Origin: a virus
Taxonomy: Duplodnaviria > Heunggongvirae > Uroviricota > Caudoviricetes
Reading direction: 5' to 3' (one strand)
Virus record (IMG/VR): IMGVR_UViG_2711768053_000019
DNA length: 55,142 bases
Part shown: piece after piece, positions 1-55,142 of the stretch
How positions within the stretch are numbered: position 1 is the first letter of the stretch
Layout of the letters: each line of letters opens with the position of its first letter
Program-made: the position numbers and the translations under genes
The notes under the pieces: model-generated
Databases searched by the model: none
What the model was told of the DNA's origin: nothing
What the model saw: only the letters and a program-made list of their open reading frames with translations

Positions 1-1164
1 TTACGCCTTCTTTATATCCTCCATAATTCCAGAGTGGGACATATTTGGGACATTATCACCAAAAATGTCGTCTATTTTCCTCGCATGCTCTGTCAAATGA
101 TTAGGCGCAAGGTGAGCATACCTACGAACCATTTCTATGGACTCCCATCCGCCCATTTCCTGAAGCACTGATAATGGGACGCCTGACTGAATCAGCCAGC
201 TTGCCCAGGTGTGTCTGAGGTCATGGAAACGGAAATCTTCAATTCCTGCACGACGACAAGCTGATAGCCATGATGTCTTGCTGTCGATGCGCATCTTCCT
301 GACCGCAGGCGTTGATGTTCCATCTGCTCGCTTAGCCGCCTTGGTATGTACAAACACCCATTTGTGATGCTTGCCTATTTGATCACGCAACACTTTACAG
401 GCGGTATCGTTCAGCGCCACACCAATGGCGCGGTTTGATTTGCTCTCTTCTGGATTCACCCAGGCAACTCGTCGCTGCATGTCGATTTGTTGCCATTCCA
501 GATTTATGATGTTCGACTTTCTCAGACCAGTTGCCAGCGCAAACTTGACGACAGATTTCAGTGGTTCGGGGCACTCATCAATCAGGCGTTTTGCTTCCTC
601 CTTTTCCAGCCATCTGACTCGCTTGTTTCTGACCGCTGGTATCTTGATGACAGGCGCTTTTTCCAGCCACTTCCAGTCGCGTTCTGCAGCACGGAGAATG
701 GCCTTTATCATGGCAAGATGCTTTGCCTTTGTCTGAGTTGATACTGGCTTTGGTTCATAAACAGGCGGTTCTTTACCTTTCCTGATGGCGGCCTGAACTT
801 TCTGTTTCCATATTTCTTTCGTCTTTCTGTTATGCATTCTGCTTACAGCAGAGTAAATCTTTGCCTCCGAGATATCTTTAAGCCTTATACCCTCAAAATG
901 TTCAAGCCAGAACTCAATCCGGCTTTTATCTGAATCGAGAGATTTTTTATCAGCTTTTTCCTCAAGCCATCTTAGGCAGGCCTCTTCAAAAGTGACATCA
1001 GGTAAATCCCCTAGCTTTTCTACTCGCCAGAGTTCTGCTTTTCGCTTGTCGTGCAACTCCTGAGCTTGCCGCTTGTCCTTTGTGCCAAGAGATTCCTTAA
1101 TTCGTTTCTCGCCCGGGAGCGAATACGAGGCATACCATATTTCATTTCTGCGGAAGAGTGACAT
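1..1164 (-). CDS. int: Tyrosine integrase of the prophage (387 aa), complete; stop codon at 1-3
   Basis: C-terminal catalytic region with HDLRHTWAS...[16 protein letters not shown] (R..HxxR..Y tyrosine recombinase motifs); resembles Rac/phage-21-type integrases by recall; not lambda Int. Confidence 0.9.
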
Positions 1165-1391
1165 TTTCTTTCCTCTGTTATGCCATCACCCGCGCTCACC
1201 TGGACAGTATGCAGCGGAGACTGAAGCGCCGCAATGCAGGCTTGCCGTGTTGTGAGGTAAGGAGATTTTGGCTTGGTTGGATCTTTACGTGTTGCCTGTA
1301 GGCGGCCTGTTCGTATCCAGTTGGTGGCGGTTGGTCTGGATATCTTAAGAAACTGACAGGCCTCATCGAGTGTGAGGCTGTATGATTCCAT
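1020..1391 (-). CDS. xis: Excisionase-like HTH protein (AlpA/Xis family), start at ATG 1391
   Basis: N-terminus [26 protein letters not shown] is an Xis/AlpA-type HTH; AGAGGT SD upstream of ATG; ORF overlaps int 5' end by 144 bp, unusually long for Xis. Confidence 0.6.
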
Positions 1392-1641
1392 GGTTACCTC
1401 TGCTTTTTGAACGCATGTCACGTAACTTCTTAATGTTTTCTGCCGTTTCGATCTCTTCTGCTATCCGATCTGCATCAGCTTTATTCACAGGTTCAAAGTC
1501 ATGATTAAAGCGGAACATGCTGGCGATACATGTTCTGCCTTTTCGGATGTAGTGAACTTTGTTGTGGGTAGAACGCAGGATTTTGCAGGGAGTGCCGTGG
1601 TGGTCGACGTACCAGGTGTTAGGAAAAATGATTCTGAACAT
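1363..1641 (-). CDS. Hypothetical early protein (92 aa)
   Basis: ATG with GAGGTG SD; compact operon context between xis and TraR-like gene. Confidence 0.5.
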   Translation of the reverse strand: MFRIIFPNTWYVDHHGTPCKILRSTHNKVHYIRKGRTCIASMFRFNHDFEPVNKADADRIAEEIETAENIKKLRDMRSKSRGNHGIIQPHTR

Positions 1642-1688
1642 TTTTACACCTCAGTTGGACGATGTTGAAATTTGCTGCTTTGAGGCCA

Positions 1689-1907
1689 TCACAGTCCCCA
1701 TTGTTTGTTCTTAAGTTCGATCTCCTCCTGGCAACTTGCACAAGTCCGACAACCCTGAACAGCCAGGCGTCTTCGCTCATCTATCGGATCGCCACACTCA
1801 CAACAATGAGTTGCGGATACAGTCTGGTAGTTCAGACGACGCATTTTTATTGCTGTATTGCGCTGTAATTCTTCGATTTCTGATGCTGAATCAATGATGT
1901 CTGCCAT
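1689..1907 (-). CDS. TraR/DksA-family C4 zinc-finger protein (72 aa)
   Basis: CCECGDPIDERRRLAVQGCRTCASCQE, a CxxC...CxxC zinc finger typical of phage TraR-like proteins. Confidence 0.7.
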   Translation of the reverse strand: MADIIDSASEIEELQRNTAIKMRRLNYQTVSATHCCECGDPIDERRRLAVQGCRTCASCQEEIELKNKQWGL

Positions 1908-1954
1908 CTTTCATTAATCCCTGAATTGTTGGTTAATACGCTTGAGGGTAAATG

Positions 1955-1983
1955 CGAATAATAAAAAAGGAGCCTGTAGCTCC
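1955..1983 (-). terminator. Intrinsic terminator-like hairpin within early-left operon
   Basis: GGAGC-CTGTA-GCTCC stem-loop followed on minus strand by TTTTTTATTATT. Confidence 0.4.
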
Positions 1984-2005
1984 CTGATGATTTTGCTTTT
2001 CATGT

Positions 2006-2221
2006 TCACCGTTCCTTAAAGACGCCGTTCAACATGCCGATCGCCAGGCTTAAATGAGTCGGTGTGAATCCCATCAGCGTTACCGTTTCGCGGTGCTTCT
2101 TTAGTACGCTACGGCAAATGTCATCGACGTTTTTATCCGGAAAATGCTGTCTGGCTTTTTTGATTTCAGAATTAGCCTGACGGGCAATGCTGCGAAGGGC
2201 GTTTTCGTGCTGAGGTGTCAT
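2006..2221 (-). CDS. Hypothetical protein (about 71 aa from internal ATG)
   Basis: ORF 2006-2320 overlaps methyltransferase 3' end; first ATG gives MTPQHENALRSIARQ... Confidence 0.4.
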   Translation of the reverse strand: MTPQHENALRSIARQANSEIKKARQHFPDKNVDDICRSVLKKHRETVTLMGFTPTHLSLAIGMLNGVFKER

Positions 2222-2297
2222 TGAACAAGTCCCATGTCGGCAAGCATAAGCACACAGAATATGAAGCCCGCTGCCAGAAAAATGCATTCCGTGGTTG

Positions 2298-2855
2298 TCA
2301 TGCAGCCTCCCGACGGGCAAGAATCCTTGAGCCGAACGCCATCAACTCTCCACGATCAACGGTCGTAAAGTGGCAGTGTGTACGGGGGTATGGGTGCCAG
2401 ATAATGAGCATCGAGCCTTTATTATTTCCACTGACGGGTTTCTCAGTGAGTGGGTTAATAAATGCCAGTCGTCCTGCCGTGATGAATCTGACCTCACTGG
2501 CGGTTTGTATCGCTTCATGAAACCATCCGACAGATGTGTCAGCAGGCAATAACATTACACATCCCACACTACTGAATTTGTTTTCAGTGGCTGCCTTTTT
2601 CACAAAAGGGGAAATATTGCTGTATGGTGGATTCAACCAGACATAACCAGAGGCATATCCCATTGCTTCAGGCCATGAAGTGGTTAATGTGTTCTGCTCC
2701 TGTGAGATAAAAAGCCGACATAGTCGGTTTTTTTCGCTGGCGGCAGCATCAAGTTGAAAAACGAACTCTGCATTAAGCGCAGCAAAAATCTCTGGTGGTG
2801 TGCGCCAGCTGTCGCGATGTTCGGCAGGAGTATTGCTTCCGGTGAAATCAGTCAT
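2298..2855 (-). CDS. Phage N6-adenine DNA methyltransferase (orphan, 185 aa)
   Basis: NPPY catalytic motif (VWLNPPYSN); no adjacent restriction gene; ATG with G-rich SD. Confidence 0.75.
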   Translation of the reverse strand: MTDFTGSNTPAEHRDSWRTPPEIFAALNAEFVFQLDAAASEKNRLCRLFISQEQNTLTTSWPEAMGYASGYVWLNPPYSNISPFVKKAATENKFSSVGCVMLLPADTSVGWFHEAIQTASEVRFITAGRLAFINPLTEKPVSGNNKGSMLIIWHPYPRTHCHFTTVDRGELMAFGSRILARREAA

Positions 2856-3015
2856 ACAGCCCCCGTTTATTATTTATCTCCTCAGCCAGCCGCTGTGCTT
2901 TCAGGGGATTTCGGATAACAGAAAGGCCGGGAAATACCCAGCCTCGCTTTGTAACGGAGTAGACGAAAGTGATCGCGCCTACCCGGATATTATCGTGAGG
3001 ATGCGTCATCGCCAT
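2848..3015 (-). CDS. Small ORF (55 aa) coupling exo and methyltransferase
   Basis: Hand-translated [26 protein letters not shown]...; GGAG SD 4 nt upstream; overlaps exo stop and methyltransferase start; below ORF-track length cut-off. Confidence 0.3.
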
Positions 3016-3686
3016 TGCTCCCCAAATACAAAACCAATTTCAGCCAGTGCCTCGTCCATTTTTTCGATGAACTCCGGCACCATCTCGTCAAAACTCGCCA
3101 TGTACTTTTCATTCCGCTCAATCACGACATAATGCAGGCCTTCACGCTTCATGCGCGGGTCATAGTTGGCAAAGTACCAGGCATCTTTTCGCGTCACCCA
3201 CATGCTGTACTGCACCTGGGCCATGTAAGCCGACTTTATGGCCTCGAAACCACCGAGCCGGAACTTCATGAAATCCCGGGAGGTAAACGGGCATTTCAGC
3301 TCAAGGCCATTGCCGTCACTGCATAAACCATCGGGAGAACAGGCGGTACGCATACTTTCGTCGCGATAGATGATCGGGGATTCAATAACATTCACGCCGG
3401 AAGTGAACTCAAACAGGGTTCTGGCGTCGTTCTCGTACTGTTTTCCCCATGCCAGCGCCTTAGCATTAACTTCCGGAGCCACACCGGTGCAAACCTCAGC
3501 CAGCAGGGTGTGGAAGTAGGACATTTTCATGTCAGGCCACTTCTTTCCTGAGCGGGGCTTTGCTATCACGTTGTGAACTTCTGAAGCGGTGATGACGCCG
3601 AGCCGTAATTTGTGCCACGCATCATCCCCCTGTTCGACAGCTCTCACGTCGATCCCGGTACGCTGCAGGATAATGTCCGGTGTCAT
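3006..3686 (-). CDS. exo: Lambda-type exonuclease (Red alpha), 226 aa
   Basis: Translation matches my recollection of lambda Exo essentially throughout ([40 protein letters not shown]...). Confidence 0.95.
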
Positions 3687-4468
3687 GCTGCCACCTTCTG
3701 CTCTGCGGCTTTCTGTTTCAGGAATCCAAGAGCTTTTACTGCTTCGGCCTGTGTCAGTTCTGACGATGCACGAATGTTGCGGCGAAATATCTGGGAACAG
3801 AGCGGCAATAAGTCGTCATCCCATGTTTTATCCAGGGCGATCAGCAGAGTGTTAATCTCCTGCATGGTTTCATCGTTAACCGGAGTGATGTCGCGTTCCG
3901 GCTGACGTTCTGCAGTGTATGCGGTATTTTCGACAATGCGCTCGGCTTCATCCTTGTCATAGATACCAGCAAATCCGAAGGCGAGACGGGCACACTGAAT
4001 CATGGCTTTATGCCGTAACATCCGTTTGGGATGCGACTGCCACGGCCCCGTGATTTCTCTGCCTTCGCGGGTTTTGAATGGTTCGCGGCGGCATTCATCC
4101 ATCCACTCGGTAACGCAGATCGGATGATTGCGGTCTTTGCGGTAAATCCGGCATGTGCAGGATTCGTTGTCCTGTTCAAAGTCCATGCCGTCAAACTGCT
4201 GGTTTTCGTTGATGATGCGGGACCAGCCATCAACGCCCACCACCGGAACGATGCCGTTCTGCTTATCGGGGAAGGCGTAAATTTCTTTCGTCCACGGATT
4301 AAGGCCGTACTGGTTGGCGACGATCAACAATGCGATGAACTGCGCATCGCTGGCATCACCTTTAAATGCCGTCTGGCGAAGAGTGGTGATCAGTTCCTGT
4401 GGGTCGACAGAATCCATGCCGACACGTTCAGCCAGCTTCCCAGCCAGCGTTGCGAGTGCAGTACTCAT
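3683..4468 (-). CDS. bet: Lambda-type Bet (Red beta) single-strand annealing protein, 261 aa
   Basis: [48 protein letters not shown]... matches recalled lambda Bet; ATGA overlap with exo. Confidence 0.95.
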
Positions 4469-4473
4469 TCGTT

Positions 4474-4770
4474 TTATACCTCTGAATCAATATCAACCTG
4501 GTGGTGAGCAATGGTTTCAACCATGTACCGGATGTGTTCTGCCATGCGCTCCTGAAACTCAACATCGTCATCAAACGCACGGGTAATGGCTTTTTTGCTG
4601 GCCCCGTGGCGTTGCAAATGATCGATGCATAGCGATTCAAACAGGTGCTGGGGCAGGCCTTTTTCCATGTCGTCTGCCAGTTCTGCCTCTTTCTCTTCAC
4701 GGGCGATCTGCTGGTAGTGACGCGCCCAGCTCTGAGCCTCAAGACGATCCTGAATGTAATAAGCGTTCAT
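4474..4770 (-). CDS. gam: Gam (RecBCD inhibitor), 98-aa short form only
   Basis: [56 protein letters not shown]... matches recalled lambda GamS; the N-terminal extension of GamL is absent. Confidence 0.9.
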
Positions 4771-4845
4771 GGCTGAACTCCTGAAAATGGCTGTGAAAAA
4801 ATCGCCCGCGGAATGCCAGGCTGATTAGGAAAACAGGAAAGGGGA

Positions 4846-5256
4846 TTAGCGATTCAGGCCGTTACCGCGTCCGTCGAGAAAAACTTCCACGAGCAAATCA
4901 CGGGTATAAGTGCGCTCGATGCCGCGATGCAGATATAGCCGTCCGCGTAAATTAGCTGATGCAGTCCAGGTACCATCTTTGTGTTTGACCAGCATTCCTG
5001 GCATGACCGCACCGCGATTAACGGTCTGCGTTCCGTAATGTTGATGAGCCATAAAAACTCCTGCCCGTAAGCTGGGCTGCTGAACATATAAAGACTTCTG
5101 CGCATATTCAGGCGGTGGATGGCCGCCGGTTGTCATAACTAAGCCGCCTCGTTGAAGCGACTGAGGTATGAAATGTTGAGTTAATTTCAGCTGGTCACAC
5201 CGACGTTCACGCGTCCGTTTCACCCCTCGCACTCCCCGAAGCCTGCTGAAATTCAA
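4846..5256 (-). CDS. Hypothetical protein, first gene downstream of putative pL; true start uncertain (TTG at 5256 or internal)
   Basis: 136-codon ORF; N-terminal Arg-rich stretch RLRGVRGVKRTRERR; occupies the position where lambda has N/kil but no recognisable N. Confidence 0.4.
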   Translation of the reverse strand: MNFSRLRGVRGVKRTRERRCDQLKLTQHFIPQSLQRGGLVMTTGGHPPPEYAQKSLYVQQPSLRAGVFMAHQHYGTQTVNRGAVMPGMLVKHKDGTWTASANLRGRLYLHRGIERTYTRDLLVEVFLDGRGNGLNR

Positions 5257-5329
5257 GCTGCGGATCTAAGCGGTCATCGCAACGGTGAATCAGGTGGTTG
5301 CCGTATCGTTGTGTTGTTGCGATATGGTG

Positions 5330-5375
5330 ATAATAGCTATTGCTATTGGTGATATCAATACTTATTGCTATTAGT
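5330..5375 (-). promoter_or_regulatory. Candidate leftward early promoter pL with operator-like repeats (OL)
   Basis: Minus strand TTGATA (5353-5358), 17-nt spacer, TATTAT (5330-5335); spacer carries GCTATTGCTATTGG; second TTATTGCTATTAG copy at 5362-5374. Confidence 0.45.
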
Positions 5376-5502
5376 TGATGTGTTTTGATATTAAATGTTT
5401 GATAGCAAAAAGAATTAATTTTGTGACTTGCATCGCATAGCGATAACTGAAGTGAGGTCGTGGTGGTTTTTTGAACGGTGTGTGATGAGGGGAGGGCAAA
5501 AG

Positions 5503-5527
5503 AAAACCCGGCACGGTGGCCGGGTTT
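5503..5527. terminator. Bidirectional intrinsic terminator-like hairpin downstream of the cI operon
   Basis: AAAACCCGGC-ACGGTG-GCCGGGTTT: GC stem flanked by A-run and T-run. Confidence 0.5.
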
Positions 5528-5601
5528 AGATGATTGGTTAAGAGCGAGGGTAATGGGGAATGAAAAATCGCTTTACCTAATGCAAGGGTGCGAGCATTTT
5601 C

Positions 5602-6045
5602 TTAAGCACTAAAGAAAAAGTACATTGATAGCTTATAAAGTCCTGTTCCTGCAGCGATGATTGCTGGAACACCAAGCAATACCGCAAGCTTTGCGTCTGA
5701 AATCTTTCTATCGACAGCATCACTTGATGGCTTGTTTGTTAAGGATTCTTTTATAGAGTCCAGACGTGCAAGAATAGTTATCATATTTTTGTCGATAGCT
5801 TTAACGTCTGTTTTAAGTTCATCAACGTCTCGTTTGATATGAGCAACATCGGACTCCAGTTTTGCAACTTTTTCAGGCATGTTATCACTCCCAGACCCAC
5901 TGCTACCACTTGATTGTAGCATGTCCCATCTTTTTCCAGATATACCTGCTAGCTGGGAAGACGCACTGGAGTGCAAACAAAATGATTTTGCCGCCTTTGC
6001 AATTTTATCATTTAGGTTTGGAGCTTCGTAATAATCGTGTTTCAT
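5602..6045 (-). CDS. Coiled-coil protein with C-terminal transmembrane helix (147 aa), third gene of cI operon
   Basis: Gly/Ser linker, heptad-like EKVAKLESDVAHIKRDVDELKTDVKAIDK, hydrophobic tail LAVLLGVPAIIAAGTGLY; architecture resembles XhlA-like membrane proteins. Confidence 0.55.
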   Translation of the reverse strand: MKHDYYEAPNLNDKIAKAAKSFCLHSSASSQLAGISGKRWDMLQSSGSSGSGSDNMPEKVAKLESDVAHIKRDVDELKTDVKAIDKNMITILARLDSIKESLTNKPSSDAVDRKISDAKLAVLLGVPAIIAAGTGLYKLSMYFFFSA

Positions 6046-6057
6046 AATTAATTACGA

Positions 6058-6321
6058 TTAGTTTGTTTTAGCTTTGTCATGCTGGTCGCGAATGAAGTCA
6101 GCCAATTTAAGCATCAATTCTTCGGGCATTCTAATGGTTGCAATGTTGTACTTTATGTTCTCAACATCGTCACTTTCATCAACAGGCCATTCAGTTACAT
6201 TATGAAAAAAAGAAATTGAACCTAGGCGCTGAGAGCCGTCACCAAACGAAGAGTAGCCAAACGCGTCGGCGTATGCATCGACACAGTTATTTGATTTTTT
6301 AACAAGTGTTTTATTACTCAT
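6058..6321 (-). CDS. Small acidic hypothetical protein (87 aa), second gene of cI operon
   Basis: ATG with AAGG SD; 12 nt upstream of next gene; same strand as repressor. Confidence 0.5.
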   Translation of the reverse strand: MSNKTLVKKSNNCVDAYADAFGYSSFGDGSQRLGSISFFHNVTEWPVDESDDVENIKYNIATIRMPEELMLKLADFIRDQHDKAKTN

Positions 6322-6403
6322 TTTTTGCCTTTCCCGTAATGTTATTTTTTATAAGGTATTTTCTTCAGCGTATTACCCAAAAGCCTCATCAACACGCGGC
6401 TGA

Positions 6404-7096
6404 TTATCCGTGTTTTCTGTACGTCTGCGGCATGCTCCCAATAACCTTACCGAATATGAATACCCGGTTCATCTCGTCTTTCTCGATCGGGTCCCACGGT
6501 GAGTAGCTCTTGTTATCAGAGATAACCAGTAGCTTATCCTTCATCATTTGCAGGCGCTTTACATGGGCGGTGTCGTCATACAGAAACGCATAGATACCAT
6601 CACCGTCGAAAGATTTAACCGTGATATCAACGAACAGCAGATCACCTGGTTCGATCGTTCCTGACATGCTGTCACCGCGTACGTTAATGATGCGGATATT
6701 TTCTGCCTTCCTACCATCGAACATGTGACGAGCATCGTCAAACGAGTACTCAACCGAGCGTAGAACTTCTACAAACTCACGGTTGATGACTCCCGGCCCG
6801 GCACTCACTTCTATATCAAGAACGTCAATCTTGAAGTATTTTGAATGGCTGACAGCAGGCTTCCCTGATTGTTGACCGTCATTTCTCATCGGGCCTATGC
6901 CTGATGAGAGCCATTCTGTTCGAACACCCAATGCATTAGCTATTTCAACAATTTTTGTTGAGCCGCGAGCGTTGCCGCTTGTCAGTCTCCAGATTGTGGG
7001 TTGAGCTACGCCAGACGCCTTTGCAAGAGCGCCTTGAGACATTCCAGATTGTTCCATCGCTAGGTTTAAGCGATCAGCAAGAGTTTCTTTTTTCAT
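6404..7096 (-). CDS. cI: CI-like prophage repressor (HTH + LexA/S24-like C-terminal domain), about 231 aa
   Basis: N-terminal HTH (MSQGALAKASGVAQPTIWRL), C-terminal RGDSMSGTIEPGDLLFVD and KRL typical of S24 autocleaving repressors; ATG 7096 lies about 9 nt after a -10-like element (near-leaderless, as for lambda cI). Confidence 0.85.
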   Translation of the reverse strand: MKKETLADRLNLAMEQSGMSQGALAKASGVAQPTIWRLTSGNARGSTKIVEIANALGVRTEWLSSGIGPMRNDGQQSGKPAVSHSKYFKIDVLDIEVSAGPGVINREFVEVLRSVEYSFDDARHMFDGRKAENIRIINVRGDSMSGTIEPGDLLFVDITVKSFDGDGIYAFLYDDTAHVKRLQMMKDKLLVISDNKSYSPWDPIEKDEMNRVFIFGKVIGSMPQTYRKHG

Positions 7097-7102
7097 AAGT
7101 TT

Positions 7103-7176
7103 TAATTTATACGCTTGCGTATTGATGGTCAAAACACGTTTTGCTATTGCTTGGATTAATACGCATTGCTATTATT
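7103..7176. promoter_or_regulatory. Divergent immunity control region (pRM-like / pR-like promoters with operators)
   Basis: Minus TTGACC (7127-7132) and TATAAA-like -10 (7105-7111) before cI; plus TTGCTT (7147-7152), 17 nt, TATTAT (7170-7175) before cro; repeated TTGCTATT motifs and palindrome ATACGC-TT-GCGTAT (7109-7122). Confidence 0.5.
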
Positions 7177-7206
7177 TATTCATTGCAATACCAATAGGAA
7201 TTGATA

Positions 7207-7434
7207 ATGACAAATCAAACCATTCAACTCGCAATCAGTATTACAGGTAGTCAAAAACGACTGGCAGATCTATGCGGTGTAGCCCAACCCACAGTTTGGC
7301 GTTGGCTACACGGTGGCGGAATTGATGCCCGCTATGTAATGAAAATTGTCTCAGCCACTGGTGGAAAGATTAAACCAGCAGATATTCGTCCCGACCTCGC
7401 ACCATTGTTTAACGCGAGTAATTCTGCCGCCTAA
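7207..7434 (+). CDS. cro: Cro-like HTH regulator (YdaS-like), 75 aa
   Basis: HTH QKRLADLCGVAQPTVWRWLHGG; AGGAA SD 8 nt upstream; divergent from repressor. Confidence 0.75.
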   Translation: MTNQTIQLAISITGSQKRLADLCGVAQPTVWRWLHGGGIDARYVMKIVSATGGKIKPADIRPDLAPLFNASNSAA

Positions 7435-7458
7435 ACTGCGGCGTTAATTGATAAGGCA

Positions 7459-8004
7459 ATGACTATGCAACCACTTACATACCAACAGACTAGCGGATTT
7501 AGCCCGACTGCGGTGATAAATCGTTCTCAAACAAAACAGGCGCCAGGCCACGAAAAAATCCGTGATGCCGTTCGCGCCTGGTCGGCTGCAGATAATCAGG
7601 ATGTTGTTGCCGCACTCATTGTGAATGAGTATCGGGAGCAGGGCGGCGGCACCATCGATTTCCCTGATGATGTCAGCCGTGCACGCCAGAAGCTGTTCCG
7701 CTTCCTCGATAACAAATTCGATTCTGAAAAATACCGAAATAACGTGCGTGAACTGACCCCGGCAATTCTGGCGGTACTACCGCTGGAATATCGCGGCCAC
7801 CTGGTTGAGCAGGATAGCTACATGGCTCGGCTGGCTGAAATGGAAAAGGAACTCAGTGAGGCAAAACAGGCTGTCATTCTCAACGCACCACGCCACCAGA
7901 AACTGAAGGAGATGAGTGAAGGCATTGTGTCGATGTTTCGTGTGGACCCGGATTTGGCTGGTCCACTGATGGCGATGGTCACCACCATGCTGGGGGCAAT
8001 ATGA
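7459..8004 (+). CDS. CII-like regulatory protein (YdaT/CP76-type), 181 aa
   Basis: Position immediately after cro and before O; family assignment is from recollection of Rac ydaS-ydaT arrangement and is not verified. Confidence 0.5.
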   Translation: MTMQPLTYQQTSGFSPTAVINRSQTKQAPGHEKIRDAVRAWSAADNQDVVAALIVNEYREQGGGTIDFPDDVSRARQKLFRFLDNKFDSEKYRNNVRELTPAILAVLPLEYRGHLVEQDSYMARLAEMEKELSEAKQAVILNAPRHQKLKEMSEGIVSMFRVDPDLAGPLMAMVTTMLGAI

Positions 8005-8090
8005 CAGGTTCGGAAATGGCGAAAGCCGGTCTGCGCGAACAGAACCGACTTTCAGGTGCAAATCGTAACACACTCATTGCGGGAGGAATT

Positions 8091-9020
8091 ATGGCAAACA
8101 CTGCTGAGATATTCAATTTTCCAGTGCCGGATGTGGCACAAAAGGAGCGGCGCGTGGCAGATCTCGACGATGGTTATACGCGCATTGCAAATGAGTTGCT
8201 GGAAGCTGTGATGCTGGCCGGATTAACACAGCACCAGCTTCTGGTCTTCCTGGCTGTCATGCGCAAAACATATGGCTTTAATAAAAGACTGGATTGGGTG
8301 AGCAACGAGCAACTTTCCGAATTGACCGGGATATTGCCGCACAAGTGTTCTGCTGCAAAAAGCGTTCTGGTAAAGCGTGGGATTCTTATTCAGAGCGGGC
8401 GGAATATCGGCATTAATAATGTGGTCAGTGAATGGTCAACATTACCCGAATCAGGTAAGAAAAATAAAGTTTACCTGAAAGAGGTAAATTTACCTGAATC
8501 AGGTAAGAAAAGTTTACCCAAATCAGGTAAAGGCGTTTACCCGAATCAGGTAAACACAAAAGACAAACTAACAAAAGACAATATAAAACCTTTTTCGTCC
8601 GAGAATTCTGGCGAATCCTCTGACCAGCCAGAAAACGATCTTCCTGTGGTGAAACCAGATGCTGCAATTCAGAGCGGCAGCAGGTGGGGGACAGCAGAAG
8701 ACCTGACCGCCGCAGAGTGGATGTTTGACATGGTGAAGACCATCGCGCCATCAGCCAGAAAACCGAATTTTGCAGGGTGGGCTAACGATATCCGCCTGAT
8801 GCGTGAACGTGACGGACGTAACCACCGCGACATGTGCGTGCTGTTCCGCTGGGCATGCCAGGACAACTTCTGGTCCGGTAACGTGCTAAGTCCGGCCAAA
8901 CTCCGCGACAAGTGGACCCAACTCGAAATCAACCGTAACAAGCAACAGGCAGGCGTGACAGCCGGAAAATCAAAACTCGACCTGACAAACACTGACTGGA
9001 TTTATGGGGTGGATTTATGA
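8091..9020 (+). CDS. O: Replication initiator O (lambda O-like), about 309 aa
   Basis: MANTAEIFNF...VADLDDGYTRIANELLEA resembles recalled lambda O N-terminus; GGGAGG SD; internal iterons encode the LPESGKK repeats. Confidence 0.85.
   Translation: MANTAEIFNFPVPDVAQKERRVADLDDGYTRIANELLEAVMLAGLTQHQLLVFLAVMRKTYGFNKRLDWVSNEQLSELTGILPHKCSAAKSVLVKRGILIQSGRNIGINNVVSEWSTLPESGKKNKVYLKEVNLPESGKKSLPKSGKGVYPNQVNTKDKLTKDNIKPFSSENSGESSDQPENDLPVVKPDAAIQSGSRWGTAEDLTAAEWMFDMVKTIAPSARKPNFAGWANDIRLMRERDGRNHRDMCVLFRWACQDNFWSGNVLSPAKLRDKWTQLEINRNKQQAGVTAGKSKLDLTNTDWIYGVDL
8442..8553 (+). repeat. Replication origin iterons inside O (five copies of TTACC(C/T)GAATCAGGTAA-like 17-mer) followed by AT-rich stretch
   Basis: Copies start at 8442, 8471 (degenerate), 8490, 8514, 8537; each is an inverted repeat TTACC...GGTAA; AT-rich region 8554-8600. 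Confidence 0.75.
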
Positions 9021-9718
9021 AAAACATCGCCGCACAGATGGTTAACTTTGATCGTGAGCAGATGCGTCGGATCGCCAATAACATGCCGGAACAGTACGAC
9101 GAAAAGCCGCAGGTACAGCTGGTAGCGCAGATCATCAATGGTGTGTTCAGCCAGTTACTGGCAACTTTCCCGGCGAGCCTGGCTAACCGGGACCAGAACG
9201 AACTGAACGAAATCCGCCGCCAGTGGGTGCTGGCTTTCCGGGAAAACGGGATCACCACAATGGAACAGGTTAACGCAGGAATGCGCGTAGCCCGTCGGCA
9301 GAATCGACCATTCCTGCCATCACCCGGGCAGTTTGTTGCCTGGTGCCGGGAAGAAACATCCGTTACCGCCGGGCTGCCAAACGCCAGCGAGCTGGTTGAT
9401 ATGGTTTACGAGTATTGCCGGAAGCGTGGCCTGTATCCGGACGCAGAGTCTTATCCATGGAAATCAAACGCGCACTACTGGTTGGTTACCAACTTGTACC
9501 AGAACATGCGGGCCAATGCGCTGACTGACGCGGAATTACGGCGCAAGGCTGCCGATGAACTGACCTGTATGACAGCGCGAATTAACCGTGGTGAGACGAT
9601 ACCTGAACCAGTAAAACAACTTCCTGTCATGGGCGGTAGACCTTTAAATCGTGCACAGGCTCTGGCGAAGATCGCAGAAATCAAAGCTAAGTTCGGACTG
9701 AAAGGAGCAAGAGCATGA
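9017..9718 (+). CDS. P: Replication protein P (DnaB helicase loader), 233 aa
   Basis: MKNIAAQMVNFDREQMRRIANNMPEQYDEKPQVQ... matches recalled lambda P; ATGA overlap with O. Confidence 0.95.
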   Translation: MKNIAAQMVNFDREQMRRIANNMPEQYDEKPQVQLVAQIINGVFSQLLATFPASLANRDQNELNEIRRQWVLAFRENGITTMEQVNAGMRVARRQNRPFLPSPGQFVAWCREETSVTAGLPNASELVDMVYEYCRKRGLYPDAESYPWKSNAHYWLVTNLYQNMRANALTDAELRRKAADELTCMTARINRGETIPEPVKQLPVMGGRPLNRAQALAKIAEIKAKFGLKGARA

Positions 9719-9835
9719 AAGACAACTGTGTTAAGTTCTCGTTAACATTAGGGGTAACATAGGGAGTATAAGATAGTGGAATGCATCATTTTATTGTTGC
9801 GAAAATGATCGAACCAACTGGATATCGTGTATCAT

Positions 9836-11809
9836 ATGGAACCGATGATAACTTTCATGGAATGTCTCGGTATATATATGAAAATTAGACCACAGCAGCA
9901 CCTAATTAACATCCTGACTTCAACCAAACAACATCATCCAAATTTTACTCTTTTTCTTGGTGCAGGTGCTAGTATCTCAAGTGGTGTTGATAGTGCTGGT
10001 GGGATGATAAGGCGCTGGAGAGATGCTTACACTCTAATGTATGGAGAAGATGCTCTCAAAAAACAAGTTTGGTACGATAAAGATAATGAGTATTCAGAGC
10101 TTTTTGAAGCATTATATGATCAACCAACTCAAAGAAGAGAATTTATTGAAAGTTGTATTACCGCAGCTAAACCATCTTGGGGATACGTTTATCTCACAAA
10201 TCTATTGGATAAAGGCCATTTTAATACAATTTTTACGACTAACTTCGATGATTTAGTCAATGAAGCTTGCTTTACCTTTTCTAATAATCTGAGACCAATA
10301 GTGTGTGCCCACGATTCAAGTATCAACAGCATACGTTTAACCACAGCTCGGCCAAAAATAATAAAATTACATGGTGATTTTTTATTTGACAATATCAAGA
10401 ATACTATAAGGGAGCTTGAGTCACTTGAAGATAACATGAGGGCCAAATTTAGACAGTTTGCAACTGAATTTGGCATGATCGTTATTGGGTACTCGGGACA
10501 CGACCGTTCAATTATGGATACTCTCAATACGTTATTGCATTCCGGTAGTTGTTTTCCTCATGGGATTTATTGGTGTATCCGTGACTCAGACACTGAAAAA
10601 CTTTCTGAGCAACTTAAAAATCTGGCCCGCTTTCCTCATTTTCATCTTATTAAAATTAATGGATTTGATGAGTTCATGGCTGAATTACATTACGCATTAG
10701 GCTGTAATTTGCAGCAAGAGGTAGTAGAGCCATACTCTGCATTATCTAATAAACTAGATAGATATTTCTCTATAGCTGAAGAAGATGACGCAGATGTCCA
10801 GCATGAGATTATTAAAAGAGATATGAATAATCTTGCTGATCATGTCAGGAGAGTGAATACAGTAAGCCAGTTTGTAAAAAAAATAAAAGTACTTCTTTCA
10901 GAGAAAGACTCATCGTTAGATGATAATTCGATCACTAAATCTTTAGAAATAATGTTAAAGGAAACTAAATTTGCTGGTTCTCCTGAGGGGATTCATTTTT
11001 ATAATACCCCCAATTATTTGATTGCAAACTCTGCATTTCGTGCTGGAGAGTATAATGAATGTGTAGAATATGCTACTAAACATCTGGCTAATGGGAAATC
11101 TCTCGAAACAGAAGTATTAATACTTCGTTCCTATATTCATTTGGATAATGATTCTGAAATACAAAAGTCAATAGAAAGAATAACAAGTTATAACAAAATG
11201 AATGATGGTGAAGTTGGCAAGCTTGTAAATGGATTAGTGGACTTAATGGATGCTAAAAAATTCAAAATTGCGAATAGCCTTATGGACATACTTGAATCCC
11301 GAACAATACCGTCTAAACATAAGCAGTTATTGCTTATAAATAGAGTTCTTTGCAACAAATTACAAAAGCAGCCGCTTTCAGCAAAACAGCAACAAGAGCT
11401 TGAGGAAGTGCTGAATGAAGTGATAGATAAAAACGAAGCTTGGCTTGCTCTGGGGGCTGCTATACTTTTAGAAAAATGGGACATTGCTGAAGAAGTGCTA
11501 TCAGCATTAGATGAAACTGAGATAGTTACAATATTGACGCAATCAATGCCGATTTTTGACTTGATTTCTACAGAGTTTTATGAAAAGGTCAAGCTAGTAG
11601 CTATAGAGCGTGGTTATAACGTTTCATTCGAAGAAGAAACGGAGTTACCAGAGGTTGTTCCTGCTGAGGATGAGACTCAAAGTCTCAGTCCTGATGTGAG
11701 AGAAATACCTACAGATAAAAAGAAAGCCATAACTCACAAATCAGCAGACAATGATGAGGCATTTGATGGATTACGCACTGGCGAAGAAAGTATAAGCAAA
11801 CCAGCTTAA
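9836..11809 (+). CDS. SIR2-like domain protein with long helical C-terminal region (about 657 aa); candidate single-gene anti-phage NADase
   Basis: LFLGAGASISSG, FTTNFDD, IKLHGDF and VIGYSGHD align with conserved SIR2/ThsA-type motifs (GAGxS, TNYD, HG); no clear SD so start 9827-9875 is uncertain; region visibly AT-rich. Confidence 0.7.
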   Translation: MEPMITFMECLGIYMKIRPQQHLINILTSTKQHHPNFTLFLGAGASISSGVDSAGGMIRRWRDAYTLMYGEDALKKQVWYDKDNEYSELFEALYDQPTQRREFIESCITAAKPSWGYVYLTNLLDKGHFNTIFTTNFDDLVNEACFTFSNNLRPIVCAHDSSINSIRLTTARPKIIKLHGDFLFDNIKNTIRELESLEDNMRAKFRQFATEFGMIVIGYSGHDRSIMDTLNTLLHSGSCFPHGIYWCIRDSDTEKLSEQLKNLARFPHFHLIKINGFDEFMAELHYALGCNLQQEVVEPYSALSNKLDRYFSIAEEDDADVQHEIIKRDMNNLADHVRRVNTVSQFVKKIKVLLSEKDSSLDDNSITKSLEIMLKETKFAGSPEGIHFYNTPNYLIANSAFRAGEYNECVEYATKHLANGKSLETEVLILRSYIHLDNDSEIQKSIERITSYNKMNDGEVGKLVNGLVDLMDAKKFKIANSLMDILESRTIPSKHKQLLLINRVLCNKLQKQPLSAKQQQELEEVLNEVIDKNEAWLALGAAILLEKWDIAEEVLSALDETEIVTILTQSMPIFDLISTEFYEKVKLVAIERGYNVSFEEETELPEVVPAEDETQSLSPDVREIPTDKKKAITHKSADNDEAFDGLRTGEESISKPA

Positions 11810-11845
11810 TAATTGAACAGTGATTAACTGAGAGTGAAGGGGCTT

Positions 11846-11929
11846 ATGAAGCAGAAAAATATCAACAACCAAAGCAGAATTTCTGAAGAAAGTAAGAAAA
11901 AAATCAAGGAAATGCTTAAAAAACAATAA
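11846..11929 (+). CDS. Small Lys-rich ORF (27 aa) co-transcribed downstream of the SIR2 gene
   Basis: Hand-translated MKQKNINNQSRISEESKKKIKEMLKKQ; GAAGGGG SD 5 nt upstream; ends 6 nt before terminator. Confidence 0.25.
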   Translation: MKQKNINNQSRISEESKKKIKEMLKKQ

Positions 11930-11935
11930 ATTAAA

Positions 11936-11958
11936 AGACCCCGCAAGGGGTCTTTTAA
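11936..11958 (+). terminator. Intrinsic terminator after SIR2 gene
   Basis: AGACCCC-GCAA-GGGGTCT stem-loop followed by TTTTAAT. Confidence 0.6.
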
Positions 11959-12540
11959 TAACTATTGGCCAGTTTTTAATGAAATCATGCTTAATACAAT
12001 GTGATTTTTTTCACTTGTCGTAGTGCCGATCTGATTGCCATCGTCACAGGTACTCAGTAGCGAAAAAATACGTCTACTGGGTACCAATTATCCTCAATGA
12101 GAAGTGCAGCGCGCTCTAATAAAAAGGTGATTCACCGACAGCGAACTTTGTACACTCGCTTGGTTATGGCGAGCAGGTGATGCTAACCGCCTGCCAGAAT
12201 GTCACTCCACTTCCTCAAGTATCTGAGCGACGTGAAGCCGGTGGCTTGACTTACATCGAGCAAAAATATTTCCTGGCTCACAATAGGGTGCGAGCAATCG
12301 ATTCAGAACGGTATTAGAGCTGCTAATGATCCTTCATATTGCGCCTAAATCCACAAAATTGATTTTCAATAATCAACCCGCCATAATCATCTCATCGGAG
12401 CCTGAACAACTCCGGTGACTTCTGCGCTAAACGGGGACGTTTATGCGCACACACAATCCAAACTCACTTCTCCCGTCACAGATGCAGAAATGCACCTGCA
12501 ATTCTTTGCATCTAACGTTTGACCTCTGCGGAGGTGAAGC

Positions 12541-12996
12541 GTGAACCTCTCACAAGACGGCATCAAATTACATCGCGGCAACTTCACCGCTATCGGCCAG
12601 CAGATCCAGCCTTATCTGGAGGAAGGCAAATGCTTTCGCATGGTGCTTAAACCGTGGCGAGAGAGACGCAGTCTTTCCCAGAATGCACTCAGCCACATGT
12701 GGTACAGCGAAATCAGTGAATACCTCATCAGCAGGGGGAAATCGTTCGCTACCGCAGCATGGGTAAAAGATGCTCTCAAACACACATACCTCGGTTATGA
12801 AACCAAGGACCTGGTTGATGTCGTAACCGGCGAAATCACTACTATCCAGTCGTTACGCCATACCTCCGATCTTGATACCGGAGAGATGTATGTCTTCCTG
12901 TGTAAGGTTGAAGCCTGGGCGATGAATATTGGCTGTCACCTGACTATTCCGCAGAGCTGCGAGTTCCAGCTGCTGCGCGACAAGCAGGAGGCGTAA
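12541..12996 (+). CDS. ninB: NinB-family protein (YbcN-like), 151 aa, GTG start
   Basis: [23 protein letters not shown] resembles the NinB RSLDQN...W motif; GGAGGT SD before GTG. Confidence 0.65.
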
Positions 12997-13166
12997 TGGC
13001 TACACCGCTTATTCGTGTCATGAACGGACACATCTACAAAGTACCAAATCGTCGTAAGCGTAAACCTGAGCTGAAGCCATCCGAAATACCAACACTGCTC
13101 GGATATACCGCCAGCCTGGTTGATAAAAAATGGTTGCGACTGGCAGCAAGGAGGAATCATGGCTGA
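12996..13166 (+). CDS. ninE: NinE-like small protein (56 aa)
   Basis: Hand-translated [56 protein letters not shown]; TAATG coupling to ninB; similar in pattern to recalled lambda NinE. Confidence 0.5.
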   Translation: MATPLIRVMNGHIYKVPNRRKRKPELKPSEIPTLLGYTASLVDKKWLRLAARRNHG

Positions 13167-13449
13167 TTTGAGAAAAGCAGCGCGTGGTCGGGAATGCCAG
13201 GTAAGAATCCCTGGCGTATGTAATGGCAACCCTGAAACGTCTGTACTGGCATATATCCGGCTGGCTGGATTGTGCGGCACCGGTATTAAACCGCCAGACC
13301 TGATTGCCACCATTGCATGTTCTGCCTGCCACGACGAAATCGATCGCCGCACGCATTTTGTCGATGCTGAGTACGCAAAAGAATGCGCGCTGGAAGGTAT
13401 GGCGAGAACGCAGGTTATCTGGCTGAAAGAGGGGGTAATCAAGGCGTGA
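13159..13449 (+). CDS. ybcO: YbcO-like (DUF1364) putative nuclease, 96 aa
   Basis: [31 protein letters not shown]... with Cys cluster; matches my recollection of DLP12 YbcO. Confidence 0.65.
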
Positions 13450-13808
13450 ATACTTACCACATCACATTACCCTGGCCTCCGAGCAATAATCGCTATTACC
13501 GCCATAATCGCGGGCGCACGCACATCAGCGCAGAGGGGCAGGCATACCGCGATAACGTCGCCCGAATCATTAAAAACGCAATGCTGGATATCGGCCTGGC
13601 TATTCCTGTGAAAATCCGCATTGAGTGTCACATGCCGGATCGCCGTCGCCGTGACCTGGATAATCTGCAAAAAGCTGCTTTTGACGCACTTACCAAAGCA
13701 GGTTTCTGGCTGGATGATGTTCAGGTCGTTGATTACCGCGTTGTGAAGATGCCTGTTACCAAAGGTGGGAAGCTGGAACTGACCATCACTGAACTGGGAG
13801 ATGAATGA
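13446..13808 (+). CDS. rusA: RusA Holliday-junction resolvase, 120 aa, GTG start
   Basis: [37 protein letters not shown]...[22 protein letters not shown] matches recalled RusA. Confidence 0.85.
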
Positions 13809-13903
13809 TGTTTGAGTCTTATATGGCAGAACGTCTTCGCCGCCGCTGGGCGCGCCTGCGCTTATATCGTTTTATTGATTTTTGCTGGCAATTGGCGTGC
13901 TAG
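13805..13903 (+). CDS. Small ORF (32 aa) between rusA and Q, ylcG-like position
   Basis: Hand-translated [32 protein letters not shown]; ATGA overlap with rusA stop. Confidence 0.3.
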
Positions 13904-13926
13904 CCTGATTTTTGTGGGGAAAGTTG

Positions 13927-14310
13927 ATGCGTGATATTCAGATGGTTCTTGAGCGTTGGGGGGCATGGGCGGCTAATAACCACGAGGATGTAACCTGGTC
14001 ATCCATTGCTGCCGGTTTTAAGGGATTAATTCCTTCAAAAGTAAAATCTCGCCCGCAATGTTGTGACGATGACGCGATGATCATTTGCGGGTGCATGGCC
14101 CGTCTGAAAAAGAACAACAGCGATTTGCACGATTTATTAGTAGATTATTATGTAGTCGGTATGACATTCATGTCACTGGCAGGTAAGCATTGCTGCTCTG
14201 ATGGTTATATCGGGAAAAGGTTACAGAAGGCTGAGGGTATAATTGAAGGGATGTTAATGGCATTAGATATCCGGTTAGAGATGGATATCGTTGTTAATAA
14301 CTCTAATTAA
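13927..14310 (+). CDS. Q: Late antiterminator Q (QuuD / phage-82-type), 127 aa
   Basis: [56 protein letters not shown]... recalled as Q of DLP12/82 type. Confidence 0.8.
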
Positions 14311-14449
14311 TATGCCAATTGTTTACTAAAAATTATTAAAAATGGGGCGTTGCAACGCCCCCAAAAATAAAGGGTAATATATAACAGAAGGTTTATATAG
14401 TTAGAAGCAAGGTTGTGCTCCTAAAGGAAGTGGCTTGAGGGAGCCACTT

Positions 14450-14490
14450 ATATGTTGGGGAGGCAAAGCCTCCCGCAACATATCTTTTTC
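14450..14490. terminator. Strong palindromic hairpin between Q region and porin 3' end (candidate tR'-type / convergent terminator)
   Basis: ATATGTTGGGGAGGC-AAA-GCCTCCCGCAACATAT followed by CTTTTTC; a second perfect palindrome GGGGCGTTGCAACGCCCC lies at 14344-14361. Confidence 0.4.
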
Positions 14491-14499
14491 GTAATCAGA

Positions 14500-15597
14500 T
14501 TAGAACTGGTAAACCAGACCTACAGCAACGATGTCATCAGTGCTTACACCGAGTGCTTTAGTGAAGTCATTTTTGTCAAGCAGGTTGATTTTGTAATCAA
14601 CGAAAGTAGACATATTTTTGTTGAAGTAATAGGTTGCACCTACATCAACATATTTGACTAAGTCCTGATCGCCCCATACTCCAAGATCCTTACCTTTAGA
14701 TTGCAGGTAAGCAACGGACGGACGCAGACCGAAATCGAACTGATATTGTGCAACAGCTTCGAAGTTTTGAGCTTTATTAGCAACGAAGTGATCAGCAAAT
14801 ACAGTCATATTCTGGGTTTCAGAATAGGTAGTGGCCAGGTAAATGTTGTTAGCGTCATATTTCAGACCTGCGGCCCAAACTTCTGCATTTTTACCGGAAG
14901 CAAATACTTCAGGAAGAACTTTCCCTGCATTAACTTGAGTGTCGGTACGATCAGATTTTGCATAAGTTGCACCGATACCGAATCCTTCGTATTCATAGGT
15001 AGCAGAGAAACCGAAGCCATCACCGTTACCTTCGGTGTAGTTATCGAAATCGCTACGATCGTTTTTGCCTTGGTACTGAGCAGCAAAGTTCAGACCATCA
15101 ACCAGGCCAAAGAAGTCGTTGTTACGATAGGTTGCAACACCAGTGGTGCGACCAGTCATGAACACATCTGTTTGGGTCCAGGTATCGCCACCGAATTCTG
15201 GCAGAACGTCAGTCCACGCACCGATGTCGTATGCTACACCGTAGTTACGGCCGTAATCGATGGAGCCGTAGTCACCGAATTTCAGGCCAGCGAAGGCAAG
15301 ACGGGTTTTATCTTTGGAGGAACCTTGAGATTCAGCGCGGTTGCCTTTGAATTCATATTCCCACTGACCGAAACCAGTCAGTTGATCGTTGATTTGGGTT
15401 TCACCTTTGAAGCCAAGACGGGCATAAGTAGTATCACCATCATCTGCATCATTAGAGGAGAAGTAGTGCTTAGCATTAACTTTCCCGTACAGATCCAGCT
15501 TGTTACTGTCTTTATTATAAATTTCAGCTGCCTGAGCAGACATCGCCATCAGTACTGATGCAGCTACAGCAGAAATTGCCACTGTTAATTTTTTCAT
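14500..15597 (-). CDS. nmpC: OmpC/OmpF-family outer-membrane porin (NmpC-like), 365 aa
   Basis: Signal peptide [24 protein letters not shown]-terminal ...VGLVYQF beta-barrel terminus; opposite strand to phage late genes; AT-rich upstream region 15598-16170. Confidence 0.85.
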
Positions 15598-16026
15598 CGT
15601 GAGCCCTTTTTTTTGAACTATTATTAAAAAATGATGTCACTGCGCGATAGATATTCATCTAATCAATATGATTATTTCAAGATGTAAGTTTTGGTTTCTC
15701 GTTTGATTTGTGAAGTAGATCTCTATTTTTATCTGAACTTTTTTCTATCGAATCCTATTCATGGCTCTTGGCTGAATAAAAATAAATCTATTAGCCAATT
15801 TATATTAACGGTTGTTATTTATAAGTGCTCTATGATTTGAAGGTTCAATTTAAATCGGCTAAAAATAACACTAGAAATTATTTGTTGGTTATTTGTTGAG
15901 ATTTGCTTATGTATTTGTAGTGGTGTTTTCAATACTCGGTAGCATTCTCGCAAATATCATTTAGTGGTTTACGTACGTAAAAAATTGGTTATGCTGTTAA
16001 GAGTGGTTACTTCGTCACACAGCTTA

Positions 16027-16050
16027 AACCCGCCGTCGAGCGGGTTTTTC
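16027..16050 (+). terminator. Intrinsic terminator-like hairpin upstream of lysis cassette
   Basis: ACCCGC-CGTCGA-GCGGGT followed by TTTTT. Confidence 0.4.
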
Positions 16051-16170
16051 CATTTTTTGAGTCTCGATATTAGCTGATAACCCAATACCTGAGTTATTCA
16101 CTGACTCCGAGTCTGTTACGTTTCGTAGTATTCCCTCAATTTACACCCGCTTTGTCTGCGAGGTGGGGTT

Positions 16171-16386
16171 ATGAAATCCATGGATAAGTTAACAACGGGT
16201 GTCGCCTATGGCACCTCAGCAGGTAGTGCCGGTTACTGGTTTTTACAGCTGCTCGATAAAGTCACGCCCTCACAGTGGGCAGCAATAGGTGTGCTGGGTA
16301 GCCTGGTATTTGGCCTGCTGACGTACCTGACAAACCTTTATTTCAAGATTAAAGAAGATAAGCGCAAGGCTGCGAGAGGTGAATAA
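16171..16386 (+). CDS. S: Holin (class II, phage 21 S-like), 71 aa, with MKSM dual-start motif
   Basis: Two predicted TM segments, charged C-terminus [11 protein letters not shown]; GAGGTGGGG SD. Confidence 0.8.
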
Positions 16387-16883
16387 TGCCTCCATCATTA
16401 CGAAAAGCTGTTGCTGCTGCTATTGGTGGCGGGGCTATTGCTATAGCATCTGTGTTAATCACTGGCCCAAGTGGTAACGATGGTCTGGAAGGTGTGAGAC
16501 ATAATCCTTACAAAGACATAGTTGGTGTATGGACTGTATGTTACGGGCATACAGGAAAAGACATCATTCCCGGTAAAACGTATACCGAAGCAGAGTGCAA
16601 AGCCCTCCTGAATAAAGACCTTGCCACTGTCGCCAGACAAATTAACCGGTACATCAAAGTCGATATACCGGAAACAACGCGCGGCGCTCTTTACTCGTTC
16701 GTCTACAACGTGGGTGCTGGCAATTTCAGAACATCGACGCTTCTTCGCAAAATAAACCAGGGTGATATTAAAGGCGCATGTGATCAGCTACGGCGCTGGA
16801 CATACGCTGGCGGTAATCAATGGAAAGGACTGATGACTCGCCGTGAGATTGAGCGTGAAGTCTGTTTGTGGGGGAAACAATGA
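16386..16883 (+). CDS. R: SAR endolysin (T4-lysozyme-like muramidase, phage 21 R-like), 165 aa
   Basis: N-terminal Gly/Ala-rich signal-anchor-release segment [18 protein letters not shown]; catalytic-region-like [25 protein letters not shown]; TAATG coupling to holin. Confidence 0.85.
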
Positions 16884-17317
16884 GCAGAGTAACCGCGATT
16901 ATCTCCGCTCTGGTTATCTGCATCATCGTCTGCCTGTCATTGGCTGTTAATCATTACCGTGATAACGCCATGACCTACAAAGAACAGCGCGACAAAGCCA
17001 CATCCATCATCGCTGACATGCAGAAGCGTCAACGTGACGTAGCAGAACTCGATGCCAGATATACAAAGGAGCTTGCTGATGCTAACGCGACTATCGAAAG
17101 TCTCCGTGATGATGTTTCTGCTGGGCGTAAGCGGCTGCAAGTCGCCGCCTCCTGTGCAAAGTCAAAGACCGGAGCCAGCAGCATGGGCGATGGAGAAAGC
17201 CCAAGACTTACAGCAGATGCTGAACTCAATTATTACCGTCTCCGAAGTGGAATCGACAGGATAACCGCGCAGGTTAACTACCTGCAGGAGTACATCAGGA
17301 CGCAATGTCTGAAATAA
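16880..17317 (+). CDS. Rz: Rz i-spanin
   Basis: N-terminal TM ([18 protein letters not shown]) then coiled-coil periplasmic domain; ATGA overlap with endolysin. Confidence 0.75.
17079..17264 (+). CDS. Rz1: Rz1 o-spanin lipoprotein embedded in +1 frame within Rz
   Basis: [10 protein letters not shown] lipobox followed by Pro-rich [13 protein letters not shown]; exact start uncertain (17052-17082). Confidence 0.55.
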
Positions 17318-17349
17318 TTTTTTTGCAAATCACAAAGTCCATTTAATGA

Positions 17350-17407
17350 GCCTCGCGATGCGGGGCTTTTTTGCAATAAATGCGTACCGCAACGCATGTT
17401 TTTTTTT
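17350..17407 (+). terminator. Tandem intrinsic terminators after lysis genes
   Basis: GCCTCGC-GAT-GCGGGGC + T6 (17350-17372) and ATGCGT-ACCGCA-ACGCAT + T9 (17380-17407). Confidence 0.5.
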
Positions 17408-17522
17408 ACACCGAACCTGCCCCTTTGGAATGGGCCTTTGAGGATACCAGTTAGTGCTGGCGAGCCTCGGTGGGCTGGTTTCCTGTGCGGCAAAGGTTCA
17501 TTTCAAATGGTAGGTAAACGTT

Positions 17523-18044
17523 ATGAATATCGTGCCACTTAATTACAAAGGTGAAATTGTCAGTTTCAACACTGATGGTTGGATCAACGTCACAGGTGTT
17601 GCTGAGAGATTTGGGAAACGCATTGATAACTGGATGCGTTTGGCAGAAACGCTTGAATACGTTCGTGCTTTAGACGAAGCGTTGACCGGGAAAGAATCTC
17701 AAATTTTACATCCCTCACAATCGAGGTATGTAAAAACCAGCAAGGCACGAAAGGACAGGGGTGGTGGTACGTGGCTACATCCAAAACTTTCAGTTGCATT
17801 TGCCCGTTGGTGTGATGCTCGTTTTGCTGTGTGGTGCGACCTGCACATTGATAGTCTGCTTCGCGGTGAACTGACTGAGCAGCAGAAATATGAGCAAGCA
17901 TGTCGCATTCGCGATGACCGGAAATCAAAAGCCAGCAATGGGGCAAGAGAGATGGCTCGCTGGCGATGGGATAAGCCGGTTATTGAAGCAAATGTTGAGT
18001 ACTGGCGCGAGCAACTGCAGTTGACTCTCGATATCGCGTGCTGA
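17523..18044 (+). CDS. KilA-N domain protein (173 aa)
   Basis: WLHPKLSVAFARWCDARFAVW signature of KilA-N DNA-binding domain. Confidence 0.7.
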   Translation: MNIVPLNYKGEIVSFNTDGWINVTGVAERFGKRIDNWMRLAETLEYVRALDEALTGKESQILHPSQSRYVKTSKARKDRGGGTWLHPKLSVAFARWCDARFAVWCDLHIDSLLRGELTEQQKYEQACRIRDDRKSKASNGAREMARWRWDKPVIEANVEYWREQLQLTLDIAC

Positions 18045-18393
18045 TGGCAAACGCAAAACTGCGTTATCGAAAAAATCAAAGCATTACTAGAACTGAGCAA
18101 CGGCTATCCATTACAAAGCCCATCTACGGGTGGGCTTGATAATGGCTTATACCCTGCACGGGATAACTTAACTGATATCCCTTTTAACGGATAAAGGCAT
18201 TCAAGCCTGACACATCATGCGCTGTATCGTCGCCGTATTCCCGTATTAACAGAGACCGTAGCCCGACGGGGAACTCCTTCTGCGCGAGTGTGCGGGAATA
18301 ATCAAAAACGATGCACACCGGGGTTACCGGGTACACATATTTCATCATGCCAGCGAGTCCGGTTCTGGCACGGAAGAAACCGGACGTTATGAT

Positions 18394-18804
18394 TTAGTGC
18401 GGAAATATTTGTGTAGTGTTCTGAATGTTCTCAGTAAAGAGTAATGAATTATCAAAGGTATAGTAATACCTTTTGTTTTCGTGGATATTTGTAATCCATC
18501 TGAAAACCCCTGCTGTAGCAAGATTTTTTCTGTATTCGTAAAATGATAACTCTCCTGATTTGAATCCTTTTAAGGTGGCTTCTATAAGGCATTTATTTTT
18601 TGAAAATCTTACATTTACAACCTTACCCTGTCCTTTTATTAAAACCGTATTATCGTTTTCAAGAACAAGATGAATATTCTCTGTGGCTAAATAGTAAATG
18701 TAATGTGAGACATTGTGACGTTTTAGTTCAGAATAAAACCAGTGATAGTTTAAATTATTTCGCACTTTATCGAATATTTGTTTAAAAATGGCAACCTGAG
18801 CCAT
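18394..18804 (-). CDS. DUF1398-family protein (YbcV-like), about 136 aa
   Basis: AT-rich gene; [34 protein letters not shown] recalled as YbcV-like; start at internal ATG (MAQVAIF). Confidence 0.5.
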
Positions 18805-18860
18805 TGTAGTACCTTCCATGTGATATGAGGGGCGTAGTCTGCACGATTATCTAAATTGCT

Positions 18861-19094
18861 TCAATCTGGTCTAACCTGTTTTCTGAGCAATTCAGTAATG
18901 TCACTCTTTTCTTTGTTTGCTTCAGGCGAAACTCTTTTTTCTGAGCACAGTCTCCGGCGGCAGGCTTCAATGACCCAGGCTGAGAAATTCCCAGACCCTT
19001 TTTGCTCAAGAGCGATGTTAATTTGTTCAATCATTTGGTTAGGAAAGCGGATGTTGCGGGTTGTTGTTCTGCGGGTTCTGTTCTTCGTTGACAT
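18861..19094 (-). CDS. Small putative ribbon-helix-helix DNA-binding protein (77 aa)
   Basis: Basic N-terminus then IRFPNQMIEQINIALEQKGSGNFSAWVIEACRRRL, an RHH-like pattern. Confidence 0.4.
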   Translation of the reverse strand: MSTKNRTRRTTTRNIRFPNQMIEQINIALEQKGSGNFSAWVIEACRRRLCSEKRVSPEANKEKSDITELLRKQVRPD

Positions 19095-19261
19095 GAGGTT
19101 GCCCCGTATTCAGTGTCGCTGATTTGTATTGTCTGAAGTTGTTTTTACGTTAAGTTGATGCAGATCAATTAATACGATACCTGCGTCATAATTGATTATT
19201 TGACGTGGTTTGATGGCGTAGATGCACGTTGTGACATATAGATGATAATTATTATCATTTT

Positions 19262-19330
19262 GCGGGTCCTTTCCGGCGATCCGACAGGTTACGGGGCGGC
19301 GACCTCGCGGGTTTTCGCTATTTATGAAAA
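19262..19330 (+). other. cos: Prophage cos site (cosN 12-nt cohesive end GGGCGGCGACCT at 19294-19305, with adjacent cosQ/cosB)
   Basis: ...CGACAGGTTACG|GGGCGGCGACCTCGCGGGTTTTCGCTATTTATGAAAATTTTCCGG matches recalled lambda right-end/left-end junction; lies just upstream of Nu1. Confidence 0.9.
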
Positions 19331-19482
19331 TTTTCCGGTTTAAGGCGTTTCCGTTCTTCTTCGTCGTAACTTAATGTTTTTATTTAAAATACCCCCTGAA
19401 AAGAAAGGAAACGACAGGTGCTGAAAACGAACTTTTGGGCCTTTGTCGTTTCCTTTCTCTGTTTTTGGCCGTGGAATGAACA

Positions 19483-20002
19483 ATGGAAGTCAACAAAAAG
19501 CAGCTGGCTGACATTTTCGGTGCGAGTATCCGTACCATTCAGAACTGGCAGGAACAGGGAATGCCCGTTCTGCGAGGCGGTGGCAAGGGTAATGAGGTGC
19601 TTTATGACTCTGCCGCCGTCATAAAATGGTATGCCGAAAGGGATGCTGAAATTGAGAACGAAAAGCTGCGCCGGGAGGTTGAAGAACTGCGGCAGGCCAG
19701 CGAGGCAGATCTCCAGCCAGGAACTATTGAGTACGAACGCCATCGACTTACGCGTGCGCAGGCCGACGCACAGGAACTGAAGAATGCCAGAGACTCCGCT
19801 GAAGTGGTGGAAACCGCATTCTGTACTTTCGTGTTGTCGCGGATCGCAGGTGAAATTGCCAGTATTCTCGACGGGCTCCCCCTGTCGGTGCAGCGGCGTT
19901 TTCCGGAACTGGAAAACCGACATGTTGATTTCCTGAAACGGGATATCATCAAAGCCATGAACAAAGCAGCCGCGCTGGATGAACTGATACCGGGGTTGCT
20001 GA

Positions 20003-20028
<26 letters not shown>
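19483..20028 (+). CDS. Nu1: Terminase small subunit Nu1, 181 aa
   Basis: MEVNKKQLADIFGASIRTIQNWQEQGMPVLRGGGKGNEVLYDSAAVIKWY... matches recalled lambda Nu1. Confidence 0.95.
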
Positions 20029-23009
<2,981 letters not shown>

Positions 23010-23086
23010 AACCCTTGCTGCGTCTGGAATGTCGTTTTCCATGCTTTTGATGACCGTTCATCACCCTTCCAGTTTTTCGCGGTTTT

Positions 23087-23140
23087 GTGTATTGCAATGT
23101 GTATTGCAAATTGGCGATCGGGATGGGTGTGTATTGCAAA
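23087..23140 (+). repeat. Three direct copies of TGTGTATTGCAA near element left end (candidate integrase arm-type sites)
   Basis: Copies at 23087-23098, 23098-23110, 23127-23140; two further copies near right end at 33754-33776. Confidence 0.4.
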
Positions 23141-23157
23141 TCTCTTGAGGGCTTTTA

Positions 23158-24399
23158 ATGGCTATTGAAAACAAACTCAGTGACAAACTGTTAAAGAGTC
23201 TTGTCGGAAAACGGCAGGACAAACAAAAAACAATAGCGGATGGGCGCGGGTTGTCTGTGCGTGTAAGCATGGTTGGGGGGATCAGCTTTGTTTTTTACTA
23301 TCGTCTTGGTGGCAGGGAATCCCCTCCGGTATGGCTTACACTTGGTCGCTATCCTGACATGTCTCTTGCAACGGCCAGGCGCATGCGTGATCAGTGCCGT
23401 GAATGGCTGGCTGAAAATCTGGACCCCCGCAGGCAAATAAAACTTGCTGCCGAAAAAACTATGCAACCAGTGACCGTAAGGGATGCGCTGTTTTACTGGT
23501 ACGACAATCACGCCACAACAGCCAGAAAAGAGCATGAATATTTAATAAAACGATTTGAAAAGCATATCTTCCCCTATATCGGTGATATGGCTATAGAACA
23601 GTGCAAATTACACACATGGCTTACCGTCTTTGACAGGATCAAAAAAAATGCGCCTGTTATGTCTGGTGCAATTTTTCTTGATATCAAACAGGCGTTGCGT
23701 TTTTGTCGCGTCAGGCAATACATCGCGTGCGATCCCTTTGGAGATATTAACGTAAGTTATGTCGGGCGCTCATCCGGTATAAGGGATCGCGTTCTTAATA
23801 TCAATGAAACCGCTGATGTATGGTCTTATGCTTACGGTAATAATTTGCTAACTCTGTCATCAATATATAACCGAAGAATAATGGTTATCTGCCTGGTGTT
23901 TGGTTGCCGACAGCAGGAGGCGAGGCTATCCACCTGGGACGAATGGGATTTAAAAAACTGGGTATGGACAGTCCCAAAAGAGCACAGCAAAAACAAGGAG
24001 GCTATAGTAAGGCCTGTTCCTGACGGAATAAAACAATGGATCGTTAATCTTTACGCAGAAACAAAAAATCGCGGTTATGTTGTCGGTTGTGCTTTGCAAA
24101 GGGCGACAATAACAGGGGCTGCAAACAGAATATGCAGGCGTCTTGGTCATGATACTAATGGCTTGTGGTGCATACATGATTTCAGGCGCACATTTTCCAC
24201 TACGCTTAATGATATGGGGGCGGATCCTTATATTGTCGAACTTCTTTTAGGTCATAAAGTGAAAGGGGTTGCTGGTGTTTACAATAAAAGCAGGCATATA
24301 AAGAAAAAACTTGAGGTGCTTAATATGTGGGTTAATTACCTTAATACGATAGCAGGATTTAACAACAACGTTATCGAGCTTAATAAAGAGGTGGTGTGA
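23158..24399 (+). CDS. int: Tyrosine integrase of the inserted element (413 aa)
   Basis: C-terminal HDFRRTFSTTL...LLGH...VYNKSR (R-H-R-Y-type catalytic pattern); N-terminal arm-binding-like domain. Confidence 0.85.
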   Translation: MAIENKLSDKLLKSLVGKRQDKQKTIADGRGLSVRVSMVGGISFVFYYRLGGRESPPVWLTLGRYPDMSLATARRMRDQCREWLAENLDPRRQIKLAAEKTMQPVTVRDALFYWYDNHATTARKEHEYLIKRFEKHIFPYIGDMAIEQCKLHTWLTVFDRIKKNAPVMSGAIFLDIKQALRFCRVRQYIACDPFGDINVSYVGRSSGIRDRVLNINETADVWSYAYGNNLLTLSSIYNRRIMVICLVFGCRQQEARLSTWDEWDLKNWVWTVPKEHSKNKEAIVRPVPDGIKQWIVNLYAETKNRGYVVGCALQRATITGAANRICRRLGHDTNGLWCIHDFRRTFSTTLNDMGADPYIVELLLGHKVKGVAGVYNKSRHIKKKLEVLNMWVNYLNTIAGFNNNVIELNKEVV

Positions 24400-24400
24400 T

Positions 24401-24658
24401 ATGGCAATTTATTCTCTTGTTGATGAAAACGATTTGCGCACAATGAAGGACATTGATCGGTTCATTCGTGAAAAAGAGTGCATAGCACTTACCACGCTGG
24501 CAAACTCAACACGCTGGAAAATGGAGCAGGCAGGTAAATTCCCGCGACGTATCAAGATCGGTGAACGTGCTGCAGGGTATCGACTTTCAGAGGTTCAGGC
24601 ATGGATCCGTGGTGAGTGGCATCCTGGATGGAAACCTGGAAAAACAAAACAGCAATAA
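24401..24658 (+). CDS. alpA: AlpA-family transcriptional regulator / excisionase-like (85 aa)
   Basis: HTH LTTLANSTRWKMEQAGKFPRRIKIGERAAGYRLSEVQAWI; directly follows int in same orientation. Confidence 0.7.
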   Translation: MAIYSLVDENDLRTMKDIDRFIREKECIALTTLANSTRWKMEQAGKFPRRIKIGERAAGYRLSEVQAWIRGEWHPGWKPGKTKQQ

Positions 24659-24671
24659 CCAGTAAATAATG

Positions 24672-24694
24672 CCCCTCATCACGAGGGGTTTTTT
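24672..24694 (+). terminator. Intrinsic terminator after alpA
   Basis: CCCCTC-ATCAC-GAGGGG followed by TTTTTTGTC. Confidence 0.55.
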
Positions 24695-24714
24695 GTCTAT
24701 AAGGTAAAAACGCG

Positions 24715-25293
24715 ATGAATAAAAATATTGCCGTGACGGGCAAGGGGTACGCTCGTCCAGTGAAAAAATTCTGCGATATTCGTGATCTCGTCGTTCTGCG
24801 CTTTGATAGTGTGAACGTTCGTGTGGTGTATCTGAACGGCGATCCGTGGTTTGTTGCAAAAGATGTTTGTGCTGCGCTGGAACTAACCAATTCGCGTACG
24901 GCGTTGCAGATGCTTGATGATGATGAAAAGGGAGTAAATTTAACTTACACCCCAGGAGGAAATCAGAATATGAGAATTATCTCTGAGTCAGGTTTCTACA
25001 AACTAATAGCCCGCAGCCGCAAAGCAACGACGCCTGGCACATTTGCTCATCGTTTCAGTAACTGGGTATTCAGAAATGTGATACCAGGTATCAGAAAAAC
25101 GGGGACTTATGGTATCCCGTGGGGTGCATTACAGGATTTTTCCCGCCGTAAAGAGCAATATCAAATAAGTGCCAGCGAGAAGGGGAGGGAGCTACAGGCA
25201 TGTAAGCGCAAAAAGCGTGAGCTGGAGGAAGAAGAAAAAACGCTGATACGTGAATATCAGCCTGAGTTTTACTTTGGTAACCGCATTCAGTGA
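24715..25293 (+). CDS. Bro-N domain protein (antirepressor-like), 192 aa
   Basis: FVAKDVCAALELTNSRTALQMLDDDEKG pattern typical of Bro-N domains. Confidence 0.6.
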   Translation: MNKNIAVTGKGYARPVKKFCDIRDLVVLRFDSVNVRVVYLNGDPWFVAKDVCAALELTNSRTALQMLDDDEKGVNLTYTPGGNQNMRIISESGFYKLIARSRKATTPGTFAHRFSNWVFRNVIPGIRKTGTYGIPWGALQDFSRRKEQYQISASEKGRELQACKRKKRELEEEEKTLIREYQPEFYFGNRIQ

Positions 25294-25323
25294 CAAAACA
25301 AAGGCGACCGCAAAAGGGTCGCC
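25294..25323 (-). terminator. Terminator for minus-strand regulatory operon of the element
   Basis: GGCGACC-GCAAAAG-GGTCGCC hairpin followed on minus strand by TTTGTTTTGT. Confidence 0.45.
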
Positions 25324-25389
25324 AGTGGGAACAAGGGAAAACAAAAGCATCACCAACAATGCCACATTTGCGGCTGGTGGGCAATGTGA

Positions 25390-25569
25390 TCAGTCAGATT
25401 TGGTTCGTTCCAAGGTTTGCAACGAGAGCTTTTTCCTGTGCTCTTTAAGGAATTTCTCAAGAGCAAACGAACAAGGTGCGAATCTTTCTGATTCATGTTC
25501 ATGCGCTATATTTTTGCGTCGTCTCTTACGAGTTGGTGATGGTGTTTTGGTTGATTCTGTGTCGCTCAT
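25390..25569 (-). CDS. Small basic protein (59 aa) downstream of RHH gene
   Basis: Hand-translated MSDTESTKTPSPTRKRRRKNIAHEHESERFAPCSFALEKFLKEHRKKLSLQTLERTKSD; AGGACA SD; below ORF-track cut-off. Confidence 0.35.
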   Translation of the reverse strand: MSDTESTKTPSPTRKRRRKNIAHEHESERFAPCSFALEKFLKEHRKKLSLQTLERTKSD

Positions 25570-25626
25570 GGTGCTGTCCTGTAAAGCAATGCGCCTGCGT
25601 TCCTCAAACTATGGCGCTGATATTGG

Positions 25627-25932
25627 CTATTCATGCTCTTTGACCTTGCGTCGCTGGAGTTCTTCACGCGCGACGGTGACGAGTTGCCCGATCTCCTCGG
25701 CTGCTTTGATGCCGATTTGTTCGACCTTAGCCAGGGCATCCAGTGACGACACAAGGGGATTTTCTCCGCTGCCTTCTGCTTGGCGGCGGGCTATTTCTCC
25801 GCGCATGGCGGTTACGATAAATCCGGCATTGCTTTCACCGTCCAGCTTAACGGATTCCATCCCTTGCATAACATCTAGTGGGACTCTGACAGTTGTCAGT
25901 TGTGATTTTGCGTTTTTGTTAGCCGTTGCCAT
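25627..25932 (-). CDS. Putative ribbon-helix-helix repressor of the element (101 aa)
   Basis: TTVRVPLDVMQGMESVKLDGESNAGFIVTAMRGEI fits RHH beta-strand/helix pattern; divergent from replication/packaging operon. Confidence 0.45.
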   Translation of the reverse strand: MATANKNAKSQLTTVRVPLDVMQGMESVKLDGESNAGFIVTAMRGEIARRQAEGSGENPLVSSLDALAKVEQIGIKAAEEIGQLVTVAREELQRRKVKEHE

Positions 25933-25993
25933 TTCTGAAACTCCTAATCATCGGTGTGTTTCAGTATACACAAAAAAAGAAATACAAAAAGCC

Positions 25994-26031
25994 TTGACGT
26001 GTGTTTCATGCGCTCATAACATGAAACACAC
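25994..26031 (+). promoter_or_regulatory. Promoter/operator of element rightward operon: TTGACG -35 with 12-bp perfect inverted repeat
   Basis: GTGTGTTTCATG-cgctcataa-CATGAAACACAC (25999-26031) overlapping TTGACG (25994-25999) and TAACAT-like -10. Confidence 0.45.
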
Positions 26032-26122
26032 CGAAAGGATTGTTGAAATACAAAGAGCAACGCCCCGCAGTGCTGGGAACACATACGGGGCGTCTAACCA
26101 ACAACGTAAACTAGGAGCCGTT

Positions 26123-26320
26123 ATGGTTGCTGTAAATCATATACCACACCTTGTACACACACAAACGGCCTTTGTGTGGCGTTTTCTGGCACTGAGTGCC
26201 GGAGAATCTCAAATCATCCACGTAACCGCCTGGACGGAACGCGAAGCGCGTAGCCGTTGCCCGTCCGGTTGTGTTGCTGTATTCGCTGCAAAAATCCGCC
26301 AGGGAGTGAGTCATGCTTAA
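26123..26320 (+). CDS. Small protein (65 aa), first gene of element rightward operon
   Basis: AGGAG SD 5 nt before ATG; stop overlaps next start (ATGCTTAA). Confidence 0.45.
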   Translation: MVAVNHIPHLVHTQTAFVWRFLALSAGESQIIHVTAWTEREARSRCPSGCVAVFAAKIRQGVSHA

Positions 26321-26498
26321 AACCTTCCGTGTATTTGCCCGAGCTGTTAACCCAATAGGCCACACAATTGGTATCGCTCAGAATGTGAAGGCTGTTAATG
26401 TTCAGACGGCTATTGCTGCGGTGAGAAGCGAATCATCAGAATATGGCTTATCACAAGTCATTATTTCAGCAGTGTATGAATTAAAAGAGGTGCATTAA
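26313..26498 (+). CDS. Small hypothetical protein (61 aa)
   Basis: Translationally coupled string of small ORFs. Confidence 0.4.
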   Translation: MLKTFRVFARAVNPIGHTIGIAQNVKAVNVQTAIAAVRSESSEYGLSQVIISAVYELKEVH

Positions 26499-26689
26499 TG
26501 CAGGAAATTACATTACACGAAGCCGCTGAACGTGCGCACCAGACAGAAATTATTTGCCGCCTTCTTGAGGTATACCCGAACAAAATTACAGATGCTGATA
26601 TATCCGCACTGGCGAGCCTACTGGCGCGTCTTTCGGGAAGTGTCGCTAGTTTTTTGATTGAGGAAGAAAGTAAGCTGGTGGGGGATTAA
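26498..26689 (+). CDS. Small hypothetical protein (63 aa)
   Basis: Coupled start/stop overlap. Confidence 0.4.
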   Translation: MQEITLHEAAERAHQTEIICRLLEVYPNKITDADISALASLLARLSGSVASFLIEEESKLVGD

Positions 26690-26911
26690 ATGAATACAGA
26701 ACGGGAAGTCTTTTTTAAATTGTTAGCATGTGCAGAAAGTTCATTAACTTTAAATAATTCAGCAAAAGCAATATTAAATATGTGGCTTGATTGCATAAAT
26801 GACAATGAAGATGCAAATATTGCTTATGGCCTGTTGTCACTTATTGATGAATCAGCAGAAAAACTCAATGACGCAATAAATAGTGCCCTGCTATCAAATA
26901 AGTCGAGTTAA
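26690..26911 (+). CDS. Small hypothetical protein (73 aa)
   Basis: ATG immediately after previous stop; AT-rich. Confidence 0.4.
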   Translation: MNTEREVFFKLLACAESSLTLNNSAKAILNMWLDCINDNEDANIAYGLLSLIDESAEKLNDAINSALLSNKSS

Positions 26912-26928
26912 GTCGAGGAATAAATAAT

Positions 26929-27228
26929 ATGGAAATGAAAAATTCTGGCTTTATTGCCAGCGGCCCCGCTCGAACTGAATTTATGAACGGCGATATTTAC
27001 CGCGATAAATACGGCGGCACGGTAACGATTAAAGGCGTGGCAGAACGGCGCATCACTTACCGCCGTGAGGGGTATAGCTATGACTGCGTGATGCCTGTTT
27101 ATCAGTTCCGGCGTGATTTTTCCCTGGTATATGCCGCACCCCGCAGTAAGCCCATCAGCAGGGAAAAAGCGTGGGGAAATATCCAGAAAATGAAAACCAT
27201 GATTAACGGATTCAGAGGTAAAAAATGA
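26929..27228 (+). CDS. Hypothetical protein (99 aa)
   Basis: ATGA overlap with primase gene start. Confidence 0.45.
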   Translation: MEMKNSGFIASGPARTEFMNGDIYRDKYGGTVTIKGVAERRITYRREGYSYDCVMPVYQFRRDFSLVYAAPRSKPISREKAWGNIQKMKTMINGFRGKK

Positions 27229-28979
27229 AACTGGCACCGAACGTAAAACAGCAGTCACGCGGCATAAAACACAAAGGAACAGAAGTCATTATTTTTGCGG
27301 GTAGTGATGCCTGGGCACACGCGAAACAATGGCAGGAACATGATGCGCGTATGGCCGGAGATAATGAGCCTCCTGTGTGGCTTGGGGAGCAGCAGCTATC
27401 CGAACTGGATAATCTGCAAATTGTGCCGGAAGGCCGAAAATCAGCACGCATATACAGGGCCGGATATCTTGCGCCTGTAATGATAAAGGCGATTGGTCAG
27501 AAGCTGGCGGCAGCAGGCGTACAGGATGCAAATTTTTATCCTGAGGGTATGCACGGCCAGGAGGTGCAGAACTGGCGCGAATATCTGGCCCGTGAACGCC
27601 AGAATCTTTCTGATGGTCTGGTCATTGAGCTTCCGGTAAAGCAAAAGGCGCAACTTTCGCAGATGGCGGACAGTGAGCGCGCGCAGTTGCTTGCCGATCG
27701 CTTTGATGGCGTTTGCGTACATCCTGAAAGTGAAATCGTTCACGTATGGCGCGGCGGGGTATGGTGTCCGGTCAGCACAATGGAACTTAGCCGCGAAATG
27801 GTGGCGATCTATTCAGAGCACAGGGCCACTTTCAGCAAGCGCGTAATCAATAACGCCGTGGAAGCGTTAAAAGTTATTGCCGAACCAATGGGCGAGCCGT
27901 CTGGCGATTTGCTGCCGTTCGCCAATGGTGCGCTTGACCTGAAAACGGGGGAATTTTCCCCGCACACGCCGGAGGACTGGATCACCACGCACAACGGCAT
28001 TGAGTACACGCCACCAGCACCAGGGGAGAACATCCGCGATAACGCGCCAAACTTTCATAAATGGCTTGAGCACGCAGCCGGAAAAGACCCGCGCAAGATG
28101 ATGCGTATATGTGCCGCGCTGTACATGATTATGGCGAACCGGTACGACTGGCAGATGTTTATTGAGGCCACCGGAGACGGCGGGAGCGGTAAAAGTACAT
28201 TCACACACATAGCCAGCCTTCTGGCAGGGAAACAGAACACGGTAAGCGCTGAAATGACATCGCTTGATGATGCTGGTGGACGTGCGCAGGTTGTCGGGAG
28301 TCGTCTTATCGTCCTGGCTGACCAGCCGAAATATACAGGCGAAGGAACGGGCATCAAGAAAATCACAGGCGGCGACCCCGTGGAAATTAACCCGAAATAT
28401 GAAAAGCGTTTCACGGCGGTAATCAGGGCGGTGGTGCTGGCGACCAACAACAACCCGATGATATTCACCGAACGGGCCGGAGGTGTGGCACGTCGTCGCG
28501 TGATTTTCCGTTTCGACAATATCGTCAGTGAGGCCGAAAAAGACAGGGAGCTACCGGAAAAGATTGCGGCTGAAATCCCCGTTATTATCCGCCGATTGCT
28601 GGCGAACTTTACCGACCCTGAGAAGGCACGGGCTTTACTACTGGAACAGCGTGACGGTGATGAAGCACTGGCAATAAAGCAACAGACGGATCCGGTTATT
28701 GAGTTTTGCCAGTTCCTGAATTTTCTGGAGGAAGCGCGCGGCCTGATGATGGGTGGCGGTGGTGATTCAGTGAAGTACACGACCAGGAACAGCCTTTACC
28801 GCGTCTATCTGGCGTTTATGGCATACGCGGGCAGGAGCAAACCGCTAAACGTGGCTGAGTTCAGCAAGGCCATGAAGCCAGCGGCGAAAGTTTACGGGCA
28901 TGAATATATTACGCGAAAAGTTAAGGGAGTAACGCAGACCAACGCAATTACAACAGACGATTGCGACGCGTTTTTATAA
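27225..28979 (+). CDS. Primase-helicase (P4 alpha / D5-like, P-loop NTPase), 584 aa
   Basis: Walker A GDGGSGKST, Walker B-like LIVLAD; size and position typical of satellite Pri-Rep. Confidence 0.8.
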   Translation: MKLAPNVKQQSRGIKHKGTEVIIFAGSDAWAHAKQWQEHDARMAGDNEPPVWLGEQQLSELDNLQIVPEGRKSARIYRAGYLAPVMIKAIGQKLAAAGVQDANFYPEGMHGQEVQNWREYLARERQNLSDGLVIELPVKQKAQLSQMADSERAQLLADRFDGVCVHPESEIVHVWRGGVWCPVSTMELSREMVAIYSEHRATFSKRVINNAVEALKVIAEPMGEPSGDLLPFANGALDLKTGEFSPHTPEDWITTHNGIEYTPPAPGENIRDNAPNFHKWLEHAAGKDPRKMMRICAALYMIMANRYDWQMFIEATGDGGSGKSTFTHIASLLAGKQNTVSAEMTSLDDAGGRAQVVGSRLIVLADQPKYTGEGTGIKKITGGDPVEINPKYEKRFTAVIRAVVLATNNNPMIFTERAGGVARRRVIFRFDNIVSEAEKDRELPEKIAAEIPVIIRRLLANFTDPEKARALLLEQRDGDEALAIKQQTDPVIEFCQFLNFLEEARGLMMGGGGDSVKYTTRNSLYRVYLAFMAYAGRSKPLNVAEFSKAMKPAAKVYGHEYITRKVKGVTQTNAITTDDCDAFL

Positions 28980-28992
28980 TTTTTTGTAAAAG

Positions 28993-29216
28993 CCATCTAC
29001 CCCATCTATCTGAACAAAATAAACTCATATTATTCAACATGATAAGTGGGTATAGGGCTAGGTAGAAGGCTAATAAAAGCTCTCTACCTCTTCTACCTGA
29101 TTTTATCAGTTTCAGGTAGCAGGGTAGACGGCAGGTAGAGGAGTCAAAAAGTTATCTACCCGCTGAAAGCCGCGCCATTACTGACATGATGAGCATTCGG
29201 GTAGATGGGTAGAGGG
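28993..29216 (+). repeat. Element replication-origin candidate: at least nine GGTAG(A)/CTACC iterons
   Basis: GGTAGAAGG, CTCTACC, TCTACCTG, CAGGTAGCAGGGTAGACGGCAGGTAGAGG, TCTACCC, GGGTAGATGGGTAGAGG immediately downstream of primase-helicase. Confidence 0.5.
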
Positions 29217-29263
29217 GGGGAGGCACAACTAAAAACTTTTTAAACGAGGGGGGGTGAAAATAA

Positions 29264-29578
29264 ATGCGCATACATAAAAATCACTTAACAAACATGCCAG
29301 CCGAAAACATGAATCAGGGGCGACAAATGACCAAAATTCGCAGAGACAGAACACAGGCAAAATATAAAGCGTTAGACATGACAGAGCTTTCCTTAAAGGT
29401 GGCAATCAAAGCGATAGACCACCACACACGGGCAGGATACGCGAAGGAACATCCCGACCTGATAAGCGCATTCATGACCACAGCAGCGGCAAACTTTGCC
29501 ACGCTGACAGAACGGGAGATTGCCGAAGCGGAACAGGTGACAACCATCAATGTTAAAACCGGAGAGCAGACAGCATGA
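29264..29578 (+). CDS. Hypothetical protein (104 aa)
   Basis: G-rich SD upstream; coupled to next gene. Confidence 0.4.
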   Translation: MRIHKNHLTNMPAENMNQGRQMTKIRRDRTQAKYKALDMTELSLKVAIKAIDHHTRAGYAKEHPDLISAFMTTAAANFATLTEREIAEAEQVTTINVKTGEQTA

Positions 29579-29997
29579 CAGCACAGATAGCGGCTTACGG
29601 GCGGCTGGTGGCTGACCCGCAGTTAAAGACCACCAGCAAAGGGACACAAATGGCGATGGCGAGTATGGCGGTTCCCCTGCCGTGCAGCCAGGCAGATGAC
29701 GGAACGGCGACGATGTGGTTATCCGTCCTGGCGTTTGGCAGACAGGCCGACGCACTGGCAAAACACCACAAAGGCGAACTGGTGAGCGTGGCGGGTAACA
29801 TGCAGGTAAGCCAGTGGACAGGCCAGAACGGCGAAACGCGGCGGGGCTGGCAGGTTATCGCAGACAGCGTAATCAGTGCGCGAACGGCGCGACCGGGCGG
29901 CAAAAAAGGCCAGCAGGGGCAGGCCACTGACGCACTGAACAGGGCAAAACAACAGTCGGGGAATGATGATCCGTACGGCGATAATATACCGTTTTAA
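29575..29997 (+). CDS. SSB-like protein (140 aa)
   Basis: Acidic C-terminal tail ending DDPYGDNIPF as in SSB C-termini; OB-fold-like core. Confidence 0.55.
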   Translation: MTAQIAAYGRLVADPQLKTTSKGTQMAMASMAVPLPCSQADDGTATMWLSVLAFGRQADALAKHHKGELVSVAGNMQVSQWTGQNGETRRGWQVIADSVISARTARPGGKKGQQGQATDALNRAKQQSGNDDPYGDNIPF

Positions 29998-30208
29998 ATT
30001 CTACAAACAAAAAGATGCCGGAAAAAAATAGATTTTCCGGCATGCTACATAAATCCCGACCAAAGGAAGTAAATACATTAACACGAATTATCAGCACTGA
30101 AGTTGTTACGGCATATTTTATACAACATTGCACTTGGTTGCATGTATTCGCATAGCAGACATCGGTAATAGAATATATTCATAATTATTTGTAATGAATG
30201 TAAAGAGG

Positions 30209-31255
30209 ATGAGTATGGTTGATTTATATTCGCCTACACAGCTTGTGCAGGTGGCTAATGCTGAAGATGTGCAAAAAAAATTAAATGCGTTGTTTACCAG
30301 TTTGTTTTTCACTCGCTCGGTAATGTTTGAATCGAGAGACATTATTCTTGATACGATCGACGATCCAAATATCCCGATCGCGGCGTTTTGCTCTCCTATG
30401 GTGGGCAGTAAAGTTTCACGAGATGAGGGATACGAATCAAAAACAATTCGTCCAGGTTATATGAAGCCGAAAAGCAGCATTGATCCAAATAAGTTAGCTG
30501 TGCGCCCTGCTGGTGTGTCACCTGAGCAATACAATGCTTTTGGGGCGCGTAATATTAAAGTTAAACAGGCGATTGTAAATCAGGCTAAAGCTATTCGTGC
30601 ACGTATTGAATGGCTTGCTGTTCAGGCAATCACAACGGGGAAAAATATCATTGAGGGCGATGGTATTGAACGTTATGAGCTGGACTGGAATATAAAACCA
30701 CAAAATATCATCACTCAGTCTGGCGGTACTGAGTGGTCAGGTAAGGATAAAGAAACTTTTGATCCAAATGATGATATTGAGAGCTACGCAGAATTTAGTG
30801 AGGGCGTCACTAATATCATCATTATGGGTGGTAATGTATGGAAGAAATACCGTTCATTCAGAGCGATAAAAGAGGCTTTGGATACCCGTCGTGGTTCTAA
30901 TTCCGAACTGGAAACGGCCCTTAAAGACCTTGGTGATTCGGTGAGTTTTAAAGGGTATATGGGCGATGTTGCGATTGTTGTTTACAGCGGGCGTTATACC
31001 GACGAGGACGGAACAGAAAAACATTTCCTTGATCCTGATTTGATGGTGCTTGGCAATACGGCTCTTCAGGGGATTGTCGCCTATGGCGGTATTCAGGATC
31101 CGGAGCTAATCCGAATGGGGCTGACTAAAGCCGAACTTGCACCGAAAAACTATATTGTGCCTGGTGATCCGGCTATTGAATATGTGCAGACACATTCAGC
31201 ACCACAGCCAATACCGGCCCGCATCAATCGTTTTGTTACCGTTCGCATTGGCTAA
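30209..31255 (+). CDS. Major capsid protein paralogue (lambda E-like, divergent), about 349 aa
   Basis: Shares blocks with prophage E (36325-37350): ITQSGGTEWS, DTRRGSNSELETA, DVAIVVYSG; start 30209 or 30215. Confidence 0.75.
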   Translation: MSMVDLYSPTQLVQVANAEDVQKKLNALFTSLFFTRSVMFESRDIILDTIDDPNIPIAAFCSPMVGSKVSRDEGYESKTIRPGYMKPKSSIDPNKLAVRPAGVSPEQYNAFGARNIKVKQAIVNQAKAIRARIEWLAVQAITTGKNIIEGDGIERYELDWNIKPQNIITQSGGTEWSGKDKETFDPNDDIESYAEFSEGVTNIIIMGGNVWKKYRSFRAIKEALDTRRGSNSELETALKDLGDSVSFKGYMGDVAIVVYSGRYTDEDGTEKHFLDPDLMVLGNTALQGIVAYGGIQDPELIRMGLTKAELAPKNYIVPGDPAIEYVQTHSAPQPIPARINRFVTVRIG

Positions 31256-31264
31256 GGGGGAGCA

Positions 31265-31606
31265 ATGGCTACTCATTACACTGAACTCATGGCTGGCACT
31301 GAAGCACTGGTGACTACGCTGGGGATATTTTCAGCTAATAAAGGGGTAATTCCTGCATTTACGCCACTGATGCAGGAAGATGCAACAGGTGCACTGGTGG
31401 TATGGGATGGTTCGAGCGTAGGTAAAGCGGTTTATGTTTCCGCTGTACAAATCGACACAGCGAAAAAAACACAGGCACAGGTTTATAAGACAGGTGTTTT
31501 AAATGTTGATGCTCTGAACTGGCCTGAGTCTGTAAAAGAACTGTCGGCAAAGGTTGCCGCGTTTGTTGGCTCAGGTATTTCTGTTCAGCCGCTGGCTCGT
31601 GTGTAA
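31265..31606 (+). CDS. Head decoration protein paralogue (lambda D-like, divergent), 113 aa
   Basis: Same length and position as D after E; VVWDGSS..., YKTGVL pattern parallels prophage D ([10 protein letters not shown]..., YKSGTF). Confidence 0.6.
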   Translation: MATHYTELMAGTEALVTTLGIFSANKGVIPAFTPLMQEDATGALVVWDGSSVGKAVYVSAVQIDTAKKTQAQVYKTGVLNVDALNWPESVKELSAKVAAFVGSGISVQPLARV

Positions 31607-31617
31607 AGGGGGATACA

Positions 31618-32001
31618 ATGCAGAATCATTACAATGACCTTAAGCCAATTGCCGAAATGATGTATCCGGATCCAGCAGTAGAGGAATTAAAGGCTATTGC
31701 TGACAAAATGCGTTTAAGTGAACGCCTTGTTGATATGAATCAGGTGATGGAACTTACTACCCTTAGCCGTCGCACATTGCTAAACCTTGAGGCTCGCGGA
31801 GAGTTCCCCGAACGCGTACAGGTTACGGAAGGGCGTAAGGCCTGGTATTTAAGTGAAGTGATCGACTGGATAAACAATATTCCTCGATCTTCTGAATATT
31901 GCCGCGTACCTGTCCCAAAAAAGCCAGATGCGGCGCTATGCCTCAAGATTGAGCGTGTACGTCGCAATGCACGGGATGGTCGCTATAAGTTGATTGGTTG
32001 A
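31618..32001 (+). CDS. AlpA/MerR-like HTH protein adjacent to element cos (127 aa)
   Basis: LTTLSRRTLLNLEARGEFPERVQVTEGRKAWYLSEVIDWI HTH; ends 25 bp before cos-like site. Confidence 0.55.
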   Translation: MQNHYNDLKPIAEMMYPDPAVEELKAIADKMRLSERLVDMNQVMELTTLSRRTLLNLEARGEFPERVQVTEGRKAWYLSEVIDWINNIPRSSEYCRVPVPKKPDAALCLKIERVRRNARDGRYKLIG

Positions 32002-32025
32002 TGAAATTAGGGCCCGTTCTGGCTG

Positions 32026-32091
32026 GCGGGTCCTTTCCGGCGATCCGGTAGGCTACGGGGCGGCGACCTCGCGGGTTTTCGCTATTTATGA
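32026..32091 (+). other. cos: Second cos site belonging to the element (cosN GGGCGGCGACCT at 32058-32069)
   Basis: 21 bp (32026-32046) and 34 bp (32058-32091) identical to prophage cos 19262-19282 and 19294-19327; flanking sequence on both sides differs. Confidence 0.8.
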
Positions 32092-32202
32092 GCCTTTTTC
32101 GGGTGCTGGTGGTGGTTTTGTTGTTCGCTCTATCTCTATGAATAAAAAGGAAAAGATAAAGCCAATATACCAACCTGAAACATTACTTAAGTGGGGATAT
32201 TG

Positions 32203-32745
32203 ATGAAATCGCACCTGATGAACAAAAAAAACATGGCGCAAAGCTGCCGTGTAAGTGCGACAGCGTTCGACAAGTGGGGAGTGACTCCCGTTGAACGTAA
32301 AGGCCGCGAGGCGTTTTATGATGTTGCCAGCGTAATAGACAATCGGGTTAGCAATGCAATTAACCAGATTACAGACGACAAAGGCGAGATTGATGATGAT
32401 GAACTCCTACGAGTCAGGATCAGATTGCTGACAGCACAGGCAGAGGCGCAGGAGCTTAAAAACGAGCGCGAACGCGGCGACGTTATTGATACAGCGTTTT
32501 GTATATACGTGCTTTCAAAATTGGCGAGTCAGATTTCTTCAATCATGGACAGCCTGCCGCTTGCCATGACAAGGAAGTTTCCCGACATGAAGCCGTCTAT
32601 GCTGGATGGACTGAAAAAAGAAGTTATCAGAGCCTGTAACGCATGCGCAAAACTTGACGAAAACATACCGCTGATGCTGTCCGATTATCTGATGGAAACT
32701 GCCGGAAACGTACCGGATAAGTTGCAGCCGAATAAAGATAAGTAA
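32203..32745 (+). CDS. Terminase small subunit paralogue (Nu1-like, divergent), about 180 aa
   Basis: Alignable with prophage Nu1: AQAEAQELKNERERGDVIDTAFCIYVLSKLASQISSIMDSLPLAMTRKFP versus AQADAQELKNARDSAEVVETAFCTFVLSRIAGEIASILDGLPLSVQRRFP; directly downstream of element cos. Confidence 0.75.
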   Translation: MKSHLMNKKNMAQSCRVSATAFDKWGVTPVERKGREAFYDVASVIDNRVSNAINQITDDKGEIDDDELLRVRIRLLTAQAEAQELKNERERGDVIDTAFCIYVLSKLASQISSIMDSLPLAMTRKFPDMKPSMLDGLKKEVIRACNACAKLDENIPLMLSDYLMETAGNVPDKLQPNKDK

Positions 32746-32756
32746 CGTAGTACGCT

Positions 32757-33038
32757 ATGACTGAATCCGAAATACTGCGATTAATCCGCCGTGCTTGTGG
32801 AATCAGCAAGCAGCATGACGAACAGGCCACGCAGCCGGACAGCGTGACCGCAGATAATTATGTGCGTGTAGTGGCTGAGGTGATGCGCCGTGACGGTATT
32901 GAGCTTAACGGCGTGGATATGCGCAACATACGAACAAGAGTCCTTGAGTTGCTGGCATATCGTCGCCGTTCTCAACAACGGAGGGAGAGCGCGAAAAATA
33001 CTTACCAGTGGAAGAAGCCGGAACGATTGCGGCGGTAA
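32757..33038 (+). CDS. Hypothetical protein (93 aa)
   Basis: Last ORF of element before noncoding repeat region. Confidence 0.4.
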   Translation: MTESEILRLIRRACGISKQHDEQATQPDSVTADNYVRVVAEVMRRDGIELNGVDMRNIRTRVLELLAYRRRSQQRRESAKNTYQWKKPERLRR

Positions 33039-33055
33039 CTTGCTGATATTCCCGA

Positions 33056-33440
33056 TAACGCAAAATTGCGCTGGCTGACTTGTTGCATTGCAAAAAGTTA
33101 AGCAGGAAGGCACGGCCTGTAAGATGGGATGCAGTAAGTAGTTCAAGGCTACCTTGTGCTGGCACGCACAGTTAAGCCGTCGGTGCTGGATATCCCCCAC
33201 TGGGGGAAAAGCTGGCTACATCCCTCACATCTGAGGACTGATAACGCGACATTGCGCTGGCTGGCAAAGTGCAAAATTGCACGATGGCCTAACCCATTGA
33301 TTATTTCGAAAACCTGCAATGCAGGAAATCGGGGAAGTAAGCCTAAGCTATTAATTGTTTCGAAAACCCCCATTGGGGGATGTCGGGAAAGTAAGACTAA
33401 CCCATTGATTCTTCCACAATCCTCAATTTGAGGAGGCCGG
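33056..33440 (+). repeat. Noncoding cluster of direct repeats and short palindromes at element right end
   Basis: Three units at 54-bp period each with a 13-bp palindrome (CCTGCAATGCAGG 33313-33325, CCCCCATTGGGGG 33367-33379, CCTCAATTTGAGG 33421-33433); ATAACGC.A.ATTGCGCTGGCTG duplicated at 33056 and 33241. Confidence 0.5.
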
Positions 33441-33853
33441 AACGTCTACATAGCTGCATCGCCGTAATGATGATTCAGCCCACCAGCCAAATCAGCACAG
33501 CAACGACAGAATAGCCCGACACAGAAAAACCACGAATATGGGGTTTTTGTTATGACATGGTCATGATGACCACTCATACAAAACAGGTAAAGCCCACCAG
33601 CCTGATTAAAGGTTAACCGGAAAAAAGCCAGGTATCCAATCTCGATATGGGGATCCCTATATCGACATTAACGCCCACTAAAACTGTGCATATATGCATA
33701 GAAAAAGCATCCACCAGCTTTATGACGGATGCCGCTCATCTTATAAATAATCGTGTATTGCAGTGTGTATTGCGACTCCTTTAAACGATAGGTCTGAGCA
33801 TTCGTAATGTACTGTTTTTAAATTTTATTTTTTCCTGTCTTTTCATAAAGGCG

Positions 33854-34627
33854 ATGTATGCCGCCACCATTGAGAGTGAGCTGGATACGCAGTCAGCGAT
33901 GGATTTTATTCTGGGCGCGAACAGTCAGGAGCAGCGGGAAAGGCTGACCGGCTGGATTGGTGAAATTGCCGCGTATTACGCCGCAGCGCCGGTCCGGCTG
34001 GGAGGCGCAAAAGTACCGCACCTGATGCCGGGTGACTCACTGAACCTGCAGACGGCTCAGGATACGGATAACGGCTACTCCGTGTTTGAGCAGTCACTGC
34101 TGCGGTATATCGCTGCCGGGCTGGGTGTCTCGTATGAGCAGCTTTCCCGGAATTACGCCCAGATGAGCTACTCCACGGCACGGGCCAGTGCGAACGAGTC
34201 GTGGGCGTACTTTATGGGGCGGCGAAAATTCGTCGCATCCCGTCAGGCGAGCCAGATGTTTCTGTGCTGGCTGGAAGAGGCCATCGTTCGCCGCGTGGTG
34301 ACGTTACCTTCAAAAGCGCGCTTCAGTTTTCAGGAAGCCCGCAGTGCCTGGGGGAACTGCGACTGGATAGGCTCCGGTCGTATGGCCATCGATGGTCTGA
34401 AAGAAGTTCAGGAAGCGGTGATGCTGATAGAAGCCGGACTGAGTACCTACGAGAAAGAGTGCGCAAAACGCGGTGACGACTATCAGGAAATTTTTGTCCA
34501 GCAGGTCCGTGAAACGATGGAGCGCCGTGCAGCCGGTCTTAAACCGCCCGCCTGGGCGGCTGCAGCATTTGAATCCGGGCTGCGACAATCAACAGAGGAG
34601 GAGAAGAGTGACAGCAGAGCTGCGTAA
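33854..34627 (+). pseudogene. B: Portal protein B, 3' portion (257 codons), resumes exactly at ...YAATIESELD
   Basis: MYAATIESELDTQSAMDFILGANSQEQRERLTGWIGEIAAYY... continues lambda B to its C-terminus by recall; in frame with 5' portion if element excised. Confidence 0.85.
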
Positions 34628-35927
34628 TCTCCCGCATATTGCCAGCATGGCCTTTAATGAGCCGCTGATGCTTGAACCCGCCTATGCGCGGGTTTTCTTT
34701 TGTGCGCTTGCAGGCCAGCTTGGGATCAGCCGCCTGACGGATGCGGTGTCCGGCGACAGCCTGACTGCCCAGGAGGCACTCGCGACGCTGGCATTATCCG
34801 GTGATGATGACGGACCACGACAGGCCCGCAGTTATCAGGTCATGAACGGCATCGCCGTGCTGCCGGTGTCCGGCACGCTGGTCAGCCGGACGCGGGCGCT
34901 GCAGCCGTACTCGGGGATGACCGGTTACAACGGCATTATCGCCCGTCTGCAACAGGCTGCCAGCGATCCGATGGTGGACGGCATTCTGCTCGATATGGAC
35001 ACGCCCGGCGGGATGGTGGCGGGGGCATTTGACTGCGCTGACATCATCGCCCGTGTGCGTGACATAAAACCGGTATGGGCGCTTGCCAACGACATGAACT
35101 GCAGTGCAGGTCAGTTGCTTGCCAGTGCCGCCTCCCGGCGTCTGGTCACGCAGACCGCCCGGACAGGCTCCATCGGCGTCATGATGGCTCACAGTAATTA
35201 CGGTGCTGCGCTGGAGAAACAGGGTGTGGAAATCACGCTGATTTACAGCGGCAGCCATAAGGTGGATGGCAACCCCTACAGCCATCTTCCGGATGACGTC
35301 CGGGAGACACTGCAGTCCCGGATGGACGCAACCCGCCGGATGTTTGCGCAGAAGGTGTCGGCATATACCGGCCTGTCCGTGCAGGCTGTGCTGGATACCG
35401 AGGCTGCAGTGTACAGCGGTCAGGAGGCCATTGATGCCGGACTGGCTGATGAACTTGTTAACAGCACCGATGCGATCACCGTCATGCGTGATGCACTGGA
35501 TGCACGTAAATCCCGTCTCTCAGGAGGGCGAATGACCAAAGAGACTCAATCAACAACTGTTTCAGCCACTGCTTCGCAGGCTGACGTTACTGACGTGGTG
35601 CCAGCGACGGAGGGCGAGAACGCCAGCGCGGCGCAGCCGGACGTGAACGCGCAGATCACCGCAGCGGTTGCGGCAGAAAACAGCCGCATTATGGGGATCC
35701 TCAACTGTGAGGAGGCTCACGGACGCGAAGAACAGGCACGCGTGCTGGCAGAAACCCCCGGTATGACCGTGAAAACGGCCCGCCGCATTCTGGCCGCAGC
35801 ACCACAGAGTGCACAGGCGCGCAGTGACACTGCGCTGGATCGTCTGATGCAGGGGGCACCGGCACCGCTGGCTGCAGGTAACCCGGCATCTGATGCCGTT
35901 AACGATTTGCTGAACACACCAGTGTAA
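34608..35927 (+). CDS. C: Head protease/scaffold protein C, 439 aa, GTG start
   Basis: VTAELRNLPHIASMAFNEPLMLEPAYARVFF... lambda C by recall; overlaps B 3' end. Confidence 0.9.
   Translation: MTAELRNLPHIASMAFNEPLMLEPAYARVFFCALAGQLGISRLTDAVSGDSLTAQEALATLALSGDDDGPRQARSYQVMNGIAVLPVSGTLVSRTRALQPYSGMTGYNGIIARLQQAASDPMVDGILLDMDTPGGMVAGAFDCADIIARVRDIKPVWALANDMNCSAGQLLASAASRRLVTQTARTGSIGVMMAHSNYGAALEKQGVEITLIYSGSHKVDGNPYSHLPDDVRETLQSRMDATRRMFAQKVSAYTGLSVQAVLDTEAAVYSGQEAIDAGLADELVNSTDAITVMRDALDARKSRLSGGRMTKETQSTTVSATASQADVTDVVPATEGENASAAQPDVNAQITAAVAAENSRIMGILNCEEAHGREEQARVLAETPGMTVKTARRILAAAPQSAQARSDTALDRLMQGAPAPLAAGNPASDAVNDLLNTPV
35532..35927 (+). CDS. Nu3: Scaffold protein Nu3 (in-frame internal start within C)
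   Basis: Internal ATG giving MTKETQSTTVSATASQADVTDVV...; nested-gene arrangement known for lambda C/Nu3. Confidence 0.7.
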   Translation: MTKETQSTTVSATASQADVTDVVPATEGENASAAQPDVNAQITAAVAAENSRIMGILNCEEAHGREEQARVLAETPGMTVKTARRILAAAPQSAQARSDTALDRLMQGAPAPLAAGNPASDAVNDLLNTPV

Positions 35928-35936
35928 GGGATGTTT

Positions 35937-36269
35937 ATGACGAGCAAAGAAACCTTTACCCATTACCAGCCGCAGGGCAACAGTGACCCGGCTCATACCG
36001 CAACCGCGCCCGGCGGATTGAGTGCGAAAGCGCCTGCAATGACCCCGCTGATGCTGGACACCTCCAGCCGTAAGCTGGTTGCGTGGGATGGCACCACCGA
36101 CGGTGCTGCCGTTGGCATTCTTGCGGTTGCTGCTGACCAGACCAGCACCACGCTGACGTTCTACAAGTCCGGCACGTTCCGTTATGAGGATGTGCTCTGG
36201 CCGGAGGCTGCCAGCGACGAGACGAAAAAACGGACCGCGTTTGCCGGAACGGCAATCAGCATCGTTTAA
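35937..36269 (+). CDS. D: Head decoration protein D, 110 aa
   Basis: [52 protein letters not shown]... lambda D by recall. Confidence 0.9.
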
Positions 36270-36324
36270 CTTTACCCTTCATCACTAAAGGCCGCCTGTG
36301 CGGCTTTTTTTACGGGATTTTTTT

Positions 36325-37350
36325 ATGTCGATGTACACAACCGCCCAACTGCTGGCGGCAAATGAGCAGAAATTTAAGTTTGATCCGCTGTTTCTGCGTC
36401 TCTTTTTCCGTGAGAGCTATCCCTTCACCACGGAGAAAGTCTATCTCTCACAAATTCCGGGACTGGTAAACATGGCGCTGTACGTTTCGCCGATTGTTTC
36501 CGGTGAGGTTATCCGTTCCCGTGGCGGCTCCACCTCTGAATTTACGCCGGGATATGTCAAGCCGAAGCATGAAGTGAATCCGCAGATGACCCTGCGTCGC
36601 CTGCCGGATGAAGATCCGCAGAATCTGGCGGACCCGGCTTACCGCCGCCGTCGCATCATCATGCAGAACATGCGTGACGAAGAGCTGGCTATTGCTCAGG
36701 TCGAAGAGATGCAGGCAGTTTCTGCCGTGCTTAAGGGCAAATACACCATGACCGGTGAAGCCTTCGATCCGGTTGAGGTGGATATGGGCCGCAGTGAGGA
36801 GAATAACATCACGCAGTCCGGCGGCACGGAGTGGAGCAAGCGTGACAAGTCCACGTATGACCCGACCGACGATATCGAAGCCTACGCGCTGAACGCCAGC
36901 GGTGTGGTGAATATCATCGTGTTCGATCCGAAAGGCTGGGCGCTGTTCCGTTCCTTCAAAGCCGTCAAGGAGAAGCTGGATACCCGTCGTGGCTCTAATT
37001 CCGAGCTGGAGACAGCGGTGAAAGACCTGGGTAAAGCGGTGTCCTATAAGGGGATGTATGGCGATGTGGCCATCGTCGTGTATTCCGGACAGTACGTGGA
37101 AAACGGCGTCAAAAAGAACTTCCTGCCGGACAACACGATGGTGCTGGGGAACACTCAGGCACGCGGTCTGCGCACCTATGGCTGCATTCAGGATGCGGAC
37201 GCACAGCGCGAAGGCATTAACGCCTCTGCCCGTTACCCGAAAAACTGGGTGACCACCGGCGATCCGGCGCGTGAGTTCACCATGATTCAGTCAGCACCGC
37301 TGATGCTGCTGGCTGACCCTGATGAGTTCGTGTCCGTACAACTGGCGTAA
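36325..37350 (+). CDS. E: Major capsid protein E, 341 aa
   Basis: MSMYTTAQLLAANEQKFKFDPLFLRLFFRESYPFTTEKVYLSQIPGLVNMALY... lambda E by recall. Confidence 0.95.
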   Translation: MSMYTTAQLLAANEQKFKFDPLFLRLFFRESYPFTTEKVYLSQIPGLVNMALYVSPIVSGEVIRSRGGSTSEFTPGYVKPKHEVNPQMTLRRLPDEDPQNLADPAYRRRRIIMQNMRDEELAIAQVEEMQAVSAVLKGKYTMTGEAFDPVEVDMGRSEENNITQSGGTEWSKRDKSTYDPTDDIEAYALNASGVVNIIVFDPKGWALFRSFKAVKEKLDTRRGSNSELETAVKDLGKAVSYKGMYGDVAIVVYSGQYVENGVKKNFLPDNTMVLGNTQARGLRTYGCIQDADAQREGINASARYPKNWVTTGDPAREFTMIQSAPLMLLADPDEFVSVQLA

Positions 37351-37391
37351 TCATGGCCCTTCGGGGCCATTGTTTCTCTGTGGAGGAGTCC

Positions 37392-37790
37392 ATGACGAAA
37401 GATGAACTGATTGCCCGTCTCCGCTCGCTGGGTGAACAACTGAACCGTGATGTCAGCCTGACGGGGACGAAAGAAGAACTGGCGCTCCGTGTGGCAGAGC
37501 TGGAAGAGGAGCTTGATGACACGGATGAAACTGCCGGTCAGGACACCCCTCTCAGCCGGGAAAATGTGCTGACCGGACATGAAAATGAGGTGGGATCAGC
37601 GCAGCCGGATACCGTGATTCTGGATACGTCTGAACTGGTCACGGTCGTGGCACTGGTGAAGCTGCATACTGATGCACTTCACGCCACGCGGGATGAACCT
37701 GTGGCATTTGTGCTGCCGGGAACGGCGTTTCGTGTCTCTGCCGGTGTGGCAGCCGAAATGACAGAGCGCGGCCTGGCCAGAATGCAATAA
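37392..37790 (+). CDS. FI: DNA packaging protein FI, 132 aa
   Basis: MTKDELIARLRSLGEQLNRDVSLTGTKEELALRVAELEEELDD... Confidence 0.85.
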   Translation: MTKDELIARLRSLGEQLNRDVSLTGTKEELALRVAELEEELDDTDETAGQDTPLSRENVLTGHENEVGSAQPDTVILDTSELVTVVALVKLHTDALHATRDEPVAFVLPGTAFRVSAGVAAEMTERGLARMQ

Positions 37791-37801
37791 CGGGAGGCGC
37801 T

Positions 37802-38155
37802 GTGGCTGATTTCGATAACCTGTTCGATGCTGCCATTGCCCGCGCCGATGAAACGATACGCGGGTACATGGGAACGTCAGCCACCATTACATCCGGTGAG
37901 CAGTCAGGTGCGGTGATACGTGGTGTTTTTGATGACCCTGAAAATATCAGCTATGCCGGACAGGGCGTGCGCGTTGAAGGCTCCAGCCCGTCCCTGTTTG
38001 TCCGGACTGATGAGGTGCGGCAGCTGCGGCGTGGAGACACGCTGACCATCGGTGAGGAAAATTTCTGGGTAGATCGGGTTTCGCCGGATGATGGCGGAAG
38101 TTGTCATCTCTGGCTTGGACGGGGCGTACCGCCTGCCGTTAACCGTCGCCGCTGA
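37802..38155 (+). CDS. FII: Head completion protein FII, 117 aa, GTG start
   Basis: (M)ADFDNLFDAAIARADETIRGYMGTSATITSGEQSGAVIRG... Confidence 0.9.
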   Translation: MADFDNLFDAAIARADETIRGYMGTSATITSGEQSGAVIRGVFDDPENISYAGQGVRVEGSSPSLFVRTDEVRQLRRGDTLTIGEENFWVDRVSPDDGGSCHLWLGRGVPPAVNRRR

Positions 38156-38166
38156 AAGGGGGATGT

Positions 38167-38745
38167 ATGGCCATAAAAGGTCTTGAGCAGGCCGTTGAAA
38201 ACCTCAGCCGTATCAGCAAAACGGCGGTGCCTGGTGCCGCCGCAATGGCCATTAACCGCGTTGCTTCATCCGCGATATCGCAGTCGGCGTCACAGGTTGC
38301 CCGTGAGACAAAGGTACGCCGGAAACTGGTAAAGGAAAGGGCCAGGCTGAAAAGGGCCACGGTCAAAAATCCGCAGGCCAGAATCAAAGTTAACCGGGGG
38401 GATTTGCCCGTAATCAAGCTGGGTAATGCGCGGGTTGTCCTTTCGCGCCGCAGGCGTCGTAAAAAGGGGCAGCGTTCATCCCTGAAAGGTGGCGGCAGCG
38501 TGCTTGTGGTGGGTAACCGTCGTATTCCCGGCGCGTTTATTCAGCAACTGAAAAATGGCCGGTGGCATGTCATGCAGCGTGTGGCCGGGAAAAACCGTTA
38601 CCCCATTGATGTGGTGAAAATCCCGATGGCGGTGCCGCTGACCACGGCGTTTAAACAAAATATTGAGCGGATACGGCGTGAACGTCTTCCGAAAGAGCTG
38701 GGCTATGCGCTGCAGCATCAACTGAGGATGGTAATAAAGCGATGA
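38167..38745 (+). CDS. Z: Tail completion protein Z, 192 aa
   Basis: MAIKGLEQAVENLSRISKTAVPGAAAMAINRVASSAISQSASQVARETKV... Confidence 0.9.
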   Translation: MAIKGLEQAVENLSRISKTAVPGAAAMAINRVASSAISQSASQVARETKVRRKLVKERARLKRATVKNPQARIKVNRGDLPVIKLGNARVVLSRRRRRKKGQRSSLKGGGSVLVVGNRRIPGAFIQQLKNGRWHVMQRVAGKNRYPIDVVKIPMAVPLTTAFKQNIERIRRERLPKELGYALQHQLRMVIKR

Positions 38746-39137
38746 AACATACTGAACTCCGTGCAGCCGTACTGGATGCACTGGAGAAGCATGACACCGG
38801 GGCGACGTTTTTTGATGGTCGCCCCGCTGTTTTTGATGAGGCGGATTTTCCGGCAGTTGCCGTTTATCTCACCGGCGCTGAATACACGGGCGAAGAGCTG
38901 GACAGCGATACCTGGCAGGCGGAGCTGCATATCGAAGTTTTCCTGCCTGCTCAGGTGCCGGATTCAGAGCTGGATGCGTGGATGGAGTCCCGGATTTATC
39001 CGGTGATGAGCGATATCCCGGCACTGTCAGATTTGATCACCAGTATGGTGGCCAGCGGCTATGACTACCGGCGCGACGATGATGCGGGCCTGTGGAGTTC
39101 AGCCGATCTGACTTATGTCATTACCTATGAAATGTGA
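38742..39137 (+). CDS. U: Tail terminator protein U, 131 aa
   Basis: [51 protein letters not shown]... Confidence 0.9.
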
Positions 39138-39144
39138 GGACGCT

Positions 39145-39885
39145 ATGCCTGTACCAAATCCTACAATGCCGGTGAAAGGTGCCGGGACCACCCTGTGGGT
39201 TTATAAGGGGAGCGGTGACCCTTATGCGAATCCGCTTTCAGACGTTGACTGGTCGCGTCTGGCAAAAGTTAAAGACCTGACGCCCGGCGAACTGACCGCT
39301 GAGTCCTATGACGACAGCTATCTCGATGATGAAGATGCAGACTGGACTGCGACCGGGCAGGGGCAGAAATCTGCCGGAGATACCAGCTTCACGCTGGCGT
39401 GGATGCCCGGAGAGCAGGGGCAGCAGGCGCTGCTGGCGTGGTTTAATGAAGGGGATACCCGAGCCTATAAAATCCGCTTCCCGAACGGCACGGTCGATGT
39501 GTTCCGCGGCTGGGTCAGCAGTATCGGTAAGGCGGTGACGGCGAAGGAAGTGATCACCCGCACGGTGAAAGTCACCAACGTGGGCCGTCCGTCGATGGCA
39601 GAAGATCGCAGCACGGTGACGGCGACAACCGGCATGACTGTGACGCCTGCCAGCACCTCGGTGGTGAAAGGGCAGAGCACCACGCTGACCGTGGCATTCC
39701 AGCCGGAAGGCGCAACCGACAAGAGCTTCCGTGCGGTGTCTGCGGATAAAACAAAAGCCACCGTGTCGGTCAGTGGTATGACCATCACCGTGAAAGGTGT
39801 TGCTGCAGGCAAGGTCAACATTCCGGTCGTATCCGGTAATGGTGAACTTGCTGCGGTTGCAGAAATCACCGTCACCGCCAGTTAA
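39145..39885 (+). CDS. V: Major tail tube protein V, 246 aa
   Basis: [54 protein letters not shown]... Confidence 0.9.
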
Positions 39886-39900
39886 TCCGGGGAGTCAGCG

Positions 39901-40323
39901 ATGTTCCTGAAAACCGAATCATTTGAACATAACGGTGTGACCGTCACGCTTTCTGAACTGTCAGCCCTGCAGCGAATTGAGCATCTCGCCCTGATGAAAC
40001 GGCAGGCAGAACAGGCGGAGTCAGACAGCAACCGGAAGTTTACTGTGGAAGACGCCATCAGAACCGGCGCGTTTCTGGTGGCGATGTCCCTGTGGCATAA
40101 CCATCCGCAGAAGACGCAGATGCCGTCCATGAATGAAGCCGTTAAACAGATTGAGCAGGAAGTGCTTACCACCTGGCCCACGGAGGCAATTTCTCATGCT
40201 GAAAACGTGGTGTACCGGCTGTCTGGTATGTATGAGTTTGTTGTGAATAATGCCCCTGAACAGACAGAGGACGCCGGGCCCGCAGAGCCTGTTTCTGCGG
40301 GAAAGTGTTCGACGGTGAGCTGA
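39901..40323 (+). CDS. G: Tail assembly chaperone G, 140 aa
   Basis: MFLKTESFEHNGVTVTLSELSALQRIEHLALMKRQAEQAESDSNRKFTVEDAIRTG... Confidence 0.9.
   Translation: MFLKTESFEHNGVTVTLSELSALQRIEHLALMKRQAEQAESDSNRKFTVEDAIRTGAFLVAMSLWHNHPQKTQMPSMNEAVKQIEQEVLTTWPTEAISHAENVVYRLSGMYEFVVNNAPEQTEDAGPAEPVSAGKCSTVS
40299..40305 (+). promoter_or_regulatory. Programmed -1 ribosomal frameshift slippery site G GGA AAG (G to G-T fusion)
   Basis: GGGAAAG heptamer at 3' end of G with T ORF open in -1 frame; mechanism established for lambda G/GT. Confidence 0.75.
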
Positions 40324-40739
40324 GTTTTGCCCTGAAACTGGCGCGAGAGATGGGGCGACCCGACTGGCGTGCCATGCTTGCCGGGATGTCATCCACGGAG
40401 TATGCCGACTGGCACCGCTTTTACAGTACCCATTATTTTCATGATGTTCTGCTGGATATGCACTTTTCCGGGCTGACGTACACCGTGCTCAGCCTGTTTT
40501 TCAGCGATCCGGATATGCATCCGCTGGATTTCAGTCTGCTGAACCGGCGTGAGGCTGACGAAGAGCCTGAAGATGATGTGCTGATGCAGAAAGCGGCAGG
40601 GCTTGCCGGAGGCGTCCGCTTTGGCCCGGACGGGAATGAAGTTATCCCCGCTTCCCCGGATGTGGCGGACATGACGGAGGATGACGTAATGCTGATGACA
40701 GTATCAGAAGGGATCGCAGGAGGAGTCCGGTATGGCTGA
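40305..40739 (+). CDS. T: Tail assembly protein T (expressed as G-T frameshift fusion)
   Basis: -1 frame ORF overlapping end of G; sequence ...HRFYSTHYFHDVLLDMHFSGLTYTVLSLFFSDPDMHPLDFSLL... Confidence 0.8.
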   Translation: MFDGELSFALKLAREMGRPDWRAMLAGMSSTEYADWHRFYSTHYFHDVLLDMHFSGLTYTVLSLFFSDPDMHPLDFSLLNRREADEEPEDDVLMQKAAGLAGGVRFGPDGNEVIPASPDVADMTEDDVMLMTVSEGIAGGVRYG

Positions 40740-43311
40740 ACCGGTAGGCGATCTGGTCGTTGATTTAAGTCTGGATGCGGCCAGATTTGACGAGCAGATG
40801 GCCAGAGTCAGGCGTCATTTTTCCGGTACGGAAACTGATGCGAAAAAAACAGCGGCAGTCGTTGAACAGTCGCTGAGCCGACAGGCGCTGGCTGCACAGA
40901 AAGCGGGGATTTCCGTCGGGCAGTATAAAGCCGCCATGCGTATGCTGCCTGCACAGTTCACCGACGTGGCCACGCAGCTTGCAGGCGGGCAAAGCCCGTG
41001 GCTGATCCTGCTGCAACAGGGGGGTCAGGTTAAGGACTCCTTCGGCGGGATGATCCCCATGTTCAGGGGGCTTGCCGGTGCGATCACCCTGCCGATGGTG
41101 GGGGCCACCTCGCTGGCGGTGGCGACCGGTGCGCTGGCGTATGCCTGGTATCAGGGCAACTCAACCCTGTCCGATTTCAACAAAACGCTGGTCCTTTCCG
41201 GCAATCAGGCGGGACTGACGGCAGATCGTATGCTGGTCCTGTCCAGAGCCGGGCAGGCGGCAGGGCTGACGTTTAACCAGACCAGCGAGTCACTGACGGC
41301 GCTGGTGAATGCCGGTGTGCGTGGTGGTGAGCAGTTTGAGGCGATCAGCCAGAGTGTGGCGCGTTTCTCCTCTGCATCCGGCGTGGAGGTGGACAAGGTC
41401 GCTGAAGCCTTCGGGAAGCTGACCACAGACCCGACGTCGGGACTGACAGCGATGGCACGTCAGTTCCATAACGTGACGGCGGAGCAGATTGCGTATGTTG
41501 CTCAGTTGCAGCGTTCCGGAGATGAAGCCGGGGCATTGCAGGCGGCGAACGAGGCCGCAACGAAAGGGTTTGATGACCAGACCCGCCGCCTGAAAGAGAA
41601 CATGGGCACGCTGGAGACCTGGGCAGACAGGACAGCACGGGCATTCAAATCCATGTGGGATTCGGTGCTGGATATTGGTCGCCCGGACACTGCCCAGGGA
41701 ATGCTGGAGAAAGCAGAAAAGGCTTTTGATGAGGCGGACAAAAAATGGCAGTGGTATCAGAGCCGGAGCCACCGGCGCGGTAAAACCTCAGCATTTCTTG
41801 CCAATCTCCGGGGAGCATGGGAGGACAGAGCGAATGCGCAACTTGGGCTTTCAGCCGCCACGTTGCAGGCCGATCTTGAAAAGGCCAGAGAGATGGCAGC
41901 AAAGGACTGGGCCGAGTCTGAGGCATCACGGCTGAAATATACCGAAGAGGCGCAGAAGGCTTACGAACGGCTGCAGACGCCGCTGGAGAAATATACCGCC
42001 CGTCAGGAAGAACTGAACAAGGCACTGAAAGACGGGAAAATCCTGCAGGCGGATTACAACACGCTGATGGCGGCGGCGAAAAAGGATTATGAAGCGACGC
42101 TGAAAAAGCCGAAACAGTCCGGCGTGAAGGTGTCTGCGGGCGATCGTCAGGAAGACAGTGCTCATGCTGCCCTGCTGACGCTTCAGGCTGAACTCCGGAC
42201 GCTGGAGAAGCATGCCGGAGCAAATGAGAAAATCAGCCAGCAGCGCCGGGATTTGTGGAAGGCGGAGAGCCAGTTCGCGGTACTGGAGGAGGCGGCGCAA
42301 CGTCGCCAGCTGTCTGCACAGGAGAAATCCCTGCTGGCGCATAAAGATGAGACGCTGGAGTACAAACGCCAGCTGGCTGCACTTGGCGACAAGGTTACGT
42401 ATCAGGAGCGCCTGAACGCGCTGGCGCAGCAGGCGGATAAATTCGCACAGCAGCAACGGGCAAAACGGGCCGCCATTGATGCGAAAAGCCGGGGGCTGAC
42501 TGACCGGCAGGCAGAACGGGAAGCCACGGAACAGCGCCTGAAGGAACAGTATGGCGATAATCCGCTGGCGCTGAATAACGTCATGTCAGAGCAGAAAAAG
42601 ACCTGGGCGGCTGAAGACCAGCTTCGCGGGAGCTGGATGGCAGGCCTGAAGTCCGGCTGGAGTGAGTGGGAAGAGAGCGCCACGGACAGTATGTCGCAGG
42701 TAAAAAGTGCAGCCACGCAGACCTTTGATGGTATTGCACAGAATATGGCGGCGATGCTGACCGGCAGTGAGCAGAACTGGCGCAGCTTCACCCGTTCCGT
42801 GCTGTCCATGATGACAGAAATTCTGCTTAAGCAGGCAATGGTGGGGATTGTCGGGAGTATCGGCAGCGCCATTGGCGGGGCTGTTGGTGGCGGCGCATCC
42901 GCGTCAGGCGGTACAGCCATTCAGGCCGCTGCGGCGAAATTCCATTTTGCAACCGGAGGATTTACGGGAACCGGCGGCAAATATGAGCCAGCGGGGATTG
43001 TTCACCGTGGTGAATTTGTCTTCACGAAGGAGGCAACCAGCCGGATTGGCGTGGGGAATCTTTACCGGCTGATGCGCGGCTATGCCACCGGCGGTTATGT
43101 CGGTACACCGGGCAGCATGGCAGACAGCCGGTCGCAGGCGTCCGGGACGTTTGAGCAGAATAACCATGTGGTGATTAACAACGACGGCACGAACGGGCAG
43201 ATAGGTCCGGCTGCTCTGAAGGCGGTGTATGACATGGCCCGCAAGGGTGCCCGTGATGAAATTCAGACACAGATGCGTGATGGTGGCCTGTTCTCCGGAG
43301 GTGGACGATGA
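40732..43311 (+). CDS. H: Tape measure protein H, 859 aa
   Basis: MAEPVGDLVVDLSLDAARFDEQMARVRRHFSGTETDAKKTAAVVEQSL... lambda H by recall; size matches. Confidence 0.95.
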   Translation: MAEPVGDLVVDLSLDAARFDEQMARVRRHFSGTETDAKKTAAVVEQSLSRQALAAQKAGISVGQYKAAMRMLPAQFTDVATQLAGGQSPWLILLQQGGQVKDSFGGMIPMFRGLAGAITLPMVGATSLAVATGALAYAWYQGNSTLSDFNKTLVLSGNQAGLTADRMLVLSRAGQAAGLTFNQTSESLTALVNAGVRGGEQFEAISQSVARFSSASGVEVDKVAEAFGKLTTDPTSGLTAMARQFHNVTAEQIAYVAQLQRSGDEAGALQAANEAATKGFDDQTRRLKENMGTLETWADRTARAFKSMWDSVLDIGRPDTAQGMLEKAEKAFDEADKKWQWYQSRSHRRGKTSAFLANLRGAWEDRANAQLGLSAATLQADLEKAREMAAKDWAESEASRLKYTEEAQKAYERLQTPLEKYTARQEELNKALKDGKILQADYNTLMAAAKKDYEATLKKPKQSGVKVSAGDRQEDSAHAALLTLQAELRTLEKHAGANEKISQQRRDLWKAESQFAVLEEAAQRRQLSAQEKSLLAHKDETLEYKRQLAALGDKVTYQERLNALAQQADKFAQQQRAKRAAIDAKSRGLTDRQAEREATEQRLKEQYGDNPLALNNVMSEQKKTWAAEDQLRGSWMAGLKSGWSEWEESATDSMSQVKSAATQTFDGIAQNMAAMLTGSEQNWRSFTRSVLSMMTEILLKQAMVGIVGSIGSAIGGAVGGGASASGGTAIQAAAAKFHFATGGFTGTGGKYEPAGIVHRGEFVFTKEATSRIGVGNLYRLMRGYATGGYVGTPGSMADSRSQASGTFEQNNHVVINNDGTNGQIGPAALKAVYDMARKGARDEIQTQMRDGGLFSGGGR

Positions 43312-43637
43312 AGACCTTCCGCTGGAAAGTGAAACCCGGTATGGATGTGGCTTCGGTCCCTTCTGTAAGAAAGGTGCGCTTTGGTGATGGCTATTCTCAG
43401 CGAGCGCCTGCCGGGCTGAATGCCAACCTGAAAACGTACAGCGTGACGCTTTCTGTCCCCCGTGAGGAGGCCACGGTACTGGAGTCGTTTCTGGAAGAGC
43501 ACGGGGGCTGGAAATCCTTTCTGTGGACGCCGCCTTATGAGTGGCGGCAGATAAAGGTGACCTGCGCAAAATGGTCGTCGCGGGTCAGTATGCTGCGTGT
43601 TGAGTTCAGCGCAGAGTTTGAACAGGTGGTGAACTGA
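43308..43637 (+). CDS. M: Tail tip protein M, 109 aa
   Basis: MKTFRWKVKPGMDVASVPSVRKVRFGDGYSQRAPAGLNANLKTYSVTLSVPREEA... Confidence 0.9.
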   Translation: MKTFRWKVKPGMDVASVPSVRKVRFGDGYSQRAPAGLNANLKTYSVTLSVPREEATVLESFLEEHGGWKSFLWTPPYEWRQIKVTCAKWSSRVSMLRVEFSAEFEQVVN

Positions 43638-44335
43638 TGCAGGATATCCGGCAGGAAACACTGAATGAATGCACCCGTGCGGAGCAGTCGGCCAGCGTGG
43701 TGCTCTGGGAAATCGACCTGACAGAGGTCGGTGGAGAACGTTATTTTTTCTGTAATGAGCAGAACGAAAAAGGTGAGCCGGTCACCTGGCAGGGGCGACA
43801 GTATCAGCCGTATCCCATTCAGGGGAGCGGTTTTGAACTGAATGGCAAAGGCACCAGTACGCGCCCCACGCTGACGGTTTCTAACCTGTACGGTATGGTC
43901 ACCGGGATGGCGGAAGATATGCAGAGTCTGGTCGGCGGAACGGTGGTCCGGCGTAAGGTTTACGCCCGTTTTCTGGATGCGGTGAACTTCGTCAACGGAA
44001 ACAGTTACGCCGATCCGGAGCAGGAGGTGATCAGCCGCTGGCGCATTGAGCAGTGCAGCGAACTGAGCGCGGTGAGTGCCTCCTTTGTACTGTCCACGCC
44101 GACGGAAACGGACGGTGCCGTTTTTCCGGGACGTATCATGCTGGCCAACACCTGCACCTGGACCTATCGCGGTGACGAGTGCGGTTATAGCGGTCCGGCT
44201 GTCGCGGATGAATATGACCAGCCAACGTCCGATATCACGAAGGATAAATGCAGCAAATGCCTGAGCGGCTGTAAGTTTCGCAATAACGTCGGCAACTTTG
44301 GCGGCTTCCTTTCCATTAACAAACTTTCGCAGTAA
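43637..44335 (+). CDS. L: Tail tip protein L, 232 aa
   Basis: MQDIRQETLNECTRAEQSASVVLWEIDLTEVGGERYFFCNEQNEKGEPVTWQGRQY... Confidence 0.9.
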   Translation: MQDIRQETLNECTRAEQSASVVLWEIDLTEVGGERYFFCNEQNEKGEPVTWQGRQYQPYPIQGSGFELNGKGTSTRPTLTVSNLYGMVTGMAEDMQSLVGGTVVRRKVYARFLDAVNFVNGNSYADPEQEVISRWRIEQCSELSAVSASFVLSTPTETDGAVFPGRIMLANTCTWTYRGDECGYSGPAVADEYDQPTSDITKDKCSKCLSGCKFRNNVGNFGGFLSINKLSQ

Positions 44336-44340
44336 ATCCC

Positions 44341-45084
44341 ATGACACAGACAGAATCAGCGATTCTGGCGCACGCCCGGCGATGTGCGCCAGCGGAGTCG
44401 TGCGGCTTCGTGGTAAGCACGCCGGAGGGGGAAAGATATTTCCCCTGCGTGAATATCTCCGGTGAGCCGGAGGCGTATTTCCGTATGTCGCCGGAAGACT
44501 GGCTGCAGGCAGAAATGCAGGGTGAGATTGTGGCGCTGGTCCACAGCCACCCCGGTGGTCTACCCTGGCTGAGTGAGGCCGACCGGCGGCTGCAGGTGCA
44601 GAGTGATTTGCCGTGGTGGCTGGTCTGCCGGGGGACGATTCATAAGTTCCGCTGTGTGCCGCATCTCACCGGGCGGCGCTTTGAGCACGGTGTGACGGAC
44701 TGTTACACACTGTTCCGGGATGCTTATCATCTGGCGGGGATTGAGATGCCGGATTTTCATCGTGAGGATGACTGGTGGCGTAACGGCCAGAATCTCTATC
44801 TGGATAATCTGGAGGCGACGGGGCTGTATCAGGTGCCGTTGTCAGCGGCACAGCCGGGCGATGTGCTGCTGTGCTGTTTTGGTTCATCGGTGCCGAATCA
44901 CGCCGCAATTTACTGCGGCGACGGCGAGCTGCTGCACCATATTCCTGAACAACTGAGCAAACGAGAGAGGTACACCGACAAATGGCAGCGACGCACACAC
45001 TCCCTCTGGCGTCACCGGGCATGGCGCGCATCTGCCTTTACGGGGATTTACAACGATTTGGTCGCCGCATCGACCTTCGTGTGA
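44341..45084 (+). CDS. K: Tail tip assembly protein K (JAB/MPN + NlpC/P60-like), 247-aa ORF
   Basis: HSHPGG...SEAD (JAMM-like) then C..H-type peptidase region; overlaps I start. Confidence 0.85.
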   Translation: MTQTESAILAHARRCAPAESCGFVVSTPEGERYFPCVNISGEPEAYFRMSPEDWLQAEMQGEIVALVHSHPGGLPWLSEADRRLQVQSDLPWWLVCRGTIHKFRCVPHLTGRRFEHGVTDCYTLFRDAYHLAGIEMPDFHREDDWWRNGQNLYLDNLEATGLYQVPLSAAQPGDVLLCCFGSSVPNHAAIYCGDGELLHHIPEQLSKRERYTDKWQRRTHSLWRHRAWRASAFTGIYNDLVAASTFV

Positions 45085-45653
45085 AAACGGGGGCTGAAGC
45101 CATCCGGGCACTGGCCACACAGCTCCCGGCGTTTCGTCAGAAACTGAGCGACGGCTGGTATCAGGTACGGATTGCCGGGCGGGACGTCAGCACGTCCGGG
45201 TTAACGGCTCAGTTACATGAGACTCTGCCTGATGGCGCTGTGATTCATATTGTTCCCAGAGTCGCCGGGGCCAAGTCAGGTGGCGTATTCCAGATTGTCC
45301 TGGGGGCTGCCGCCATTGCCGGATCATTCTTTACCGCCGGAGCCACCCTTGCAGCATGGGGGGCAGCCATTGGGGCCGGTGGTATGACCGGCATCCTGTT
45401 TTCTCTCGGTGCCAGTATGGTGCTCGGTGGTGTGGCGCAGATGCTGGCACCGAAAGCCAGAACTCCCCGTACACAGACAACGGATAACGGTAAGCAGAAC
45501 ACCTATTTCTCCTCACTGGATAACATGGTTGCCCAGGGCAATGTTCTGCCTGTTCTGTACGGGGAAATGCGCGTGGGGTCACGCGTGGTTTCTCAGGAGA
45601 TCAGCACGGCAGACGAAGGGGATGGTGGTCAGGTTGTGGTGATTGGTCGCTGA
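44982..45653 (+). CDS. I: Tail tip assembly protein I, 223 aa
   Basis: ...DLRVKTGAEAIRALATQLPAFRQKLSDGWYQVRIAGRDVS..., Gly/Ala-rich hydrophobic segment; lambda I by recall. Confidence 0.85.
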   Translation: MAATHTLPLASPGMARICLYGDLQRFGRRIDLRVKTGAEAIRALATQLPAFRQKLSDGWYQVRIAGRDVSTSGLTAQLHETLPDGAVIHIVPRVAGAKSGGVFQIVLGAAAIAGSFFTAGATLAAWGAAIGAGGMTGILFSLGASMVLGGVAQMLAPKARTPRTQTTDNGKQNTYFSSLDNMVAQGNVLPVLYGEMRVGSRVVSQEISTADEGDGGQVVVIGR

Positions 45654-45712
45654 TGAAAAACGTTTATGTGAAACCGCCTCCGGGCGGTTTTGTCGTTTAT
45701 GGAGCGTGAGGA

Positions 45713-48700
45713 ATGGGTAAAGGCAGCAGTAAGGGGCATACTCCGCGCGAAGCGAAGGACAACCTGAAGTCCACGCAGTTGCTGAGTGTGATCGATGCCA
45801 TCAGCGAAGGGCCGATTGAAGGTCCGGTGGATGGATTAAAAAGCGTGCTGCTGAACAGTACGCCAGTGCTGGACAGTGAGGGGAATACCAACATCTCCGG
45901 CGTCACGGTGGTGTTCCGGGCCGGTGAGCAGGAGCAGACACCGCCGGAGGGATTTGAATCCTCCGGCTCCGAGACGGTGCTGGGTACGGAAGTGAAATAC
46001 GACACGCCGATCACCCGGACCATCACGTCGGCAAACATTGACCGACTGCGTGTTACCTTCGGCGTGCAGGCACTGGTGGAAACCACCTCAAAGGGGGACA
46101 GGAATCCGTCGGAAGTCCGCCTGCTGGTTCAGATACAGCGTAATGGTGGCTGGGTGACGGAAAAAGACATCACCATTAAGGGCAAAACCACCTCGCAGTA
46201 TCTGGCCTCGGTGGTGGTGGGTAACCTGCCGCCGCGCCCGTTCAGTATACGGATGCGCAGGATGACGCCGGACAGCACCACAGACCAGCTGCAGAACAAA
46301 ACGCTCTGGTCGTCATACACCGAAATCATCGATGTGAAACAGTGCTACCCGAACACGGCACTGGTCGGTGTGCAGGTGGACTCGGAGCAGTTCGGCAGCC
46401 AGCAGGTGAGCCGTAATTATCATCTTCGCGGGCGCATTCTGCAGGTGCCGTCGAACTATAACCCGCAGACGCGGCAATACAGTGGTATCTGGGACGGAAC
46501 GTTAAAACCGGCATACAGCAACAACATGGCCTGGTGTCTGTGGGATATGCTGACCCACCCGCGCTACGGCATGGGGAAACGTCTTGGTGCGGCGGATGTG
46601 GATAAATGGGCGCTGTATATCATCGGCCAGTACTGCGACCAGTCAGTGCCGGACGGCTTTGGCGGCACGGAGCCGCGCATCACCTGTAATGCGTACCTGA
46701 CCACACAGCGCAAGGCGTGGGATGTGCTCAGTGATTTCTGCTCGGCGATGCGCTGTATGCCGGTATGGAACGGGCAGACGCTGACGTTCGTGCAGGACCG
46801 ACCATCAGATAAGGTGTGGACCTATAACCGCAGTAATGTGGTGATGCCGGATGATGGCGCGCCGTTCCGCTACAGCTTCAGCGCCCTGAAGGACCGCCAT
46901 AATGCCGTTGAGGTGAACTGGATTGACCCGAACAACGGCTGGGAGACGGCGACAGAGCTTGTTGAAGATACGCAGGCCATTGCCCGTTACGGTCGTAATG
47001 TCACGAAGATGGATGCCTTTGGCTGTACCAGCCGGGGGCAGGCACACCGCGCCGGGCTGTGGCTGATTAAAACGGAGCTGCTGGAGACGCAGACCGTGGA
47101 TTTCAGCGTGGGTGCCGAAGGGCTTCGCCATGTGCCGGGTGATGTTATTGAAATCTGCGATGATGACTATGCGGGGATCAGCATCGGCGGGCGCGTGCTG
47201 GCGGTGAACAGCCAGACCCGGACGCTGACGCTCGACCGTGAAATCACGCTGCCATCCTCCGGTACCACGCTGATAAGCCTGGTTGACGGAAGTGGCAATC
47301 CGGTCAGCGTGGAGGTCCAGTCCGTCACCGACGGTGTGAAGGTAAAAGTGAGCCGTGTTCCTGACGGCGTTGCCGGATACAGCGTATGGGGGCTGAAGTT
47401 GCCGACGCTGCGCCAGCGACTGTTCCGCTGCGTGAGTATCCGTGAGAACGACGACGGCACGTATGCCATCACCGCCGTGCAGCATGTGCCGGAAAAAGAG
47501 GCCATCGTGGATAACGGGGCGCACTTTGACGGCGACCAGAGCGGCACGGTGAATGGTGTCACGCCGCCAGCGGTGCAGCACCTGACTGCCGAAGTCACCG
47601 CAGACAGCGGGGAATATCAGGTGCTGGCGCGCTGGGACACACCGAAGGTGGTGAAGGGCGTGAGCTTCCTGCTCCGTCTGACCGTAACAGCGGACGACGG
47701 CAGTGAGCGGCTGGTCAGCACGGCCCGGACGACGGAAACCACATACCGCTTCACACAACTGGCGTTGGGGAACTACAGGCTGACAGTCCGGGCGGTAAAT
47801 GCGTGGGGACAGCAGGGCGATCCGGCATCGGTATCGTTCCGGATTGCCGCACCGGCAGCGCCGTCTCGGATTGAGCTGACACCGGGCTATTTTCAGATAA
47901 CCGCCACGCCGCATCTTGCGGTTTATGACCCGACGGTACAGTTTGAGTTCTGGTTCTCGGAAAAACGGATTGCGGATATCAGGCAGGTTGAAACCAGCGC
48001 GCGTTATCTTGGTACGGCACTGTACTGGATAGCCGCCAGTATCAATATCAAACCGGGCCATGATTATTATTTTTACGTTTGCAGTGTGAACACCGTTGGC
48101 AAATCGGCATTCGTGGAGGCTGTCGGTCAGCCGAGTGATGATGCATCAGGCTATCTGGATTTTTTCAAAGGCGAGATAGGGAAAACCCATCTGGCTCAGG
48201 AGCTGTGGACGCAGATTGATAACGGTCAGCTTGCGCCTGACCTGACTGAAATCAGGACGTCCATAACGGATGTCAGCAATGAAATAACACAGACCGTCAA
48301 TAAGAAACTGGAAGACCAGAGTGCAGCGATCCAGCAGATACAGAAGGTTCAGGTTGATACAAATAATAACCTGAACAGCATGTGGGCAGTGAAGCTGCAG
48401 CAGATGCAGGACGGACGCCTTTATATTGCGGGTATCGGTGCCGGTATTGAGAACACCCCTGACGGCATGCAGAGTCAGGTGCTGCTGGCAGCAGACAGGA
48501 TTGCGATGATTAATCCTGCGAATGGCAACACAAAGCCGATGTTTGTTGGTCAGGGCGATCAGATATTCATGAATGAAGTGTTCCTGAAACGCCTGACGGC
48601 CCCCACCATTACCAGCGGCGGTAATCCTCCGGCATTTTCCCTGACATCAGACGGGAGACTGACGGCGAAAAATGCGGATATCAGTGGCAGTGTGAATGCG

Positions 48701-49210
48701 AACTCAGGAACGCTCAACAATGTCACGGTAAATGAAAACTGTACGATTAAGGGCATGCTGGAGGCGACCCAGGTCAGAGGAGATTTCGTTAAAGCTGTAT
48801 CAAAAGCCTTCCCGAAAAAAGTCGGTACGTGGGGTAACACGGAAACACCAAACGGTACGGTTACAGTCACCATCAGCGATGATCATAACTTTGACCGCCA
48901 GATTATTATTCCGCCCATTATTTTTAACGGTATAGCGTATGACGATCCGGGGAGCGGAAATAACCCAGGAGGCACGCGATACACGGGTTATGGTTTTGAA
49001 GTTCGCAAAAACGGCGTATTAATCGCATCCAGAGAAACTAAAGGGGCCATTCCCGGTAGTTACAGTGCAGTTATTGATATGCCGAGTGGCAGGGGAAGCG
49101 TCACTCTGGAGTTTAAGATTTTCCAGAAAGGCAATCAGGGGGCAGGCAATATCACCGACTGTACGGTGATTGTGACCAAAAAAGCCGCTTCCGGCATCAG
49201 TATTCGTTGA
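45713..49210 (+). CDS. J: Central tail fibre / host specificity protein J, 1165 aa
   Basis: [54 protein letters not shown]... lambda J-like N-terminal region; C-terminal receptor-binding part not checked against lambda. Confidence 0.9.
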
Positions 49211-49232
49211 AATATTTATAACCCCAATAAAG

Positions 49233-49257
49233 GGCGTCAGGAATGACGCCTTTTTTA
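49233..49257 (+). terminator. Intrinsic terminator after J
   Basis: GGCGTCA-GGAA-TGACGCC followed by TTTTTTATT. Confidence 0.6.
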
Positions 49258-49280
49258 TTGCAGAAAAGCGAGAGGTAATT

Positions 49281-49880
49281 ATGCGTAAAGTTTGTGCAGC
49301 AATTTTGTCCGCAGCCATTTGTCTGGCCGTATCCGGTGCGCCTGCATGGGCGTCTGAACATCAGTCCACGCTGAGCGCGGGGTATCTTCATGCCTCGACG
49401 AACGTCCCCGGCAGCGATGATCTGAACGGGATTAACGTGAAATACCGTTATGAGTTTACGGACACACTGGGGCTGGTGACGTCATTCAGCTATGCAGGAG
49501 ACAAGAATCGCCAGCTGACCCGTTACAGCGATACCCGCTGGCATGAAGATTCCGTTCGTAACCGCTGGTTCAGCGTAATGGCGGGGCCGTCTGTGCGCGT
49601 GAATGAATGGTTCAGCGCGTATGCGATGGCGGGTGTAGCTTACAGCCGTGTGTCGACTTTCTCCGGGGATTATCTTCGCGTAACTGACAACAAGGGGAAA
49701 AAGCACGATGTGCTGACCGGAAGTGATGACGGTCGCCACAGCAACACGTCTCTGGCGTGGGGGGCTGGCGTGCAGTTTAACCCGACCGAATCCGTGGCCA
49801 TTGATATTGCTTATGAAGGCTCCGGCAGTGGTGACTGGCGCACTGACGGTTTCATCGTGGGTGTCGGTTATAAATTCTGA
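49281..49880 (+). CDS. lom: Lom outer-membrane protein (Ail/Lom family), 199 aa
   Basis: Signal peptide MRKVCAAILSAAICLAVSGAPAWA; beta-barrel with C-terminal ...GFIVGVGYKF. Confidence 0.85.
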   Translation: MRKVCAAILSAAICLAVSGAPAWASEHQSTLSAGYLHASTNVPGSDDLNGINVKYRYEFTDTLGLVTSFSYAGDKNRQLTRYSDTRWHEDSVRNRWFSVMAGPSVRVNEWFSAYAMAGVAYSRVSTFSGDYLRVTDNKGKKHDVLTGSDDGRHSNTSLAWGAGVQFNPTESVAIDIAYEGSGSGDWRTDGFIVGVGYKF

Positions 49881-49907
49881 TTAGCCAGGTAACACAGTGT
49901 TATGACA

Positions 49908-49933
49908 GCCCGCCGGTTCAGGCGGGCTTTTTT
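49908..49933 (+). terminator. Intrinsic terminator after lom
   Basis: GCCCGCC-GGTTCA-GGCGGGC followed by TTTTTTG. Confidence 0.6.
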
Positions 49934-49944
49934 GTGGGGTGAAT

Positions 49945-52900
49945 ATGGCAGTAAAGATTTCAGGTGTACTGAAAGACGGTGCAGGTAAACCGGTACAGAA
50001 CTGCACAATCCAGCTGAAAGCAAAACGTAACAGCACCACGGTGGTGGTGAACACGCTGGCCTCAGAAAATCCGGATGAAGCCGGGCGTTACAGCATGGAC
50101 GTTGAGTACGGTCAGTACAGCGTTATTCTGTTGGTGGAAGGATTCCCGCCGTCATATGCCGGGACCATCACCGTGTATGAAGATTCTCAACCTGGTACGC
50201 TGAATGATTTTCTCGGTGCCATGACGGAGGATGATGTCCGTCCGGAGGCACTGCGCCGCTTTGAACTGATGGTGGAAGAGGTGGCGCGTAACGCGTCCGC
50301 AGTGGCACAGAACACGGCAGCCGCGAAGAAGTCAGCCAGTGATGCCCGCACATCAGCCCGTGAGGCGGCAACCCATGCGACTGATGCTGCGGACTCCGCA
50401 CGCGCAGCCAGCACGTCAGCCGGACAGGCCGCGTCGTCGGCTCAGTCAGCGTCTTCCAGCGCAGGAACGGCATCAACAAAGGCTACTGAAGCATCAAAAA
50501 GTGCTGCCGCTGCAGAGTCCTCAAAAAGCGTGGCAGCTACCAGTGCCGGTGCGGCGAAAACGTCAGAAACGAATGCCGCAGCGTCAGAACAATCAGCCGC
50601 CACTTCTGCATCCACCGCGACCACGAAAGCGTCAGAAGCTGCCACCTCAGCCCGGGATGCGGCGGCCTCAAAAGAGGCAGCGAAATCATCAGAAACGAAC
50701 GCATCCTTGAGCGCCAGTAGCGCAGCTTCCTCGGCAACGGCGGCAGGAAATTCCGCGAAGGCGGCAAAAACGTCCGAGACGAACGCCAGGTCTTCTGAGA
50801 CGGCAGCGGGACAGAGCGCCTCAGCTGCGGCAGGCTCAAAAACAGCGGCTGCGTCGTCTGCCAGTGCCGCGTCAACAAGTGCCGGGCAGGCCTCAGCCAG
50901 TGCCACCGCCGCCGGAAAATCGGCAGAAAGCGCCGCATCATCCGCTTCAACAGCCACAACGAAGGCTGGCGAAGCCACTGAGCAGGCCACGGCAGCAGCG
51001 AGGTCAGCTTCCGCAGCGAAGACATCCGAAACGAACGCGAAAGCGTCGGAAACCCGTGCAGAATCCTCAAAAACGGCAGCGGCATCGTCCGCCAGTTCGG
51101 CGGCGTCATCGGCATCATCGGCGTCTGCTTCAAAAGATGAGGCGACCAGACAGGCGTCAGCAGCGAAGGGCAGCGCCACGACGGCATCCACGAAGGCGAC
51201 AGAGGCTGCTGGTAGTGCGAAGGCAGCAGCTCAGAGCAAAAGTACGGCGGAATCTGCAGCAACGCGCGCTGAGACAGCGGCAAAACGGGCAGAGGATATT
51301 GCATCCGCCGTGGCGCTTGAGGATGCGAGCACGACGAAAAAGGGGATAGTACAGCTCAGTAGTGCGACTAACAGCACTTCCGAGTCACTGGCGGCAACAC
51401 CAAAAGCCGTTAAGGCCGCGTATGACCTGGCTAGCGGGAAATACACCGCACAGGATGCAACGACAGCACAGAAAGGGATAATCCAGCTAAGCAGCGCGAC
51501 CAACAGCACGTCTGAAACGCTGGCGGCAACGCCAAAGGCAGTAAAAGCAGCCAATGACAATGCTGAGAAACGTCTGCAGAAAGATCAGAACGGTGCGGAT
51601 ATCCCTGGCAAAGACACCTTTACGAAAAATATTGGTGCCTGCCGTGCCTTCGGTGGGTCAGTAAGCACAACAACAGGAAACTGGACGACTGCACAGTTTA
51701 TCGAGTGGCTGGATTCTCAGGGAGCATTTAACCATCCATACTGGATGTGCAAGGGTTCCTGGTCTTATGGCAATAATAAAATCATTACTGATACTGGCTG
51801 CGGTAATATTCATCTCGCCGGAGCTGTCATTGAAGTAATGGGGATAAAGTCAGCGATGACGATCCGCATTACCACTCCGACCACATCCAGCGGTGGCGGA
51901 ACAACCAACGCCCAGTTTACCTATATTAATCACGGAACAGATTATTCACCTGGCTGGCGAAGGGACTATAACTCCAGAAATAAGCCAACGGCATCAGAGA
52001 TCGGGGCGCTACCGTCAGGTGGAACAGCAGTATCATCAGTTAATCTGGCTTCAAAAGGTCGGGTAGCCGCGCTGACAGACAATACGCAGGGGGCAGCAGG
52101 TCTTGAGTTATACGAGGTGTATAACAACGGATATCCAACAACGTATGGAAATATCATTCACCTGAAAGGGATGACAGCCGTTGGCGAAGGTGAGTTACTC
52201 ATCGGCTGGAGTGGTACAAGCGGTGCTCATGCTCCGGCATTTATTCGTTCACGACGGGATACGACCGACGCAAACTGGTCGCCGTGGGCGCAGCTTTACA
52301 CCTCGGCTCATCCTCCTGCAGAGTTTTATCCAGTCGGTGCACCAATCCCGTGGCCATCAGATACCGTTCCGTCTGGTTATGTCCTGATGCAGGGGCAGAC
52401 TTTTGACAAATCTGCATACCCGAAACTTGCAGCCGCTTATCCGTCAGGCGTGATCCCTGATATGCGTGGCTGGACGATTAAGGGCAAACCTGCCAGTGGT
52501 CGGGCCGTATTGTCTCAGGAACAGGACGGCATTAAATCGCACACCCACAGCGCCAGCGCATCCAGTACGGATTTGGGGACGAAAACCACATCGTCGTTTG
52601 ATTACGGCACTAAATCCACGAATAACATCGGGGCGCATACGCACAGTGTGAGCGGTACAGCCGCAAGTGCCGGAAACCATACTCATAGTGTCACAGGCGC
52701 ATCAGCAGTCAGCCAGTGGTCACAAAATGGGTCAGTACATAAGGTAGTGTCTGCGGCCAGTGTGAATACAAGTGCTGCAGGAGCGCACACTCATAGTGTC
52801 AGCGGCACAGCTGCATCTGCAGGTGCTCACGCACATACTGTCGGTATTGGTGCTCATACGCACTCGGTTGCGATTGGCTCACATGGACACACCATCACCG

Positions 52901-52971
52901 TTAACGCTGCTGGTAACGCGGAAAACACCGTCAAAAACATCGCATTTAACTATATTGTGAGGCTTGCATGA
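49945..52971 (+). CDS. stf: Side tail fibre protein Stf (about 1008 aa) with Ala/Ser/Thr-rich repetitive shaft and His-rich tip
   Basis: N-terminus [36 protein letters not shown]; C-terminal HxH repeats (GAHTHSVSG...AHAHTV...AHTHSV...SHGHTI) and ...[18 protein letters not shown]. Confidence 0.85.
50280..51300 (+). repeat. Low-complexity tandem repeat region inside stf (Ala/Ser/Thr-rich, AAKTSETNA-like units)
   Basis: Repeated [10 protein letters not shown] / SASAAS segments in translation; second duplicated block KKGI(V/I)[11 protein letters not shown](S/T)[11 protein letters not shown] at about 51340-51560. Confidence 0.6.
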
Positions 52972-53870
52972 TTACGCTCATTCTTTCTGCACCAGTAACC
53001 GAAATGGCTGAAGCATTTAAGCGGGTATTTGCAAATGCAGATAATGTGAATATTGTCGGAAAGCCATTTGAAACAATCAGAGAATTTGACTGCATGGTAA
53101 GTGCGGCAAATAGTTTCGGCCTGATGGATGGCGGTGTTGATGCCGCCATTACCACATTCTTCGGTTCTCAGCTACAGGCCCGCGTTCAGAATCATATTCT
53201 TCGTGAATATCTCGGCGAGCAGCCTGTAGGTTCTGCATTTGTTATTGAAACGGGGCATAATTATCACCCCTGGCTGGTACATGCGCCAACAATGCGTGTT
53301 CCGTTGACAATTGACGGAACAGACGCTGTATATAACGCAACTTGGGCAGCTCTACTTGCTATCTTTCAGCACAATAAAAACGCAACGACAGACAGGAAAA
53401 TAAAGACGGTGGTATTCCCTGCAATGGGAGCCGGATGTGGTCAGGTGCCGTTTGAAAGCGTTGCCCGGCAGATGAAGCAGGCATGGGATAACTTTAATAA
53501 AAAAACAGAATCAATTAACTGGGAATACGCACAATCCCGCCAGTCGGCAGTATTTGGCACATATGCATACTGTCCGGGTAATTCTGTTTGCCGTTATGCG
53601 GATACTAAATATATTGGATGCGGCGATTATCGGACGTATTGCTCACGTTCCGGGCAGGTCTGTATTAACCCTGAACATCAGGCTGATGATGTACTGATAC
53701 AACATCAGGCTAATAACCGGTTTCGCCCTGGTTCGCATATACACCGGATTAATCCAGAAAATCCTGTAGGTAATGTCATCTCTGGCGCACATAGCCACGG
53801 AAGTAGCATCGTTATTGGTGCTCACACCCATACGCTCAATAAACAATATTCTGTCTCTGATATTAAGTAG
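52968..53870 (+). CDS. Macro-domain protein with His-rich fibre-tip-like C-terminus (300 aa), inserted between stf and tfa
   Basis: [18 protein letters not shown] and [11 protein letters not shown] match macro-domain motifs (NAAN, GGGVxxAI, FPAISTGxxG); C-terminal GSHIHR...[18 protein letters not shown] resembles stf HxH repeats; ATGA overlap with stf stop. Confidence 0.6.
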
Positions 53871-53878
53871 AGGTGAAC

Positions 53879-54454
53879 ATGGATTTCAGAATGAGTGAAC
53901 AACCACGGACCATAACAATTTATAATCTGCTGGCCGGAACTAATGAATTTATTGGTGAAGGTGACGCATACATTCCGCCTCATACAGGTCTGCCAGCAAA
54001 CAGTACCGATATTGCACCGCCAGATATTCCGGCTGGTTTCGTGGCTGTTTTCAACAGTGATGAGTCATCGTGGCATCTCGTTGAAGATCATCGGGGTAAA
54101 ACGGTTTATGACGTGGCTTCCGGCGACGCGTTATTTATTTCTGAACTCGGCTCATTACCGGAAAATGTCACCTGGTTATCCCCGGAAGGGGAGTTTCAGA
54201 AGTGGAACGGCACAGCCTGGGTGAAGGATACGGAAGCAGAAAAACTGTTCCGGATCCGGGAGGCGGAAGAAACAAAAAACAGCCTGATGCAGGTAGCCAG
54301 TGAGCATATAGCGCCGCTTCAGGATGCTGTGGATCTGGAGATCGCAACGGAGAAAGAAACCTTGTTGCTGGAAGCCTGGAAAAAGTATCGGGTGTTGCTG
54401 AACCGTGTTGATACATCAACTGCACCGGATATTGAATGGCCAGCCCTACCGTAG
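53879..54454 (+). CDS. tfa: Tail fibre assembly protein Tfa, about 191 aa
   Basis: [54 protein letters not shown]... lambda Tfa by recall. Confidence 0.8.
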
Positions 54455-54551
54455 GGTAAGATATATAAATTCTATAATTAGAAGTATCTTTCCATTTAAG
54501 GCTAGGAAGGGGGGCTTGGAAAACGTAAGGAATCTCACACCGAGATTATTT

Positions 54552-55142
54552 TTATATATCAGGTGTCTGATTTTTTGCTTTAGCTCTTAAAATGGTTTGC
54601 CGCGAGGTTTTGAATTCTTGGGCAATGTCACTTATATTTATACCTGACTTAATTTGCTCTAGTACCCTCTGTATTTGTTCATCATTTAACACAGGTGGGC
54701 GACCAAATCGCTTTCCTGCGCCCCGTGCTCTTAATATCCCTGAATGAGTACGCTCAAGTAAAAGGTCTCGCTCAAATTCAGCGACTGCTGAAATTACTTG
54801 CATCATCATTTTTCCAGGTGGACTGGTCAGGTCAACGCCCCCCAATGCTAAGCAATGCACTTTGATACCTGCTTTGGTCAGTTGTTCCACCGTTTTACTG
54901 ATATCCATTGGATTACAACCGAGGCGATCCAGTTTTGTGACAATCAATGCATCACCTCTTTTCAGTCGATCAAGCAACTGGTTAAAACCAGGACGCTCAC
55001 TGGTTGCTGCTGAGCCGCTAATTTGTTCTTCAATTATTTGCTGAGATTTGATGTTAAAACCTGCACTTTCGATTTCCCGACGTTGATTTTTGGTTGTCTT
55101 TTCCAGAGTTGATACCCGACAGTAAGCATAAATTCGAGACAT
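54552..55142 (-). CDS. Serine recombinase (resolvase/invertase family), 196 aa; start codon at window edge
   Basis: YCRVST (catalytic Ser region), LDRLGC, C-terminal HTH; ATG is the last three bases of the window on the minus strand. Confidence 0.8.

Follow-up and report, generated by a model that had tools for sequence, protein, structure and literature searches.

A gene lodged between the side tail fibre gene and the gene of its assembly chaperone in a lambdoid prophage encodes a 300-residue protein in which a macro domain is joined to a C-terminal tail related to the needle of the fibre itself. The explanation that best accounts for the material as a whole is that this protein is a hydrolase of ADP-ribose derivatives of the Macro-2 (Ymx7) type, carried as an optional late cargo, with a probable role in counter-defence, and oligomerised by its fibre-needle tail. 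We hold this reading tentatively, at a probability of about 0.45. The enzyme would bind ADP-ribose and, most likely, cleave a group off the 1'' position of some free ADP-ribose derivative. The candidate substrates are compounds resembling ADP-ribose-1''-phosphate or, alternatively, NAD-derived products or signals of bacterial immunity. The target would probably be an NAD-based defence, and the tail may have been taken from the neighbouring fibre.

The Fibre Locus

The stretch of DNA that was analysed, referred to below as the window, comprises 55,142 nucleotides of a virus of the class Caudoviricetes (IMG/VR record IMGVR_UViG_2711768053_000019). It represents a complete lambdoid prophage with an integrase gene (1-1164), O/P replication genes, and genes for the gpA terminase, J, Lom, Stf, Tfa, and a Pin-like recombinase. 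Three genes of its fibre locus are relevant here:

49939..52971, + strand: stf, the side tail fibre gene (Pfam); the final ~215 residues (nt 52324-52968) are closely homologous to the receptor-binding tip of T4 gp37, with five G[AS]HxH repeats
52968..53870, + strand: the macro-domain gene, 300 codons plus stop; belongs to PHROG 2613 and to the RefSeq 'macro domain-containing protein' family and is a homologue of Gifsy-1 STM2587
53879..54454, + strand: tfa, the tail fibre assembly chaperone gene, of the lambda Tfa type (Pfam Caudo_TAP, E=3.7e-44)

The preliminary description of this DNA had placed a macro-domain gene with an overlapping start between stf and tfa, and this arrangement is borne out. 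The open reading frame at 52968-53870 (+) encodes 300 aa, its ATG shares the tetranucleotide ATGA (52968-52971) with the TGA of stf, and the tfa ATG (53879) follows 8 nt past the macro stop codon. This ATG was taken as the tfa start on the basis of the encoded N-terminus, MDFRMSEQ... here and MAFRMSEQ... in an allele that lacks the macro gene. In a search of the PHROGs, the macro protein fell into family 2613 (E=3e-147), which is listed as being of 'unknown function'.

The prophage carries further genes that may be recorded. An ORF with a YdaT_toxin domain (7459-8004, +) lies upstream of replication gene O, and a full-length general porin gene (14500-15597, -; Pfam Porin_1, E=1e-156) is located between the nin-type region and the lysis genes. 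Directly downstream of tfa, there is a serine recombinase gene of the Pin/Gin type (54552-55142, -), whose start codon lies at the very end of the window. An invertible fibre segment of the Pin/Gin type that would include the macro gene was considered and rejected. Because neither a sequence resembling the crossover site AAACCNNGGTTT nor convincing inverted repeats were detected around stf, the macro gene, and tfa, no invertible segment is evident within the window.

An Optional Segment between stf and tfa

The comparison of alleles defines precisely what distinguishes the cassette of the window from its macro-less counterparts, and two features are required to describe it:

52959..52962, + strand: GAGG within the final codons of stf, with 5 nt between it and the macro ATG (read from the sequence)
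52970..53878, + strand: a 909-bp segment found here but not in stf-tfa cassettes that are otherwise 99% identical

The direct succession of stf and tfa, which had been put forward as the normal order, was checked on a macro-less allele with 99% flank identity and proved correct; the two flanks of one such allele are 99.0% and 98.9% identical to those of the window. At the macro-less junction, GCAT is followed directly by AATGGCATTC, whereas here it is followed by GATTACG...GAGGTGAAC, after which the common sequence resumes with ATGGATTTC. The 909-bp segment consists of the macro ORF and a new Shine-Dalgarno sequence for tfa (GAGG, 53870-53873), which is separated by five bases from the tfa ATG. 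The GAGG inside stf thus has two uses: it serves the macro gene here and tfa in the macro-less alleles.

The stf 3' end and tfa lie next to each other, with no macro gene between them, in thousands of E. coli genomes. Of 5426 complete E. coli genomes, 5209 have this cassette, at 12,504 places in total, and only 128 have the macro gene. Judged by these sequences, the macro gene is accessory and dispensable for fibre assembly since this stf end and tfa also occur in its absence, at 99% identity. It would be an optional cargo, dropped exactly between the stf stop and the tfa start. Among the traits of a classical moron, the gene displays presence/absence polymorphism and a deviant composition (GC content of 44-48% versus ~54% in the stf 3' end) but not a promoter and terminator of its own.

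Disrupted copies were also encountered. In E. coli ST2350 (NZ_CP031321.1, 3294774-3298119), a copy identical to that of the window is split by an IS3-family transposase gene, and truncated copies also occur. Salmonella phage SEN34 (locus L015, 4001-4183) carries a decayed 3' relic downstream of its fibre, chaperone, and acyltransferase genes; the Cys region and the first GAHSH can be recognized, stop codons precede them, and no macro domain is left. Taken together, these copies indicate that the gene can be lost.

Placement across Enterobacterial Phages

The position of the gene was surveyed in 80 IMG/VR loci with macro identities of 51-100%. In each of the 78 loci with upstream sequence, the end of a Stf-type tip coincides exactly with the macro ATG, and a Tfa homologue directly follows the macro gene in 77 of 79. 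The order stf-macro-tfa was observed in lambdoid and P2-like (Chuche) phages, in a P1-like and an SSU5-like plasmid, and in phage-plasmids of ~47 kb. It was also found in Salmonella prophages with Mu-type baseplates, in SEN4 and SEN5, and in Gifsy-1 of S. Typhimurium LT2. The fibre tips beside the gene are strongly mosaic, with tip identities of 55-100% versus macro identities of 96-98%.

The Gifsy-1 genes STM2587/STM2588.1n offer the closest comparison with an annotated locus. The protein belongs to the same family (~70% identity over residues 1-264), and the gene order and the overlap with the fibre stop codon are the same. In contrast to the window protein, STM2587 is 274 aa long and has a shorter, different tail with one or two HxH motifs. 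The Gifsy-1 record has already been annotated as containing a Macro domain. The only paper found to mention this gene treats STM2586-STM2587-STM2588 as a single operon and includes it among the operons that it flags after treatment of the cells with the mutagen MX (PMC2225428).

A second slot lies 3' of tfa, and its cargo differs from phage to phage (loci L001, 10609-12508; L003, 6493-7038; L014, 6490-10754; L006, 7531-8903). It is occupied by a reverse transcriptase and SLATT gene in ST131, a serine acetyltransferase gene in the P1-like plasmid, PagK-like and GogB genes in Gifsy-1, NleG-like effector genes in Salmonella prophages, and Pin in the window. This slot looks like a cargo hotspot beside the macro slot.

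The Macro Domain and Its Clade

The N-terminal part of the protein is the macro domain itself, according to both Pfam and the AlphaFold2 (AF2) model:

52968..53552, + strand: macro domain proper, residues 1-195 (Pfam, AF2, Foldseek, profile search against the PDB; pooled dN/dS 0.13)

The assignment to the macro domains, which had been proposed from motifs, withstood both a profile search and structure prediction. Pfam Macro (PF01661) matches residues 44-169 with 68.6 bits (gathering score 22; E=5.9e-19) over profile positions 1-118 of 118, and both motifs quoted in the preliminary description lie inside this match. The AF2 model, built on 85 relatives, has a pLDDT mostly above 90 for residues 1-190. 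Its three-layer alpha/beta/alpha fold is matched by Foldseek, with a probability of 1.0, to dozens of solved macrodomains.

The suggested binding of ADP-ribose finds support at the level of the sequence since the signature is intact. Residues D41, N48, G55-G56-x-D58, H105, and G154-x-G156-x-G158 are conserved throughout the family and also present in yeast Ymx7. D41, N48, G55, G56, D58, G154, G156, and G158 are invariant in the family alignment, and N48, G56, D58, G154, and G158 are at least 90% conserved among 85 diverse relatives.

The comparison with known structures points to one particular clade. In the Foldseek search against the PDB, only macrodomains were matched, and the best match was yeast Ymx7 (1njr; E=5.9e-11, 198 columns, rmsd 2.9). 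Ymx7 also came first when the family profile was compared with all PDB sequences (1njr, E=1.5e-16), and the alignment covered the whole domain including its N-terminal beta-alpha unit. Pfam Macro_2 (PF14519) scores the window protein just under its cut-off (23.4 bits versus 27), and a precomputed PF14519 match is present on many family members. The motifs VSxxNSxGxxxGGxDxA, HxPT, and PGLxTGxxxVP are common to the family and Ymx7 (YMR087W; PDB 1njr, 1txz, 1ty8), and the profile alignment places N, GGxD, HxPT, and GxGxG at shared positions. The N, D, and H of Ymx7 are residues that we take to be catalytic, and the positions aligned with them are invariant or nearly so in the macro family. However, the identity with Ymx7 is only ~21%, and Ymx7 is a eukaryotic housekeeping enzyme that has neither a Cys/HxH tail nor a phage context. 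No other Macro-2 member has been studied; Ymx7 turns ADP-ribose-1''-phosphate into ADP-ribose and lacks de-MARylating activity (PMC6397177).

The preliminary description had also raised an activity of the DarG kind that would reverse modification by DarT. The profiles give no support to this suggestion: NCBIfam DarG (NF048014) scores 12.7 bits against a cut-off of 250, and the PADLOC DarG model reaches only E=0.005 over 39 residues, so that membership in DarG was rejected. Because the best matches by fold and by profile are to Ymx7 and the DarG profiles fail, the domain is, by sequence and model, of the Ymx7 type (Macro-2 clade) and not an analogue of DarG or AdfM. AdfM (T4 Tk.4, PhiKZ gp104, PhiPA3 gp108) is likewise a stand-alone phage macrodomain and serves against ADP-ribose-based defence. 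Unlike the window protein, which is predicted to be late, belongs to another clade, and bears a fibre-like tail, AdfM is DarG/TARG1-like, uses a catalytic Lys, and acts on DNA.

When 1.84 billion representatives were searched exhaustively, 2360 relatives were retrieved. Outside the enterobacterial family, these are mostly stand-alone macro proteins of ~200 aa or domains in longer proteins from bacteria, phages, and eukaryotes, and they align to residues 1-195 only. The nearest viral models in the structure comparison are macro proteins of jumbo phages and giant viruses, with PhiPA3 gp271 among them. A 291-aa relative from the amoeba Balamuthia mandrillaris (P0130; 44% identity in the relatives' alignment) is named 'Phage-tail assembly protein-like protein', and several jumbo-phage macro proteins likewise carry a 'tail protein' annotation. 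We suspect that such names result from annotation transfer from the fibre-locus family.

The Cys Linker and the Fibre-Like Tail

Two further regions complete the protein:

53553..53687, + strand: Cys-rich linker, residues 196-240, with conserved C202, C208, C225, and C232; predicted helix and beta-hairpin; dN/dS 0.28
53688..53867, + strand: fibre-like tail, residues 241-300, with three G[AS]HxH repeats (nt 53730-53744, 53784-53798, and 53817-53831); dN/dS 0.46

In the family alignment, the near-invariant macro part is followed by the four cysteines and then by a region of variable length that mostly contains one to four GxHxH repeats, often nine residues apart. In the AF2 model, the macro domain is followed by a helix (185-200) and then by a beta-hairpin (211-225), with a pLDDT of 65-83. 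The four-Cys linker is possibly a metal knuckle. The last 60 residues are undefined in the monomer model (pLDDT below 50), and the tail may be disordered.

The HxH repeats had been likened to those of the stf tip, and this likeness is real. In the six-frame translation of the window (110,280 residues), G[AST]HxH occurs eight times, namely five times in the Stf tip and three times in the tail of the macro ORF. When a family-tail profile was compared with Stf-type tips by hhalign, the last two HxH repeats were aligned with a probability of 93.5% (E=2.2e-7). Since the motif is confined to these two places and the alignment is this probable, the resemblance is not due to chance. The Stf tip of the prophage, in turn, resembles the T4 gp37 tip (PDB 2xgf, E=2.7e-88). 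In work by Bartual et al. from 2010, the histidines of the gp37 needle are said to bind iron along the trimer axis. The macro tail shares the GxHxH repeats and their nine-residue spacing with the gp37 and lambda Stf needles. It differs from them in having only one to four repeats and in lacking the collar, the head domain, and the gp37 C-terminal end, and its trimer is only putative. Searches of the macro ORF with Pfam Phage_fiber, Collar, and phage_tail_N gave no match, and neither a virion-attachment N-terminus nor a gp37-type C-terminal end was found.

The C-terminal 105 residues, which comprise the four-Cys knuckle and the GxHxH repeats homologous to the last iron-binding repeats of gp37/Stf, most likely give a metal-bound oligomer. 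By analogy, this oligomer would be a trimer, and the neighbouring Tfa chaperone may help to fold the tail. The closest tail-less relative (63% identity, 207 aa) is encoded at another position, in a phage contig where ParB-like, methyltransferase, and terminase genes are its neighbours; the tail therefore goes with residence in the fibre locus. When the C-terminal 107 residues alone were used as the query, the homologue search returned only three fragments of the same family, and the PDB sequence search returned nothing.

The pattern of selection bears on what the tail is. It is doubtful, although this is the alternative that survives best, that the protein is a plain hitch-hiker, that is, a monomeric macro hydrolase residing in the most frequently exchanged phage cassette, with an HxH tail that is a recombination leftover of little or no function. 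The tail varies in length and in repeat number (0 to 4), the AF2 model leaves it disordered, and the fibre tips around the gene are strongly mosaic, all of which speaks for a leftover. Pooled dN/dS values rise from 0.13 in the macro domain to 0.28 in the Cys region and 0.46 in the tail (733 allele pairs, which are not independent of each other), and the tail value is near 1 in some close pairs. Nevertheless, the pooled tail value is below neutrality, and at least one HxH motif is kept in 106 of the 109 full-length family members, from E. coli, Salmonella, Erwinia, Citrobacter, and Enterobacter, despite the divergence of the tail around it. The frame also stays open through the tail: of 79 ORFs readable from start to stop, 75 reach at least 264 aa. 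Because of these dN/dS estimates, including the close pairs near 1, the tail is regarded, on sequence grounds, as a fast-evolving yet retained motif region and not as a dead remnant.

Somewhat less likely is a virion-associated accessory of the fibre, in which a GxHxH needle folded by Tfa would hold three macro domains at or next to the Stf tip and let the protein travel with the particle. The gene is coupled and invariant in position between fibre and chaperone at every assessable locus and in at least five phage backbones. Its tail is homologous to the iron-binding repeats of the fibre and is confined to those family members that reside in the fibre locus. Moreover, the packaging of macro and related proteins into virions has been proposed (PMC9503650). 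A precedent for the gene order is the T2/T6-type adhesin gp38, a separate protein that is encoded right after the long-fibre gene and works with the fibre tip. However, gp38 has no sequence or fold similarity to the macro protein and is needed for adsorption, whereas the macro gene can be dispensed with and precedes a normal Tfa chaperone gene. The near-identical Stf and Tfa found without the macro gene imply that the fibre neither needs the protein nor obviously offers a dedicated docking site. The protein starts with the macro domain and has no fibre-attachment domain, and its tail is not recognized by Pfam Phage_fiber. The conserved Asp in contact with adenine, together with the loops for ribose and phosphate, speaks for a nucleotide ligand inside the cell, which a protein located at the fibre tip would not enter. 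The related possibility that the macro enzyme is built into the particle, trimerised by a Tfa-folded iron-needle tail of the gp37 type and fixed by it to the side tail fibre or the chaperone, is more unlikely still.

Expression

No promoter-like site above chance was found upstream of the macro gene, and the idea of its own promoter for lysogenic expression was abandoned on this basis. A frameshift fusion of the macro protein to Stf was likewise rejected: the macro frame is closed by a TAA (52947-52949) that precedes the ATG by seven codons, and no slippery heptamer lies between the two. The gene is translationally coupled to stf through the ATGA overlap and supplies a fresh ribosome-binding site for tfa. 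Because of this coupling and the lack of its own promoter, the protein is expected to be made late in lytic growth, together with the fibre and the chaperone. Counter-defence enzymes are not usually made late, which is a difficulty unless the target defence fires late or the protein travels in the virion.

Proposed Function

No functional, biochemical, or genetic study of this family, or of macro domains at tail fibres, was found in the literature. On comparative grounds, Iyer and colleagues proposed that phage macro proteins mainly target soluble ADP-ribose derivatives, and some of these proteins are encoded among morphogenesis genes (PMC9503650). This proposal, the strong constraint on the enzyme, the retained ADP-ribose site, and the action of the clade on a soluble derivative are the reasons for which a late hydrolase of such derivatives is favoured here. 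For counter-defence by a phage macrodomain, AdfM offers a precedent. A part of this reading meets an objection. The only characterised Macro-2 enzyme acts in the metabolism of a tRNA-splicing by-product and not in immunity, which counts against a role in counter-defence.

It is improbable that the protein acts only as a sponge or sensor, binding a signal derived from ADP-ribose (His-ADPR or gcADPR, for instance) without catalysis. Macro domains can be pure binders, as exemplified by the ThsA macro domain with His-ADPR (bioRxiv 10.64898/2026.06.04.730250), and oligomeric sponges are a common phage strategy, but the positions aligned with the N, D, and H of Ymx7 are invariant or nearly so. The least likely function is that of a DarG- or AdfM-like enzyme that removes ADP-ribose from DNA and shields phage DNA from DarT toxins: the phage macrodomain AdfM acts in counter-defence in this way (PMC13309987; bioRxiv 10.1101/2025.11.20.689424), and the DarG macrodomain 5m3i is among the many Foldseek macro matches, but the best relatives are of the Ymx7 type, the proven AdfM of PhiPA3 is gp108 and the structural neighbour of the window protein is gp271, another gene, and expression would be late, after the onset of DNA replication.

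The prophage also encodes a SIR2_2-domain protein of 660 aa (9827-11809, +), just after a lambda-P-like replication gene. The best PADLOC matches of this ORF are the Aga_SIR2 and pAgo-associated SIR2 models (Argonaute-type systems) and PDC-S65. A functional link between the two genes had been considered suggestive, and it was rejected on the basis of their distribution in complete E. coli genomes. The DNA of the SIR2 gene occurs in 26 of 5426 genomes, always in the chromosome and never in a plasmid. The macro gene occurs in 128, plasmids included, as well as in Chuche and Gifsy-1, which lay outside the SIR2 search, and always stands beside stf and tfa.

Significance

The family as such is already known and has been annotated in RefSeq, in the Gifsy-1 record, and in PHROG. 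The fibre-needle tail, the exact and invariant insertion, and the assignment to the Ymx7-type clade appear not to have been described so far. That ADP-ribose-based immunity can be disarmed by phage macrodomains has been demonstrated only recently, and every proven case concerns an early protein of the DarG-like kind. The protein presented here belongs to a different macro clade, is carried by many temperate enterobacterial phages, is locked into the cassette that determines host range, and is fused to a piece of a fibre needle. Since natural alleles with and without the macro gene exist at 99% flank identity, its role can readily be tested either way. Should the protein break down an immune product or signal derived from NAD in the late phase of infection, counter-defence would gain both a new class and a new timing. 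Should it ride on the fibre, the view of what tail fibres carry would change. Built into the particle, it would be the first ADP-ribose-processing enzyme on a phage tail fibre or else a macro fold re-used as a binding module of the fibre tip.
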